Below, in pieces: positions 1 to 64,000 of a stretch of DNA of 64,000 bases. The stretch is from Nitrospira japonica. GTDB lineage: Bacteria; Nitrospirota; Thermodesulfovibrionia; Thermodesulfovibrionales; SM23-35. Made by a program: the position numbers and the translations under genes. Positions within the stretch are counted from its first letter, which is position 1, and the number at the start of each line of letters is the position of its first letter. The DNA lies in NCBI GenBank assembly GCA_020725385.1, contig DYFC01000060.1:1-64000 (forward strand), read 5' to 3'. The notes below the pieces were generated by a model. It worked only from the letters and a program-made list of their open reading frames with translations, did not search any database and was not told where the DNA came from.

Positions 1-227
1 ATATTACTAAGCTACAAAATAAACTTATGGGATTGGTTACATCAAAAAACAATATAAAAAAGAAAGGTAATTTCGTTTATAATTTTAATGAGGCAACAGA
101 GAAACTTTTCGTTTAGATTTTTATGTGAGGCAACAGGGAAAAATATATCATTTTAATTGCATTTTGAGCAATCTAAAATATAAAATTCTATTTTATTGTT
201 TTAGAAATTAATTAAAAAGGATCGGAT

Positions 228-1475
228 CTGGAGAAAGAAATATTAAATAACCAATACAGGGGGAAAACTTTTCATTATGCATGGATTATTCTTGCTGTTG
301 GAACACTCGTTGTATTCGGCTCTTTAGGTTTGGCCCGGTTTGGTTATACGATGGTTCTGCCTGCCATGCAATCAGAACTCGGGTTAAGTAACACAGAAAC
401 AGGTGGAATTGCAACCGCAAATCTGATTGGTTATTTAATATTATCGGTTTCAGGTGGAGCACTTGCAGCAAGATACGGCCCGCGTATTGTTATCAGCACA
501 GGTCTTGCTATCGCAGGAATTTCAATGATTATGACAGGATTCTCAAATAATTTTGTGACTGTCTCCTTTTGGAGAGCTATTACTGGTATTGGAAGCGGAG
601 CAAGCAATGTTCCTGCAATAGGGTTACTTGCTGCATGGTTTGCACAACATCGTCGTGGACTTGCTTCCGGAATCGGTGTAACAGGTTCATCCTTAGCTTT
701 GATTGTATTGGGTATTTCAGTTCCTTATATACTTAAAATTACAGGAAATGAAGGTTGGCGTATTTGCTGGTTTATTTTTGGAGGGTTTACCATATTGCTC
801 TCAGCACTCTCAATTACTGTTCTAAGGAATAATCCTGCAGAAATGGGTATTCTTCCTGTTGGTGTGACTGAGAAAACCATTACTGAAATCACAGGCAGAG
901 ATAAACTAAAATGGTCAAAAGTTTACCAGTCAGGCAAAGTATGGCATCTTGGAATAATATATATTGCTTTTGGTTTTTCATACATTATCTACATTACTTT
1001 CTTTTCTAAATATCTTATCTCTGAAATTAATTTTACACAGGAAGCAGCTGGAAGATTGTTTATGCTTATGGGATGGTTCAGTCTTTTCTGTGGACTCATA
1101 TGGGGTGCTTTTTCAGATAAATTTGGACGTAAGACAGCACTTATAATTGTTTATTTAATTCAGTCAGCTTCATTTTTAATATTCGCACTTTTTCAAACAT
1201 GTACAGGCGCAATAATTTCTGCTTTTTTATTTGGAATATCAGCATGGAGTATTCCTGCAATTATGGCTGCAACCTGTGGGGATATACTCGGGCCAAAATT
1301 AGCTCCTGCCGGACTTGGTTTTGTTACATTATTTTTTGGAATAGGTCAGGCAACGGGTCCTGGCATTGCAGGGATGCTTGCTGATACATTTCATTCATTT
1401 TCACCTGCGCTGTTGCTTGCATCGCTTGTGGCAATAACAGGAGCAATAGGATCAGCTATGTTGAGAAAAACGTGA
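228..1475 (+). CDS. MFS transporter (YbfB/YjiJ-like)
   Basis: Multi-TM MFS pattern with GxLAARYGPR and GAFSDKFGRK loop motifs. Track start is TTG at 330, but the frame is open to a TAA at 213 and contains helix 1 (FHYAWIILAVGTLVV); CTG at 228 follows AAAAGG. Confidence 0.85.
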   Translation: MEKEILNNQYRGKTFHYAWIILAVGTLVVFGSLGLARFGYTMVLPAMQSELGLSNTETGGIATANLIGYLILSVSGGALAARYGPRIVISTGLAIAGISMIMTGFSNNFVTVSFWRAITGIGSGASNVPAIGLLAAWFAQHRRGLASGIGVTGSSLALIVLGISVPYILKITGNEGWRICWFIFGGFTILLSALSITVLRNNPAEMGILPVGVTEKTITEITGRDKLKWSKVYQSGKVWHLGIIYIAFGFSYIIYITFFSKYLISEINFTQEAAGRLFMLMGWFSLFCGLIWGAFSDKFGRKTALIIVYLIQSASFLIFALFQTCTGAIISAFLFGISAWSIPAIMAATCGDILGPKLAPAGLGFVTLFFGIGQATGPGIAGMLADTFHSFSPALLLASLVAITGAIGSAMLRKT

Positions 1476-1548
1476 TTCTCTAACTGGTCGAACAGTTTAC
1501 AGTTTACGCTTCACGTTATATGAGCAATGTTTGTATTTTTAGTTAACT

Positions 1549-1734
1549 TTATATTTTCAGACAATCTTCACGCCACAAGCATTCGGTCTGATCGCAATAA
1601 TTATTTTGGGCGGTGCCAAAACATTCGAAATTCCCTTCAGCTTTTTGTATAGCACGAATTATATTTTCTTTATTCATTTTCCCGACCTTAACACCTTTTG
1701 ACCTGGCAATTTCCTTTACCTGTTTAAGGTTCAT
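1549..1734 (-). CDS. Small SAP/Rho-N-like helical protein with Cys-rich C-terminus
   Basis: AAGGAGG RBS; LKQVKEIARSKG..IIRAIQKAEGN followed by CF..C....C.W..DC. Confidence 0.75.
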   Translation of the reverse strand: MNLKQVKEIARSKGVKVGKMNKENIIRAIQKAEGNFECFGTAQNNYCDQTECLWREDCLKI

Positions 1735-1770
1735 TGTATAGCCTCCTTTTTGTAAAAAGAATATAGCAGA

Positions 1771-2595
1771 TTACCCTACAATTTTCAAGGAAATATCAGA
1801 AGATGGCGCAGAATGTGTAATTGCTCCAATAGAAATGAGATTAACTCCTGTTTCAGCAATGGACCTGATATTTTTTAATGTTACATTACCTGAAACTTCG
1901 AGTACAACTTTTTTATTAGCTATTCTTACTGCTTTTTTAATATCTTCCAATTTCATATTATCAAGCATAACAACATCTGCTCCTGCATCTATTGCTTCAA
2001 TAAGCTCCTGAACTGACCCAACTTCAACTTCTATTTTCTGAAGATGATTGCAGGATTTTTTTGCAAGCTTTATAGTCTTTTTTATTCCACCTGCTGCTTT
2101 TATGTGATTGTCCTTAATCAAAATTCCATCAAACAGACCGAATCTATGGTTAAAGCCCCCGCCTATTTTAACAGCGTATTTTTCCATGATTCTCAAGCAA
2201 GGAGAAGTTTTTCTTGTATCAACTACTTTTGCATTAGTACCCTGAATTTTCTTTACAAAAAGAGAAGTTAAGGTTGCTACGCCCGATAGCCTTTGGAGAA
2301 TATTGAGACATGTTCGTTCACCATATAGAATTGAACGTGTTCTACCTTGAAGTTCAGCAATTATATCACCTTTTTTTACATCAGCGCCATCATCTATAAA
2401 AGCTTTAAAAGCCAATTCAGGGTCAATAACACTGAAAACTTTTATTGCGAAAGGTATTCCTGCAAGTACGAATCTGGATTTTGCGATTATATGTGCGGTT
2501 GAAACACTATTTTCCGGAATTGTTAGAGATGTTGTAATATCTCCAAACCCTATGTCTTCCTGAAGTGCGTATTTTATTAAATCAGATGGTTCCAT
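1771..2595 (-). CDS. nadC: Nicotinate-nucleotide pyrophosphorylase (quinolinate phosphoribosyltransferase)
   Basis: EDIGFGDITT, DTRKT, HRFGL.D..LIKDNH, EVEV, MLDN motifs. Confidence 0.96.
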   Translation of the reverse strand: MEPSDLIKYALQEDIGFGDITTSLTIPENSVSTAHIIAKSRFVLAGIPFAIKVFSVIDPELAFKAFIDDGADVKKGDIIAELQGRTRSILYGERTCLNILQRLSGVATLTSLFVKKIQGTNAKVVDTRKTSPCLRIMEKYAVKIGGGFNHRFGLFDGILIKDNHIKAAGGIKKTIKLAKKSCNHLQKIEVEVGSVQELIEAIDAGADVVMLDNMKLEDIKKAVRIANKKVVLEVSGNVTLKNIRSIAETGVNLISIGAITHSAPSSDISLKIVG

Positions 2596-3084
2596 TTACT
2601 TTTTTCTCGTTAAGAGTGAGAAAAAGCCCCATAAACCTCCTAAGACAGATCCAAGAGCAAGCGCTGATTTCCAATCAAGCAAGGTAGTTATATTTCCCTC
2701 AACTTTATTACCTATTACCATAAAAGCAGAGGTATTTTCCGATTTTATTTCTTTTGCAGCAATTATTCCAACAGCTGACCTGTTCGATACAGCATTTTCT
2801 CTTGAAATAGTAACAGGGCTTAGGGAATAATTTATGGAAACTTTATCAGCAGCAGTAACTGTACTTATACTTTGGTTAAGATTAACCTCATTTCCTTTAA
2901 GTAAAGCTGTAGCTCCCTGAATTACCTCAACCTTTTCTCCATCAATACTAAGTGCGCCAACTTGCTGAAGTTCAATATGACTACCCTCAACAGAGCGTAT
3001 TGTACTTTGATTAACTTTAACAAATTCGCCTTCAAGAAATTCTATATCACTTTTTTCTATTTCTTTTCCTTTTTTAACTTTCAT
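2596..3084 (-). CDS. Hypothetical protein, beta-repeat-like N-terminus with C-terminal membrane anchor
   Basis: 162-aa ORF abutting valS and nadC; hydrophobic tail ALALGSVLGGLWGFFSLL. Confidence 0.65.
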   Translation of the reverse strand: MKVKKGKEIEKSDIEFLEGEFVKVNQSTIRSVEGSHIELQQVGALSIDGEKVEVIQGATALLKGNEVNLNQSISTVTAADKVSINYSLSPVTISRENAVSNRSAVGIIAAKEIKSENTSAFMVIGNKVEGNITTLLDWKSALALGSVLGGLWGFFSLLTRKK

Positions 3085-5762
3085 TATTTCCCCTCCGCTT
3101 CTTTTAAAAGTTTAATGCTCTCAAAAATTCTGTCCCTTATATGGACAAACTCGTTGTACCTTGCCTTTTCTTTTTCAACTATATCACGTGGCGCTTTTTT
3201 AATAAAATCGTCATTAAAAAGTTTTTTATTGAGAGAGGAGATGGAAGCCTCTACTTTTTTAATCTCTTTAGTAAGTCTTTCTATTTCAGAAGAAATATCA
3301 AGAATGCCTTTAAGCGGGACATAAATTTCCATTTTACTCTTTACAGAAGTAGCTGAACCCTCAGGTTTTTTTATGTCCCTGCCAATAGTAATTTTATCAC
3401 ATTTTGCGAGGCTCTTTATATAATTTAAATTTTCAATAATTATTTTTTCTACATCATCTGAATGAGTCTTAATAAAGACATTCAATTTTGCTGAAGGAGA
3501 TATATTAAGCTCTCCCCTGACCGTTCTTATACCCGTAATAGCATCTATAACAAAAGACATTTTTTCTTCAGCATTTAAATCTCTTTTTAGATTTTCAGGA
3601 AATGAAGAAATCATGATGCTTTCAACCGGTTCGCTTTCCATTAAATGAGGTATTTTCTGCCATATTTCTTCTGTAATAAAGGGCATGAAAGGATGAAGCA
3701 TTTTTAAAGATGCTTCAAGAGAATAAATAAGACACCATGAAGCTTCCTTGTAGTAAATATCATCCTGCAACTGCAATTTTGACATCTCGATATACCAGTC
3801 ACAGAATTCATGCCAGATGAATTGATAAATACTATTGGCAGCATCATTAAAACGATAATCTTCAAGAGATGCATTTACTTCATCTATTGTTAATGCAAGT
3901 CTGCTCAAAATCCATCTGCCGGCAAGACTTAAATTTTCAGGGCATGATAGTTTCTTATCTTGCTTTAAATTCATTAAAATAAATCTCGCTGCATTCCATA
4001 TCTTATTAACAAAATGCCTGTAGCCCTCGACTCTTTCTTCAGAAAATTTAATATCTCTTCCTTGAGCAGCAAAAGCTGCCAACGTAAATCTGAAAGCATC
4101 GGTGCCATATTTGTCCATCATTATCAGAGGATCAATTACATTACCTTTTGATTTAGACATTTTCTGGCCTTTTATATCCCTTACCAGCGCATGTATATAA
4201 ACATCCCTGAAAGGTACATCTTTCATAAATTTTAATCCCATCATTATCATTCTTGCTACCCAGAAGAAGATAATATCAAAACCTGTTACAAGAACACTTG
4301 TTGGATAATAGGTTTTAAGGTCTTCTGTGTTTTCAGGCCATCCAAAAGTTGAAAAAGGCCACAAAGCTGATGAAAACCAGGTGTCAAGAACATCGTCATC
4401 CTGTTTTATTTCTGATGAATTGCAATAAGGGCATTTTTCAGGCGTAACTCTTGATACAATTATCCCTTTTTTCTTCTGGCACTCATCATTTTGCATCTTA
4501 AGGCAATACCAGACAGGAATTCTATGGCCCCACCATATCTGACGTGATATACACCAATCTTTTATGTCTTCCATCCATGCAAAATATGTATTTTCCCATG
4601 AGGATGGAATAATTTTTATTCTGCCTTCTCTTACAGCCTTAATAGCTTCATCAGCAAGTGATTTAACGCTCACATACCATTGTGGTGTTGACAGAGGTTC
4701 GGTGATTGTCTTGCACCTATAACAATGACCGATGGCGTGTTTATGTTCTACCTGTTTTTCTATGAGTCCGAGTTCTTTCAAATCATTCAGAACTGCTTTT
4801 CTGCATTCATATCTGTCAAGACCTGCATATTTCTTACCAGCCAAAGCTGTCATTTTCCCATCATCACCTATTACAGTGATGAATTCAAGTTGTGGACTCT
4901 GTCTTTTTGCCATGGCTTCATCATTAAAATCATGCGCTGGTGTGACTTTAACAGCACCTGTTCCAAAGGAAGGATCGACTGCTGAATCTGATATAACTGG
5001 AATTTTTCTTCCTGTTAATGGTAGCTCAAGAACCAAACCAATATAATCTTTATACCTTTCATCTTCGGGATTTACAGCAACAGCAGTATCTCCAAGCATT
5101 GTTTCAGGTCTTGTGGTTGCAACAATTATATACTTATCAGACTTCCCTGCTATGGGGTATTTTATATAAGTTAATCTTCCATCAATTTCTTCATGTTCAA
5201 CTTCAAGGTCTGAAAGAGCTGTATGGCAGCGAGGACACCAGTTTATCAAACGATTATCACGATATATAAGCCCTTCCTCGTATAATCTTACAAAAACTTC
5301 TCTTACAGCAATGGAAAGACCTTCATCAAGTGTGAATCTTTCTCTTGTCCAGTCACATGATGCCCCAAGTCTTTTTAATTGGTGAATTATTGTCCCGCCT
5401 GACTCAGCTTTCCATTTCCATACTCTTTTTATAAAAGCTTCCCTACCGAGAGAATGTCTATCAAGTCCTTCGGCTGCCAGCTGTTTTTCAACAACATTTT
5501 GTGTCGCTATACCAGCATGGTCTGTTCCGGGGAGCCATAGTACTTTATATCCTTTCATTCTTTTCCATCTTGAAAGAATATCCTGTAAAACAGTATTTAG
5601 CGCATGCCCCATGTGCAGAGAGCCAGTAACATTTGGAGGGGGGATAACCAAAGAATATGGAATGCCGGTATTTTTAGGGTCTGGAGTAAAAAATCCCTTT
5701 AAAACCCAAAAATTATACCAGCTTTCTTCTAAGCCGTGTGGATTAAAACCTTTTTCTAAAAT
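3084..5762 (-). CDS. valS: Valine--tRNA ligase
   Basis: PPPNVTGSLHMGH, DWCISRQIWWGH, KMSKS, C-terminal coiled coil. Conserved N-terminus LEKGFNPHGLEESWYNFW lies upstream of the track start (5651); start placed tentatively at ATT 5762. Confidence 0.95.
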   Translation of the reverse strand: MLEKGFNPHGLEESWYNFWVLKGFFTPDPKNTGIPYSLVIPPPNVTGSLHMGHALNTVLQDILSRWKRMKGYKVLWLPGTDHAGIATQNVVEKQLAAEGLDRHSLGREAFIKRVWKWKAESGGTIIHQLKRLGASCDWTRERFTLDEGLSIAVREVFVRLYEEGLIYRDNRLINWCPRCHTALSDLEVEHEEIDGRLTYIKYPIAGKSDKYIIVATTRPETMLGDTAVAVNPEDERYKDYIGLVLELPLTGRKIPVISDSAVDPSFGTGAVKVTPAHDFNDEAMAKRQSPQLEFITVIGDDGKMTALAGKKYAGLDRYECRKAVLNDLKELGLIEKQVEHKHAIGHCYRCKTITEPLSTPQWYVSVKSLADEAIKAVREGRIKIIPSSWENTYFAWMEDIKDWCISRQIWWGHRIPVWYCLKMQNDECQKKKGIIVSRVTPEKCPYCNSSEIKQDDDVLDTWFSSALWPFSTFGWPENTEDLKTYYPTSVLVTGFDIIFFWVARMIMMGLKFMKDVPFRDVYIHALVRDIKGQKMSKSKGNVIDPLIMMDKYGTDAFRFTLAAFAAQGRDIKFSEERVEGYRHFVNKIWNAARFILMNLKQDKKLSCPENLSLAGRWILSRLALTIDEVNASLEDYRFNDAANSIYQFIWHEFCDWYIEMSKLQLQDDIYYKEASWCLIYSLEASLKMLHPFMPFITEEIWQKIPHLMESEPVESIMISSFPENLKRDLNAEEKMSFVIDAITGIRTVRGELNISPSAKLNVFIKTHSDDVEKIIIENLNYIKSLAKCDKITIGRDIKKPEGSATSVKSKMEIYVPLKGILDISSEIERLTKEIKKVEASISSLNKKLFNDDFIKKAPRDIVEKEKARYNEFVHIRDRIFESIKLLKEAEGK

Positions 5763-6745
5763 TCTGACCTTATCCTCTCTATTTCTTTAGAAATCATAGT
5801 CTCAGCAAGGTCAGGAACTGTTTCCCAGATTACCTTTTCAACTTCTTTTGCGAGGGATTCAAGTGAGCCCTTAAGCATATCTTTAAGCATTCTTTCTACG
5901 AGGTCCGGAGCTACTTCCCATAGCACCTTTTCGATAGAATCCTTAAATAAGGGTGTAAGAGTTGATATTATAGATTCTTTAATATCCAGAGAACTTAAAA
6001 AGCTACTAATTCTTTCGTTTACAACTGATTTAAATTGTTCCTCGAATTCTTCTCTGGAAGGAAGACTAATTTCCGCAGGCGCAACTTTTAGTTCCTTAAC
6101 TTCAGGTTTTTCGGGTGTTATAACCGGTTTTTCCTCAACTGCTTCTTCTATCCCAGCGATTACTTCTGCTTCTGCAGCAAAGATTTCTTCTGTGCCAGCA
6201 AATATTTCTTCTCCCTCTTCTTCAACAGGCAAAGCTTCAGTTTTGACTTCTTCAGGTGTCTCTTCAAAAGCCCATAAGTCTTCTTCAATAGCAACTTCAG
6301 AAGTTGGTATTTCTGGAGTTATAGCTTCAGCCTCGATAATAGGCTCTTCTATTGCTTCAGCTTCGGCAAAAGCTGTAGAAGCTGTAAGCAAAGAATTAAT
6401 CTTGCTGATAAGTTCCTGTGATTCAAAAGGTTTTATTATAAAGTCATCTGCCCTGACCTGTTTTGCAAGCTCTTCGTCAATTGGTTCAAAAGCACCTGTA
6501 AGTAATATAACAGGTATATCGGCCATTGCTGGGTCCTGTTTAATCTTTTCACACAATTGATAGCCATTCATCTTGGGCATTTCTATATCGGCAAGTATGA
6601 CATCAGGTTTAAAGGATGCAATAGCATTAAGAGCTTCTTCGCCATTAGAAACAGATTTTATCTCAAAGTCCTCCTCGGCGAGTATAAGCTCTACAACTTT
6701 CTGAATTGTAATACTATCATCTGCCAAAAGAAGTTTGTGTGACAC
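5756..6745 (-). CDS. RomR-like response regulator (REC + acidic linker + duplicated C-terminal WEVxPxLAE helix)
   Basis: REC motifs LLADD, D-IEMP, KPF; Glu/Ala/Pro-rich linker; IEKVLWEVAPDLVE and VEKVIWETVPDLAETMISKEIER; adjacent to valS. Confidence 0.85.
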   Translation of the reverse strand: MSHKLLLADDSITIQKVVELILAEEDFEIKSVSNGEEALNAIASFKPDVILADIEMPKMNGYQLCEKIKQDPAMADIPVILLTGAFEPIDEELAKQVRADDFIIKPFESQELISKINSLLTASTAFAEAEAIEEPIIEAEAITPEIPTSEVAIEEDLWAFEETPEEVKTEALPVEEEGEEIFAGTEEIFAAEAEVIAGIEEAVEEKPVITPEKPEVKELKVAPAEISLPSREEFEEQFKSVVNERISSFLSSLDIKESIISTLTPLFKDSIEKVLWEVAPDLVERMLKDMLKGSLESLAKEVEKVIWETVPDLAETMISKEIERIRSEF

Positions 6746-6821
6746 TATTCACCTCTTGTTATCTTATTCAAGAATTTTATTGCTAAGTATCAAAAAAGTC
6801 AAGAAAATTTCTCGCAAGGTA

Positions 6822-7646
6822 TTAAATTGATTTGATACTTATGTCATATAGTTCTTTTTTGCTTATACCAAACATCTCGGCAATTTTTTTAGCAGCCTCT
6901 TTTCTACCAAAACCCTTCTTCATCAAGCTATGTAATTCTATGAGAGCTTCATCTATATTTTTGTTTTGTACAGGACTAAGCCCTTCTATAACAAGAACAT
7001 ATTCTCCTGCTATTTTTGTTCCCATAATATTATCTAATATATCCGGAAAATTTCCTCTTATTACCTCTTCATGTAATTTTGTAATTTCTTTAACAATTGC
7101 GGCCTTTCTGCCATGAAAAATTTCCGATATTTCTTTTAGTGTTTCTATAATTCTATGAGGAGCTTCATATATTACAACAGTTCTTTGTTCCCGGGATAAT
7201 TCATTTAATTTTTTCATTTTTTGGCTTTTCTTTGAAGGTAGAAATCCGATGAAAGTAAATTCATCCGTTGGTAGTCCTGAAATTGATAATGCAGCAATGG
7301 CAGCTGTAACTCCGGGAACTGATACAATCTGAATGTTTTCTTCAATTGCCTTATTTATCAGAAAAGAGCCAGGATCTGATATGCCCGGTGTTCCTGCATC
7401 GGAGATAAGTGCTATTGAATTTCCTTCTTTGAGTTTATTAATGATTTCTGCTGCTCTTGATTTTTCTTTCTCTTTCCAGTAGCTGATTAAAGGCTTTTTT
7501 ATACCGTAATGATTTAGTAATTTTAAAGAGTGACGGGTGTCTTCTACTGCTATAATATCTACTGCTTTTAAAATTCTTAAAGCGCGTAAGGTAATATCTT
7601 CAAGATTACCGATAGGTGTTGAAACAATGTATAGTGTACCGCTCAT
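6822..7646 (-). CDS. rsmI: 16S rRNA (cytidine1402-2'-O)-methyltransferase
   Basis: GTLYIVSTPIGNLEDIT, EDTRHS, SDAGTPGISDPG, YEAPHR, KEITKLHEE. Confidence 0.96.
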   Translation of the reverse strand: MSGTLYIVSTPIGNLEDITLRALRILKAVDIIAVEDTRHSLKLLNHYGIKKPLISYWKEKEKSRAAEIINKLKEGNSIALISDAGTPGISDPGSFLINKAIEENIQIVSVPGVTAAIAALSISGLPTDEFTFIGFLPSKKSQKMKKLNELSREQRTVVIYEAPHRIIETLKEISEIFHGRKAAIVKEITKLHEEVIRGNFPDILDNIMGTKIAGEYVLVIEGLSPVQNKNIDEALIELHSLMKKGFGRKEAAKKIAEMFGISKKELYDISIKSI

Positions 7647-7903
7647 TATTGAATATCGAGCAATTTTCTGAGACGCTTGTCAGCTTTTACTATTTCATCG
7701 ACATCGTCACCGGTTAGATCCCATGTGTATTTGCCTTCTGTAGTTCTTTTAAGCTTAATCTTTACAGGTTTTTTTGGTTTAATCTGCTGAATTTCAGGTT
7801 GTTTCTTGATCTGAATATTCTTATTTTCGGCTGATAAGCTAAAATTTGTTGTGAAAAATATAATGGTGAAACAAATTCCTATGATTGATAAAATCTTACG
7901 CAT
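7646..7903 (-). CDS. Small exported hypothetical protein
   Basis: Signal-peptide-like N-terminus; start/stop overlaps with neighbours. Confidence 0.6.
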   Translation of the reverse strand: MRKILSIIGICFTIIFFTTNFSLSAENKNIQIKKQPEIQQIKPKKPVKIKLKRTTEGKYTWDLTGDDVDEIVKADKRLRKLLDIQ

Positions 7904-8091
7904 CAGTATTTTATCCCCTTTTCTAATTTGAAAGTCTTAATAGTGGAAGTCGTCCACCCGATTGAATATGATTGACCGCATTTAGGGCATATAAGACCTA
8001 TATATGTTTTGCCTTTATTTTTCTTAAAAAAAACATGAAAGCCTTTTTCGTATCCGCATTCAATACAAATTCTTATTTCTTCGAAATTCAT
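7903..8091 (-). CDS. Small zinc-ribbon protein
   Basis: CIECG...CPKCG in 62 aa; tightly packed in the nadE operon. Confidence 0.7.
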   Translation of the reverse strand: MNFEEIRICIECGYEKGFHVFFKKNKGKTYIGLICPKCGQSYSIGWTTSTIKTFKLEKGIKY

Positions 8092-8093
8092 AA

Positions 8094-9824
8094 TTAAAAC
8101 CCCCTGTATTTATTTGTTATAGGGAATCTCCTGTCCCTCCCAAAGGCACGGGCTGTTATTTTTATGCCCGGAGGAGACTGTCTTCTTTTATATTCGCTTC
8201 TATCTACCATTCTTATAACTTTCTGAACACATTCAATTTCACAACCCATAAGTAAAATTTCCTGAAAACTTTTATCTTCTTCAATGTATGCTTTTAAAAT
8301 AGGGTCAAGTTCATGGTAGGGTGGCAATATATCTGAATCTTTTTGTCCTTTTTTTAATTCAGCAGAAGGTTCTTTTGTAAACATCCTTTCGGGAATGATA
8401 AGTTCGCCTGATTTTTTGTTTCGCCATTTGCAGAGTTTGTAAACCATTGTTTTCGGAACATCTTTAATAACTGCGAAACCTCCAGCCATATCGCCGTAAA
8501 GGGTTGCATATCCAACACTCATTTCGGATTTATTTCCCGTGGTCAGAACAATCCATCCAAATTTATTTGAAAAAGCCATCAGGAGATTACCCCTGATTCT
8601 TGCCTGAAGATTTTCTTCGGTAACATTGCTTTTAAGTCCTTTGAAGAATTTTTTGAGTGATGCAATATAACTGTTAAAAATATCGTTAATCGGTATTTCC
8701 ATAATTTTAATACCGAGTCTTTTTGCAAGTTCATAGGCATCTTCGATACTTTCTTTTGATGTGTATATCGAAGGCATAAAAAGAGCATGGACATTTTCTT
8801 TGCCGAGTGCATCGGTCGCGATTGCAGCAACAAGTGCTGAATCGATTCCACCACTCACTCCTATTACTGCACCTTTAAAATCATTTTTCTTTATATAATC
8901 TGATGTGCCCAGTACGAGAGCACTATAAATTTCTTCCAATGGTTCGAGCGAAGTTTTTTGATATGCTTGAACAAGAAATTTACGTTTTGTAATTTTTAAT
9001 TGAGGTACTTCAATTTTTTCAATAGATGTTTTATCAAGTTTTATTATTTCCTGTCTTCTCAGGGGCGCATGAAGCCTTTTTATCATTGTATTTTCGAGTT
9101 CGAGATCCGCAATAATAAGATCCTCTTCAAACTGTTTTCCTCTGGCAATAATAATCCCGTCCTGATTAAAGATCATGCTATGCCCATCAAAGACAAGTTC
9201 ATCCTGTCCTCCAACAGCATTAAGATAAGCAATAAATACAATATTATCAACTGCACGTGTATGAAGCATCTGTTCTCTGAAATGTGCTTTTCCTATATGA
9301 TATGGCGAAGCGTTTATATTTATAATTACTTCTGCACCTGCAAGAGACTGTGTTCTTGCAGGACCTTCCGGATACCATATATCTTCACAAATATTTACTC
9401 CAAATAATGTCTCACCTTTTAGATAAACCGGACATCTCGAGCCTGCCTGAAAATAACGGTATTCATCAAATACTCCGTAATTGGGAAGATATTTTTTATG
9501 GTAAATATCAATTATTTTTCTATCATGAATTATTGCAGCAGCATTATATATATCATCTTTTCTGTCAACAAAACCTATGATTACAGTAATTCCATCTATT
9601 TTTTTAGTTATTTTTTGAAGAGCATCAAGATTGTCATCAATGAATTGTGTCTTAAGAAGCAAGTCTTCAGGAGGATAGCCTGTTATTGCTAATTCCGGGA
9701 AAGCTACAATATCAGCACTGAAATTTTTTGCTTTCTTTATATAATTAAGAATTTTTGCAACATTTCCATCAAAATCTCCAACTGTAGTATTAATCTGCGC
9801 AAGTGCAATTCTTAGTATTCGCAT
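8094..9824 (-). CDS. nadE: Glutamine-dependent NAD+ synthetase
   Basis: Nitrilase-type domain ([21 protein letters not shown]) plus [29 protein letters not shown]. Confidence 0.96.
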
Positions 9825-9920
9825 AATATACTCCGAAACATACCTGTTAAATATTCATATATTTCTGCATATTATATCATTAGAATAAAAAATCAACAAA
9901 GATTATTGTTATACTAAATA

Positions 9921-10811
9921 ATGAAAATAAGGGTTATTATTTTATTTAACATTATTATCCTATCTTTAATTAATTCTGTTAATGCCAAAACTCCTGAGCT
10001 TTCAACAGAAGAAGCAATTATTGTTTATGATAATTCATTAAATTCAGTTGCTCAAGAAACAGCAGGAAAGTTACCTTTAATAATCAGGGAATTAGAGATA
10101 AGTCTCGGACTGAAAATACATTCCAGACCCATGATATTTTTAATAAAAGGCAGTAAAAATTTCCAACAAATTACAGGCAGCGATTTAATAGTTGCTTATG
10201 CTGTTCCTCATAGAAATTCTGTTTTTATTGATATATCAAGAGTATTTTCAAAGCCATTTAGTCTTGAGGCAACACTCAAACACGAGTTATGTCATATAGT
10301 GCTTCATCAAAATATTGAGAGCACTAACCTTCCAAGATGGTTCGATGAGGGAGTGTGCCAATGGGTAAGCGGCGGTATATCTGAAATTATCTCTGGTCAG
10401 GATAGTAATGTTCTTGAGAAAGCTATATTATCAGACAGATTGTTCAGCTTTCAGGAACTCTATAAATTTCCTGAAGAGCGAGATTCAATTTTGCTTGCAT
10501 ATCAGGAAAGCAAAAGTTTTATTGAATATATTTCAGATAAATATGGTGATAATAATTTAAAAAAAATTATTCAAAATCTTTCTTCCGGGAAGAATATAAA
10601 TGAATCTTTTCAGAATGGTATCTCAATAAATCTATATGAACTCGAGAAAAACTGGCAATCTTCTTTAAAGAAAAAGCATACATGGTTTTTATTTTTGAGC
10701 AATAATATTTATACAATTATTTTTCTATTTCTCTCTTTTTTAACGATATATGGTTTTTATAGATTGATTAAGAAAAAAAGAGAATATAAAGATGAGGAGG
10801 AAATAGAGTAA
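9921..10811 (+). CDS. Membrane-anchored zinc metallopeptidase (peptidase MA-like)
   Basis: Signal peptide, HELCH (HExxH) followed by PRWFDEG, C-terminal TM helix. Confidence 0.8.
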   Translation: MKIRVIILFNIIILSLINSVNAKTPELSTEEAIIVYDNSLNSVAQETAGKLPLIIRELEISLGLKIHSRPMIFLIKGSKNFQQITGSDLIVAYAVPHRNSVFIDISRVFSKPFSLEATLKHELCHIVLHQNIESTNLPRWFDEGVCQWVSGGISEIISGQDSNVLEKAILSDRLFSFQELYKFPEERDSILLAYQESKSFIEYISDKYGDNNLKKIIQNLSSGKNINESFQNGISINLYELEKNWQSSLKKKHTWFLFLSNNIYTIIFLFLSFLTIYGFYRLIKKKREYKDEEEIE

Positions 10812-10820
10812 AATAAAAAA

Positions 10821-11201
10821 ATGGCTAATATTATTCTTAGAATTATGATTAATGCTTTATCTATTGGTATCGCGGTAAAGGTTATTGATGGAATAACATT
10901 TACAGGTGAGTGGTGGAAAATGATTATAATTGGAGCTGTTTTCGGAATAGTAAATTCTTTTATAAAACCTGTGGTGACTTTTTTTGCATTGCCTTTGATT
11001 ATATTTACACTTGGTTTATTTACATTGTTTGTAAATACTCTGATGTTGATTATAACTGTCGAGCTATCCGAGCCATTTAAACTTGGATTGAGCATAAACG
11101 GATTTCTGCCAGCCTTTAAAGGCGCCATTGTTATAAGTATTGTAAGCATATTGCTTTCATGGATTTCAGGGATAAACAAGATTAAAATTTATAAGAATTA
11201 G
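10821..11201 (+). CDS. YvlD/phage-holin-family 4-TM membrane protein
   Basis: GIVNSFIKPV..FALPL.IFTLGLFTLFVN signature. Confidence 0.85.
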   Translation: MANIILRIMINALSIGIAVKVIDGITFTGEWWKMIIIGAVFGIVNSFIKPVVTFFALPLIIFTLGLFTLFVNTLMLIITVELSEPFKLGLSINGFLPAFKGAIVISIVSILLSWISGINKIKIYKN

Positions 11202-11247
11202 AGTTTCTGTTGACTTTATACGCTTGCCAAAATTAAACTTAGAGTTT

Positions 11248-12888
11248 ATGAAAAACGAGATTATTAATATTATTATTGATGCAATTAATAAGCTCAGCGT
11301 TTCCCGGATGCCAGCAATTGAACTTGAAATTCCGCCTCAGGAAATAATGGGTGATTTAGCGACTCCGGTGGCCATGAGCCTTGCAAAATCTCTAAAGAAG
11401 AATCCGAGAAAAATTGCAGAGGAACTGATTTCTCATATAGAGAGTAATGATATTTTCGAGAGGATAGAAATAGCAGGTCCCGGATTCATCAATTTTATTT
11501 TTTCTAAAAATTATTTAATCAGTAGAGTGAATGAACTTTTACAAAGTCCTTCGGTGTTTCTGAGAAAAAATATCGGGAAAGGCAAAAAAATACAAATAGA
11601 ATTTGTAAGTGCAAACCCAACAGGCCCATTGCATCTCGGTCATGGAAGAGGTGCAGCAACAGGCGCTGCTCTGTCTAATTTACTCGAAGCAGCGGGCTTT
11701 AGTGTTGTTCGCGAATATTATATTAATGATGCAGGAAGGCAGGTTAGACTTCTTGGACATTCGGTTTTTGCAAAATATCAACAAATACAGGGGATTGAGT
11801 ATCCATTCCCTGAAGATGGGTATAAAGGTCTATATATAGAGGATATAGCAAATGAAATAATTAAAAAAGAAGGTGGAAAATATCTCCAATCAGGTTTTGA
11901 TGAAGTAGCTGAATTTTTTATTGATTATTCTTATAAAAAAATTCTTGATGATATAAGAGAAGACCTTAGAGCATTTGGTATATTGTTCGATGTATGGCAA
12001 AGTGAAAGAGAACTTTTCAACTCCGGAGAGGTTGATAGCGCACTCGGATACTTAGAGGCTAAAGGGTATATTTATGAAAAGGATGGAGCTACTTGGTTTA
12101 GATCTTCTACTTTTGGAGATGAAAAAGATAGAGTAGTTAGAAAACAGGACGGCGAATATACTTATTTTACTTCTGACATAGCATATCATAAGAAAAAGAT
12201 AGAAAAAGAATACGACGAATTAATTGATATATGGGGCGCCGATCATCATGGTTATATTCCAAGAGTAAAAGCTATTATAGAGGCATTTGGTTACCCTAAA
12301 GAGAAATTAAAGGTATTGCTCGTTCAGATGGTTTCACTTCTTAGAGGAGGGAAACCTGTTCAGATGTCAAAAAGAGCAGGTGAATTTATTACACTCAGGG
12401 AAGTTATTGATGAAGTAGGAGCTGATACAACAAAGTTTATTTTTTTAACGAGAAGACCTGATAGCCATCTTGAATTTGATCTTGAAGTAGCTAAACTACA
12501 ATCATCTGAAAACCCGGTATTTTACGTACAATATGCTTATGCCAGGATAAATAGCATTTTTAGAAATGCTTTAGAGAAAGGCATTGATGTAGAGAATTTA
12601 AATTCTAATCTGGAATTTCTTGATGCACCTGAAGAGTTAAGAATCATAAAAAAATTATTAATGTACCCGATGGTTTTTGAGGGAGCTGTAATAACTCATG
12701 AGCCACACAGAATTACTTTCTATCTGCAGGAACTTGCGGGATTGTTTCATCCTTATTACAATAAATATAGAGTTCTTGCAGATAATCCTGATTTAACAAT
12801 TGCAAGACTTTTATTATGTAAAGCTGTAAGAATTGTTTTAGAAGAAGGCTTGAAGATACTTGGTATAAGCACTCCTGAAAAGATGTAA
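11248..12888 (+). CDS. argS: Arginine--tRNA ligase
   Basis: AGPGFIN, EFVSANPTGPLHLGHGR, WGADHHGY, MSKRAG, YVQYAYARI; ATG at 11248 preferred over TTG 11224. Confidence 0.96.
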   Translation: MKNEIINIIIDAINKLSVSRMPAIELEIPPQEIMGDLATPVAMSLAKSLKKNPRKIAEELISHIESNDIFERIEIAGPGFINFIFSKNYLISRVNELLQSPSVFLRKNIGKGKKIQIEFVSANPTGPLHLGHGRGAATGAALSNLLEAAGFSVVREYYINDAGRQVRLLGHSVFAKYQQIQGIEYPFPEDGYKGLYIEDIANEIIKKEGGKYLQSGFDEVAEFFIDYSYKKILDDIREDLRAFGILFDVWQSERELFNSGEVDSALGYLEAKGYIYEKDGATWFRSSTFGDEKDRVVRKQDGEYTYFTSDIAYHKKKIEKEYDELIDIWGADHHGYIPRVKAIIEAFGYPKEKLKVLLVQMVSLLRGGKPVQMSKRAGEFITLREVIDEVGADTTKFIFLTRRPDSHLEFDLEVAKLQSSENPVFYVQYAYARINSIFRNALEKGIDVENLNSNLEFLDAPEELRIIKKLLMYPMVFEGAVITHEPHRITFYLQELAGLFHPYYNKYRVLADNPDLTIARLLLCKAVRIVLEEGLKILGISTPEKM

Positions 12889-12926
12889 TTGACAATTATG
12901 CCTTTGTCTTGTTATAAAAGAAAGTC

Positions 12927-13844
12927 ATGATACCAAAAACAGATAAGATATGGATGGATGGAAAATTTGTTGATTGGGACAATGCCAATATACATGTAAT
13001 GACCCATTCACTTCATTACGGACTTGGAGTCTTTGAAGGTATAAGATGTTATGAAACCCCAAAGGGTCCGGCTATATTCAGACTTGATGAGCATGTTGAA
13101 AGATTATTCAACTCCGCACATATATTTCTTATTGATATTCCTTTTAGTAAAGAAGAAATTAAGAAAGCAATAATAGAAACTGTAAAAATTAACAAAATAA
13201 AGTCCTGTTATATCAGACCGCTTGTTTACATCGGTTACGGAGCTATGGGGCTTTATCCAAAAGGAAATCCTATTAATGTGTCAATAGCTGTCTGGTCATG
13301 GGGAACATATCTCGGAGAAGAAGGTATTGAAAAAGGCATTAGAGTAAAAACTTCATCTTTTATAAGGAATCATGTTAACGCAAACATGACAAGAGGAAAA
13401 GTATGTGGATATTATGTCAACTCCCAGCTTGCAAAAAAGGAAGCCATCTCATGTGGATACGACGAAGCATTGCTTCTTGATACCGAAGGTTATGTCTCTG
13501 AAGGAAGCGGTGAAAATATTTTTATAGTAAGAAATAATGTACTTAAAACTACGCCATTAACTTCGATACTTGAAGGAATTACAAGAAACAGTATAATCAA
13601 GATAGCCGAAGACAATGGTATTACAGTTAAGGAAGAAAGATTTACAAGAGATGAGCTTTATATATCAGAGGAAGCTTTTTTTACAGGGACAGCGGCAGAG
13701 GTTACTCCAATTAGAGAAGCTGATGGGAGAATAATAGGCGAGGGGAAACCGGGCAAAATTACGAAAAAAATTCAAACAATATTTTTTGATATTGTAAAAG
13801 GCAAGAATAAAAAATATAAATCCTGGCTTACTGAAGTAAAGTAA
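12927..13844 (+). CDS. ilvE: Branched-chain amino acid aminotransferase
   Basis: [37 protein letters not shown]. Confidence 0.96.
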
Positions 13845-13854
13845 AAAATGATAG

Positions 13855-13891
13855 AAAAAGGGTATGGGAAAATTAAACCATACCCTTTTTT
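13855..13891. terminator. Bidirectional intrinsic terminator
   Basis: AAAAAGGGTATGG-loop-CCATACCCTTTTTT between convergent ilvE and cytochrome genes. Confidence 0.85.
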
Positions 13892-13896
13892 ATTAA

Positions 13897-14271
13897 TTAT
13901 TTCTTTTCCGGTTCTGCTACAGGGGCCGTAGCAGCTTCTTTTTTATGGCATTTTGTGCAATCCGAACCTTCTTTCCAGTCAAAACCTTTAGTGCCATTAT
14001 GACAGACACCGCAGAATTTGCCATCAACATGGTCTGCTTTTGTTATCTTTGCAGAACCTTCGGCACCGGGCATCTTCATCCCAAAAGGAATATTGCCTTT
14101 GTGGCATTCCATGCATTTACCGGGCCCAAGTTTGGTATTATGTAATTTGCCATCAAAAGTAACAGGTCCTAAGTCGCCATCCTTATAAACATAGGTCTTC
14201 ATCCCTGCAAATGCTGAAGTTATAAGAACAAGGGATGCAATAACAACCAGAATTAATGTTAAACGTTTCAT
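13897..14271 (-). CDS. Periplasmic triheme cytochrome c (c7-type)
   Basis: Signal peptide; three CxxCH motifs (CMECH, CGVCH, CTKCH); GPVTFDGKLH. Confidence 0.9.
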   Translation of the reverse strand: MKRLTLILVVIASLVLITSAFAGMKTYVYKDGDLGPVTFDGKLHNTKLGPGKCMECHKGNIPFGMKMPGAEGSAKITKADHVDGKFCGVCHNGTKGFDWKEGSDCTKCHKKEAATAPVAEPEKK

Positions 14272-14408
14272 TTAATCTCACCCCCTTTCATTTTGTATTT
14301 TTATTACAATTTAAAAATATGCTTTATTTTTATTTTAATATTCCATACATACTATAATCAATAAATATTAAAATTTTATTGCAATTCATTGTAAATTTGT
14401 AAAACTTT

Positions 14409-14437
14409 AGAATTCCTCGTTTTGCTCGGAATGACAG
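14409..14437. repeat. REP-like palindromic element (ATTCC-hairpin-GGAATGAC)
   Basis: AGAATTCCTCGTTTTGCTCGGAATGACAG, same end motif as the copies at 31.6 kb and 41.3-41.6 kb. Confidence 0.6.
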
Positions 14438-14633
14438 AGAATGATGGATTCGGAATGATAGGGAAAAAGGTTCGTACTATCATTTAGAGATGGGTATAAA
14501 CGACTGAAAAATCTTGACTCTTTTCACCGTGAATAGCAGAAAATGTTATAATTTTAAGAACATGGTCTTAAAAATATTAGCAACATATATATTATTTTAA
14601 TGACTATAAGAACCTATAGAAAAGATGAGTTAA

Positions 14634-14855
14634 ATGATTAAACATTCTGTAACTTTAAAAAAATTTGAAGATAATTTAGCAATCAAAGATGGAATTATTC
14701 CATTCGAAAAGGCAATGCAAATATTTGCCTCTCTCTGGACAGAAGCATACAATCTCGGTATCTTCCCTTTAAAAGAACCTCTTGAAGGAATAGAGACAGA
14801 TATAAGAATTGCCAAAATTTTAAATTCATGTTCGAGCAATTACTATCAAGAATAA
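14634..14855 (+). CDS. Small protein, putative antitoxin/partner of nucleotidyltransferase
   Basis: 73 aa, overlaps the downstream NTase gene by 28 nt. Confidence 0.6.
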   Translation: MIKHSVTLKKFEDNLAIKDGIIPFEKAMQIFASLWTEAYNLGIFPLKEPLEGIETDIRIAKILNSCSSNYYQE

Positions 14856-15382
14856 GCCAGGCTTTAACTAATAAGAAAATTCCTTATATGATTATAGGTG
14901 GCCAAGCAGTATTGGTTTATGGCGAACCAAGACTAACAAAAGATATTGATATTACACTGGGGGTTAATACTGAAAGACTCAATGATATTTTACAATTAAT
15001 AAAAGATTTGCCTTTAAAATTGTTGCATAAAAATATTAAGGACTTTGTTAATAGAACTATGGTTCTTCCAGCTATTCATGAAGATACAGGAATTAGAGTC
15101 GATTTTATATTTTCATTTACTCCTTATGTAAGACAGGCAATTAGTCGTTCAAGGAGAATACAAATTTTAGGAACAGATGTTTGTTTTGCAAGTCCCGAGG
15201 ATGTAATTATACATAAAGTTTTTGCTGGAAGACCAAGAGATATTGAGGATGTAAGAATTATTCTGTTAAAAAATCCTGATATTGATAAAAAATATATTGA
15301 AAAGTGGCTTAAAATATTCGACGAATCAAATGAAAGTGGTAATTTTTTAGAGATATTTAAAGAGATACTTAAGAATAAATAG
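14828..15382 (+). CDS. Nucleotidyltransferase-superfamily protein (putative toxin)
   Basis: IIGGQAV..GEPRLTKDIDI catalytic motif; PEDVIIHKVFAGRPRDIED. Confidence 0.8.
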   Translation: MFEQLLSRISQALTNKKIPYMIIGGQAVLVYGEPRLTKDIDITLGVNTERLNDILQLIKDLPLKLLHKNIKDFVNRTMVLPAIHEDTGIRVDFIFSFTPYVRQAISRSRRIQILGTDVCFASPEDVIIHKVFAGRPRDIEDVRIILLKNPDIDKKYIEKWLKIFDESNESGNFLEIFKEILKNK

Positions 15383-15469
15383 CTTTTATGTATTAACTCC
15401 TTCTTTGTTTTCCGGTTTTTCTTAAACAGTTTTCAAGCAAATTATCCTGATTTCAATTATAATTATTTA

Positions 15470-16201
15470 ATGAGGAAAGGAATATATTTATTACCCAATA
15501 CCTTGACCTTGTGCGGTATGCTCATGGGTTTTTATTCTATACTTGCCTCAATCAAAGGCAATTATATTCATGCTGCATGGGCAATATTTTTTGCAACTAT
15601 ATTTGATGGTCTTGACGGCTGGGTCGCAAGATTAACAAGTAGCACTACAAGATTTGGGATAGAACTTGATTCTTTGTCCGATCTTGTTGCTTTTGGTGTT
15701 GCACCCGCTGTGATGATGTACAAATGGGCCTTGCAACCGTTTGGAAGAATTGGCTGGGCTGTCTGTTTTTGGTTTATGGCATGTGGAGCTTTACGTCTTG
15801 CCCGCTATAATGTTCAGATGGGTTCTACAGAATCAAAAGCGTTTACCGGAATGCCAATACCGGCAGCAGCCTCTATTTTAGCCTCTGTTTTGCTTTTTTA
15901 TAATGAAATCTGGGGTGGAATTCCAGGGAAAAATGTTTATTTACTATTAATTACAATATTATTGGCCTTTCTGATGGTAAGCACATTGCGCTATCATGGA
16001 GCAAAGGAAATAAATTTCAGGGAAAGAAAACCTTTTTGGATACTTGTTGCTTTTGTGATTGTTTTGATGTTAATTATTATTCATCCACCAATATCTCTTT
16101 TCATATTTGCAATGGTTTATTTGTTTGGCGGTATAATTGAAAATATAATTCTTTATTATAAGAAAATGAAGAAAAAGAAGGAGGAACAGATTTTACAATG
16201 A
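15470..16201 (+). CDS. pssA: CDP-diacylglycerol--serine O-phosphatidyltransferase
   Basis: DGLDGWVAR..S.TRFGIELDSLSDLVAFGVAPA, RLARYN, FTGMP. Confidence 0.93.
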   Translation: MRKGIYLLPNTLTLCGMLMGFYSILASIKGNYIHAAWAIFFATIFDGLDGWVARLTSSTTRFGIELDSLSDLVAFGVAPAVMMYKWALQPFGRIGWAVCFWFMACGALRLARYNVQMGSTESKAFTGMPIPAAASILASVLLFYNEIWGGIPGKNVYLLLITILLAFLMVSTLRYHGAKEINFRERKPFWILVAFVIVLMLIIIHPPISLFIFAMVYLFGGIIENIILYYKKMKKKKEEQILQ

Positions 16202-17706
16202 GAATAATAAAAATATTTGATACAACACTTCGAGATGGCGAACAATCTCCAGGAGCATCAATGAATACTGCTGAAAAACTTCTGGTGGCAAAACAACTCG
16301 CCAAGCTCGGAGTTGATGTTATAGAGGCAGGGTTTGCTTATAGCTCACCTGGTGATTTTGAGGCTATAAAAACAATAGGAAATGAAGTGGAAGGACCGGT
16401 CATATGCAGTCTTGCGAGAGCTCGTGAAGAGGATATAAAAAGTGCATATGAAGCATTGAAAGATGCTCCCAAAAAACGTATTCATACTTTTCATTCAACA
16501 TCTGATATTCATTTAAAATATCAGTTTAGAGTAAGCAGGGAAGAAGCCCTGAAGCGTTCTGTGGAGATGGTTAAATTAGCAAGGAGTTTTGTTGATGATG
16601 TTGAATTTTCGCCAATGGATGCTACAAGGACAGATATAAATTATTTATGTGAAGTAGTTGAAGCTGTAATAGAAGCAGGAGCATCAACTGTAAATATACC
16701 GGATACAGTCGGATATATTATACCTGTGGAATTTGGGAATATAATCAAAACTCTTTTCGAGAGAGTTAAAAATATAAATAAAGCGATTATTTCTGTTCAC
16801 TGTCATAATGATCTTGGTCTTTCTACTTCAAATTCTCTGTCAGCAGTTCTAAATGGAGCAGGTCAGATAGAATGCACAATAAATGGCATTGGTGAAAGAG
16901 CAGGAAATTGTTCTCTTGAGGAAGTTGTTATGGCTTTGAGAACAAGAAAAGATCTCTTCAAAGCAGACACCAAAATAAAGACAGAGGAAATTATTCGTAC
17001 AAGCAGATTAATTACAAAGATAACAGGTATAGCAGTCCAGCCAAATAAAGCAATTGTTGGAGCAAATGCTTTTGCTCATGAATCAGGCATACATCAGGAT
17101 GGGCTTTTAAAAGAAAAATCAACCTATGAAATAATTAGACCGGAAAGCATAGGTCTTTATTCAACAAAACTTGTTCTTGGAAAGCATTCAGGAAGACATG
17201 CTTTCAAGACCCGGCTTAAAGAACTTGGGTATGTACTTTCAGACGAGGAATTAAACAAGGTATTCGAAAAGTTCAAGAAACTCGCTGACCAAAAGAAAGA
17301 CATTTTTGATGAGGATATTGAAGCACTGGTATCAGAGGGTTCTGTTGAAGTGCCTGAATTTTATAGTCTTGTTGATCTTTATATAGCAAGTGGAGTGAAC
17401 CAAAAACCAACCGCAGCTATAAAACTTAAAGCCGGCGAGGAGATAATTGATAAATTAGAGCATGGCGACGGACCAGTTGATGCTACATATAAAGCAATTT
17501 CTGCTATAACAGGCACAAAGAGCAAACTCTTGAAATTTGAAGTAAAAGGAATTACAGGTGGCACCGATGCTCTTGGTGAAGTTATAGTTTCTCTTGAGGA
17601 AGATAATAGAACTGTAAGAGGTCATGGAGCCGATACAGATATTATAGTTGCAGCAGCAAAAGCTTACATTAATGCGCTTAATAAACTGGCAGCAAGAAAA
17701 AAATAG
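16198..17706 (+). CDS. leuA: 2-isopropylmalate synthase
   Basis: DTTLRDGEQSPG, HCHNDLG, GERAGN, HESGIHQDG, C-terminal regulatory domain (GDGPVDA). Confidence 0.96.
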   Translation: MRIIKIFDTTLRDGEQSPGASMNTAEKLLVAKQLAKLGVDVIEAGFAYSSPGDFEAIKTIGNEVEGPVICSLARAREEDIKSAYEALKDAPKKRIHTFHSTSDIHLKYQFRVSREEALKRSVEMVKLARSFVDDVEFSPMDATRTDINYLCEVVEAVIEAGASTVNIPDTVGYIIPVEFGNIIKTLFERVKNINKAIISVHCHNDLGLSTSNSLSAVLNGAGQIECTINGIGERAGNCSLEEVVMALRTRKDLFKADTKIKTEEIIRTSRLITKITGIAVQPNKAIVGANAFAHESGIHQDGLLKEKSTYEIIRPESIGLYSTKLVLGKHSGRHAFKTRLKELGYVLSDEELNKVFEKFKKLADQKKDIFDEDIEALVSEGSVEVPEFYSLVDLYIASGVNQKPTAAIKLKAGEEIIDKLEHGDGPVDATYKAISAITGTKSKLLKFEVKGITGGTDALGEVIVSLEEDNRTVRGHGADTDIIVAAAKAYINALNKLAARKK

Positions 17707-17720
17707 TAAGATTAAATACC

Positions 17721-19460
17721 ATGAATTTGTCGGAGAATGCATTAACAGTTCTTAAAGCCCGTTATCTTCTCAAAGATGAGGCCGGAAATATTATTGAAAC
17801 ACCAGAGCAAATGTTTGGAAGGGTTGCAAGGACAATTTCATCAGCAGAAGAAAATTATTCCGGGAATTTATCCTTCTGGGAAGAAAAATTTTTCCGCATC
17901 ATGACAGATTTGAGATTTCTCCCGAATTCTCCTGCATTAATGAACGCCGGCAAAGAAATTGGTCAACTTGCTGCCTGTTTTGTGCTCCCTGTAGATGATT
18001 CAATGGAAGGTATCTTTAATACACTTAAATATGCTGCTTTAATTCTACAAAGCGGCGGAGGCACAGGTTTTTCGTTTTCAAAACTAAGGCCAAGAGCAGA
18101 TAAAGTTCGTTCAACAGGTGGTGTTGCAAGCGGACCTGTCTCGTTTATGAAAGTATATAATTCAGCAACCGAAGTAATAAAGCAGGGTGGGGCAAGAAGG
18201 GGAGCTAATATGGGTATTTTACGAATTGACCATCCTGACATATTGGAATTTATAAAAATTAAAAGAGAAGAGAAAGAACTCGCTAATTTCAATATTTCTG
18301 TCGCGGTAACAGATGCTTTCATGCAAGCTCTCAAGAACAACGGAGAGTATGAACTTGTTAATCCCCGCACCAGGAAAGTTTCGGGTAGAATAAAGGCAAA
18401 AGAAATTTTCAATGAACTTATAGAAAGCGCATGGAGAACAGGCGATCCAGGGATAATATTCATAGACAGAATTAATGCTGCAAACCCTACACCTCATATA
18501 GGTACGATAGAATCTACAAATCCATGTGGAGAACAACCTTTACTTCCTTATGAAGCATGTGTATTGGGCTCTTTAAATATCTCAAAATATGTAAAAGAAA
18601 GAAAGTTCCATCAAAATAAATCATATGCAATTGATGTAAATAATTTTAACTGGGATGTGCTGCAGGATGATATTAAAACAGCCGTAAGGTTTCTTGATAA
18701 TTCAATTGATGTTAATAAATATCCGGTTCCCGAAATAGAGGAAATGCATAAGGGGAACAGAAAAATAGGCATAGGTGTGATGGGATGGGCAGATGCTTTA
18801 ATACTTCTTGGAATTCCTTATGACCATAAATCAGCCTTAGATTTTGCCGGAACTGTAATGAAGTTTATACGTGATAAAGCAAGAGAAGCTTCAATTGAGC
18901 TCGCATCCCAAAGAGGTTCTTTTCCTAATTTTAAGGGTTCAATTTATGACCAGCAAGGATTGCCCGGCATAAGAAATGCAACTACTACAACAATTGCGCC
19001 TACAGGTACTTTGTCTATTATTGCCGATTGTTCAAGCGGAATTGAGCCCTTGTTTGCTATTGCATATAAAAGATATGCTCTTGAAATGGAACTTACCGAG
19101 ATAAACAAATATTTCCTTGAAATCATAAATAAAGAAGGATTGTATAATGAGACTTTAATGGAAAAGGTTAAAAGAACAGGTTCTTTGAAAGGAATAAAAG
19201 AGATACCTCTTAAAATTAAAAAGCTTTTCAAGACTGCTCATGAAATATCTCCTGAAAAACATATTGAAATGCAGGCTCGTTTTCAAGAATTTACAGACAA
19301 TGCTGTTTCAAAAACTATAAATATGCCACACAAAGCAAAAAAAGAAGATGTTGCCCGTGCTTTTATGCTTGCTTATGAAAAAGGTTGTAAAGGCATAACA
19401 ATATTTAGATACGGCACTGCAAAAAAGGGTACACTCATGAAATTTGCCGACACTGATTGA
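17721..19460 (+). CDS. nrdJ: Adenosylcobalamin-dependent ribonucleotide reductase (class II), short form
   Basis: NSPALMNAG, LAACFV, QGGARRGANMG, TNPCGEQPL, CVLGS, IAPTGT, KGITIFR. Confidence 0.92.
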   Translation: MNLSENALTVLKARYLLKDEAGNIIETPEQMFGRVARTISSAEENYSGNLSFWEEKFFRIMTDLRFLPNSPALMNAGKEIGQLAACFVLPVDDSMEGIFNTLKYAALILQSGGGTGFSFSKLRPRADKVRSTGGVASGPVSFMKVYNSATEVIKQGGARRGANMGILRIDHPDILEFIKIKREEKELANFNISVAVTDAFMQALKNNGEYELVNPRTRKVSGRIKAKEIFNELIESAWRTGDPGIIFIDRINAANPTPHIGTIESTNPCGEQPLLPYEACVLGSLNISKYVKERKFHQNKSYAIDVNNFNWDVLQDDIKTAVRFLDNSIDVNKYPVPEIEEMHKGNRKIGIGVMGWADALILLGIPYDHKSALDFAGTVMKFIRDKAREASIELASQRGSFPNFKGSIYDQQGLPGIRNATTTTIAPTGTLSIIADCSSGIEPLFAIAYKRYALEMELTEINKYFLEIINKEGLYNETLMEKVKRTGSLKGIKEIPLKIKKLFKTAHEISPEKHIEMQARFQEFTDNAVSKTINMPHKAKKEDVARAFMLAYEKGCKGITIFRYGTAKKGTLMKFADTD

Positions 19461-19466
19461 TGATTT

Positions 19467-19856
19467 ATGGAAGAGAAAAAAGCAATTAAAGAATTTGTTC
19501 AGAAAACACTTGGTTGCGGTTGTCCTGAGGAAGTGTTTAAAATTATTGAGTGTCAAGATAATATTCAATGCGGCGATTTAATTGTAAGAAGAAAAATTAA
19601 TATTGGCAACAGACTCCTTGTATATATTTTTGATTTAAGTAAGAATGCTATCCTTACAGAAATACTTCCTTTACTCTTAGAGTCAGGCAAAGAGGAAAGA
19701 GATAATAATAGATACAATAGATTCAGACTTGTTCTATCTGTTGACAATGTTGGAAGTATTGAAAGAACTGTTTTTGATCTGTTTAATAAAATTAATACAG
19801 ATGAGAAGATTCACCTTCATGTAATAGAGAAAAAGCTATGTAAAATAGCCCTCTAA
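19467..19856 (+). CDS. Conserved hypothetical protein with LGCGCPEEVF motif
   Basis: 129-aa ORF 6 nt after nrdJ; CGC motif. Confidence 0.65.
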   Translation: MEEKKAIKEFVQKTLGCGCPEEVFKIIECQDNIQCGDLIVRRKINIGNRLLVYIFDLSKNAILTEILPLLLESGKEERDNNRYNRFRLVLSVDNVGSIERTVFDLFNKINTDEKIHLHVIEKKLCKIAL

Positions 19857-19962
19857 CTACCTTATAAAAAAAGAGGGTTGTTTAATGGAGGTATGAGGTA
19901 AATCCGAGAGCGAAATTGTCTTTGAAGTCTGAAAGAAGTATAATAATCAGGTATTAGATATT

Positions 19963-20730
19963 ATGAAAATAAATGTAATAGGATGTTCAGGAGCCGAAAT
20001 ACCGGGGCATAATGCTCCAAGTTTTTTACTTAATAATGAGATTGTTTTTGACGCAGGAAGTATTACGAGTGCACTAAATATCAAATCGCAATTAAGAATA
20101 AAACATATTTTTATAACACACGCTCATCTTGATCATATAAGAAGTATTCCATTCCTTACCGATAATATTATTCTTGGAAAAAACAGACACACCATTAATT
20201 TATATAGTATAAATCCTGTTATATCTACCATAAAAAAACATCTTTTCAATAGTTCAATGTGGCCTGATTTTACATTGATACCAGATCCTGAAAATGCTAT
20301 TCTTAATCTGTCGAAATTGAGAACTAATAAACCTGTTAAAATAAATGACTATACAGTAACTCCGTATAGAGTAAATCACCCTGTACCAGCGGTCGGGTAT
20401 CTTGTGGAGGATAAGAAAAGCAGGAAATTATTCTATACAGGCGATACAGGTCCGACACCTAAAACATGGGAAAAAATCAAATCAAAAAAATTGAACTGTC
20501 TCATAATAGATGTTTCATTCCCTGATAGAATGAGAGAATTGGCAATAAGTACCGGACATCTTACTCCTCAATTACTGAAAGAAGAAATAGCTACAATGTA
20601 TAATTTGCCGGAAAAAATCTGTATTACCCATCCTAAACCACAATATTTTAAAGTTATTCAATCAGAATTGAAAAAGACCGGCCTGAAAAATGTTCATATT
20701 TTAAAAGAAGGGGAAATAATAAGAGTTTAG
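19963..20730 (+). CDS. Class II cyclic-nucleotide phosphodiesterase (metallo-beta-lactamase fold)
   Basis: DAGS, THAHLDH, WPDF, NHPVP, TGDTGP, GHLTP. Confidence 0.85.
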   Translation: MKINVIGCSGAEIPGHNAPSFLLNNEIVFDAGSITSALNIKSQLRIKHIFITHAHLDHIRSIPFLTDNIILGKNRHTINLYSINPVISTIKKHLFNSSMWPDFTLIPDPENAILNLSKLRTNKPVKINDYTVTPYRVNHPVPAVGYLVEDKKSRKLFYTGDTGPTPKTWEKIKSKKLNCLIIDVSFPDRMRELAISTGHLTPQLLKEEIATMYNLPEKICITHPKPQYFKVIQSELKKTGLKNVHILKEGEIIRV

Positions 20731-20736
20731 GTTAAA

Positions 20737-21798
20737 TTGATCGAACAAAAAGATAAATATATAGAACATCTTGTCAGCGCACTCGTACTTTCAATAGTAA
20801 TAATAGGTTGTTTTTTTGTTTTACGTCCTTTTTTATCTCCATTATTATGGGCTGTAATTCTTTCTTTTTCTACATGGCCAATTTATAAGTGGTGGGAAAA
20901 ATTACTAAAAGGAAAGAAAACTCTTGCTGCAACTATTATGACTTTCTTACTATCCGCAGCTTTTGTATTACCAATTTTAATAATTGGACTAAGTTTAGCA
21001 AGCCAGGCATCTACTCTTACAGGCAATATTCGTGAAATGCTTGAAAAAGGCCCTCCAAAACTTCCTTTATGGATTAGTGCTATCCCCATTGTAGGACCTG
21101 AAATTCAAAACTACTGGAATGAATGGACCATTGATCATGAAAGACTTGCTGATATTCTTTTACCCTATATTAAAACTCTCAAAGGAGTAATTATAGAAAA
21201 AGGTGCACTAATGGGCCAGGCTATTTTTCAAATTGTACTTAGTATTATTGTTTGCTTTTTCTTTTATCGTGACGGTGAAAAAACTGCTCAAAGTTTTGCG
21301 AATTTTCTAAGGAGAATAGCAGGAACAAGAGCTGATAGACTTATAAACGTTGCCGCTTCCACCACGAAGGGTGTTGTTTATGGAGTTCTTGGAACCGCTG
21401 CTGTTCAGGGAACACTTGCCGGAGTCGGTTTTTTTATTGCAGGCGTGCCGGCATCTCTATTACTTGGTCTATTCACTTTTTTTCTTGCCCTTATACCTAT
21501 GGGTCCACCTTTGTTATGGATACCGGTAACAATATGGTTATTTTATTATAAAAGTACAATAGCATGGATATTCATGTTATTATGGGGAACCTTTATAATT
21601 AGCGGTATCGATAATATAGTAAAACCAATACTTATAAGCCAGGGGATAGATCTTCCATTCATACTCATTCTTCTTGGAGTATTCGGGGGAATATTTGCTT
21701 TTGGATTTATAGGAATTTTTCTCGGTCCTACACTTCTTGCACTCGGGTATTCTCTTATTTCAGAATGGACTTCCTCTAAGGATATTTCAGCGGGTTAA
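20737..21798 (+). CDS. AI-2E family transporter
   Basis: Multi-TM; IDNIVKPILI and GGIFAFGFIGIFLGP motifs. Confidence 0.9.
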   Translation: MIEQKDKYIEHLVSALVLSIVIIGCFFVLRPFLSPLLWAVILSFSTWPIYKWWEKLLKGKKTLAATIMTFLLSAAFVLPILIIGLSLASQASTLTGNIREMLEKGPPKLPLWISAIPIVGPEIQNYWNEWTIDHERLADILLPYIKTLKGVIIEKGALMGQAIFQIVLSIIVCFFFYRDGEKTAQSFANFLRRIAGTRADRLINVAASTTKGVVYGVLGTAAVQGTLAGVGFFIAGVPASLLLGLFTFFLALIPMGPPLLWIPVTIWLFYYKSTIAWIFMLLWGTFIISGIDNIVKPILISQGIDLPFILILLGVFGGIFAFGFIGIFLGPTLLALGYSLISEWTSSKDISAG

Positions 21799-21827
21799 CC
21801 CGGATAATATATCTATAAGTTCAATCA

Positions 21828-21843
21828 AGTCAATTAATTGACT
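21828..21843. promoter_or_regulatory. Perfect 16-bp palindrome, candidate enhancer-binding-protein site
   Basis: AGTCAATTAATTGACT about 60 bp upstream of a sigma54-like promoter; resembles the FleQ box GTCAnnnnnnTGAC. Confidence 0.55.
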
Positions 21844-21904
21844 ATTTTAATCTTTTCCCTGATACCATCAATAAATAATCTTTAAAAAACAATATATTAG
21901 CTTC

Positions 21905-21919
21905 TGGCATATTCTTTGA
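21905..21919 (+). promoter_or_regulatory. Sigma54-like promoter of the fliL operon
   Basis: TGGCAT-N5-TTGA, correct -24/-12 spacing, one mismatch at -12 (GA for GC). Confidence 0.55.
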
Positions 21920-21956
21920 TTATATTTAAAAAAAAGAATTGTAAAAGGAGGTTTTT

Positions 21957-22463
21957 ATGGCAGAGAATGTGCTTGATGGTCAAGCTGCTGGCATTAACGA
22001 TGTTCATGATGACAGACCCAAAAAAGGGAAATTGAAATTAATTATTATTGCTGCAATTGTACTCATTATCGGACTTGGCAGCGGTTTTGCTGCTTATACA
22101 ATGTTTTTAAGTAAAAAAGGAAAAACAGCCGAGACTTCTCATGAAAAAACTGTAGCAGAGACAAAAAAGATTGAATTACTCGCGCTTGACCCTTTTGTTA
22201 TGAATTTAGCAGAGCAAAATCGTTTTCTTAAATTATCGGTACAATTCGAACTTGCGGATAAAGCATATCAACAAATGGCTATGGAAAAAATTCCTTTATT
22301 AAGGGATGCAATTATTATTCTTGTAAGCAGTAAATCATATACGTCGGTGACAACACCAGAGGGTAAATTTCAGCTTAAAGATGAAATTTTGCTGAGAGCG
22401 AATCAGGCAATGGGTAAAGATGTTTTTAAGAACCTTTATTTTACAGAGTTTGTAACACAATGA
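21957..22463 (+). CDS. fliL: Flagellar basal body-associated protein FliL
   Basis: N-terminal TM, LDPFVMNL, RDAII, LYFTEFVTQ. Confidence 0.92.
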   Translation: MAENVLDGQAAGINDVHDDRPKKGKLKLIIIAAIVLIIGLGSGFAAYTMFLSKKGKTAETSHEKTVAETKKIELLALDPFVMNLAEQNRFLKLSVQFELADKAYQQMAMEKIPLLRDAIIILVSSKSYTSVTTPEGKFQLKDEILLRANQAMGKDVFKNLYFTEFVTQ

Positions 22464-23455
22464 ACGATATACTTTCACAGGATGAAGTTGATGCCCTGTT
22501 AAAAGGGGTTCAATCAGGAGAGATTGATACAGAAGTAGCACGGGACAGGATTCTTTCAGGTATAAGAAATTATGATTTTACGAACCAGGAAAGAATCATA
22601 CGTGGAAGAATGCCCGGTCTTGAACTTGCAAATGAAAAATTCTCACGTTTTTTTAGAAATTCTATTTCAAATCTCTTAATGAAATTTGTTGATACAGGCA
22701 TTAGCAATGTTGAGGTCACAAAATTTGGTGAGTTTATGAAGATAATCCCGTTTCCTTCGAGTATAAATATTTTCAAGATGGAACCTTTGAAAGGTTATGC
22801 TCTATTTGTAGTCGAAGCTCCTCTGGTATTTGCTTTTGTTGAATTTTTTTTCGGAAGTTCGAATGCTCGTTATGTGAAATCCGAGGGAAGATCATTTACC
22901 CATATTGAGCAGAACGTTATAAGAAAGATAGTGAATATTGCCCTGAAAGATATGGCGAGTGCATGGAGTGGAATATCCCAGATAACCCCTGAATTTGTTA
23001 GCTCTGAGATGAATCCACAGTTTGTTACTATCGTAACGCCAAGCGAGCTTGTTATTAAGGTTGAGATACATATAGAACTTGAGAATTTTACAGGGAAGCT
23101 TTTTTTCTGCATCCCTTATTCAATGGTAGAACCTGTTAAAGAAATACTTTATTCGGGTATTCAGACTGATAAATATGATTTGGATCAGAATTGGGTCACT
23201 TATCTCAAAGAACTATTAAAAGACTCTTATGTAGAAGTAAAAGCAGAAATAGGAAGAGTTCATCTAACTCTTGGTGAATTGGTCGGCTTGGAAGTGGGAA
23301 GTGTTGTAAATCTCGGCAAAGCTTCAAATTCCGAGATACCGGTAAAAGTAGAAGGTATTACAAAATTTTATGGAGTGCCGGGATATAGCAGGGGAAGTCA
23401 GGCTATAAAACTAACAAAGGTTGTAAAAGGAGAAAATTATGCTTCAAAATCTTGA
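22460..23455 (+). CDS. fliM: Flagellar motor switch protein FliM
   Basis: ILSQDEVDALL CheY-binding peptide, YDF, EMNPQF, C-terminal SpoA domain. Confidence 0.95.
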   Translation: MNDILSQDEVDALLKGVQSGEIDTEVARDRILSGIRNYDFTNQERIIRGRMPGLELANEKFSRFFRNSISNLLMKFVDTGISNVEVTKFGEFMKIIPFPSSINIFKMEPLKGYALFVVEAPLVFAFVEFFFGSSNARYVKSEGRSFTHIEQNVIRKIVNIALKDMASAWSGISQITPEFVSSEMNPQFVTIVTPSELVIKVEIHIELENFTGKLFFCIPYSMVEPVKEILYSGIQTDKYDLDQNWVTYLKELLKDSYVEVKAEIGRVHLTLGELVGLEVGSVVNLGKASNSEIPVKVEGITKFYGVPGYSRGSQAIKLTKVVKGENYASKS

Positions 23456-23777
23456 ACAAAAAACCGAAGAAGCAGGCTTTGAAGAATTCAAAGAAGAGAA
23501 GAAGGAAAGCAACTCAAAAAAAGATATTGACTTTATTCTTGATATACCATTGGAACTTACTGTTCAGCTCGGGATGACAAAAATGTTAATTAGAGATTTG
23601 CTCCAGCTTGGACAGGGTTCGGTAATCGAGCTCGATAAGCTTGCAGGAGAACCTATGGAAATTTTGATTAATAACAAACTTGTTGCCAGGGGAGAGGTTG
23701 TTGTTGTAAATGAAAAATTCGGCGTCAGATTAACAGATATTATAAGTCCGGCAGAAAGGATAAATCAGTTAAGATGA
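23439..23777 (+). CDS. fliN: Flagellar motor switch protein FliN
   Basis: ILDIPLELTVQLG, GEVVVVNEKFGVR. Confidence 0.95.
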   Translation: MLQNLEQKTEEAGFEEFKEEKKESNSKKDIDFILDIPLELTVQLGMTKMLIRDLLQLGQGSVIELDKLAGEPMEILINNKLVARGEVVVVNEKFGVRLTDIISPAERINQLR

Positions 23778-24094
23778 CAGAGCAGTATATTCAAATGATA
23801 GCAGCGCTTGGAGGAGTAATCCTCTTAATAATTCTTTTTGGATATTTGATGAAAAAAAGGCAGACAAAATCGGGTGTTCTAATAAATGTGGTTTCATACC
23901 AGCCTTTTGGACCGAGAAAAGGAGTTGCTGCACTTAAGATGGGAAGAGAAGTATTGCTTCTTGGTATAACTCAAAATGATATTAAACTTTTGAAGACTTT
24001 TAATGAAAATGAATTCGAGGAGAAAACAACAGCCGAGATAAACACAAAAATTAGAATGCTAAAAAATATGAAGGAACGCTTAAATGAATCTTAA
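23774..24094 (+). CDS. fliO: Flagellar biosynthesis protein FliO
   Basis: Single TM plus LLLGIT beta domain; lies between fliN and fliP. Confidence 0.8.
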   Translation: MTEQYIQMIAALGGVILLIILFGYLMKKRQTKSGVLINVVSYQPFGPRKGVAALKMGREVLLLGITQNDIKLLKTFNENEFEEKTTAEINTKIRMLKNMKERLNES

Positions 24095-24716
24095 TGATCC
24101 GGCAATTGAGGTTTTTCTTCTTATAAGCTTTCTCTCGCTACTGCCTGCTATACTTATAATGTTCACTTCATTTACAAGAATAGTAGTAGTTCTCGCACTT
24201 TTAAGGCAGGCTCTCGGTGGCCAGCAAATGCCTCCTAATCCTGTAATTATTGGACTATCTTTATTCCTCACTTTTTTCATAATGTCTCCAACTATTGATG
24301 TTATTAATAAGGAAGCTCTTAATCCTTATATTGAGAAAAAAATTGATATGAAAGAAGCATTTAAAAGAGCGGAACCTGCGATAAAAAGTTTTATGCTTAA
24401 ACAGACCCGTGAAAAAGATATAGCTTTGTTTCTTAAAGTATCAAAACAGGATGTGCCGGAAAAACCTGAGGAATTACCAATAAGGGTTGTAGTTCCTGCG
24501 TTTGCAATAAGCGAATTAAAGACAGCATTTGAGATGGGAGTTCTGATTTTCTTGCCTTTTCTGATTATAGATATGATTGTATCAAGTGTGCTTCTTTCAA
24601 TGGGTATGATGATGCTTCCTCCTGTCATGATTTCACTTCCTTTTAAACTTCTGCTTTTTGTTCTTGTAGATGGCTGGAATCTTGTGGTTGGAACAATAAT
24701 AAGGAGTTTTCAATGA
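24084..24716 (+). CDS. fliP: Flagellar export gate protein FliP
   Basis: TSFTRIVVVL, RQALG, PAF.ISELKTAF, MGMMMLPP, LVDGW. Confidence 0.96.
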   Translation: MNLNDPAIEVFLLISFLSLLPAILIMFTSFTRIVVVLALLRQALGGQQMPPNPVIIGLSLFLTFFIMSPTIDVINKEALNPYIEKKIDMKEAFKRAEPAIKSFMLKQTREKDIALFLKVSKQDVPEKPEELPIRVVVPAFAISELKTAFEMGVLIFLPFLIIDMIVSSVLLSMGMMMLPPVMISLPFKLLLFVLVDGWNLVVGTIIRSFQ

Positions 24717-24982
24717 CACCTGATATAGTAAGAGAAATCTCCGGGGATGTTTTCAGAACAATATTGCTCGTTTCTGCACCGCCTTTAATGGTAAGTCTTT
24801 TTGTGGGGCTACTTGTAAGTTTATTCCAGGCAGTTACCCAGATTCAGGAATTCACTTTAACTTTTGTCCCGAAGGTAATCGCTGTTTTTGTTTGCCTTTT
24901 TATATTCTTCCCGTGGCTCTCAAAAGTTTTGATAGCTTTCACAACAAATCTTATTGAAAAAATTCCGGTGTATATAAAATGA
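24713..24982 (+). CDS. fliQ: Flagellar export gate protein FliQ
   Basis: FQAVTQIQE.TL.FVPK. Confidence 0.95.
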   Translation: MTPDIVREISGDVFRTILLVSAPPLMVSLFVGLLVSLFQAVTQIQEFTLTFVPKVIAVFVCLFIFFPWLSKVLIAFTTNLIEKIPVYIK

Positions 24983-25740
24983 CAGATAATCTTATTTCTT
25001 CATATATCTCATCTTTTGTTTTTGTTCTGCTCAGGACAGGAATAGTAATAATGCTTCTTCCTTTTTTCGGAAGCAGAAATTTCCCGGCCCAAATGAAGAT
25101 AGGCTTATCTGTTGCGATTGCAATAATTTTAACTCCTTTAATTGAAATAAAAATAACTGATAATGGGTTAATACCTTTAATCGTGATGCGCGAAATAATT
25201 CTTGGTATTGCATTTGGTTTTACAGCAAGATTTGTATTTTTCGCGATAGAGATGGCAGGACAGATGATTAGCAATGCGATGGGTATTTCAATTGCCCAAT
25301 CTTTCAATCCCGAGATAGGCCAATCTACTGAAATGTCCCAGCTTTTTGGATTTATTGCAATGTTATTGTTTCTTAGCATAGATGCACATCACGATTTGAT
25401 ATATGCATTTGTTAAAAGTTATGAGTTGCTTCCGGGCGGACAGATATCAATAAGCGGACTTCTAACTTCTGTTATATCAATCATGAAAGCCATGTTTATA
25501 ATCGCCCTGAAGCTTAGCGCACCTGTTGTTATGACAATGGTTGTATCACATGTATTGCTTGGCTTTGTTTATAAAGCAGCTCCACAGATAAACATTTTTT
25601 TTGTTGCATATCCTGTATATATTTTTGTCGGACTGATAGTTTTATTGATAGGTATGCCAATGATTCTAACGGTAACAAATAACTATCTTGGCTCGATTAC
25701 AGAAGAAATTACAAAAGTGTTAAGCGCTTTAAGAGGATAA
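24979..25740 (+). CDS. fliR: Flagellar export gate protein FliR
   Basis: Multi-TM, AG..IS..MG, KAAPQINIF. Confidence 0.94.
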   Translation: MTDNLISSYISSFVFVLLRTGIVIMLLPFFGSRNFPAQMKIGLSVAIAIILTPLIEIKITDNGLIPLIVMREIILGIAFGFTARFVFFAIEMAGQMISNAMGISIAQSFNPEIGQSTEMSQLFGFIAMLLFLSIDAHHDLIYAFVKSYELLPGGQISISGLLTSVISIMKAMFIIALKLSAPVVMTMVVSHVLLGFVYKAAPQINIFFVAYPVYIFVGLIVLLIGMPMILTVTNNYLGSITEEITKVLSALRG

Positions 25741-25742
25741 AG

Positions 25743-26777
25743 ATGGCTGAATTTCAGGAAAAAACCGAGAAAGCTACTCCAAGGAGAAAACAGAAGGCAA
25801 GAGAAAAAGGACAGATTGCCCGGAGCCGTGAGCTTATTTCCATGGCAGCGACAGCAGGAATGGTTTTGATGTTTTATTTTTCCGGAAATACATTCATCAG
25901 CAGAATTGAAGAAATGATGAGAAAATTGCTCGGTTTTCAATATGGAAGAAATCCTGAAATAGCAATGAAATTTGCATTATCCGAAATGATCTGGATACTG
26001 ATGCCTTTTTTAGGAATTGCCTTTACCTTTGCTTTATTTACCGGTGCGTTGCAAGGTGGATTTGTATTAAAACCGCTTAATATAGAGCTTGAGAGGCTGA
26101 ATCCTCTCGGTGGTATGAAAAGGCTATTTTCATATACAGGTTTGGTTGAATTCTTGAAAAGCCTTTTTAAATTTATAATCGGCGGCTTTATTATGTATCT
26201 TATACTTAAAAACCTTATGAATTTCCTTCCATTTGCCTCGTCTCTTGAGATTCAGGAAATAACTCCTGTAACTGGGAAAATTCTCTTTAAAACAATCTTA
26301 ATTATTTTTACCACTTTCTTTATTTTTGCTGTTCTTGATTATATTTACCAGAGATGGAGTTTTGAACGTTCTCTCAGAATGACACGTGAGGAAGTCAAAC
26401 AGGAATATAAAGAAACCGAAGGAGATCCTATTGTTAAATCAAGAATAAGAAGCATTCAGAGGGAACTTGCAAGAAGAAGGATGATGCAGGAGGTACCGAA
26501 AGCAACAGTAGTTATAACAAACCCTACGCATCTGGCAGTAGCCTTACGTTATGAAAAAGAAGGAATGACAGCTCCTTTAGTCGTAGCCAAAGGTGCAGGA
26601 TATATTGCAGAAAAAATCAGAGAAATAGCAAAAAATCATAGGATACCGATCATAGAGGATAAACCGCTCGCAAGGGCACTTTATAAACTTGACATAGGTA
26701 ATTTTATCCCGCCGGAACTTTATAGAGCAGTCGCAAAAATACTTGCCTATATTTACAAATTAAGAGGCGCTGCATGA
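25743..26777 (+). CDS. flhB: Flagellar export switch protein FlhB
   Basis: EKTEKATPRR, EGDP, NPTH autocleavage motif. Confidence 0.96.
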   Translation: MAEFQEKTEKATPRRKQKAREKGQIARSRELISMAATAGMVLMFYFSGNTFISRIEEMMRKLLGFQYGRNPEIAMKFALSEMIWILMPFLGIAFTFALFTGALQGGFVLKPLNIELERLNPLGGMKRLFSYTGLVEFLKSLFKFIIGGFIMYLILKNLMNFLPFASSLEIQEITPVTGKILFKTILIIFTTFFIFAVLDYIYQRWSFERSLRMTREEVKQEYKETEGDPIVKSRIRSIQRELARRRMMQEVPKATVVITNPTHLAVALRYEKEGMTAPLVVAKGAGYIAEKIREIAKNHRIPIIEDKPLARALYKLDIGNFIPPELYRAVAKILAYIYKLRGAA

Positions 26778-28807
26778 ATATAAAAGCAATCTTAAAACAG
26801 CATCAGGATATTGTAATTGCTTTAAGTGTAGTGTCGGTTCTCGGGATTATGATACTTCCTATCCCGACATTTATGCTTGATATTCTTTTGTCTTTATCAA
26901 TTTCGTTATCAATAATAGTATTAATAACAGGAATATTTATTGGCAAACCATTGGATTTTTCAGTGTTCCCTTCAATTCTTTTGTTGTCGACATTATTCAG
27001 GCTTTCTTTGAATATTGCATCAACAAGACTTATATTGTTGAATGGTAATGAGGGAATCGAAGCAGCAGGTCAGGTAATAAAATCATTTGGAAATTTTGTT
27101 GTTGGAGGTAATTATGCAGTAGGTTTTATATTGTTTTTAATTCTTGTTGTAATTAATTTTGTTGTCATTACTAAAGGTTCAGGGAGAATAGCCGAGGTAG
27201 CAGCAAGATTTACACTTGATGCAATGCCGGGTAAGCAGATGGCTATAGATGCTGATCTTAATTCCGGTCTTATTGATGAATCCGAAGCCCGTAGAAGGAG
27301 AGCTATAATTGCGCAGGAAGCTGATTTTTATGGAGCAATGGATGGAGCGAGTAAATTCGTACGAGGAGATGCTATAGCAGGTCTTATTATAACAGGCATA
27401 AATATTATAGGAGGTTTGCTTATAGGTGTAATTCAAAAAGGCATACCTGTAGGTGAAGCTGCAAAAACATATACAATCCTGACAATCGGTGATGGCCTTG
27501 TCTCACAGATACCTGCTTTGCTCATTTCAACAGCAGCAGGTATAGTCGTTAGCCGTGCAGGGACAGATTCAAATCTCGGGAAAGATATAACAAAACAAAT
27601 AATATTCAATCCAAAAGCTCTTGGTACAGCTTCTGGAATTATGGTGGTTCTTGGAATTATACCTGGACTTCCCCATATTCCTTTTTTAATGCTCTCGGCA
27701 GCATCCGGGGTATTGGCTTATGTAATATCCACTGCATCAAAAGTTGATACAATTCAGGAACAAGAAATTCAGCCTATATCTCAAGAACCCGCGATAGAGA
27801 CGTTTATTGAGATTGAACCTTTAACTCTTGAAATTGGATATGGACTAATTCCTTTTGTTGAAGGAGAAAAACCTTCTTTGTTGAATAAGATTAAAGCAAT
27901 GAGAAGACAGCTTGCTACAGATCTTGGATTTATTGTGCCTTCTATTCATATTAAGGATAATCTTCAATTTAGACCACATGAATATTGTTTTTATATAAGG
28001 GGAATTGAGATTGCAAGAAGTGAAATAATGGCAGATCATTATCTTGCTGTTGCATCAGGAACAGCAGAACCAATAGATGGGATTCCAACAAAAGAGCAAG
28101 CTTTTGGATTACCTGCGTACTGGATAAATGGAAAAGACGTGGAAAAAGCACAGGCAAAAGGTTATACAGTAGTTGATCCATCAACTGTAATCGCAACCCA
28201 TATAACAGAATTAATAAAGAATCATGCGTGGGAACTTCTTAATAGAACCGAGGTTCAGAATTTGCTCGATAATGTTTCAAAGAATTATCCAAAAATTGTT
28301 GATGAACTTATTCCTTCACATCTTAGTCTGGGAGGAGTTCAGAGAGTGCTCCAGAATCTGCTAAGGGAGAAAGTTCCTATAAATGACCTTGTCACAATAC
28401 TCGAGACTCTGCTTGATTATTCGCCTTCTGTAAAGGATATCGAGCTTCTTACTGAATTTGTGAGACAGGCATTGTCAAGATATATAACAAAGCAATACAC
28501 AATAGATAACAGTGTTTATGTAATGATGCTTGACCCGCGATTTGAGAAAGAACTTTCAAGTGCAATGGAATCCGGCGGTGCAATAAGTCCTGAAGTTGTA
28601 AACAAACTTGCACGCAGTATTGAAAATGCTCTCAAAGAAGATAAATTTAAGGGCATTCAGCCGATAATATTGTGTTCGGCACATGTTCGGAGATTTTTAA
28701 GAAAGATTACCGAAAGATATTTCCCATCAATAGTTGTTATTTCGAATGCTGAACTTTCTCAATCGGTGAAACTTTATACAACAGGAGTTTTGAGGTATGA
28801 AGATTAA
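26774..28807 (+). CDS. flhA: Flagellar export protein FlhA
   Basis: RIAEVAARFTLDAMPGKQMAIDADL, FYGAMDGASKFVRGD. Confidence 0.97.
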   Translation: MNIKAILKQHQDIVIALSVVSVLGIMILPIPTFMLDILLSLSISLSIIVLITGIFIGKPLDFSVFPSILLLSTLFRLSLNIASTRLILLNGNEGIEAAGQVIKSFGNFVVGGNYAVGFILFLILVVINFVVITKGSGRIAEVAARFTLDAMPGKQMAIDADLNSGLIDESEARRRRAIIAQEADFYGAMDGASKFVRGDAIAGLIITGINIIGGLLIGVIQKGIPVGEAAKTYTILTIGDGLVSQIPALLISTAAGIVVSRAGTDSNLGKDITKQIIFNPKALGTASGIMVVLGIIPGLPHIPFLMLSAASGVLAYVISTASKVDTIQEQEIQPISQEPAIETFIEIEPLTLEIGYGLIPFVEGEKPSLLNKIKAMRRQLATDLGFIVPSIHIKDNLQFRPHEYCFYIRGIEIARSEIMADHYLAVASGTAEPIDGIPTKEQAFGLPAYWINGKDVEKAQAKGYTVVDPSTVIATHITELIKNHAWELLNRTEVQNLLDNVSKNYPKIVDELIPSHLSLGGVQRVLQNLLREKVPINDLVTILETLLDYSPSVKDIELLTEFVRQALSRYITKQYTIDNSVYVMMLDPRFEKELSSAMESGGAISPEVVNKLARSIENALKEDKFKGIQPIILCSAHVRRFLRKITERYFPSIVVISNAELSQSVKLYTTGVLRYED

Positions 28808-29882
28808 AAAATTTCGTGCAAAAAGCTTTTCAGAGGCTTTGACACTGGTTAAAAAAGAACTGAGTGAAGATGCTATAATTCTCTCATCGGAAGAGAAAAA
28901 AGGGTTAAGACCTTATGTTGAGGTAACCGCAGCAGTGGATTATGAAAGCTGTCAGGTTAATCAACAAGAAAATGTTCTTAGCCAGAATACCAACAGCAAA
29001 CCTATAAATAATTCAAAATCTTCTAATGATAATTCCCCTATGATTGATAGTACACTTTCATATTTGAAAAACGAGATTGGAAGCCTTAAAGAGACGATAT
29101 TGAATATGAAAAATGCTGGTTATAGTATTTATCTGCCACCTGAAAAAAGAGCTGTTATAAATTACCTTACAGAACGTGCTATCCTTGAGGAATTTGCTAT
29201 GCGTATAACCGAGAAAGCTACAAATATTGAACAAATCCCTGCTTTAATTGAAAAGGATATTAAAGTAAAATCAGCACAGGGAAGCAAAAAAGCTATTATG
29301 CTTGCAGGCCCAACAGGAGTTGGTAAAACAACTACAATCGCAAAATTATCCGCACGTGACATCAAAGCAGGGAAAAGGGTAGCAATAATAAATCTTGACA
29401 CTTATAGAATAGGTGCTGTTGAGCAAATAAGAATTTATTCAAGAATTATGGGGATACCTTTGTCAATAGTATCAAGTCCCAAGGAACTTGAGGAAACCCT
29501 TTTAAGATATATGCAAACAAGGGACATTGTATATATTGATACCACGGGCAGAAATCCGCGCGATGAGACACATATTGAAGAATTACTATCAGTCTGTGAG
29601 ATCAATGTGCAAATTGAACTTCATTTGCTCATGAGTGCAAGCTGCGATGATTTTTTTATGATAGATGCTTACCGGTTTTATAGAAAATTACCGCTTGATT
29701 ATATAGACTTTACAAAGATTGATGAAGCTGTAAGATTTGGTTCGATTTATAATCTTATTCTTACATATCAAAAACCTGTTTCATTCATAACCACGGGACA
29801 AAAGGTCCCGGGTGATATTGAGTTTGTTACACCTGAAAAACTTTCAAGCCTCATTTTGCATAAAAGGAGTTATACATGTTGA
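28797..29882 (+). CDS. flhF: SRP-family GTPase FlhF
   Basis: MKIKKF N-terminus, GPTGVGKTT, DTYRIGA.EQ, DTTGR, TKIDE, GQKVP. Confidence 0.94.
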   Translation: MKIKKFRAKSFSEALTLVKKELSEDAIILSSEEKKGLRPYVEVTAAVDYESCQVNQQENVLSQNTNSKPINNSKSSNDNSPMIDSTLSYLKNEIGSLKETILNMKNAGYSIYLPPEKRAVINYLTERAILEEFAMRITEKATNIEQIPALIEKDIKVKSAQGSKKAIMLAGPTGVGKTTTIAKLSARDIKAGKRVAIINLDTYRIGAVEQIRIYSRIMGIPLSIVSSPKELEETLLRYMQTRDIVYIDTTGRNPRDETHIEELLSVCEINVQIELHLLMSASCDDFFMIDAYRFYRKLPLDYIDFTKIDEAVRFGSIYNLILTYQKPVSFITTGQKVPGDIEFVTPEKLSSLILHKRSYTC

Positions 29883-30721
29883 TAGAAGAATCATCAAAAG
29901 AAAGATCAGTTAAAACAATTGCTATAACAAGTGGTAAAGGTGGCGTTGGCAAAACCAATATTACAGCCAATCTTGCAATGGAAATCAGAAAAAAAGGATT
30001 CAGTGTAATGATTCTTGATGCTGATCTTGGATTAAGTAATATAGACATTCTTTTCCAGATTGCTCCGAAATATAATCTTCAGCATGTACTTAACGGACAG
30101 ATGGACCTGCAGGACATTATTGTAGAAGGTCCGATGGGAATTAAGATACTTCCTGCAAGTTCAGGTGTACAGGAACTTACAGCTCTTAACGAATTCCAGA
30201 GATTAAAACTTTTAGAAGGCTTTGATTCATATAATATTGATATTGACTATTTTCTTATAGATACTGCGGCAGGCATTTCAGAAAATGTCGCATTTTTCTG
30301 TGTCGCGGCACAGGAAATTGTAATTGTTACAACTCCGGAACCAACTTCATTGACAGATGCTTATGCATTGATTAAAGTCCTTTTTACAAGGTATCAAGAA
30401 AAAGAGTTTAAGGTTCTTGTGAATTTTGCAAAAAATCCTGAAGAAGGATTCGGGGTTTTTAAAAATCTTTCAAGAGTTGCTGAAAGATTTCTTAGCATAT
30501 CTCTTGATTATATAGGTTATATCCCTTTTGATAATGCATTAAAAAAATCAGTAAAGGCACAGAAGCCTGTTGTTGATATTTTCCCTGATTCGGTTTCGGC
30601 AAGACAATTCAGTGCAATTGCTGAAAGGTTTTTAAATAAAAAGAGCACAGTTAAAGGCTCACTCCAGTTTTTCATAGGAAATCTTTTAACAACAAAAAGT
30701 ATGTCATTACAAAAAGCATAG
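29876..30721 (+). CDS. flhG: MinD-like flagellar number regulator FlhG/FleN
   Basis: SGKGGVGKT, DADLGLSN, TPEPTSLTDAYALIK. Confidence 0.93.
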   Translation: MLIEESSKERSVKTIAITSGKGGVGKTNITANLAMEIRKKGFSVMILDADLGLSNIDILFQIAPKYNLQHVLNGQMDLQDIIVEGPMGIKILPASSGVQELTALNEFQRLKLLEGFDSYNIDIDYFLIDTAAGISENVAFFCVAAQEIVIVTTPEPTSLTDAYALIKVLFTRYQEKEFKVLVNFAKNPEEGFGVFKNLSRVAERFLSISLDYIGYIPFDNALKKSVKAQKPVVDIFPDSVSARQFSAIAERFLNKKSTVKGSLQFFIGNLLTTKSMSLQKA

Positions 30722-30754
30722 AAAGTGTCAATAAAAGATTGAGAAGGAAATATA

Positions 30755-31525
30755 ATGAAGGCCTATAAGAAGGAAATAAGTGAAGAAGAAAAAGAAAAAA
30801 TTGTAAATGAATTTTTACCTTTTATTAAATATACAGCTCACAGACTCTCGTGGGGATTACCTCCCCAGCTTTCGGTGGATGATTTAATAAGTGTTGGTGT
30901 AATGGGATTGCTCGATGCATTGCAAAGATATACTGAGGGTAGGGTAAAGTTAAACACATTTGTTCAGTTCAGGATAAAAGGCGCAATGCTTGATGAATTA
31001 AGGGCTCATAATTGGGTGCCTAAGTCAATGAATAAAAAAATAAGTAATGTAAAAAATGCTCATTTAAAACTTGAAAAAGAACTCGGAAGAGTTCCGGAAG
31101 ATATAGAAATAATAGATTATCTTGGAATTTCAAACGACGAATATTACGAAATACTTCGTATTGCAAATACCCAGATGACATATAGATTCGAAGACTTCAA
31201 TGATAGGAATCATAATAATGAGGAGCTGGATGCGCTGGAATGCATATCTGATCCCGAGGCAAAAACACCTCTTGATATATTTGAAGAAAATGAGTTGAAA
31301 CAAAAACTTGCATCTGTAATAGAAAAAATGCCTGAAAAAGAAAAGCTTGTTTTGTCTTTATATTACTGGGAAGAAATGACTATGAAAGAAATAGCATATG
31401 TAATGAATCTAACGGAGGGAAGGGTATGTCAGTTGCATAGTCAGGCGGTAGCAAGACTTAAAAGTAAATTAACCGATGATGGAGCAAAGGTCGGAGACAG
31501 AAGCGTTGTTGCTGCGGTTAAATAA
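30755..31525 (+). CDS. fliA: RNA polymerase sigma-28 factor
   Basis: DDLISVG.MGLLDA, RIKGAMLDELR, LSLYY.EEMTMKEI..TEGRVCQLHSQA. Confidence 0.94.
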   Translation: MKAYKKEISEEEKEKIVNEFLPFIKYTAHRLSWGLPPQLSVDDLISVGVMGLLDALQRYTEGRVKLNTFVQFRIKGAMLDELRAHNWVPKSMNKKISNVKNAHLKLEKELGRVPEDIEIIDYLGISNDEYYEILRIANTQMTYRFEDFNDRNHNNEELDALECISDPEAKTPLDIFEENELKQKLASVIEKMPEKEKLVLSLYYWEEMTMKEIAYVMNLTEGRVCQLHSQAVARLKSKLTDDGAKVGDRSVVAAVK

Positions 31526-31571
31526 GGTACGGGATTAACGTGAGAGGGAACAAAATCCGGTTTGAAATTAA

Positions 31572-31599
31572 TGGATTTTTGGTCAAGCCAGAGAATGAC
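31572..31599. repeat. REP-like palindromic element
   Basis: TGGATTTTTGGTCAAGCCAGAGAATGAC, reverse-complement relative of GTCATTCTCGGGCTTGACACGAGAATCCA at 41470. Confidence 0.6.
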
Positions 31600-31620
31600 T
31601 ATCTGATAGTATTTTAATTT

Positions 31621-31648
31621 TAAAGAATTAAACAATTAATTCCGATAT
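31621..31648 (+). promoter_or_regulatory. Sigma28 (FliA) promoter of the chemotaxis operon
   Basis: TAAA-N16-TCCGATAT, 41 nt upstream of the HEAT gene. Confidence 0.6.
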
Positions 31649-31689
31649 AAGATGAGAATACTTATGTTTGAATAGAAGAGGTAAATAAT

Positions 31690-33579
31690 ATGTCAATCTC
31701 GAATAGAAAAATAACAAGATTAATAAAAGACCTTTTTGATATTGATGCACAAAAAAGACATATGGCTGCAGAAGTTCTTGGTGAAGGAGATGAAAGAGTA
31801 ATTTATCCATTAATTCGGGCTCTTAAAGATGATAATCCCGGTGTTCAGGATGCTGCAATGCGTTCATTGATTCGCATAGGTGGTGAAGTAACTGCTTATA
31901 TGATTATTCCTTTACTTAGAGACGAGCCATTATTAAGAAATACTGCTTTAATAATTCTGAAAGAAATAGGTGAGGTTACCGTACCTTTACTCAAGCCGCT
32001 ACTAAAGGATAAAGATTATGATATTCGCAAGTTCGCTCTTGATCTTATATCTGAAATTAAGAAATGTGACTATCCTGAAGAAATAAAAAGGTTATTAAAA
32101 GAAGACCCGAACCCCAATGTACGTGCTTCTGCTGCAAAGGTAATAGGACTTCTCCAATATAAAGAAGCAGTATCTTCTCTCCTGGATGCTCTTAATGATG
32201 AGGAGTGGGTTTGTTTCTCTGCACTGGAATCTTTATCAATGTTCAAGGATGACTCAACAATAAACTCTATAATAGCATTACTCAATAATTCATCCGAGTC
32301 AATAAGATATGCAGCAATTGATACTTTAGGAAAGATTGGTTTTCCGGAAGCTGGAAAAGCATTATTGGAATACTTTAAAAGAGCCAATGAATTCGAAAAA
32401 GAGGCGATTCTAAAAAGTCTTGTCCGGATAGGAATGACTCCAACCTTCCCTGAATCATCGGAAATCCTAAAAAATATTCTTAAAAATGGTGATTGGGATG
32501 AAAAGATGATAGCTCTTAAGGGTATCGCCGATATTAAAGATGTAAGCGCAATTAAAGATATTGTTGACCTTGCAGGTTCTTTAGATTCATCAGAGCCTGA
32601 TGATGAAGATAAACTTATTTTTATTAAACATATTCTAATGATTATAGGAAGTAATGATTCATTAATAGATGTTTTGAATGATCCCGGAATTCGTTACAGG
32701 GGTCGGAGAATAGCGGTTGAAGTTCTCGGGGAACTCGGGTATAGGAATGCTGTCCCGTATATAATAAATTTGCTCGGGATAGATTTTAGAGATGTGAGAA
32801 GAGCTGCTGCAAAAGCGCTAGTTGATATGCCAGATAAGAATATAGGTAATATCTTACTTGATGCCATTGATGATGAAGATGGACATGTTAGAAAAGAGGC
32901 GATAATTGCACTCGGAAAGATTGGCGACAAAACAGCTTTTCTACCTTTAATGAATTGTCTTTTAAAAGAACCTTATAAGGATGTTGTTGAAGAAATAATT
33001 AAAACTCTTCTTATTCTCGATGCAGAATCCGTTTATAAATATTTAAATGAATTCCCGGATTCCATTAAGGAAATAGTAGCAAGATATTCGGATGATATTG
33101 ATATGTTAATTAAGCTTTCGGAAGAAGGAAACAAAGATATTAGAACCGCAGCAATTATTAGTTTGGGGAATTTCAATGAAGAAAAAGTATTTAATAGGTT
33201 ATCTAATGCACTAAAAGATAGCGAACCCGAGGTTAGAAAAGCAGCTGTAATGGCTATGGGAAATATGAATTGTAGTTGTGATGGTATAAAAACCGCGCTT
33301 AATGACCCTGATATGTGGGTAAGGATTTATGCTGTAAAGACATTAAGCCGTACACTTAAACAAGATACGGTTAACTCGCTAAAAAACATGCTTTCAGACA
33401 GAGATATTCCTGTAGTTTTGTCAGCTATAGACGCTATTTCACAGCTTAATAAAGAAGATTCATTCGCAATATTGAGACCTTTACTTGAGCATCATGAAGA
33501 AGAAATAAGAGAAAAAGTTCACAATATTATATTTGGAAATTGTGAATATGAAGACAAAAATATGGTGGTAGTGAGATGA
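31690..33579 (+). CDS. HEAT/PBS-lyase repeat protein
   Basis: Many LxxxLxDxxxxVRxxAAxALG repeats. Confidence 0.9.
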   Translation: MSISNRKITRLIKDLFDIDAQKRHMAAEVLGEGDERVIYPLIRALKDDNPGVQDAAMRSLIRIGGEVTAYMIIPLLRDEPLLRNTALIILKEIGEVTVPLLKPLLKDKDYDIRKFALDLISEIKKCDYPEEIKRLLKEDPNPNVRASAAKVIGLLQYKEAVSSLLDALNDEEWVCFSALESLSMFKDDSTINSIIALLNNSSESIRYAAIDTLGKIGFPEAGKALLEYFKRANEFEKEAILKSLVRIGMTPTFPESSEILKNILKNGDWDEKMIALKGIADIKDVSAIKDIVDLAGSLDSSEPDDEDKLIFIKHILMIIGSNDSLIDVLNDPGIRYRGRRIAVEVLGELGYRNAVPYIINLLGIDFRDVRRAAAKALVDMPDKNIGNILLDAIDDEDGHVRKEAIIALGKIGDKTAFLPLMNCLLKEPYKDVVEEIIKTLLILDAESVYKYLNEFPDSIKEIVARYSDDIDMLIKLSEEGNKDIRTAAIISLGNFNEEKVFNRLSNALKDSEPEVRKAAVMAMGNMNCSCDGIKTALNDPDMWVRIYAVKTLSRTLKQDTVNSLKNMLSDRDIPVVLSAIDAISQLNKEDSFAILRPLLEHHEEEIREKVHNIIFGNCEYEDKNMVVVR

Positions 33580-34412
33580 GTTTGAATATGACATCATCTA
33601 ATATAAAACTCCGCGATGAGACCTTCAAACAATTAAGGGATATTATCTATGAAAAAAGCGGAATATTTATTCCGGACAATAAAAAGTATTTTCTTGAAAA
33701 TAAGCTTATCCGGAGGATTCAGGAAAAAAATTTTAACAGCTTTGAAGATTATCTATATTTAATTCGCTATAATTCAAACGGGAACGAACTATCCTCGCTT
33801 TTTGACCTTGTGACTACCAATGAAACATTCTTTTTCAGAGAACCATTACAATTTGATATTCTTTTTGATTTTATAATGCCGGAAATATCGAGGGGTAAGG
33901 GAAATAATAACTTTAAAATATGGTCTGCAGCATGTTCTACCGGTGAAGAGCCATATACAATTGTATTAATAAAAACAGAGAAAAAACCTGATATGAAACT
34001 CGATGTTTATGCTTCGGATATAAGTGAAGGTGTTATTAATGCTGCCAAAGCCGGTATTTATTCTTCCTATTCTGTGAGAAACATTCCGGAAACATATTTG
34101 AGAAAGTATTTCAAGCAAAACGGACAGGGATTTGAGTTAGATCAAAATATTAAAAATTCAGTGAGATTTTTAAATATAAATCTCAATGACGAAAAAAAAA
34201 TGAGATCAATGTATGACTTTGATGTTATATTCTGCCGTAATGTTCTTATATATTTTGATGATAAAGCAAAGCAAAAAGTGGTTTCACTTTTATATAACAG
34301 TCTTAGACCGGGGGGTTATCTAATAACAGGTTCAACTGAAAGTTTACACAATGTTACAAGGGCTTTTAAACCTGTTGTTATTAACAAAGCAATTGTTTAC
34401 AGGAGGACATAA
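33576..34412 (+). CDS. cheR: Chemotaxis methyltransferase
   Basis: TTNETFFFRE, IWSAACSTGEEPY, FDVIFCRNVLIYF. Confidence 0.95.
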   Translation: MSLNMTSSNIKLRDETFKQLRDIIYEKSGIFIPDNKKYFLENKLIRRIQEKNFNSFEDYLYLIRYNSNGNELSSLFDLVTTNETFFFREPLQFDILFDFIMPEISRGKGNNNFKIWSAACSTGEEPYTIVLIKTEKKPDMKLDVYASDISEGVINAAKAGIYSSYSVRNIPETYLRKYFKQNGQGFELDQNIKNSVRFLNINLNDEKKMRSMYDFDVIFCRNVLIYFDDKAKQKVVSLLYNSLRPGGYLITGSTESLHNVTRAFKPVVINKAIVYRRT

Positions 34413-34414
34413 AA

Positions 34415-34804
34415 ATGAAAATACTGGTAGTTGATGATTGTCCTACTACGAGAAAATTGATTAGCCTTTATCTTAAATCAAAGGGTTTCTTAGTAGTCAC
34501 GGCAGAGAATGGATTGGATGCTATAGAAAAGCTTGGAGCCGGAGATATTAATTTGATACTTTCTGATATAAATATGCCTTATATGGATGGGATTGAATTC
34601 TTAAAAACAGTAAGATCGGATCCAAATTCTTCCCATATCCCGATTTTTATGGTAACAACCGAGTCTGATCCCGAAGAGAAAGAAAGGGCATTTAAAATTG
34701 GTGCAACTGGTTATATGGTTAAACCTGTGACAGCGGAACAGGTAGTTACTGCTGTTAAGCAGATTCTTAAACAAACTTTTATAAAGGCGGGTTGCAATGT
34801 ATAA
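34415..34804 (+). CDS. Single-domain CheY-like response regulator
   Basis: ILVVDD, D-INMP, T, KP. Confidence 0.9.
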
Positions 34805-35186
34805 CTACAAAATGAAGATACTAATTGTGGATGATTTCCCAACGATGAGAAGAATCATTAAAAATCTTTTCAAACAGCTTGGTTTTGAAAATATTGAAGA
34901 AGCTGAAGATGGAGCAATTGCTTATTCAAAGTTAAAAAGCGGTGGATTCGAATTTGTATGTTCTGATTGGAACATGCCTAATATGGATGGTTTTGAACTT
35001 CTCCAGAAAGTCCGATCCGATAACGAACTTAAAGGCATGCCTTTTCTTATGGTTACCGCAGAGGCTGAGAAGCAAAAAGTAATAGAAGCAATTAAAGCCG
35101 GGGTCAATAATTATATTGTGAAACCATTCACTGCAGAAACATTAAAAGAAAAATTAGACAAGATATTTGAAAAATTAGGTAAATAG
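34797..35186 (+). CDS. cheY: Chemotaxis response regulator CheY
   Basis: [31 protein letters not shown]. Confidence 0.95.
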
Positions 35187-35195
35187 GGAGAATTT

Positions 35196-36926
35196 ATGTC
35201 CGATGATTTTGATGAGATAATATCCGAATTTCTTACAGAAGCTGAAGAATCTCTTGATAAAATAGACCCTTTATTTGTTGAGATAGAAAAAAAGGGATAT
35301 GATAAAGATTTACTCAATGAAATATTCAGAATAATGCATACCATTAAAGGTGCTGCCGGTTTCCTTGGCTTCCAGCAAGTTGTTGATGTAGCTCATAGTG
35401 CAGAAAATGTCTTGAAAAAACTTCGTGACGGAGAGATTACTTTTACAAAAGAACTCATAGATGTAATACTTCATAGCGTAGACATGTTGCGGATACTTCT
35501 CGAACATATAAAATTAAAAGACGGGGAGCAAGAAGATATATCGTCTTTATTGAAAGATCTGGATGCTCTGTTGACAGACGGTCAGGAAGCTTGCGAGGTT
35601 CACTGTCAAACTATTGAAACTGAAAGCACAGTTGAGAATACAACGGAACAGGCTTCTGTTTCCGGTGAAATAGTTGAAAAGATTTGCCACGTTAATGAAA
35701 CAAAGGAAAAAGTACAACCCGAAAGAAGGGAAAGCCAACAGACTTTAAGGGTGGATGTAAGCAAACTTGATAAGGTTATGGATCTTACGGGTGAAGTTGT
35801 TCTCGTGAGGAACAGGTTGCTTAACATTGTAAGTTATCTTGAACTCAAATATTCGGATGATCCTTTTGTGCACAATCTTTTTGAGACAGTTTCTTTTCTT
35901 GATCTTGTAACATCTGATATGCAAATCGCAGTAATGAAAATGAGAATGCAACCGATAAAAAAAGTCTTCGGCAAATTTCCGCGCCTTGTCAGGGATATAT
36001 CGGGAAGTCTCGGGAAAGAAGTTAATCTAAAAATATCTGGAGAAGACACCGAAGTTGATAAATCAGTAATCGAACATATAGGAGATCCACTTGTTCATAT
36101 TATTAGAAATTCTATCGATCATGGTATAGAACCTATGGATGATAGAAGACTGAAAGGTAAAGATGAAAAAGGCTTGATCGAGATTATGGCCTATCAAAAA
36201 GGTAACCAGATAGTTATTGAAGTCAGGGATGATGGTAAAGGTATAGATTTGAATAAAGTAAAAGAAAAAGCAATTTCAAAAGGACTTATTACCCTTGAAG
36301 AAGCAGGAAGAATGAGCGAGAACGAAATTATTAATTTAATCTTTCAGCCCGGCTTTTCAACAGTTGATGTTGCGACCGAATTGAGCGGACGCGGGGTCGG
36401 AATGGATGTGGTTAAGACAAATATTTCAAGGTTAAATGGATATGTAGAAGTCAATACCAAGAAAGGCGAAGGAACATGTTTCAAAATAATTATTCCTTTG
36501 ACCCTTGCAATTATTCAGGTTCTCATGGTTGGAGCCGGGAAAGCCCAATATGCAATACCCCTCACAAATATTGAAGAAACCTTAAAAATATCAAAAAAGG
36601 ATATTACCGGTGTTGCAGGAACCAATGTAATAAATATCAGGGGAAGAGTACTTCCAATTTACGAGCTATCGTTAATTACGGGTATAAACGGGTCAAACGA
36701 TGACCCTTATCGTTATGTTGTTGTTGTTTCGATAGGTGAGGTAAAATTTTGCCTTGCACTTGATGAATTGCTCGGTCAGGAAGAGATTGTAATAAAAAAT
36801 ATTGACGGGTTACAAACCGATTCATCTTATGTGCTTGGTGCGACTATAACGGGGGAAGGGAAGGTAGTCCTCATATTGGATCCCGCAGGGATATCAAGGT
36901 ATAAACTCGGATTGATTAAAAACTGA
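35196..36926 (+). CDS. cheA: Chemotaxis histidine kinase CheA
   Basis: FRIMHTIKG (P1), RVDV..LD, HIIRNSIDHGIE, DDGKG, SGRGVGMDVV, C-terminal CheW-like P5. Confidence 0.96.
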   Translation: MSDDFDEIISEFLTEAEESLDKIDPLFVEIEKKGYDKDLLNEIFRIMHTIKGAAGFLGFQQVVDVAHSAENVLKKLRDGEITFTKELIDVILHSVDMLRILLEHIKLKDGEQEDISSLLKDLDALLTDGQEACEVHCQTIETESTVENTTEQASVSGEIVEKICHVNETKEKVQPERRESQQTLRVDVSKLDKVMDLTGEVVLVRNRLLNIVSYLELKYSDDPFVHNLFETVSFLDLVTSDMQIAVMKMRMQPIKKVFGKFPRLVRDISGSLGKEVNLKISGEDTEVDKSVIEHIGDPLVHIIRNSIDHGIEPMDDRRLKGKDEKGLIEIMAYQKGNQIVIEVRDDGKGIDLNKVKEKAISKGLITLEEAGRMSENEIINLIFQPGFSTVDVATELSGRGVGMDVVKTNISRLNGYVEVNTKKGEGTCFKIIIPLTLAIIQVLMVGAGKAQYAIPLTNIEETLKISKKDITGVAGTNVINIRGRVLPIYELSLITGINGSNDDPYRYVVVVSIGEVKFCLALDELLGQEEIVIKNIDGLQTDSSYVLGATITGEGKVVLILDPAGISRYKLGLIKN

Positions 36927-36953
36927 TTTTCTGGTTAAAAGAAAGGATTTAAA

Positions 36954-38144
36954 ATGCAATATATAGCATTCAATCTAAATAAGGCTGAATATTCTATCCC
37001 GATTCTAAAGGTGAGAGAGATAATTAAAACACCATCGATAACAAAAATGCCCCAGACACCAATTTATGTTGAAGGAATTACAAATATTCGCGGGACGGTA
37101 ATCCCTATAATTAATCTGAAAGAACTTATTAATTCGAATGGCAACGGTAATAAAGGAGATAATGTGATTGTTATCTCTTCAGGAAAAGTACTATTCGGAA
37201 TACTGGTCGATGAAATTACAGGTGTTATTGATATCGATGAAACATTGATTGAACCTGCGCAAAAATTTCTTAACGGAAATTCCGAGCAAATAGAAGGAAT
37301 TGCAAAGTTGCCCGATAGACTTATTGTTATGCTCGATACAAGGAACCTTCTTCCACTTAATGACATTAGTTTGTTTGATGATATTGTATCCGAGTTTAAA
37401 GAAAAGGGAGAAGAAGTAGTAGAAGTGACAAAATCAGTTCAGACAATGGCGGGAGAAGTTAAAGTTAAGGAGATATGCGATGCCAAGACTTTTTTTGAAC
37501 AAAGGGGTATAAATTCCAGCGATTCAAGATATGTTATATTCGATGACATTATAAATTTTATAGATGCACTTTCAGAGCACGATTACCAAAAAGCAGACCT
37601 TGCGGTACAGAAAATTATAAAAAAAGGGCAAAATAATCTTTATACTGAAGTTGGAAGAATTACCAGAAAATTACATGATTCTCTCAGGAATTTCAAGGAA
37701 GCAATTGATCCAAGAGTAAAGGAGATGGCTACTGTTGATATGCCAAATGCCATAGATCGATTGCAGTTTGTGATAGAAAAAACAGAAGAGGCTGCAAATA
37801 AAACTCTCGGGATTGTTGAACAATATATATTGAAAATGGATGATCTTTCTTTGCATTTGCGTAACATCGAGGGTTCCGGGGAGTCATTAAAATATCTTAA
37901 AGATTTCAAGAGCAAGCTTGAAGATGATCTTACAGAAATAATAACCACACAATCTTTTCAAGATATTACGGGACAGATTCTTAAAAAAGTTATTAGTCTC
38001 GTTGGTGATATAGAAGAGGAACTCGTAAGTCTTATAACTAATTTTGGTGTAAAAATAGATCAGGGTGTAAAAGCGGATTCTGAAAAATCTGAACAAGTGT
38101 CCCAGAATGATGTTGATGAATTGTTAAAGGAATTTGGCTTCTAA
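36954..38144 (+). CDS. CheW-CheZ fusion protein
   Basis: N-terminal CheW domain (VEGITNIRG.VIPII.L, GILVDEI); C-terminal CheZ (ITRKLHDSL, TEEAANKT, QSFQDITGQ, SQNDVDELLKEFGF). Confidence 0.85.
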   Translation: MQYIAFNLNKAEYSIPILKVREIIKTPSITKMPQTPIYVEGITNIRGTVIPIINLKELINSNGNGNKGDNVIVISSGKVLFGILVDEITGVIDIDETLIEPAQKFLNGNSEQIEGIAKLPDRLIVMLDTRNLLPLNDISLFDDIVSEFKEKGEEVVEVTKSVQTMAGEVKVKEICDAKTFFEQRGINSSDSRYVIFDDIINFIDALSEHDYQKADLAVQKIIKKGQNNLYTEVGRITRKLHDSLRNFKEAIDPRVKEMATVDMPNAIDRLQFVIEKTEEAANKTLGIVEQYILKMDDLSLHLRNIEGSGESLKYLKDFKSKLEDDLTEIITTQSFQDITGQILKKVISLVGDIEEELVSLITNFGVKIDQGVKADSEKSEQVSQNDVDELLKEFGF

Positions 38145-39202
38145 TGGTAAATGTATTGATTGTTGATGATTCAGCTTTTATGCGCAATGCGCTTTCAAGT
38201 ATGTTGTCTTCGGATCCTGAGATAAAAATAATAGGAACCGCAAAAGATGGTATGGAAGCCATAGAAAAGGTACAACTACTTAAACCCGATGTTGTGACAA
38301 TGGATATCGAAATGCCTCGAATGGATGGTCTTACTGCTTTAAAAAATATTATGGAAAAAAATCCTGTTCCGGTGATTATGGTAAGTTCAATCACAACAGA
38401 AGGAGCTAAAGTAACTCTTGATGCGCTTGATCTTGGAGCCGCTGATTTTATTCCAAAGAACCTTTCCGAACTTTCGGTTAACATCGTAAAAATAAAGGGA
38501 ATCCTTACAGAAAAAGTAAAAACCATAGCCAGAAAAGGAATAATAAGAAATCGTATCAAGAAAACATCAAATATACAAAAACTACCGGAAGTTTCAAAGC
38601 ATATAGGTTCAAATGTTATTGGTGAACGAAGAATAGCTATTGTATCTATTGGGACTTCAACAGGTGGTCCTAAAGCACTCCAGGAAGTAATTCCTAAAAT
38701 ACCAAAGGATTTTCCCGTTCCTATTGTGGTAGCACAACATATGCCGCCAAACTTTACAAAACCTTTTGCGGAAAGACTGGATCAATTAAGTCTTTTAACA
38801 GTCAAAGAAGCAGAGGAGGGCGAACCGTTAAAACCCGGTCTGGTATTTGTTGCACCCGGAAAAGGTAATATGAGAATTGCACGTAAGAAAGGGATAGAAA
38901 CTGTTGTTAATATTACGGAATATCATGAAGAAGAATTTCTTTATCGTCCTTCGGTTGACGCATTAATGCTCTCTGTCGCAGAGTGTTTTCCGGGCAGAGC
39001 CCTTGGAGTAATACTTACTGGTATGGGAAATGATGGTCTTAAAGGACTAATTATGATTAAAAGAACCGGCGGTAGAATTTTTGCACAGAATGAAGAAACC
39101 TGTGTTGTCTATGGAATGCCGAAAGCTGTCATAGAAGCAGGTCTTGCAGACAAAGTTCTTCCCGTTGAACAAATTGCAGGAGAGATTATTAATGCTGTAT
39201 AG
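38144..39202 (+). CDS. cheB: Chemotaxis methylesterase
   Basis: REC domain plus GTSTGGP, QHMPP, RPSVD, LTGMGNDG, VVYGMP. Confidence 0.96.
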   Translation: MVNVLIVDDSAFMRNALSSMLSSDPEIKIIGTAKDGMEAIEKVQLLKPDVVTMDIEMPRMDGLTALKNIMEKNPVPVIMVSSITTEGAKVTLDALDLGAADFIPKNLSELSVNIVKIKGILTEKVKTIARKGIIRNRIKKTSNIQKLPEVSKHIGSNVIGERRIAIVSIGTSTGGPKALQEVIPKIPKDFPVPIVVAQHMPPNFTKPFAERLDQLSLLTVKEAEEGEPLKPGLVFVAPGKGNMRIARKKGIETVVNITEYHEEEFLYRPSVDALMLSVAECFPGRALGVILTGMGNDGLKGLIMIKRTGGRIFAQNEETCVVYGMPKAVIEAGLADKVLPVEQIAGEIINAV

Positions 39203-39213
39203 ATTAGAAAAAT

Positions 39214-39438
39214 CTAATCTTCATATTCTTCAAATGTCTCTTCAAGCTCAAAGAGTAAGTCTCTAATTTCGTCTATCTTTTCAAATATCTTGTCAGCGGT
39301 ATCTGAAATATTTGCTGTATCGTCAATATTAGTTATTTCTTTTGTCTGTGTGATACCTTCTTCACAAAGATTTTCTATTTCTGAAAAACAATTTATTATT
39401 TCACTTTGCAGATCAGATTTTTTTCTAAGTTCAGCCAT
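39214..39438 (-). CDS. Small acidic coiled-coil hypothetical protein
   Basis: 74 aa, GGAAGGAG RBS, strongly acidic helical sequence. Confidence 0.6.
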   Translation of the reverse strand: MAELRKKSDLQSEIINCFSEIENLCEEGITQTKEITNIDDTANISDTADKIFEKIDEIRDLLFELEETFEEYED

Positions 39439-39622
39439 ACTATCTCCTTCCGGTTAATTTTAATTTTTTATTTTATCATATAGGCTAAATAAAAAGCTTC
39501 AAGCATTTTATTATAGCACGCATGATTAAAATAAATTTTTGGATAATTTTTTTTGTATTATTCACACTGGGTTGTGTCAATACACGATTATCTGGTTCCC
39601 TCTATCAGAGAAAGGGGTATCA

Positions 39623-39886
39623 TCACGTCTTTTTTGAGACCCAGTAAATGAAAGCAAGGATTTCCGCGACAGCCCTGTACAGTTCGGGTGGAATTTCCTG
39701 ATATAATTCAAGCGTTGAAAGGATTTCAACAAGTTTTACATCTTCTTTTATAGGGATATTATGCTCTTTCGCTATTTGTATTATTTTTTCGGCTATAGAG
39801 CCACTTCCTTTGGCAATAATCTTCGGAGCAGAATCTTTATGATGTTCATAACTTAATGCAGCGGCTTTTTTTCGTTGATTTTTCAT
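39623..39886 (-). CDS. Stand-alone FlhB C-terminal domain protein (EscU/YscU family)
   Basis: AAAL.Y..SAPKIIAKG.G..AEKII..AKEHNIPI, IPPELYRAVAEILAF. Confidence 0.9.
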   Translation of the reverse strand: MKNQRKKAAALSYEHHKDSAPKIIAKGSGSIAEKIIQIAKEHNIPIKEDVKLVEILSTLELYQEIPPELYRAVAEILAFIYWVSKKT

Positions 39887-41127
39887 ATCTTAATATTTAG
39901 TTTTCCCTCAAAATTACTGATTTTATCCAATTCAGAAACAGAGAATTTTTTATCAATTAAAATAGTATTTCCAAGATTTAGTCCTGATTCTTTAAATCTT
40001 TTATCGAGTTCATTAATATGAGAGCGTAGTTGTTTTAGAAAAGTATCATTTTCAGCCCTAAAATAAACAGTGAAAGATTTATTGTTCATTAAAACCATGA
40101 TATTCAAAATACCTTGTTCTTCAAGGTCAAGATCTATGCGGCAGGAAAAAGTATTTTCTGAAATATCTTTTTTATTCTTTTTAAATCTAATATCACTGTT
40201 TATTAGTCTGTCCCAGAAAATTGGTATGAAAGTGTAAAAAGAGTCTGTTAACTTGGATAGAACCTGATAAGTCTCAATGTCTTTAATAAGACCATTTACT
40301 AACTCTAAGGAATCTTCCTTATTTTCTGATATTAATATGCTTTTTAGTTGTAGTAATTGTGCCTTTAGATCAAGCCTGGTTTCTGATATATCAATTTGTT
40401 GTTTTGAAATATCAGGGGGTACGATTTTATTTAAAATATGACTGATTAATTTTAGTTTTGTTTCAAGAATTACGCCGGTACCTTGAAGTGAATTCTTAAG
40501 ATTTATGTAATGAAATTTTTCAATATCAATAATCATATTTTTTTTATAGAGTTCAAAAGTTTTTAAAAATGATTCTTTTGAAACAAGATTATCAGGCAAT
40601 TTCTGTAGCAACTCTGTAAATCTTGAGATAATGCTTTTGCCACTTGAGCCAAGACTTTGTTTGAGTATTTCTTGAAATTGAGTTTTAATATTTGAAGACA
40701 GATTATTCAAATTATCCGGTAACTCTTTTATAAAATGTTCAAGTAATTCGAGACATTTTTGAGAAGAAATATTATTTTTAGGAAATAACTTTCCAATGTC
40801 CTGAATAATTTTATTTAAAGCATTATTGTCCGATGGTATTACTTTTTGTGGAGGTATTTCTTCTTGTACATACCCGAGAAATTGCAATTTCAATTCAGTG
40901 CCTTCTTTATTGCTTCCAAGAACCTTAAAGATAACATCGGTATTATTTTTAATCGGTATATCGGTCTTGGCAGTAAGAGTACTGCCTTTTATTTTTAAGG
41001 TTATAGCGCCGGAAGCAAGAATATCCAATATCTCAGCTTTAATTAATTCTCCAATTTTAAAAGACAAAGGTTTTCCGAGGGGTTTTATAACAGTCAAAAT
41101 ATCAGGGTTTATTCTAAAATTATCCAT
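39883..41127 (-). CDS. Flagellar hook-length control protein FliK-like
   Basis: Variable 414-aa protein with C-terminal IDLDLEEQG.LNI..L...F domain; coupled to flhB-like gene. Confidence 0.65.
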   Translation of the reverse strand: MDNFRINPDILTVIKPLGKPLSFKIGELIKAEILDILASGAITLKIKGSTLTAKTDIPIKNNTDVIFKVLGSNKEGTELKLQFLGYVQEEIPPQKVIPSDNNALNKIIQDIGKLFPKNNISSQKCLELLEHFIKELPDNLNNLSSNIKTQFQEILKQSLGSSGKSIISRFTELLQKLPDNLVSKESFLKTFELYKKNMIIDIEKFHYINLKNSLQGTGVILETKLKLISHILNKIVPPDISKQQIDISETRLDLKAQLLQLKSILISENKEDSLELVNGLIKDIETYQVLSKLTDSFYTFIPIFWDRLINSDIRFKKNKKDISENTFSCRIDLDLEEQGILNIMVLMNNKSFTVYFRAENDTFLKQLRSHINELDKRFKESGLNLGNTILIDKKFSVSELDKISNFEGKLNIKI

Positions 41128-41261
41128 ATACTTATTATACCCATTCGGCGTATTTAATATTCCTGCATATCTGGCGACGGAGTTGCGGTAACGGCGTCAA
41201 TCAGATTTACAAAAAGTCTTTAGATATGTTTTCTTGAATTAAAATTAATGATATAAATATT

Positions 41262-41604
41262 GATTCTTCTCCAATTTAGTTGCTCTAAAACTCTCTTTTG
41301 TCACTCCTCCGAAAACCTTCTGTGTCATTCTCTGGCCCTCTGGGCAAGCAAGAGGATGAACTTGAGCAGAGAATCCATTAGTTACCTGTCATACCGCGAC
41401 TTGATCATGGTATCCAGAAAGCTTAATTTCTGGATTCCCCGATTAAATCGGGGAATGACTCTTTTTTCTGTCATTCTCGGGCTTGACACGAGAATCCAGA
41501 AGATTTAAATAATGATTCCCCGATTCCGCCACAAAAACGGGGGGCAGGCAAGTATGGGAATGACAGTGTGTCTATTTATTCAGCAACTTTTTTGGAGAAG
41601 AATC
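41262..41604. mobile_element. MITE-like element with 23-bp terminal inverted repeats enclosing five REP-like hairpins
   Basis: Left GATTCTTCTCCAATTTAGTTGCT vs right (reverse complement) GATTCTTCTCCAAAAAAGTTGCT, 20/23 identical; internal GTCAT..GAATCC palindromes. Confidence 0.65.
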
Positions 41605-41686
41605 TTATTTTTTTAATCTTGCTATTGACTCTCTTTTTATCTATAATGATATGTTTTTAGATTAATTTTTACAGGAGGTATCAGTT

Positions 41687-42271
41687 ATGAAAAAGGCATT
41701 TTGGAAATTTGGTATGGTTTTATTTGTATTAACAGTCTCTTTAATTTTCGCATGTTCCAAGCCGCCTACGGAAGAAATGGCAAAAGCTGAGAAAGCTGTT
41801 GCAGATGCGAAAGCAAAAGAAGCTGATTTATACGTTCCTGATATTTTTGCAAAAGCTCAGGATGAGATGAAAAAAGCTAATGATTTTGTTGCTGCAAAAA
41901 AATATAAAGAGGCTAAAACAGCGGCTCTCGAGGTTGTAAAATTAGCACAAGAATCTGTTACACTCATCGAACAAAACAAACAGAAGATGAAGGAAGAGCT
42001 TGAAAAAATGCTTCCTGATGTACAAAAAGCACTTGATGAAACAAAATCTGCTGCAACAGCAGCTATAAAAAAGAAAGCTGTATCATCAAAAGAAGAACTT
42101 CAATCTACAATTGGTAAACTTGAGCTTGATATGACATCCGTGAAAGAGCAACTTCAGGCAGGTAAAATCAGGCAGGCAAGCGATCTGGCCAGGACACTTT
42201 CAGAGGAGATAAAAGCTCAAAGACAAAACCTTGCCGATTTGATGGCACAACAAAAACCGGCAAAGAAATAA
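41687..42271 (+). CDS. Coiled-coil lipoprotein (DUF4398-like)
   Basis: Lipobox IFAC followed by SKPP; Ala/Lys/Glu helical body; AGGAGG RBS. Confidence 0.8.
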   Translation: MKKAFWKFGMVLFVLTVSLIFACSKPPTEEMAKAEKAVADAKAKEADLYVPDIFAKAQDEMKKANDFVAAKKYKEAKTAALEVVKLAQESVTLIEQNKQKMKEELEKMLPDVQKALDETKSAATAAIKKKAVSSKEELQSTIGKLELDMTSVKEQLQAGKIRQASDLARTLSEEIKAQRQNLADLMAQQKPAKK

Positions 42272-42291
42272 ACTTATTTTTTGCTAATTCT

Positions 42292-42329
42292 TAACAAAGG
42301 GGTGAATATAATCTGTAACCCCTTTGTTA
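42292..42329. terminator. Intrinsic terminator hairpin between convergent genes
   Basis: TAACAAAGGGG-loop-CCCCTTTGTTA followed by GTTTT. Confidence 0.7.
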
Positions 42330-42411
42330 GTTTTGGCAAAGAATTTTTTGTATTCACGGAATCTATCAAAAGGAATTAAGGAATATTATTAATCCGTAAA
42401 TTTATAAGAAC

Positions 42412-42723
42412 CTATTCAGATTTTATAGCTTTTTGTAGAATTTCAACAGATGGGACATTCGAGAGTCTTCCTGACTCATCAACGAACATTCTTCAGTTAA
42501 ATCCTGCATTACCTAATGGTTGTAATTCTTTGCCATTTATGAAAATTGATGGCGAACCAGAGACTTTTAATGATATGGCTTCCTCCTGAGTAATTCTATG
42601 AAATTTGAGATCAGCCTGTTTATTTTCTTTTTCAATCGCAAGAATAATATTTGTTTTTAAAGCCTCTTCTGTTGGACAGTTTGATGAAAAGTAACAGTCT
42701 ATTTTTAGTCTCTCTTTATTCAT
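42412..42723 (-). CDS. Thioredoxin-fold selenoprotein (UGA at 42493-42495 read as Sec)
   Basis: GSPSIFINGKE..GFN-U-RMFVDESGRLSNVPSVEILQKAIKSE; UGA sits at the Cys of the CRx(Y/F) motif of this family; SECIS-like hairpin follows. Confidence 0.8.
42455..42489 (-). promoter_or_regulatory. Bacterial SECIS-like hairpin
   Basis: AUGUUCG..GAGUC-AGGAA-GACUC.CGAAUGU; apical loop begins 21 nt after UGA and has G at position 2. Confidence 0.7.
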
Positions 42724-44426
42724 TCTTTGGATTTTACCGTTTCATTATCGCCTAAAGCTCTATAACAGGCTTCTGAGTAGCTTAAGGCAGTCTGTGAATC
42801 TGGAAAAGCCTGAAAACATTTGAGCGCATCTTCAAATTTGCCAATATTCATATAGCTTATTCCAAGACATGTGGCAATATGTTCGCTTTCAGGATAATGT
42901 TTTCTTGCTTCTTCAAGAATAGTAATTGACTCCATATATTCTCTATTCTTTTGCTTTATAATTCCTAATCCGAGAAATGCCCGGTGATCTGGAAAATATG
43001 ATAAAGCTTTAAAGAAAAGTGTTTCAGCAATTTTTTCTTTATCGGGTATCTCTTTTATATTTGCATAATCTCCATGACTAAATGTCATAGCAAGCCTTGA
43101 GAGAAAATCAGCATGATATTTATATAAATCGCTCTTGTCAACAAGGTTAATCGAACTCGCATTTTCAGGCAGGCTTTTATAAAATTCTGTTCTAAGTTTG
43201 TTTCCATAAGAAAGTATTTTTTCTTTCGAAAGGCTGCTGTCGGTCTCAAAATACATTATATCTTCTATTTTTTTCAGCCATATATCATCTCCTGTTTTGT
43301 TTCTACTCTGGAAGTCTTCGTAAAGAGCAGTGCCCGGAAAAATATCGAGAATATAAAATATTGAATTGAGTGGTTTAATTTCTTTTATTAAAGTTATAGT
43401 TTCATCGATGGTTTCTTCAGTTTCTCCGGGAGAACCATATATAAAATAAGCACGGGGTAAAATACCATATTTAACTGTCAAAGAAAATGCTCTCTTTATA
43501 TCATCTGTCTTTATGTTTTTGTTAAGAACGTGTCTGATTTTTTCAGAGCCGCTTTCAATACCGTAGCTTATTTGAATACAGCCGGCTTTTCTCATCCAGT
43601 AAAGCATTTCATCGTTTACTAAATTCACACGTGATATAGCAAACCAGTTTATTTTTAAATCTCTTTCAATTATATTTTTACAAATCTCAATTACACGATC
43701 TTCTCTCATTGTAAAAGTGTCATCAGAAACATAAAAAAAAGAGACACCTTTTTTGTTTAATAATTCTAATTGTTCAACAAAATATTCAGGAGAGTGAAAC
43801 CTGACCCTTCTTCCCCAGAATTTTGGTGAACCACAAAAGGCGCAATTAGAAGGACAACCACGTGATGAAATCAAATGTTGGAATATAAAATATTTTGCAG
43901 GCATTGGTAGATTATCAATATTTTCTATAAAATCTGAAGATCCGGTCTTAAATAATTTTCCATCTCTAATAAAGGCTATGCCTTTATTAGAACTAATTCT
44001 TTCTTCTTCTTTTCTATCAATGTATTGAATGAGATTTAAAAATGTATATTCTCCTTCACCAAGAACAATATAGTCTATTTGTTTGAAATTTCTAAGAAGG
44101 TGTTCCCACAAAAAAGTTGCTCCAATTCCTCCAAAAACAATCTTGACATTGTTCAATGTTTTTTTGGCAATCTTTGCAATCTCAATGGCACCCCATCTAT
44201 TAGCATTGACAATGGAAAAACCAATTACATCAGGGCTTTTTTCTTTGAATACTTTTCTGATTTCAAAAGAATTCTTATTAAAATTATGCCAGTTTAGAAT
44301 TTCAACATCATATCCATTTTGTTTGAGTAATGCACCAATATAGTATAAACCTATCGGTACAACACTAACGTCTTCAGCATGAATTCTCTGGTCCAGAAAA
44401 TAAGGATAAATTAGCAATACTTTCAT
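42720..44426 (-). CDS. Cobalamin-binding radical SAM protein with C-terminal TPR repeats
   Basis: P.GL.YI..L B12 domain, GEGE, SRGCPSNCAFC, GIESGS, FPGT; TPR-like C-terminus. Confidence 0.92.
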   Translation of the reverse strand: MKVLLIYPYFLDQRIHAEDVSVVPIGLYYIGALLKQNGYDVEILNWHNFNKNSFEIRKVFKEKSPDVIGFSIVNANRWGAIEIAKIAKKTLNNVKIVFGGIGATFLWEHLLRNFKQIDYIVLGEGEYTFLNLIQYIDRKEEERISSNKGIAFIRDGKLFKTGSSDFIENIDNLPMPAKYFIFQHLISSRGCPSNCAFCGSPKFWGRRVRFHSPEYFVEQLELLNKKGVSFFYVSDDTFTMREDRVIEICKNIIERDLKINWFAISRVNLVNDEMLYWMRKAGCIQISYGIESGSEKIRHVLNKNIKTDDIKRAFSLTVKYGILPRAYFIYGSPGETEETIDETITLIKEIKPLNSIFYILDIFPGTALYEDFQSRNKTGDDIWLKKIEDIMYFETDSSLSKEKILSYGNKLRTEFYKSLPENASSINLVDKSDLYKYHADFLSRLAMTFSHGDYANIKEIPDKEKIAETLFFKALSYFPDHRAFLGLGIIKQKNREYMESITILEEARKHYPESEHIATCLGISYMNIGKFEDALKCFQAFPDSQTALSYSEACYRALGDNETVKSKE

Positions 44427-44464
44427 TACTTGCTCTATATTCTTAGCTCTTTGCTCTTCGCTTT

Positions 44465-44935
44465 TTAAAACCTTAAAGTCGCTTTTAATCTTTTAGGATG
44501 CAACAAAAGATCAAGACCTGCATTTGCATTAGGCACGTGAATATTAGATGCCATGATTGCTTCAACAGCACAGCCTTCTCCCTCGGAAACCGAGATACCG
44601 ATTTTTGCTGACTTCAACATTTTTCTGTCATTATTACCATTTCCGAAAGCAACAACAGTTTCGGTCCCGAGGTTTTTTATATATTCTTCTTTCTGAATGT
44701 CATGTCTTTTACCTTTAAGAATATATATTGTGCATTTAATGCCTTCAAGCTCTTTTCTTGCTTTTCCAAAAGTATCGGCAGTAAGAATATGCACTTTGAG
44801 AAATTTTGAGATTTCGTTTAATTGAGTTCTAACACCAGGTAATAGTACACCGTTTACTGAAAGAGTTCCTGTAAAATCAGAAACAAGATGTTCAAGTTTA
44901 ACCAGACCAAATCCCGGTATTTTAAGCTTAAACAT
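44465..44935 (-). CDS. HAD-family hydrolase (soluble P-type ATPase-like)
   Basis: DFTGTL, LTADTFG, GNGNND, EG; AAGGAGG RBS before ATG 44935. Confidence 0.88.
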   Translation of the reverse strand: MFKLKIPGFGLVKLEHLVSDFTGTLSVNGVLLPGVRTQLNEISKFLKVHILTADTFGKARKELEGIKCTIYILKGKRHDIQKEEYIKNLGTETVVAFGNGNNDRKMLKSAKIGISVSEGEGCAVEAIMASNIHVPNANAGLDLLLHPKRLKATLRF

Positions 44936-45011
44936 AACCACCTCCTTGAAAATAAATTACAATTCAATTATATATAATGTGGTAATATTTTTGTATTAAC
45001 CGGACTGTTAG

Positions 45012-45074
45012 TTTGAACCGCTTGAACCGTTTAAACCATGTAATCTATGTAAACCGTGTGAACTATTTGAACAA
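45012..45074 (+). repeat. Degenerate 9-bp tandem repeat, 7 units
   Basis: TTTGAACCG CTTGAACCG TTTAAACCA TGTAATCTA TGTAAACCG TGTGAACTA TTTGAACAA. Confidence 0.7.
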
Positions 45075-45108
45075 GTCTTTGTTTTTCGGCAAGTTTATAT
45101 TTCATGTA

Positions 45109-46302
45109 TTACTTTTTACGATTATTTATGACAATAATGAATATGATAAAAAACCCGGCAGATAAACTTGCTGTTATCGAGCCAAAATAAAAGGTTGCTG
45201 AGGGTGAAATCTTATCCCATAACCACCCCCCTATAAAACTTGCCGGAAACATGGCTAAACCGATTGCAGTATTATAAACTCCAAATGCTGTTGCCTTAAA
45301 ATCAGGCGGGATAATTGTTGCAAGAAAAGCTTTCTGTATTCCTTCTGTAAGTCCCATAAAAAGCCCGTAAAAACCGAATAATAACCATATGGTACTTGTG
45401 TCTTTAGCCACTGCAAAACCATAATAGAGCATAGCAAAGAGAATGAATCCGATTAGTATCACTCTTTTTCTTCCGAACCTGTCTGCTGCTATTCCTGCTG
45501 GAATTGCAGATAAAGAATATATGAGATTGAACATAAGATATACAACAGGAATCATGAGGGCTGAAATCCCTATTTGTTGGGCTCTGAGAATAAGGAATAC
45601 GTCACTTGAATTTCCCAAAGCAAACAAGGTTGCTATTGCCACAAAAAATTTAAACTTCCAGTCAAAATGTTTAAGAGTCAGTTTCGGCCTTTCTGAGGGC
45701 ATTTTAATAGCTTGCTTCTTTTCCTTGATAAATAAGATTATCAACAATACAGCTATTGCTCCGGGAATCATAGAGAGCCAGAATACCCATCTATAATTGT
45801 TTGAAAAAATACCCAGCAAAAAAAATGCAAGAGCTGGTCCAATTACAGCACCCATTGTATCCATCGAACGGTGAAAACCGAATGCTCTACCAAGATGTGT
45901 TTTTTCAGTTGACTCTGCAATAATAGCATCGCGTGGTGCCGTGCGTACCCCTTTGCCGAATCTGTCCATAAAACGAGAGCCCATTACATGGTGCCAACCT
46001 GTAGCAAGAGCAACAATAGGTCTGCTCAAAGTAGATATTCCGTATCCTGCAGCCATTAACCACTTCCGATTACCTATTCTGTCTGAAAACCATCCTGAAA
46101 ATACTTTCAATAAACTCGCGGTAGATTCTGCTATGCCTTCTATTAAACCTATAACAGATTTATTTACACCAAGCACATTAGCAAGAAATAATGGCACAAG
46201 TGGATATATCATCTCAGAACTGACATCCATAAAAAAACTGACGAGCCCTGCAATAAATACATTCTGTCCAAAACCAAAAAATTTTCTATTATCCTTTGTC
46301 AC
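45109..46302 (-). CDS. MFS transporter
   Basis: SFFMDVSSE, SDRIGNRK, DRFGKGVRTAPRDA, GRAFGFHRSMD. Confidence 0.92.
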   Translation of the reverse strand: MTKDNRKFFGFGQNVFIAGLVSFFMDVSSEMIYPLVPLFLANVLGVNKSVIGLIEGIAESTASLLKVFSGWFSDRIGNRKWLMAAGYGISTLSRPIVALATGWHHVMGSRFMDRFGKGVRTAPRDAIIAESTEKTHLGRAFGFHRSMDTMGAVIGPALAFFLLGIFSNNYRWVFWLSMIPGAIAVLLIILFIKEKKQAIKMPSERPKLTLKHFDWKFKFFVAIATLFALGNSSDVFLILRAQQIGISALMIPVVYLMFNLIYSLSAIPAGIAADRFGRKRVILIGFILFAMLYYGFAVAKDTSTIWLLFGFYGLFMGLTEGIQKAFLATIIPPDFKATAFGVYNTAIGLAMFPASFIGGWLWDKISPSATFYFGSITASLSAGFFIIFIIVINNRKK

Positions 46303-46322
46303 CTGTATTGTCCTTTCCTTAA

Positions 46323-46856
46323 CTATATATTTTTTTTCTGGCTCTTTTCATAAACCTTTTTTGAAAAATCATCAAACATCTTTTCACATTCTTTTATTTT
46401 CTCTATAGCCTGTTTTCTCAACGGAGCTTTTACTAAATCTCTTTTTTCAATTTTTTTCAACCAATGTTTTAACTTATCAAGTTCTTCTTCATTTTCTTCA
46501 ACCTCAGCGAAAATAAAATTCTTCCTTTCAATCTCAAACTTTATTTCTTTAAAAAAGTCTTCGCATTTTTCTATCACTTCCTGATATTCTTCATTTCTTG
46601 AGTCCATGAATACTTTAATGATTCTTTCTTCCTGTTTTTTATCTACTGCCTTACCTTCAACCAGCATCCCTTCACCCTTATATCCTTCGATTGTTTCGAC
46701 AAGTTTTTTTAGTTCATTTATATTTTCATTAGAATAAGGTATAACCCAGACTGTCTGATAATTTACAGCACCGAGCTTTTTTAATTGACGCCAGACGTAC
46801 ACCCTGGCTTTAGATGGCTCGGCCGGTAGACTATATGAAAAAAATAGCCATTTCAT
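46323..46856 (-). CDS. ChrB N-terminal-domain protein (putative DNA-binding regulator)
   Basis: MKWLFFSYSLPAEPSKARVYVWRQLKKLGAV..VWVIP..RNEEYQE; true start ATG 46856. Confidence 0.85.
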   Translation of the reverse strand: MKWLFFSYSLPAEPSKARVYVWRQLKKLGAVNYQTVWVIPYSNENINELKKLVETIEGYKGEGMLVEGKAVDKKQEERIIKVFMDSRNEEYQEVIEKCEDFFKEIKFEIERKNFIFAEVEENEEELDKLKHWLKKIEKRDLVKAPLRKQAIEKIKECEKMFDDFSKKVYEKSQKKNI

Positions 46857-46875
46857 GTAACTATTGTTACATGAA
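46852..46875. promoter_or_regulatory. Palindromic operator overlapping -10 region and start codon of the chrB-like gene
   Basis: TTCATGTAAC-TATT-GTTACATGAA; TTGACT -35 upstream on the minus strand; identical core at 50204-50222. Confidence 0.8.
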
Positions 46876-46888
46876 TATCTCTTCGAAG

Positions 46889-48100
46889 TCAATGCAGTAT
46901 TGACCTGGTCTTTTTGACCATAAGGAGTAAGGGCACGGAGGCCAATTGAGCTGCTATAGAAAATGCGATCAGAAGTGGAATAGAAAAATCGTATAGGAAC
47001 CCTATCAATGCACTCCCCAGAAACCAAAACACACCATAACCTGTATTGAAGATGCCATAAGCAGAAGCACGCTTGTCGCGAGGTGCCATTCCAGCGACAG
47101 CTGCCCGCATGACTGATTCGTGGGCACCCATTCCTATGCCCCAAAGGGCCATGCCGGCAAGGCTCAGATAGAAGCCTCCCAGGAATACCAAAGGTGCAAA
47201 GAATGAGGATAATAGAACTGCTATAATAACTATCGGTATGCCTTTTCGATCGAAAATTCGACCGAATACCAGAGCAGCAATAGCTGCAGTTCCCATTGAG
47301 ACAGAGTAAAAAATAGGGATCCAGTTTCCGGGAACTACCAATGTCTTTTGAAAATGGTAGGCGATAACAGGAAAATCCGCATACCCTGCGGCAATTAAGG
47401 CCATTGCTGTAAGATAAATCCAATAGACTCTGGGCAGTCCTTTTGTCTCGACTTCCGGCTTGGTCGCCTCCAGGTCACGGGGATGTGGATAAAGGAAACG
47501 CGCAAAGATAAGAACACCTATTGTAAGGAGTGCTGGTATCAACAAAAATGCAAACCCCATCTGATAAGTCCCCTTGAAATAAAGCACAGCCGCAACTATC
47601 AGGGGACCAAGCATTGCACCGGTTGTGTCCATGGCTTCGTGCAATCCGAATCCCCAGCCCCTTCCTATTTCATGAGTGGCATGCGAGAGCATCGCGTCGC
47701 GAACCGGGTTACGTATTGCTTTTCCAGCCCTTTCTGCAATGATGAAAAAAGCTGCCACTTCCCAGCGGCCTGCCAGTGCCATGGCAGGCACAGCCAGCAT
47801 ATTGATTAAGTAGCCAATGATAGTAATAGTCCAGTATTTCGCAGTCTTGTCGGTGACATAACCGGAGACAAGACGAAGCGCATATCCGACTAACTCCCCA
47901 AACCCTGAAACTATTCCCACTATGGTGGCATTTGCTCCAAGGAAGGCGAGGAACGGGCCGTAAATGCTTCGTGCTCCTTCGTGTGTCATATCTGCAAAGA
48001 GGCTAACAATACCAAGCAAAACTATGAACAGCACGGTAGATCGCTTGGTTGTTACTATAGGATGTATTCTTTCGTCCGAAACAACGTTTTGTTTATCCAT
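46889..48100 (-). CDS. MFS transporter
   Basis: SLFADMTHEG, ERAGKAIRNPVRDA, GWGFGLHEAMD, FDRKG; same family as 45109-46302. Confidence 0.92.
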   Translation of the reverse strand: MDKQNVVSDERIHPIVTTKRSTVLFIVLLGIVSLFADMTHEGARSIYGPFLAFLGANATIVGIVSGFGELVGYALRLVSGYVTDKTAKYWTITIIGYLINMLAVPAMALAGRWEVAAFFIIAERAGKAIRNPVRDAMLSHATHEIGRGWGFGLHEAMDTTGAMLGPLIVAAVLYFKGTYQMGFAFLLIPALLTIGVLIFARFLYPHPRDLEATKPEVETKGLPRVYWIYLTAMALIAAGYADFPVIAYHFQKTLVVPGNWIPIFYSVSMGTAAIAALVFGRIFDRKGIPIVIIAVLLSSFFAPLVFLGGFYLSLAGMALWGIGMGAHESVMRAAVAGMAPRDKRASAYGIFNTGYGVFWFLGSALIGFLYDFSIPLLIAFSIAAQLASVPLLLMVKKTRSILH

Positions 48101-48248
48101 AATGCACTCCTTTTCATCAGCTTCTTAAAAATAATGTACATATAAAACACTCCACTGTATTACGTCGAACCCGGCTCTGACGGCGAGCCAACATAGCGAT
48201 CCGGATAACAGGGGAGAGTTGGGGCGATAATCTCATTGATGTTACATC

Positions 48249-49097
48249 CTATTTCACTACAAGCACAGGTTTTTCGCTGTATTCAACAACCCTTTGCGAG
48301 ACACTGCCCCAGAAAATAGCCTCTGTAAAACCTTTTCCATGAGAGCCCATTACAATCAATGAAACATCTTCTTCAGTGGCAATTTTGTTAATCTCAGCAT
48401 AAGGCTTGCCCTTGATAAGCTGCACCGATACCTTAAAACCTTGTGACTGGAACTCCTGCTCCAAGTTTGCTAATTTTTCTTTTATGCCAAGATCGAAATC
48501 TGTCTCCAGAACATGAACAACGATAATTTCAGAGGCTCCTACTTTATGAAGTGTAGGGATATATTGTTTAGCGCGCTCTGCACTCGAAGACCAATCAGTG
48601 GGATAGAGTATCTTTCTGAACATATTGGTACAATATTGTTCGGTGGTCTCACCTGCTGTTTCTTTTAGAACATGGTATTTTGCCACCAGAACAGGAACCG
48701 CTGATTTTCTTATAATGCGGTCTGTTGTGGAGCCGACAAAAAGTTCTCCAAGAATATCCCTCTTCTGCCTGCCTGCAACAATGAGGGATACATCTTCTTC
48801 ATTTGCTGCCTTCAATATTTCAGAAACCAGTGAGCCCTCGACAATTTTTGTCTTGACAGCAACACCTTCGGTTTCCAGATATTCCGCAAATCTATTAATT
48901 TCTTTCTGAGCTTTATCGCGGATTCGATCGAAATCAATCGGAAACCCTGAATCCCTTATTATAAAAAGAGCTTCTGTTTCTATAACATTCATAAGAATGA
49001 CCTCTTCCAGACCAGCTGCTTTCAAACACGTCAAATTTTTCAGTATCGGCAATGCAAATTCTTCAAATTTTGTTGGATAGAGAATTTTCTTAAACAT
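48249..49097 (-). CDS. Tandem-domain universal stress protein
   Basis: Two MF(K/R)KILYPT repeats; GSTTDRIIRKSAVPVLV and MGSHG..GSVSQRVV..KPVLVVK. Confidence 0.93.
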   Translation of the reverse strand: MFKKILYPTKFEEFALPILKNLTCLKAAGLEEVILMNVIETEALFIIRDSGFPIDFDRIRDKAQKEINRFAEYLETEGVAVKTKIVEGSLVSEILKAANEEDVSLIVAGRQKRDILGELFVGSTTDRIIRKSAVPVLVAKYHVLKETAGETTEQYCTNMFRKILYPTDWSSSAERAKQYIPTLHKVGASEIIVVHVLETDFDLGIKEKLANLEQEFQSQGFKVSVQLIKGKPYAEINKIATEEDVSLIVMGSHGKGFTEAIFWGSVSQRVVEYSEKPVLVVK

Positions 49098-49121
49098 TTG
49101 TCTTCCTCCTCTTTGAAAATA

Positions 49122-50084
49122 TTATTTGACTCCCAGTAAAGGCGACAGCACTGAATATAAGACAAAAGCTACGACTGCTCCTATGAGGGGAGTTAGAAAC
49201 CACGATACAACGATCTCCTTTATAGTTTTCATGTTAATTGCATTAATGCCCCGCGATAATCCGGCGCCTGCTATTCCGCCTATCATTGCCTGATTCATAG
49301 AAGTAGGGTAGCCAAGAGAAGCAGCAATATGAGCAGTAATTCCCTGTGCCAACTGGGCACCAACAGCACTATTAATATCAAGTGAAACAATATGAAGGCC
49401 TACTTTTTCTAAAAGAGGGCGTCCCCATGTAAGAGCACCGATCGCCATGACAATGCCTCCGATAAAACCGGCCAGCATCTTTGACGGAATTGCACCTGTA
49501 CCAAAGAAGACACCTACTGCATTCCCTGTGTTGTTACAACCAAGAGTATAGGCAGCATAGCAGCATACGAGAAGGAGAAGGTATTTTTTAGCTTTATCAA
49601 ATTTCGTTAATGCTGATATATCCATAACCTTGGTCAGGATAAAACCAAGAATCGCCCCTACAATAGGTGTGCCTACCCATGTGATGGCCAGAGCAAGAAT
49701 AGTCGTTTCCCATTGGACTTGAGCTTTCATCCCTATTGCAGCGCCTACAACTGAAAAGATGGCCAACTGAGAGGTCGAAACCGGAAGTTTAAGCCAGGTA
49801 TTTGCAGCAGTCACAAGTGCTGCTGTGAGCATCATAATCATTGCCCCAAATATTGTCATATACTTTGCTTCAATAACTCCTGTACCGACTGTTTTGACAA
49901 CATTATGGCTTTCCAGAGTAGCACCCAGAAGTACAAAAATTGCGATCAGGATTGTTGCATTCCTTGGTTTGATAAGTTTCGCACCAAAAGCCGTTCCCAT
50001 TACCGCCCCTGTGTAATGTGATCCGATAGTCCATCCGAAAAAAAGCCCTGACAAAACCATGCCGATTAAATAAACCGTATCCAT
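49122..50084 (-). CDS. PiT (inorganic phosphate/anion transporter) family permease
   Basis: Inverted repeats with LPVSTSQ and YPTSMNQ, GCNNTGNAVG, SWFLTP; start ATG 50084 after GGGAGG. Confidence 0.85.
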   Translation of the reverse strand: MDTVYLIGMVLSGLFFGWTIGSHYTGAVMGTAFGAKLIKPRNATILIAIFVLLGATLESHNVVKTVGTGVIEAKYMTIFGAMIMMLTAALVTAANTWLKLPVSTSQLAIFSVVGAAIGMKAQVQWETTILALAITWVGTPIVGAILGFILTKVMDISALTKFDKAKKYLLLLVCCYAAYTLGCNNTGNAVGVFFGTGAIPSKMLAGFIGGIVMAIGALTWGRPLLEKVGLHIVSLDINSAVGAQLAQGITAHIAASLGYPTSMNQAMIGGIAGAGLSRGINAINMKTIKEIVVSWFLTPLIGAVVAFVLYSVLSPLLGVK

Positions 50085-50089
50085 TCTTT

Positions 50090-50206
50090 TCACCTCCCGC
50101 ATTTCTTTAGCTTCATTGATATGAAGCGAATTAAAATCAATCCAATATTCCAGCCTAATATAAATCCTGAAACAATAATTCCGATGAACAATATCATTTT
50201 TATCAT
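50090..50206 (-). CDS. Putative 38-aa leaderless membrane peptide upstream of the PiT gene
   Basis: MIKMILFIGIIVSGFILGWNIGLILIRFISMKLKKCGR; ATG inside the operator; stop overlaps PiT RBS. Confidence 0.5.
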   Translation of the reverse strand: MIKMILFIGIIVSGFILGWNIGLILIRFISMKLKKCGR

Positions 50207-50222
50207 GTAACTATTGTTACAT
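50204..50222. promoter_or_regulatory. Second copy of the ATGTAAC-N4-GTTACAT operator in a sigma70 promoter
   Basis: CATGTAACTATTGTTACAT; minus strand reads TTGACA-N17-TAACAAT-AGTTAC-ATG. Confidence 0.8.
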
Positions 50223-50684
50223 TTTATAATAATTTTTGTCAAGCTTTAAAATAGTTATTTATGTTACATTAAAAATTATTTAGATTTTTACAAGCTCCTC
50301 TTATTTGGTTAATAAAAGAAATGGGAATTTTTTATAACAGGAAACTGGTTAAAATATTCGTTTTATTTTTTTCAACTTATTGATATATACTATTTAAACT
50401 TAAAAAGGAGAAAGAATATATGGATAGTTCTGACGGATGTTGTAGTCAATGTTTTAATCAAAGAATAATTAATAATAAAAAAGAAGAAATGAAACTGTAT
50501 AGATTAAATTATGCAGTCCTGAATTTGAATCGTTCCAGCCAATAATATTTTTATAAACGATTCTCCTCTGGATTGCATAGATTAGATTAAAACCAGAGGT
50601 GAATCATGAAAAATCTTTTATGTGACTTTCCAATTAGTGATTCTATTAAATTTCATAGTATCCATTCAATAATAGGAGGCCATA

Positions 50685-53348
50685 GTGTTTAAATTCTTGT
50701 ACAACTTATTCATTCCTTCATGGATACGTGATATGGCGAGTGCTCCCCATGCCCGTACAGATGATGAAAAACGACTTTTTGAAGTCTGCTCGGTTCCGGT
50801 AGAGAAAGCTTTACAGATTATGGACAGCAATATCCGGGGATTAAGCTCGAAAGAAGCTGAGAGACTTTTGGAAAAATATGGGCGCAATGAAATAACACAT
50901 ACCAGACGTCTTAATTTTTTTCAAGATATACTCCGACGTTTTAAAAGCCCTCTGGTAATTCAACTTATAATTATTGCAATCGTGTCTTTAGTAATTGGAG
51001 AGTTGAAATCAACGATTATTGTTTTCTCTATGATTCTGCTCAGTGTCGGGTTGTCTTATGCATTGGACAGGCGTTCAAATAATGCGGTTGAAGCCCTTGG
51101 CAAAAGGGTACAATCACGCTCAATTGTTCTTAGAGATGGCAAAGAGATAGAGTTGCCCTTGGCTGAACTAGTGCCCGGCGACATTATTCTTCTTCAAGCA
51201 GGTTCAATTATACCTGCAGATCTAAGAATAGTTTCAGCTAAAGATTTTTTTGTAAGTCAGGCAACACTTACAGGTGAATCAATTCCTGTCGAGAAAAATG
51301 CTGAAATTTCAGAAAATAGCGGAAAAGAATTATTTGAGTTAAGTAACGCTTGTTTCCAGGGTAGCAGTGTAAGCAGCGGTACAGCACGCGGGCTAGTTGT
51401 AAATACGGGTAGCCACACATATTTTGGTGCAATTGCTGAAAGGCTTTCTGCAACAGCAATCCAAACCAGTTTTGATCTCGGTGTTCGCTCATTCACATGG
51501 CTTATGATCAAATTCATGATAATAATGGTTTCTTTCTGTTTTGTGATTGTCGGGCTTACAAAGGGTAACTGGCTTGAAGCACTTCTGTTCGGGTTAGCTG
51601 TTGCTGTAGGGCTAACACCTGAAATGCTGCCGATGATAGTTACTGTGAATCTTGCAAAAGGTGCAATTTCTATGTCAAAGAAAAAAGTAATTGTCAAAAG
51701 ACTTTCTGCTATACAAAATTTTGGAGCAATTGACATACTCTGCATGGATAAGACCGGAACATTAACTCAGGATAAGGTTATCATGGAAAAACATGTAGAC
51801 GTTACAGGAGAAGACAGTGAAAATGTGCTCCGTTATGCATATCTAAACAGTTATTATCAGACAGGGCTAAGAAATCTGCTTGACAGGGCAGTGCTCGAAC
51901 ATAGGGAATTCGATGTTGAAGGTGCGTGCCGGCTGGTAGATGAACTACCATTTGATTTTCAGCGCAGGCGTATGTCTGTTGTAGTAGAATTTGAAGGAGA
52001 TCATGTCCTGATTTGCAAGGGTGCGGTAGAAGAGATTTATTCTTGCTGTAGTTACTACCAGTTGGATGATGAAATTTATCCTCTTATAGATATGATCAGA
52101 GATGATCTTTTTGATGAAGTTGCACGTTTGAACAATGAAGGATACCGAACCCTTGCTGTTGCTTACAGAGAGTTTCCACGCGAAAAGATACGTTTTTCTA
52201 CAAAAGATGAATCATCTTTAATACTTCTTGGTTATTTAGCTTTTCTCGATCCACCAAAGGATTCTTCTTCCAGAGCCATAAAACTTTTAAAGGAAAACGG
52301 GGTTGGGGTTAAAATTCTGACAGGTGATAATGCTCTTGTTACCGGTAAAATATGCCGCCAGGTTGGGTTTGAGGTCAATCACATTGTTACCGGAGAAGAA
52401 TTGGAACGTATGTCCCGGAAGGAATTTGAAAAGTCTGTTGCAGAAGCGAATGTAATGGTTAAACTATCACCATTACAAAAAGAAAGAGTAATAGAATCAT
52501 TACGCATAGATAGCAAGCATGTAGTAGGCTATATTGGTGATGGTATTAATGATGCACCGGCTTTGCGTGCTGCTGATGTGGGGATTTCTGTCGATTCTGC
52601 TGTTGATGTGGCAAAGGAATCCGCTGATATAGTACTTTTAGAAAAAAGCCTATTAGTCCTCGAAGATGGAATTATTGAAGGCAGAAAGGTTTTCTCTAAT
52701 ATTATAAAATATATCCGCATGGGAGCAAGTTCCAATTTCGGCAATATGTTTAGTGTGCTCGGAGCAAGTTATCTTCTTCCTTTTCTGCCAATGCAGCCTG
52801 TACAGATTCTTTTGAATAACCTGTTATATGATTTTTCACAAACAGGCATCCCTACTGATAATGTAGATGAGGAACAGATTGCAAAACCACGAAAATGGGA
52901 TATCGGAAACATAAAATGGTTTATGATCGTAATCGGACCGATAAGCTCAATTTTTGATTATGCAACATTTGCTTTAATGTGGTTTATTTTCAATACCCGG
53001 GCATTTCTTGAAGTAGCAACCGGTACAGCCGGACGGGAGATATATGCACAACTTTTTCAGACAGGGTGGTTTGTGGAATCTCTGCTTACACAAACACTAA
53101 TTGTTCATATTATTCGAACAAAACGCATTCCTTTTATTCAGAGCCGTGCTTCCATGACTATGACACTAACCACGCTTGCTGTTATGGCAATCGGGGCATG
53201 GTTGCCTTATTCTCCATTTGCATCAACATTCGGATTTGTGCCTCTACCGCTTAGCTATTGGGGTTGGATAGCCGTGTTTCTTTTTATGTATATTATTATT
53301 ACACATAAGATCAAAAAGTGGTTTTTCAAAAAATTTGGAGGTGAATAA
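50685..53348 (+). CDS. mgtA: Magnesium-translocating P-type ATPase
   Basis: TGES, AVAVGLTPEMLPMIV, DKTGTLT, LPFDFQRRRMSV, GDGINDA, SSNFGNMFS, FQTGWFVESL. Confidence 0.95.
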   Translation: MFKFLYNLFIPSWIRDMASAPHARTDDEKRLFEVCSVPVEKALQIMDSNIRGLSSKEAERLLEKYGRNEITHTRRLNFFQDILRRFKSPLVIQLIIIAIVSLVIGELKSTIIVFSMILLSVGLSYALDRRSNNAVEALGKRVQSRSIVLRDGKEIELPLAELVPGDIILLQAGSIIPADLRIVSAKDFFVSQATLTGESIPVEKNAEISENSGKELFELSNACFQGSSVSSGTARGLVVNTGSHTYFGAIAERLSATAIQTSFDLGVRSFTWLMIKFMIIMVSFCFVIVGLTKGNWLEALLFGLAVAVGLTPEMLPMIVTVNLAKGAISMSKKKVIVKRLSAIQNFGAIDILCMDKTGTLTQDKVIMEKHVDVTGEDSENVLRYAYLNSYYQTGLRNLLDRAVLEHREFDVEGACRLVDELPFDFQRRRMSVVVEFEGDHVLICKGAVEEIYSCCSYYQLDDEIYPLIDMIRDDLFDEVARLNNEGYRTLAVAYREFPREKIRFSTKDESSLILLGYLAFLDPPKDSSSRAIKLLKENGVGVKILTGDNALVTGKICRQVGFEVNHIVTGEELERMSRKEFEKSVAEANVMVKLSPLQKERVIESLRIDSKHVVGYIGDGINDAPALRAADVGISVDSAVDVAKESADIVLLEKSLLVLEDGIIEGRKVFSNIIKYIRMGASSNFGNMFSVLGASYLLPFLPMQPVQILLNNLLYDFSQTGIPTDNVDEEQIAKPRKWDIGNIKWFMIVIGPISSIFDYATFALMWFIFNTRAFLEVATGTAGREIYAQLFQTGWFVESLLTQTLIVHIIRTKRIPFIQSRASMTMTLTTLAVMAIGAWLPYSPFASTFGFVPLPLSYWGWIAVFLFMYIIITHKIKKWFFKKFGGE

Positions 53349-53351
53349 ATT

Positions 53352-54149
53352 ATGCTGCATACAATTCTTCAGGCATTGGAAGATGGCCGGGTAATTGAGC
53401 TACCTGACAACGATAAAAAAGATGCTTTTGAAGTTTTAGCAAGCTTGCTGGAGGCCGTGCCATCTATTCCGGCTGGAACAGATATTGTTGGCGCGGTCCT
53501 GTCACGTGAGAGTATTTCTAACACTTCTCTGGGCAATGGATGGGCATGTCCCCATGCTCCTGTCCCATTTGATGGTGAGTTATTATGTGCTATAGGCTGG
53601 AGCCCGCAGGGAATAAAATATGGTAAACAGGACGAACCTCTTGTAAGGTTGATTATAATGTTTGTTGTCCCTGAAAATCAGAGAAGTCGTTATATTAAGG
53701 AAGTCTCAACTCTTGTTAAGGTAATTGAAAAACATCCTGAATGTAGAAATCTTGAAAATGTAGAGAATTTAAACGCTATACGTCTAAGATTGCTGGATAT
53801 GGCAAATTTTGCTATGGAAAATGGCGGACCGGATACCCGTGCTAAGATGATTGAATTGAAGACAAAGGCTGCTGTTATTCCAGCGATTGTACCAGAATTC
53901 GAAAACATGATAATTGAACCACTCATGATTATATCGGGACCCGGGATTGAACCTATTGTTCTAACACAGAACAAAGAATTATTTGATATTACTAAAGAAG
54001 ATAAAATACTTGCTACAGTTATTGCAGAAAAAAACTGGCATACTCTGAATGGATGGCGAATTGTGCGTAGGAGCAGTACAAATTATCAAGCGGATATAGT
54101 AGTTTATGATTGCTTTGCTATAAGGTCGGCCAGGAATAGTACAGTATGA
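53352..54149 (+). CDS. PTS EIIA(Ntr/fructose-type) domain protein with C-terminal extension
   Basis: RE....T.LG.GWACPHA phospho-His motif, V.LI.M; 3 nt after mgtA. Confidence 0.8.
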   Translation: MLHTILQALEDGRVIELPDNDKKDAFEVLASLLEAVPSIPAGTDIVGAVLSRESISNTSLGNGWACPHAPVPFDGELLCAIGWSPQGIKYGKQDEPLVRLIIMFVVPENQRSRYIKEVSTLVKVIEKHPECRNLENVENLNAIRLRLLDMANFAMENGGPDTRAKMIELKTKAAVIPAIVPEFENMIIEPLMIISGPGIEPIVLTQNKELFDITKEDKILATVIAEKNWHTLNGWRIVRRSSTNYQADIVVYDCFAIRSARNSTV

Positions 54150-54269
54150 CAAGTAAATAATTTTCATCCGGATTAAAAACATACTTAAGTAAATGCATTC
54201 TTATTGGTTATAAATTTATTGAACTCTTCATTTCTTTAAATGCCTTCTCAACGCTTCTTTTTTAATCGT

Positions 54270-56420
54270 TTATCCGGCTACTGTCAGCACCAGCACAAGT
54301 GAAAGAACCAGGGTTAGAAGACCATAGCCAACATATGCATTGAGCCGTCCATGGTGCATAGCAGCTAACGCGTAAGCGATTTTTAAAGCACCTGACCGCA
54401 AAGGCGTAATGACTGAGCGATCAACGATATGAACTTCCTCCCTGCGCCGGCGAATAGCAGCGCGGAAATGGGCTTCAACAGTAGCCTGTGTATCTTGAGT
54501 GGTAGGTCGCAGGATAGTATCGAAAATCACCCTAACAGGGTTGGAGAATCCTGTAGCAGTGTAAGTCATTTCAGGGAGCAAGCGCCGGATGCCACCATCC
54601 CAGCGTTGGTTGCGTATCACGCAACGGTCTCGCGCCAAACCAAATCGTACCACAACGAATACAATTGCAAGAAGAATGATCAATACAGGAAACATATACG
54701 AGGTTGACATAGCGAAGACAACCGGATTGTGCTCGCCACCACGATGCATTACAACCAATCCTTGTCCCGGGAAAACCTCCTGTCCAACCTGTGCTCCAAG
54801 ATCACGGAACTCAGCTGCGAATTCAGGCTTTAGTTTTATATGATCCGGACTCGTAGCGAAAAAAGGCGGTGTAAGCGCTTCCACAGCACTCGCCTGTGTG
54901 ATCGGTTTGAGGACACCATCAAGCGCTGAAATTACAAATGTCGGTAACACACCGAGCAGGAGGCAGAACACCATTAACACTACCATTGGCGAGGTCATTG
55001 ATCGTGCGGCCTCGGTAGTTTTTTCTGCATGAGCCGAACGTGATATCCCAAGAAAGCCCATAGCAAAAGCTTTTACAAAACATGTAACTGCAAGAGCAGC
55101 AGTAAGTGCTAATATGGCGCCACAGAGTGCAAAAACCACTTTCACGCTTACTGATGAAAGTTCGGCGCTTCGCAGCATTGTTTGCAGTGTGAGCCATTCG
55201 CTCACAAAGCCATTAAAAGGCGGAAGGGCTGAAATAGAAAGAGCACCTGCAAGAAAACAAAGAGCGGTTAATGGCATACGACGGATTAATCCACCAAGTT
55301 GGTCAAGGTGACGGACACCCACCTTCATATCTACTGTAGCTGCGCTGAGAAACAGAAGGGCCTTGTAAAACGAGTGATTGGCCATATGATAGAAAGCAGC
55401 AACAAAAGCGATAGTCGCAATTAGAGTATGACCTGTTGCGGTAAACACAAAACCCGCGCCCAATCCTGCAGTGACTATACCTATGTTTTCTATAGAACTA
55501 TGGGCAAGCATCACCTTCAGGTCGTTTTTTGTCGTCGCGTAAAGAATACCGACAAAGGCAGAGACTGTGCCGATAATCAATGTAATCAAACCGGGACCAG
55601 TCATTGTCATTGGCAATATATCCATATTAATACGCACAATGCCGTAAAGCCCCAGATTCAAAATGACGCTGGAGAGCAGCGCTGAAATATTGCCTGGCGC
55701 AACAGGATGTGCGCGCGGCAGCCATGCATTAAAAGGTGCCAGTCCTGCTTTTACTCCAAACCCGAAAAAAGAAAGCAGAAAAATAGCCCATTGTAATCCT
55801 TCCGACATACCCCGGGATGTACTTTTGAGAGCAGGGAAAGACAAACTATCTGCAGGAATAGCGAGTAGAAGCAGCGCAATGGCAGCGGCCAATGTTCCGG
55901 CCTCGCCCATTGCCAGCATCAAGTAGCCAGCTGCTGTATGCTCTTCATCCCTGTGCTCAAAATTAACGAGAAGATAGCTCAGGATAGACATCGCTTCCCA
56001 TGCAAGCAAAAACATCAACACATCACTTGCGAACAGGATTAAACCAATCGATAAAAAAAGTGACAGATACCAAATATTGAAAACTTTCAAACTGTAATGG
56101 CCCAGATAGTGTTTCAAATAACCAGAGGAAAAGACGGAGACCGGCAAAAAAATCAGAGCAGTGACAACAAGAAAAAGAGCTGAAAGCTTGTCCAATGAAA
56201 GTTCTAACGTTCCCAGCACAGGTATAGTCCAAAGCGAAAACCGGAATGTGTCTCCCCCAAGCAGAACCGTCCCGGCGCTCAAGAGAAGTGCAAGCGCAGC
56301 AACTGACCCGAACCATGCAAGCACATTAGGACACCATCGCTCCGGGATAAGAATAGTCGTTACGACTCCAGTGACTAACAGCCAAAAAAAGATTTGAAAC
56401 AAAATATCCGAGCTTATCAT
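54270..56420 (-). CDS. HyfB/NuoL-like antiporter subunit of Ehr-type complex
   Basis: LLAWEAM, KAGLAPFNAWLPRAHP, LAHSSIENIG, NHSFYKALLF, LPPFNGFVSEW, MTYTATGFS.P. Confidence 0.9.
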   Translation of the reverse strand: MISSDILFQIFFWLLVTGVVTTILIPERWCPNVLAWFGSVAALALLLSAGTVLLGGDTFRFSLWTIPVLGTLELSLDKLSALFLVVTALIFLPVSVFSSGYLKHYLGHYSLKVFNIWYLSLFLSIGLILFASDVLMFLLAWEAMSILSYLLVNFEHRDEEHTAAGYLMLAMGEAGTLAAAIALLLLAIPADSLSFPALKSTSRGMSEGLQWAIFLLSFFGFGVKAGLAPFNAWLPRAHPVAPGNISALLSSVILNLGLYGIVRINMDILPMTMTGPGLITLIIGTVSAFVGILYATTKNDLKVMLAHSSIENIGIVTAGLGAGFVFTATGHTLIATIAFVAAFYHMANHSFYKALLFLSAATVDMKVGVRHLDQLGGLIRRMPLTALCFLAGALSISALPPFNGFVSEWLTLQTMLRSAELSSVSVKVVFALCGAILALTAALAVTCFVKAFAMGFLGISRSAHAEKTTEAARSMTSPMVVLMVFCLLLGVLPTFVISALDGVLKPITQASAVEALTPPFFATSPDHIKLKPEFAAEFRDLGAQVGQEVFPGQGLVVMHRGGEHNPVVFAMSTSYMFPVLIILLAIVFVVVRFGLARDRCVIRNQRWDGGIRRLLPEMTYTATGFSNPVRVIFDTILRPTTQDTQATVEAHFRAAIRRRREEVHIVDRSVITPLRSGALKIAYALAAMHHGRLNAYVGYGLLTLVLSLVLVLTVAG

Positions 56421-57190
56421 TGTTTTTTTACCTCTTCATGCTTTAGGCTCACGGACTGTGTAATCAGTGATGCCGGAGGTTTGAGTCCAGCAACTACGAG
56501 TAGCGCGTGCAAGATAGCAAGAGGAGGAGGAGGTTGACCGGGAACTTCAACATCAACCGGAAGAAACTCGCTTATATTTTCATCACATACGAAACTCGGG
56601 CTGAAGACACCTCCTGATAGCGCACATGCTCCCACGGCTATTACCCACTTTGGCATTGGTATTGCGTCATATACTTTCCGGAGCGGTTCCCGCATGTGGT
56701 CAGTAAGTGGCCCAACTATAAGTAATACATCAGCTTCCCGTGGGGTCGGTGTGATGAAGAAGCCCAGGCGATGCATATTATAATAAGGATTGTTCAACTG
56801 ACGAACTTCATTCAGACATGCACCACAATCACCGGTGTCAACAACAATAATGTTAAGAGACCGATCAAAAGCCCGAACAAATTTTTTCCTTGTTTCTATG
56901 ATATTTGTGTCTGTAGCCCATTCATAACCTTGCTGCCAAGCTATGGGCAATGTTACACCACGAATGCATCTGTAACAGTGCACACAGCGGCGGTAATCAA
57001 CCACAAGCTTGTGATTTTGAAAGCTGAGTGCACCAACCGTACAGCGTTTGACAAGCTCACTGGCTTGTTTTTCTGGATAATCCCCGCCAAGTGGCAAGCC
57101 TGGAGATACTCCTGGTGCTGTTTCCTCTCGGCCTGGATAACAAGTTGTTTTGATACCGGTTGCCAATCCTTTTCTAACCCACTGGCTCAT
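56417..57190 (-). CDS. HyfI/NuoB-like small subunit with fused N-terminal ferredoxin-like segment
   Basis: CTVGAL..CVHCYRC, then DTGDCGACLNE, PREAD.LLI.G, GACA.SGG, PGQPP. Confidence 0.88.
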   Translation of the reverse strand: MSQWVRKGLATGIKTTCYPGREETAPGVSPGLPLGGDYPEKQASELVKRCTVGALSFQNHKLVVDYRRCVHCYRCIRGVTLPIAWQQGYEWATDTNIIETRKKFVRAFDRSLNIIVVDTGDCGACLNEVRQLNNPYYNMHRLGFFITPTPREADVLLIVGPLTDHMREPLRKVYDAIPMPKWVIAVGACALSGGVFSPSFVCDENISEFLPVDVEVPGQPPPPLAILHALLVVAGLKPPASLITQSVSLKHEEVKKQ

Positions 57191-57214
57191 ATCTCTTTTC
57201 TCCCATTTATCGTT

Positions 57215-58792
57215 TTATCGATCGTTTTCAGCTACCGAAAGATCGAATGTTGCCAGAATAATCGGGAAATCCTGAAAAGCGAAATTTTCCGCAGCCACGT
57301 GAAAACCATGCCAATTTACAAACGAAGGTGTAATGAGGCGGTACCGGGAAACACGCCCATCTTCTCCTATGCGTAACCAATGAAAAGCCGCACCACGTGG
57401 TGCCTCGACCCATCCCAGTGCTGAACCGGGTTTGATTCGTACCTCAGAAAAAACCGGACCTCCCGGCAACGAAGCTGTTGCCTGCTCCATAATTTTTACC
57501 GACTGCCGTGCTTCTTCAAACAGGACACGCAGCCGGGCATAACCGTCGCCTTCCTGCTCACATGGCACCTCAAAAGTATATGCTTCGTAACCCGAGTATG
57601 GTTGAACTTTACGCAAGTCACGTGTAATTCCTGATGCACGGGCAACAGGCCCTACAAGGCCGTGTTTCATAGCCTCCAGTTGATTTACAATTCCGACTTC
57701 TTCCAGCCGGTCGAGAAAGCTACTGGAAACTCGCAGCATTTCTTCCAGTCTGTCAAAGCGCTTAAGAATAGCCTTTGCCTGTTGAACTGCCTCGTGGCAG
57801 ACTGAATCGTCAAACTCCTTGTTTAATCCTCCAGGAACTGCCAGGCCAAAGAGATATCGGTGTCCTGTAAACCAACCTGAAAGCCGCAGCAATTCCTCCT
57901 CCATTATTGCGGCCTGACTGGTGGCTACAGCCAGAGCGGTTGACTCGCAGATTTCCTGTACAGCGCCTACATGATGACGTAGTCGCTCCAGTTCTGCTAA
58001 AAGAACGCGGAGAACTTGTGCCCGCTCAGGAACTTTTATACCACAAATATTTTCGATCGACTGGACAAATGCAAGCGAATGGGCAAAAGCTGTAGTTGCT
58101 GCAAAACGTTCGGCCAGCAGCAAAGTGCTTTCAGTTGTAAGCCTCTCAGCAATTTTTTCGATAGCTCGATATTTATAAAATAGGCGGGGTATTGTACGTA
58201 TCACATCTTCACCAACGGTTTCCAGCAAGAAATGCACTGGTTCAGTTACACCGGAAAATTTCGGCCCAATCGTCATGCCAAAAGCCCCGGGTGCTTTTAC
58301 AATGAGATTGGGCTTCCACTCGAGATCAGGCATTCGATGCTCTACTGATTTTTTTCCATCAAAGCTATGGAGCATCGGTCTTAGTTTTTCCTGCCACCTC
58401 TCATTGTGAAGCACAAAATCTCCGAGACGTGGATGACCGGCAAAATATAGTCCAAAGAGGTCTTCTGCTTCACGTTCATGCCAGTCAGCAGCATGTAAGA
58501 AACCGCTAATGCTGGGAAAAGCGGGATCAGATAGCGGCTGGTGTGTTAGAATGTATATCCAACCCGGCTCGTGGTCGCTATAAAATACATAGCGTAGCTC
58601 CCAGTCCGAAGAACCTTCCTCAACTATCAGACCGGCGAAGACGTAATGCATTTCTAAACTCAACCATTTACAAACATCTGGAATATCCTCTAACTCACAT
58701 TCCATTTCACATAATGAATGACTGAGATCAAGGCGGGGCTTAATGTCCGGCCAATGTCTGATAGCAATTTCCTGAATGTTATCTAATGTCAT
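57215..58792 (-). CDS. HyfG/NuoCD-like large subunit lacking NiFe ligands
   Basis: EREAEDLFG..F.GHP (NuoC), ELERL..H, GP.ARASG, GD..AR, VEAPRG; no CxxC at either NiFe site; start ATG 58792. Confidence 0.9.
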   Translation of the reverse strand: MTLDNIQEIAIRHWPDIKPRLDLSHSLCEMECELEDIPDVCKWLSLEMHYVFAGLIVEEGSSDWELRYVFYSDHEPGWIYILTHQPLSDPAFPSISGFLHAADWHEREAEDLFGLYFAGHPRLGDFVLHNERWQEKLRPMLHSFDGKKSVEHRMPDLEWKPNLIVKAPGAFGMTIGPKFSGVTEPVHFLLETVGEDVIRTIPRLFYKYRAIEKIAERLTTESTLLLAERFAATTAFAHSLAFVQSIENICGIKVPERAQVLRVLLAELERLRHHVGAVQEICESTALAVATSQAAIMEEELLRLSGWFTGHRYLFGLAVPGGLNKEFDDSVCHEAVQQAKAILKRFDRLEEMLRVSSSFLDRLEEVGIVNQLEAMKHGLVGPVARASGITRDLRKVQPYSGYEAYTFEVPCEQEGDGYARLRVLFEEARQSVKIMEQATASLPGGPVFSEVRIKPGSALGWVEAPRGAAFHWLRIGEDGRVSRYRLITPSFVNWHGFHVAAENFAFQDFPIILATFDLSVAENDR

Positions 58793-58799
58793 GTGCTGT

Positions 58800-60242
58800 T
58801 CACCTCTCAAGGGCAGATGCTCCGAGGCGCAATAACTGATGAAGGGGTTCAGGAAGATAAAAGCCTAACCAGATCACAAGCAAAGCTGTTACGAGGAGCA
58901 CCACCAAACAACTTGCCGGCAAGCGTACCTTTAGCTTTGCATCGCTATTGCTTCCACCAAAAACCATTTGGTTAATGTGCTGTAAAATTCCAAAGAACCC
59001 GATTGCTATAAATAAAACCAGCAGCGCCATTTCTATAAAACGGCCTTCAGACAGACCTGCTCTGAAGATAGAAAACTCGCTCAGGAATACTACAAAAGGC
59101 GGAGCACCGGCGATAGCCAGTCCACCCAGGAGCAGGCTCGCACCGGCAACAGGCGATGTGCGAATGAGACCGCGTACCAGGGAGATTTCGCGAGTGCCGA
59201 CTGCCAGGAGTGCTGCGCCTGCAGCGAAAAAACAAAATGATTTGGTAAGCGTATGGCTAAAAGCTTGATATAAAGCTCCATAGTGTGCAGAAGAAGTGCC
59301 AAGGCCTGCAGCCAGCAGAATAATACCCATGTGTTCCACTGTGGAAAATGCAAACATCCTTTTGTAATCGCTAACTTGTAGCAAAAGAAATGCAGCAGCT
59401 CCAACCGATAGCAGACCGAAGACGATCGCATACACCTCTGCATGAGTTCCAGGAGCAGCCTTGAGAACCGGGAAAAGTCGCAGAATCACATAGAGCACAG
59501 CAGTAGTCTCAACACCGGACAACAAGGCACAGACTGGCGACGGCGCCTGACTGTGAGCATCGGGTAGCCAGGTATGCATCGGTACGAGCCCGGCTTTTGT
59601 ACCAAGTCCTACCAGAATCATTACGAACGCTACCTCTAACAGGACAGCAGGCATTCGCGGCGCAGCAGCAACGAGACCATCCCATGTATAAGTGCCACCG
59701 CCTGCAGCCTGCATTGTGGCGAAAAGCATCAAAAAACCAAGCAAACCCACAGCAGCGCCCATAAGTGAGAGCACAACATATTTCCATGCTGCTTCAAGTG
59801 CTTCGTGTGTATTTTCAAAGCACACCAAAAGGGCTGAGCATAGTGTTGTCAATTCCACAACGATCCAGACCAGAGTCGGTTCTACCAGAACAGGGATGGC
59901 AAGCATCGAAAAGATGAAGAGATTGAAATTCGCGTAATAAAGGCGCAGACGTCCGGGTTTATGAGAATTCATCGACATGTAGCCTAACGAAAAGAAAGCT
60001 GCCATTGCTCCGACAAAGGCGATCATGAGAAGCATAAGCACACTTAACCCGTCTACCGCAATCCATTTCGGGAACACTGATATAGGCTGGCCTGTGCTCA
60101 CAACCTGTTCGGCGAGTTGCAGACTTATAAAAAATATTGCTGAGGACGAAGCGACGGTAACAACTGATGCAAGCCGTGGCAAAGGCAGGAAGGACAGGGC
60201 TGCAGCTGCTAAAGGTAGAATAAGAAGAATAATTACATTCAT
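58800..60242 (-). CDS. HyfF-like antiporter subunit
   Basis: W...ELTT, LEAAWKY, GTKAGLVPMHTWLPDAHSQAP, KRMFAFSTVEHMG. Confidence 0.9.
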   Translation of the reverse strand: MNVIILLILPLAAAALSFLPLPRLASVVTVASSSAIFFISLQLAEQVVSTGQPISVFPKWIAVDGLSVLMLLMIAFVGAMAAFFSLGYMSMNSHKPGRLRLYYANFNLFIFSMLAIPVLVEPTLVWIVVELTTLCSALLVCFENTHEALEAAWKYVVLSLMGAAVGLLGFLMLFATMQAAGGGTYTWDGLVAAAPRMPAVLLEVAFVMILVGLGTKAGLVPMHTWLPDAHSQAPSPVCALLSGVETTAVLYVILRLFPVLKAAPGTHAEVYAIVFGLLSVGAAAFLLLQVSDYKRMFAFSTVEHMGIILLAAGLGTSSAHYGALYQAFSHTLTKSFCFFAAGAALLAVGTREISLVRGLIRTSPVAGASLLLGGLAIAGAPPFVVFLSEFSIFRAGLSEGRFIEMALLVLFIAIGFFGILQHINQMVFGGSNSDAKLKVRLPASCLVVLLVTALLVIWLGFYLPEPLHQLLRLGASALER

Positions 60243-60958
60243 TGACCTGTCTCCTCCAGCGCTTCATCGGTTGTACGTTCTTTAAGCCTTGCCATTGCAC
60301 CAACTTCGGTAGTGCCGATATGCTGATGGACTGCACGGATAAGGACGCCTGTAATAAAAACGATGATTAGGCCGTCTGTGGCAATAGCAAGTTCCACAAG
60401 GAGTGGCAATGTACGGGCTAGACTTATACCCGCAAAAAAAGCGCCGTTTTCCATCGCCAATAAGCCGATAAGTAGAGGCACCGCTTCACGCCGTACTGCG
60501 AGCGTATAAGCTCCCAGAAAAAGCACAGCAAATCCGATTGGAATATTCGGCCCGCGAAATTCAACCGCTATTGCTTGCTGCAACGGGATAGTAAGAAAAT
60601 AGGCTATGATTACAAGCGCCAGCGAAATAAGAAGTGATGAAGGGATATTCAATACCTGGTCGATCTCGCGGCGGGTATAGACTTCTTCATGCACTGTTTT
60701 CCGTAGAACCCAGGGAATTAAAATTGCTTTTGCGACCACATTCACAAGAGCAACGCCATAAAGATGCAAAGAGGAGTGCCGAAGTCCAAGCAGGAAAGCG
60801 GATACTGCCAGCAGCAATGATTGTGTGATAAAAAGTGTTAGTGTCCCCTTTGCCTGACGTGTAGCGACAATGCCGAAAGCAGTGAGTAGAAATAGACCAC
60901 CTGCGAGCATATTCAGTGAATCCAGAATTGAAACTGCTATTAAATTATCATTTATCAT
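60239..60958 (-). CDS. HyfE-like membrane subunit
   Basis: Seven TM helices, KA..IP..L, GLLAMENG, P.LVE. Confidence 0.85.
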   Translation of the reverse strand: MINDNLIAVSILDSLNMLAGGLFLLTAFGIVATRQAKGTLTLFITQSLLLAVSAFLLGLRHSSLHLYGVALVNVVAKAILIPWVLRKTVHEEVYTRREIDQVLNIPSSLLISLALVIIAYFLTIPLQQAIAVEFRGPNIPIGFAVLFLGAYTLAVRREAVPLLIGLLAMENGAFFAGISLARTLPLLVELAIATDGLIIVFITGVLIRAVHQHIGTTEVGAMARLKERTTDEALEETGQ

Positions 60959-60965
60959 GGTTTCA

Positions 60966-61916
60966 TCAAAGAGAAAATAACCTCATAAGCATTGCTGCCA
61001 CCGATGTAACGAAGGCGCTACCCAGAAATTCGGTAATGCGAAACAAACGAAGTTTGGCCAGCGATGATTCGATGATAACGAGCACCAGAATAAAAATAAA
61101 TATTTTGAAAAGGACAAGTGGAACAGCTAATAGCACATTACCAAACGTCTGTTTGTAGGCAAGCCCCCATGGTGTGACGAGAACGTTGAGAAAAATACAT
61201 AGCAGCACAAACAACTTCATATAACCACCCCATTTTATCAGGGCTGCACCTTTGCCCGAGTATTCCAGCATTTTAGACTCGTCGATCATAGCTAATTCAA
61301 AGTGTCCGGAAGGATTGTCAACCGGAATACGCCCGGTCTCTGCGAGGATTAGCATGAAGAAAGCAGCCATCAGGAGCACATGTGATGGTTCCAGAAAATT
61401 TGATGGTGGCGACATCCAGCGTTTTTGTACAATATAGGGGATGGTAGAATCAGCAACAAAAGCAACCGTGAAGAATACAATAATAAACACAGGTTCTGCC
61501 AGGAAACCAACCATACGTGTCCGGCTTGCACCCATAGGGCCATAAGGGTTAGCAGTGTCAACTGCAGCTAGTGTTTTAAAAAATCCACCGAGTGCCAGCA
61601 CAAAGCCGCCACCCACCATATCAGCCATAAACGCAAAAAAGAGTGGATAATCTGTGAGAACCGGGATGAGTAGTGTGACAAAAATAGGAGTGATAAATGC
61701 AATATACGGTGTAGCACGGAAAATCCAGGAACTTTCCTCAGAGATTACCTCATCTTTTTGGAAGAATTTCCACAGATCGCGATAAGGCTGGAAAATACTG
61801 GGACCACGCTTTGATTGTACAATTTCCTTTAGGCGATTTATCACGCCTGCAACAAGCGGCGAGAAAACAAGTACTACCAGTACTTGTAAGAGGTTGAAAA
61901 AAATGCGCTCAATCAC
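60966..61916 (-). CDS. HyfC/HycD (NuoH-like) membrane subunit
   Basis: QSKRGPSIFQPYRDL.K...K, GASR, AETGRIPVDNP..HFELAMI, EYSG, AKLRLFR. Confidence 0.92.
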   Translation of the reverse strand: MIERIFFNLLQVLVVLVFSPLVAGVINRLKEIVQSKRGPSIFQPYRDLWKFFQKDEVISEESSWIFRATPYIAFITPIFVTLLIPVLTDYPLFFAFMADMVGGGFVLALGGFFKTLAAVDTANPYGPMGASRTRMVGFLAEPVFIIVFFTVAFVADSTIPYIVQKRWMSPPSNFLEPSHVLLMAAFFMLILAETGRIPVDNPSGHFELAMIDESKMLEYSGKGAALIKWGGYMKLFVLLCIFLNVLVTPWGLAYKQTFGNVLLAVPLVLFKIFIFILVLVIIESSLAKLRLFRITEFLGSAFVTSVAAMLMRLFSL

Positions 61917-62060
61917 GGACCGACTTCTCTGACCGTTACTTTGCCAGACGGTCTTTTATACTGAGCGTTATAGGCAGCCACCAATGAGCGTTCCATAACC
62001 TTCCCAAGTTTGTTTCTGATGGGATCGTCGGGCTTACCGACTCCCGCATTTTCTCAAACT

Positions 62061-62113
62061 ATAGGAGTTATCAGCCCCAGGAGGGCGGCGCTTCAAGGCG
62101 AACTCCATCGCCT
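62061..62113 (-). ncRNA. Fluoride riboswitch (crcB motif)
   Basis: Minus strand AGGCGATGGAGTTCGCC-TTGAAGCGCC-GCCCTCCTGGGGC-TGATAACTCCTAT: P1, P2 and pseudoknot GGAGTT/AACTCC match the consensus. Confidence 0.92.
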
Positions 62114-62125
62114 ACGATAAAAAGA

Positions 62126-62154
62126 ATACTACCACAATTTTGATCAATGTGCAA
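62126..62154 (-). promoter_or_regulatory. Sigma70 promoter feeding the fluoride riboswitch
   Basis: TTGCAC-N17-TAGTAT, about 12 nt upstream of the aptamer. Confidence 0.65.
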
Positions 62155-62171
62155 GTTTTTTTTAAACCGGT

Positions 62172-62594
62172 TTACTTTACTACAATTACCGAGCATGGAG
62201 CGAGCTTCGTAATGTTCTGTGATGTCGAGCCCCACACCCTTCCAAATATCTTAGAATGCCCCATGAATCCGATTACAAGAAGGTCGAAATTACCTTCTTT
62301 TGCATATTGTACTATTGTTTCAACTTCATGGCCTGCCAGAATCTTTGTGTGAAGTTCAATACCCTCTTTTGTTGCTTCTTCGATTGCTTCCTCATTGAGT
62401 TTCTTAAAGAACCCGTTTGCCTCTTCTTTGTATTCAACTACTTCGCCTATAGTTGCTGCATAATGTGGAATTTTTTCTTCCACTGAGAGGCTGTAAAGTT
62501 TTGCATCATATTGCTTTGCAAGATCTATTGCAACTTTCAGTGCATGTTTAGATCCTTCTGAGCCATCGTATGCAATCAATATCTTTTTATACAT
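62172..62594 (-). CDS. Universal stress protein
   Basis: MYKKILIAYDGS, DLLVIG..GHS...WGSTS..APCSVIVVK; AGGAGG RBS before ATG 62594. Confidence 0.93.
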   Translation of the reverse strand: MYKKILIAYDGSEGSKHALKVAIDLAKQYDAKLYSLSVEEKIPHYAATIGEVVEYKEEANGFFKKLNEEAIEEATKEGIELHTKILAGHEVETIVQYAKEGNFDLLVIGFMGHSKIFGRVWGSTSQNITKLAPCSVIVVK

Positions 62595-62803
62595 CAATCC
62601 CCTCCTGTCCCTATTGATGTTTTTGAAATTTGGCCTTATCGATACCTCCGTCAAAAGGTCAGATAAAACCGCACATTCCCCCATAAAAATCATGCCAAGA
62701 AATCAAAATTTTCATTGTAAAAAATCCTTTTTTATAGTCTCTCTTGCCTTTTTTCTGACAATGCCTTCTTCTGAATCGGGCAAGTCTATTGTAATTAATT
62801 ACA

Positions 62804-63196
62804 TTAATGGGTTTTCCCTTGCTTTAATGTAATCAGAAAAATGCCACCGATCAGAGTCAGGAAACCCGCGTATAAAAATCCTGCAGCTGGTGAAACCTTT
62901 GTCCACAAAATACCGACTACAAAGCTCGATATAAAATCTCCAACTCCGTTAACCATTGATAGTGCTCCATAGCCGGTGCCTCTCAAATTTTCTGGCAAGA
63001 GGTCACCTGACAAAGCCCTTTCCATGGAATCAACGATTGCTATATAAATGCCAGCGAGAGAAAATAGTATGAACATAGCCCAAAGCTTGGGAGGTTCAAA
63101 AATAAAACCCAGACACATCAAAGAGAACCCATAATCACTTAATAGGCTTGTTAGACCTATTCCCAAAATGCTTTTAGTCAGCCATTTATTTTTCAC
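62804..63196 (-). pseudogene. Internally deleted MFS transporter
   Basis: Start of helix 1 (GIGLTSLLSD) joined in frame to the last four helices (ERAL..DLLP..LRGTGYG); only 130 aa. Confidence 0.7.
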
Positions 63197-63950
63197 AGGC
63201 TTTCTCCATTTTGAGATCAATATCAATCAATTTCAGGTTCACGCGACCTCCTGTAAGATATTTCGGCAAAACAGCTTTATTAGCAAATTTTTTTGTCAAT
63301 CCTGGATTACCGTTTGTGATGTCATATATATCCGGGAAGACCTCTTCTACTAAAGCGTTGGCTTCGCCTATGGTTTGCATGGTTAATAAGAATGAGTCGT
63401 ACTTTGATAGATTTTTTATCCGCACTTTTGGCAAAAGCCAGAGACAGTATTCAAGACATGCTGTAAAATTGTAATCAGACATCTCCCAGCTCTGCCGGCT
63501 TGCTGTAATTATGATTGCAAGGTCTTTTAAGGGTGTCAAAAATGCGTTAATTCTGGGAGTCACAGATTCAAGGTGGTCAAGTATTATACAGAATTTCTTA
63601 TGTCCGATATTATTAAATATCATATTTTTCATTTCCCTTGAATTTACCTCTTTTAGATCGCTTTGACGACAAATCTCTCTAATTCTTTTATATTTGTCTA
63701 TATTTGCAAGGGTTCTGGAACGTTGCAGCAGAACCTCGGCGATGGGCAGGAGGATTTCTTTAAGTGTCCTGCTTTCCCTGCAAAATACAGGTATTAATGA
63801 AGTATTCATATCCATCCAATTTTGATATATATGTTCAAGAATTGCAGTTTTACCGACTCCCTCTGGCCCGTAGATATGAAAGGATTTCATTTTGTTGATA
63901 TATGATTTAATTAGACTGATTTCATTATCTCTTCCAATAAGTTTACTCAT
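63186..63950 (-). CDS. P-loop (AAA/STAND-like) ATPase
   Basis: LIGRDNE, Walker A GPEGVGKT, Walker B-like IILDHLE, TNGNPG. Confidence 0.8.
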   Translation of the reverse strand: MSKLIGRDNEISLIKSYINKMKSFHIYGPEGVGKTAILEHIYQNWMDMNTSLIPVFCRESRTLKEILLPIAEVLLQRSRTLANIDKYKRIREICRQSDLKEVNSREMKNMIFNNIGHKKFCIILDHLESVTPRINAFLTPLKDLAIIITASRQSWEMSDYNFTACLEYCLWLLPKVRIKNLSKYDSFLLTMQTIGEANALVEEVFPDIYDITNGNPGLTKKFANKAVLPKYLTGGRVNLKLIDIDLKMEKACEK

Positions 63951-63967
63951 AAAGCAAATCTTTAAAT

Positions 63968-64000
63968 AAAAAACTCCTACCAATTTTATTAGTAGGAGTT
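63968..64000 (-). terminator. Leader terminator, probably the expression platform of a second fluoride riboswitch cut by the window edge
   Basis: Minus strand AACTCCTAC-loop-GTAGGAGTT-TTTT; AACTCCTAC is the typical 3' end of fluoride aptamers. Confidence 0.65.

Follow-up and report, generated by a model that had tools for sequence, protein, structure and literature searches.

Which complex does the fluoride riboswitch at this locus of Nitrospira japonica control, and what might that complex contribute when fluoride enters the cell? A link between fluoride riboswitches and genes called 'formate hydrogen lyase' has been in print since 2010, when such genes were listed downstream of the fluoride motif (Weinberg 2010, PMC2864571; PMC11139923), and a 2024 review states of the gene product that it 'oxidizes formic acid' (PMC11139923). 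The stretch of DNA analyzed here, called the window in the following, comprises 64,000 nucleotides. It contains the following features, given in the direction of transcription of the operon:

63986..64000, minus strand: second fluoride aptamer, of which the 3′ part lies in the window and the rest runs off its end (contig C60:63986-64053; RF01734, 34.9 bits, whole-genome search)
62172..62693, minus strand: universal stress protein gene, outside the operon and directly upstream of the promoter region (PF00582, E 8.3e-30)
62126..62154, minus strand: weak promoter-like hexamers, proposed in the original prediction (sequence read by eye)
62055..62121, minus strand: fluoride riboswitch aptamer (RF01734, Rfam covariance model)
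61917..62054, minus strand: leader and expression platform (sequence between aptamer and hyfC)
60966..61916, minus strand: HyfC/NuoH-like membrane subunit, 316 aa (PF00146, E 4.9e-33)
60239..60958, minus strand: HyfE-like membrane subunit, 239 aa (NF008556 'hydrogenase 4 membrane subunit', 73.6 bits, below cut-off; PF00420 weak)
58800..60242, minus strand: HyfF/NuoM-type antiporter-like subunit, 480 aa (PF00361, E 1.2e-44)
57215..58810, minus strand: HyfG/HycE-like large subunit with fused NuoC-like domain (HyfG/NuoCD-like), 531 aa, without NiFe ligands (alignment to HycE)
56417..57190, minus strand: HyfI/NuoB-like small subunit with N-terminal one-cluster ferredoxin-like segment, 257 aa (PF01058; MbhJ and HycG alignments)
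54270..56420, minus strand: HyfB/HycC-like antiporter-like subunit, 716 aa (NF005086, 531 bits, below cut-off)

The aptamer, placed at 62061-62113 in the original prediction, lies inside a match to the Rfam fluoride (crcB) model at 62055-62121 (minus strand) that covers the model in full length (1-64 of 64), scores 48.9 bits (gathering score, 34; E 1.6e-10) and is the sole match in the 64-kb window. As in the known fluoride regulon, the aptamer thus belongs to the 5′ leader of the operon: the hyfC start follows after 139 nt on the same strand, with no listed same-strand ORF of at least 60 aa in between. A shorter leader ORF of 27 codons (61913-61996) overlaps the GTG start of hyfC with its stop codon; it is not conserved across the other loci and is therefore given no role beyond a possible translational coupling at the present locus. 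In unconstrained thermodynamic folding, the 3′ strand of the aptamer pairs with the Shine-Dalgarno region of this ORF, which is unpaired with a probability of 0.01, compared to 0.18-0.5 with the aptamer held apart. A scan of the leader (61917-62054) listed no terminator-like site. The modeled folding fits an ON switch acting by translational control, while the missing conservation of the leader ORF and the purely thermodynamic nature of the folding count against this model of regulation. The sigma70 promoter claimed further upstream is weak and was not confirmed, as the hexamers (62154-62126) match 7 of 12 consensus positions in a manual count and are absent from a consensus scan; the region yielded nine promoter-like matches versus 12.2 in shuffled sequences, that is, no excess.

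Downstream of the aptamer, six same-strand ORFs (54270-61916, minus strand) overlap or are separated by at most 26 nt, in agreement with the predicted hyfC-hyfE-hyfF-hyfG-hyfI-hyfB-like operon, and their order is unchanged in related loci as far as these extend. Searches against solved structures returned E. coli HycE (7z0s_E, E 2.7e-58) as best match of the large subunit, HycC (7z0s_C, E 2.6e-54) as that of the HyfB-like subunit, and MbhH and the MBS subunit H as those of the HyfF-like subunit; the small subunit matched MbhJ first (E 7.4e-26) and HycG second (E 1.1e-24), and its N-terminal segment resembles the ferredoxin insert of DsrA (E 4e-4). No match to the CrcB or CLC families was found among the six products. 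The prediction that no Fluc/CrcB or CLC-F gene belongs to the operon is accordingly right for the present locus, but does not describe the clade, since in nine relatives crcB lies in the stretch between leader and operon.

[NiFe] hydrogenases are recognized by four Ni/Fe-ligating Cys residues, located in an N-terminal RxCGxC and a C-terminal DPCxxC motif. In an alignment to HycE, the large subunit encoded here carries A237, T240, S525, and E528 at these positions. Since all four ligands are replaced, the complex is not a [NiFe] hydrogenase, as had been foreseen. The same applies to its relatives: none of 102 large subunits has all four Cys, and the HycE alignment confirms the register. The first position is occupied by A (70), S (23), C (6), N (2), or T (1), the second by T (74), S (26), C (1), or A (1), the third by S (99) or C (1) with two gaps, and the fourth by E in all 100 ungapped sequences, again with two gaps. 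In addition, the ORF stops directly after R531, which we equate with the Arg of the HycE processing site, where the maturation protease acts, and a C-terminal processing peptide is absent. Formate dehydrogenase, HycB/HycF-type subunits, and the maturation protease family had no match among the six operon products. The missing NiFe cysteines and the end at the usual processing site thus assign the complex, judged by its sequence, to the Ehr (energy-converting-hydrogenase-related) type and not to the formate hydrogenlyases.

Ehr complexes were reportedly defined by Marreiros et al. in 2013. Another paper describes them as homologs of group 4 [NiFe] hydrogenases without Ni/Fe-coordinating residues and with Mrp antiporter-like subunits, whose function is given as unknown and suspected to be a redox reaction coupled to charge translocation (PMC6349859). 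Both hallmarks were found here, namely co-encoded homologs of the group 4 large, small, NuoH-like, and antiporter-like subunits and the loss of the coordinating residues. Unlike for other Ehr complexes, for which a formate dehydrogenase or NuoEF-like partner has been proposed, no such partner was found after hyfB; no conserved partner gene was detected 3′ of hyfB, the largest gene cluster there occurring in 12 of 85 loci.

The module of NuoB-, NuoD-, NuoH-, and antiporter-like subunits is shared with Pyrococcus MBH (6CFW) and MBS (6U8Y) and with respiratory complex I, from all of which the present complex differs by having six subunits only and no NuoI-type two-cluster subunit. The operon contains no NuoE/F/G genes, and hence, unlike complex I, no NADH-oxidizing module. 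Moreover, the large-subunit position that presumably corresponds to the quinone-binding Tyr of NuoD/Nqo4 in complex I is occupied by A in 82 and G in 20 of the 102 sequences. Mrp complexes, in turn, consist of MrpA/D-like subunits plus MrpB, C, E, F, and G and have no peripheral arm, whereas only two antiporter-like subunits, next to NuoH-, NuoB-, and NuoD-like ones, are encoded here. With E. coli Hyc (7Z0S) and Hyf the complex has a Hyf-like membrane module with counterparts of HyfB, C, E, and F in common, but not the NiFe cysteines or the processing peptide, and counterparts of HycB/HyfA, HycF/HyfH, HyfD, and FdhF are missing among the six products. The formate hydrogenlyase genes of E. coli are regulated by formate, while the present operon is predicted to be under the control of a fluoride riboswitch.

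The residues expected for electron transfer and ion translocation are conserved to different degrees. In 104 small subunits, the four Cys residues of the fused one-cluster ferredoxin segment, a feature of the present branch, are kept in 104, 104, 99, and 104 sequences, and the first three Cys residues of the NuoB-type (proximal) cluster in 104, 102, and 104. The fourth is found in only 16 of the 104 (A or F stands there in eight), so that this cluster may be altered or absent. With the register taken from alignments to the solved-structure matches, the Glu and Lys residues of the antiporter-like subunits are nearly invariant, both in the HyfF-like subunit (E130 in 94, K216 in 97, and K334 in 98 of 98 sequences) and in the HyfB-like subunit (E142 in 81, K224 in 83, and K353 in 83 of 83). 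Neither alignment contains a counterpart of the MbhH Lys located in the stretch taken as helix 8. Conservation is highest in the HyfC/NuoH-like subunit, with a median identity of 78% and 43% of positions at least 97% identical (96 sequences), and in the large subunit 26% of positions reach this level, among them the Glu of an EPxHF stretch.

The survey for co-occurrence of riboswitch and Ehr genes supported the association that had been predicted. Of 95 distinct related loci that could be tested, spread over more than 14 phyla, 94 have an aptamer on the same strand upstream of hyfC. In a first set this applied to all 26 testable loci, and in a second set to 70 of 71, with 54 aptamers reaching the Rfam gathering score and 16 detected only by a purpose-built covariance model. 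This model, R1, has the pseudoknot as its sole structure and missed 34 aptamers of the second set; as Rfam found 33 of these, the misses are uninformative. Searching for aptamers by a strict regular expression overlooked many true sites, and this approach was dropped. In the species-genome collection, the branch is represented by at least 516 stretches, and the Rfam scan of relatives covered the best 80 of these 516 matches. In a FastTree phylogeny, the 104 large subunits of the branch fall into a single clade (local support 100, stem length 1.2) that is separate from nine other Cys-less homologs and one true hydrogenase, in line with the expectation that the riboswitch-linked complexes group together. 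In contrast to this branch, the nine other Cys-less homologs in the order of the host do not lie behind a fluoride riboswitch, and none of 14 loci with homologs of 31-35% identity in that order has an aptamer nearby, whereas for the single 62% orthologue there an aptamer lies 3.3 kb ahead of hyfG. By its near-obligate linkage to the predicted riboswitch, one branch of Ehr complexes is tied to fluoride stress.

Full-text literature searches revealed no paper linking the fluoride riboswitch to Ehr or any nickel-free hydrogenase-like complex, although the supplementary gene lists of Weinberg 2010 and Baker 2012 may note more. Neither the Ehr identity nor the near-obligate linkage was found in print. 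Where the published fluoride regulon lists a formate hydrogenlyase, the sequences examined here give a nickel-free Ehr complex. No physiological role had been assigned to the Ehr complexes, nor had the 'formate hydrogen lyase' entry of the fluoride regulon been explained since 2010; the two turn out to be one thing. This corrects a gene label that is still used in current reviews, where it serves as an argument that cells turn to formate fermentation when exposed to fluoride. Since the riboswitch provides a defined inducer and a defined stress, it also makes the function of an Ehr complex testable at the bench.

What could such a complex do? Fluoride accumulates as a weak acid and lowers proton-motive force and cytoplasmic pH, according to the 2024 review (PMC11139923). 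We give about even chances to the favored proposal, in which a fluoride-ON riboswitch controls in cis an acquired Ehr operon for a redox-linked H+ or Na+ pump that offsets the HF-driven influx of protons. Rising cytoplasmic fluoride would draw the 3′ strand of the aptamer into the pseudoknot, and its sequestration would free the ribosome-binding region of the leader ORF, which overlaps the hyfC start, so that the operon would be translated. The complex would make no hydrogen; electrons would pass from a soluble donor through the Fe-S clusters to an acceptor in the former NiFe pocket, driving the expulsion of H+ or Na+. This would restore the membrane potential and remove the protons lost or imported as HF enters and F- leaves, and would bypass fluoride-sensitive ATP- or pyrophosphate-dependent enzymes. 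We infer that the switch turns on translation, that the complex is redox-active and pumps ions, and that it plays this physiological role, with the pump function resting on the conserved Fe-S cysteines, the Lys and Glu residues of the antiporter-like subunits, and considerations of fluoride physiology. Several sequence features count against a pump, namely the missing oxidoreductase partner downstream, Ala or Gly at the quinone-Tyr position, the frequent loss of the fourth NuoB-type Cys, and the absence of the MbhH helix-8 Lys. In addition, a proton pump merely raising the pH gradient would, in a host without CrcB and CLC, increase the accumulation of fluoride and not relieve it. If the pump reading is true, cells defend themselves against fluoride energetically as well as by export, which would be relevant to acid soils, peat, and the engineering of organofluorine metabolism.

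It is unlikely that the complex acts instead as a redox-independent, Mrp-like secondary cation/proton antiporter that tunes pH and ion balance under fluoride and retains its peripheral arm as a relic. This would agree with the simultaneous lack of the NiFe site and the quinone-type Tyr, the loss of the NuoB-type fourth Cys in 88 of 104 sequences, the missing redox partner, and the CPA2 exchanger that heads the host's own fluoride unit. Furthermore, Na+/H+ antiporters rank next after exporters among riboswitch-associated genes, as stated in the review (PMC11139923), and those under riboswitch control are thought to adjust pH and ions likewise. However, a relic arm is not expected to be under the strong constraint observed for seven Fe-S cysteines (kept in 99-104 of 104 sequences from many phyla), for the large subunit including its EPxHF Glu, and for the NuoH-like coupling subunit.

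The same conservation of Fe-S ligands would also suit a metabolic redox enzyme, which might, for example, return ferredoxin or a different carrier to the oxidized state once fluoride has blocked enolase and the flux beyond it. Enolase genes occur within 26 of 112 related loci, in three of them in the gap between aptamer and hyfC, a PEP synthase is encoded in the island of the host, and metabolic shifts under fluoride are described in the review (PMC11139923). We nevertheless consider this explanation improbable, as two antiporter-like subunits with conserved Lys and Glu residues and a highly conserved NuoH-like subunit suggest that ion translocation has been kept, and no substrate-specific module is encoded.

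It is very unlikely that the complex replaces Fluc or CLC-F by transporting fluoride, or HF equivalents, out of the cell itself. In favor of such a role, the host assembly (96.6% complete) contains four fluoride aptamers and no match to CrcB or CLC anywhere, and 17 of 34 Ehr-bearing genomes are without CrcB. Metagenome-assembled genomes are incomplete, however, and the absence of exporters is a trait of the lineage, because the family of the host mostly lacks both, irrespective of Ehr (CrcB in 1 and CLC in 5 of 24 members, with the CLC family counted whole and not by CLC-F type); it was therefore rejected as an argument for fluoride export. The presence of crcB within 36 of 112 related loci, and in the aptamer-hyfC gap of nine, further weakens the anion export that had been raised as an alternative, and the conserved residues belong to cation/proton modules. 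There is only a slight chance that this Ehr branch extrudes fluoride as a primary, redox-driven machine or supplies the energy-coupling half of such a machine. In that case, the former NiFe pocket with its Ser, Thr, and invariant Glu and the three-Cys proximal cluster would handle fluoride or a metal-fluoride species; if true, this would explain how lineages like that of the host manage without Fluc or CLC-F and would make the complex the first in the complex I superfamily to be directed at an anion. That the operon encodes a genuine formate hydrogenlyase or energy-converting hydrogenase, as the gene label in the literature has it, is hardly tenable, because the best family and structure matches to Hyf/Hyc subunits, and the HypD and two true NiFe large subunits encoded elsewhere in the host, face the loss of all ligand cysteines, the missing processing peptide, and the lack of any formate dehydrogenase, HycB/HycF-type, or maturation protease match among the products.

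The operon did not originate in its Nitrospirota host but was acquired horizontally. It has a GC content of 46% compared to 35% in the host and is absent from 24 members of the host's family. Its contiguity with the flanking DNA is backed by contigs from other sequencing runs, which span both of its GC boundaries (62008-62752 and 54024-54291). Plasmid carriage was rejected, as a search of 72,556 plasmids returned only homologs of 31-32% identity. In some relatives, the gap between aptamer and hyfC is occupied by crcB with a DUF190 gene, by enolase, or by the gene of a dynamin-like GTPase, that is, by fluoride-response genes or their neighbors. The genes found beside the loci, which include crcB, enolase, a MutS-related gene, a Na+/H+ antiporter, and a universal stress protein, are usual members of the fluoride regulon; in the window itself, the universal stress protein gene (62172-62693, minus strand) lies downstream of the second aptamer.

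The fluoride aptamer on which the original prediction was built is borne out by a covariance-model search with Rfam, in which RF01734 gave a single match in the 64-kb window. The six open reading frames downstream of it lie on the same strand, overlap each other or are separated by gaps of at most 26 nt, and were assigned with Pfam/NCBIfam as follows, with all NCBIfam Hyf matches staying under the curated cut-offs:

62055-62121, minus strand: fluoride aptamer RF01734 (Rfam, 48.9 bits against a gathering score of 34, E 1.6e-10, whole model)
60966-61916, minus strand: NuoH/HyfC-like
60239-60958, minus strand: HyfE-like
58800-60242, minus strand: HyfF-like
57215-58810, minus strand: NuoC+NuoD/HyfG-like
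56417-57190, minus strand: NuoB/HyfI-like
54270-56420, minus strand: HyfB-like

As predicted, the operon holds no exporter gene (CrcB or CLC, 0/6 products). The proposed sigma70 promoter is weak, matching 7 of 12 consensus positions and being absent from the promoter-scan list. A 27-codon open reading frame in the leader overlaps the hyfC start, and in an unconstrained fold its ribosome-binding region is paired with the 3′ strand of the aptamer. According to the folding model, the unpaired probability of this region is 0.01, rising to 0.18-0.5 if the aptamer is kept apart, which suggests translational control. The GC content is 34.7% for the genome versus 46-47% for the operon. Since both operon ends are bridged into their flanks by short contigs from other sequencing runs (62008-62752 and 54024-54291), the join between the GC-richer operon and the AT-rich flanks is no artefact of one assembly. 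The riboswitch-operon arrangement is real, and the operon is linked in cis to the aptamer.

The claim that the complex cannot be a hydrogenase was upheld by the ligand positions of the large subunit. Aligned with E. coli HycE (7z0s_E, E 2.7e-58), the N-terminal ligand cysteines are replaced by Ala and Thr and the first C-terminal one by Ser, while the second C-terminal position is occupied by Glu, the protein terminating directly after the following Arg. Among 102 aligned related large subunits, none retains all four cysteines (Cys1: A 70, S 23, C 6, N 2, T 1; Cys2: T 74, S 26, C 1, A 1; Cys3: S 99, C 1, gaps 2; Cys4: E 100, gaps 2). The position aligned with the quinone-site Tyr of Nqo4 is A or G. 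The host does encode NiFe enzymes elsewhere, namely HypD and two true large subunits on other contigs. Judged by its residues, the complex is an energy-converting-hydrogenase-related (Ehr) complex by the definition quoted in PMC6349859.

The clade-level association with the riboswitch was followed in two sets of related loci. The first, obtained by a large-subunit search with one genome per species, comprised 36 loci (45-73% identity) from 34 genomes of Acidobacteriota, Desulfobacterota, Actinomycetota, Planctomycetota, Bacillota, Spirochaetota and Pseudomonadota. Fluoride aptamers were found by Rfam in 33 of these genomes, with up to 16 per genome. After leaving out 10 loci cut by contig ends, all 26 loci reaching the hyfC start carried a same-strand upstream aptamer. 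For the second set, an alignment-based scan yielded 516 stretches encoding a relative, and the analysis continued with the best 80, at 59-71% identity, many of them from Verrucomicrobiota and Gamma-/Betaproteobacteria. Nine of these best 80 were left out of the count, and an aptamer was present in 70 of the remaining 71 loci, 54 matching Rfam at the gathering score and 16 only a custom covariance model at 33 bits or more. The exception, L125, has a partial aptamer match cut by the locus edge, 3.3 kb upstream. Combined, and excluding two second-set loci that repeat first-set contigs, 94 of 95 loci (second set limited to the best 80 of 516) have an upstream aptamer; the large subunits of two of these loci, L121 and L122, are identical, so a single organism may be represented twice. 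FastTree (114 rows) placed the 104 riboswitch-linked large subunits in one clade with a local support of 100 and a stem length of 1.2, the tool warning of long branches that meet at the clade join. The pairing of this Ehr branch with the fluoride aptamer is clade-wide. In 76/94 loci, 20-340 nt separate the end of the aptamer from hyfC. A crude leader scan detected a hairpin with a T-run in 46 leaders and a spacing no longer than 60 nt in 12, the other 36 having neither.

Phyla are mixed inside the clade (27 label changes versus a minimum of 13), and the window's large subunit groups with those of a Verrucomicrobiota MAG (71%) and a Syntrophus MAG, apart from other Nitrospirota. Only one of 40 host relatives, from the same order and another family, has a close orthologue (62% identity), with an aptamer 3.3 kb upstream of hyfG. 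In the vicinity of the 31-35% homologues in host relatives, no aptamer was found (0/14 loci). Ten of these 14 were examined and comprise one true hydrogenase and nine proteins of other Ehr types that lack the NiFe cysteines (L209-L216, L218), whose replacement pattern differs from that of the window's clade; several Ehr types therefore coexist in the host's order.

Genes downstream of the crcB motif were reported to include 'genes encoding formate hydrogen lyase' (Weinberg 2010; PMC2864571), and a 2024 review, citing Baker 2012, explains this link by formate oxidation during fermentation (PMC11139923). Ehr complexes are of unknown function according to PMC6349859, the consulted portion of which does not mention fluoride. 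Full-text literature searches found no paper joining fluoride riboswitch and Ehr. The association has been described in outline, under a wrong gene label; recognition of these genes as a distinct Ehr branch without nickel, transferred across many phyla and almost always fluoride-controlled, was not encountered in the literature searched.

Genes intervene between aptamer and hyfC in 18/94 loci, and for most of these the content was identified: crcB with DUF190 (9 loci), DUF190 alone (about 3), metallophosphoesterase with enolase (2), enolase (1), a dynamin-like GTPase (2) and a cytidylate-kinase-like protein (1). The Ehr operon is co-located with fluoride-response genes. DUF190 (PF02641) occurs within 35/112 Ehr loci (e.g., L083:2980-3348 and L060:2819-3316), and locus L018 has a DUF190-CBS-domain fusion behind its own aptamer. 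The dynamin-like GTPase (PF00350) stands behind fluoride aptamers in several phyla and lies within 20/112 Ehr loci; examples are L005:6134-7888 (minus strand), L010:4951-6729, L091:1410-3212, L039:4519-6372 and L009:4345-6414. The portions of the literature consulted contained no role for a dynamin-like protein in fluoride stress.

The most conserved subunit is the NuoH-like one, 43% of its positions reaching 97% identity or more. One Glu and two Lys, which presumably lie in helices 5, 7 and 12, are retained in 94-98 of 98 HyfF-like and 81-83 of 83 HyfB-like sequences; the lysine of the MbhH helix-8 stretch has no counterpart in either subunit in our alignments. The small subunit starts with a segment of CP...CxxCxxC pattern resembling the DsrA ferredoxin insert (E 4e-4), whose four cysteines occur in 104, 104, 99 and 104 of 104 sequences. 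Cys1-3 of its NuoB-type cluster are similarly constant (104, 102 and 104 of 104); the fourth is present in only 16/104 and replaced in 88/104 clade members (N 47, Q 15, H 9, S 7, A 4, F 4, D 2), residue 219 of the window's protein being Q. The pattern points to a cluster beside the former NiFe pocket that has three cysteines and is site-differentiated or altered. At the level of these alignments, purifying selection is evident on the Fe-S ligands, the NuoH-like subunit and the Lys/Glu residues of the antiporter-like subunits.

Entry of HF followed by exit of F- would import one proton per cycle and drain the membrane potential, and weak-acid accumulation of fluoride is described to lower proton-motive force and cytoplasmic pH (PMC11139923). 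A fluoride-induced primary pump would repair both the potential and the proton load, and we infer that the complex may function as such a redox-linked ion pump. Against this reading stand the atypical proximal cluster and the fact that no donor, acceptor or conserved partner was found downstream of hyfB (85 loci). The host assembly also has no CrcB/CLC match, though this is a trait of the host family broadly, in which CrcB occurs in 1/24 and the CLC family in 5/24 genomes, with fluoride aptamers in 17/24.

The host's rpoB is 84%, 75% and 74% identical to those of Nitrospirota and Thermodesulfovibrionia MAGs. Its contig (C60) carries three further fluoride aptamers, all in the same orientation and within 9 kb (locus L005), the contig ending 69 nt beyond the last:

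C60:63986-64053 (window 63986-64000), minus strand: fluoride aptamer
C60:68954-69019, minus strand: fluoride aptamer
C60:70631-70701, minus strand: fluoride aptamer

They head a CPA2 exchanger with a USP gene, a dynamin-like GTPase with a 147-aa protein and PEP synthase, and two fragment-like ORFs with a USP gene. The aptamer-CPA2-USP unit recurs in 6/6 regions of relatives that extend past CPA2 (L220-L226; a seventh breaks off inside CPA2); behind it stand a second aptamer in 5/6 and a dynamin-like GTPase in 4/6. The CPA2 protein may be the main fluoride defence of the host lineage. Because the unit is conserved, at up to 93% identity, in a same-genus genome whose fetched region lacks the Ehr operon, the operon is a later addition to a pre-existing fluoride island. 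The PEP synthase gene inside the island (L005:3088-5478, minus strand; C60:64088-66478) has a higher GC content (43-46%) and is missing from the same-genus region fetched; as a speculation, it could bypass fluoride-inhibited enolase. Downstream of the second aptamer, two ORFs resemble gene fragments: 63186-63983 (minus strand), starting 3 nt past the aptamer, encodes a 265-aa AAA/STAND-like piece, and 62804-63226 (minus strand) a 140-aa piece covering about one third of an MFS transporter profile.
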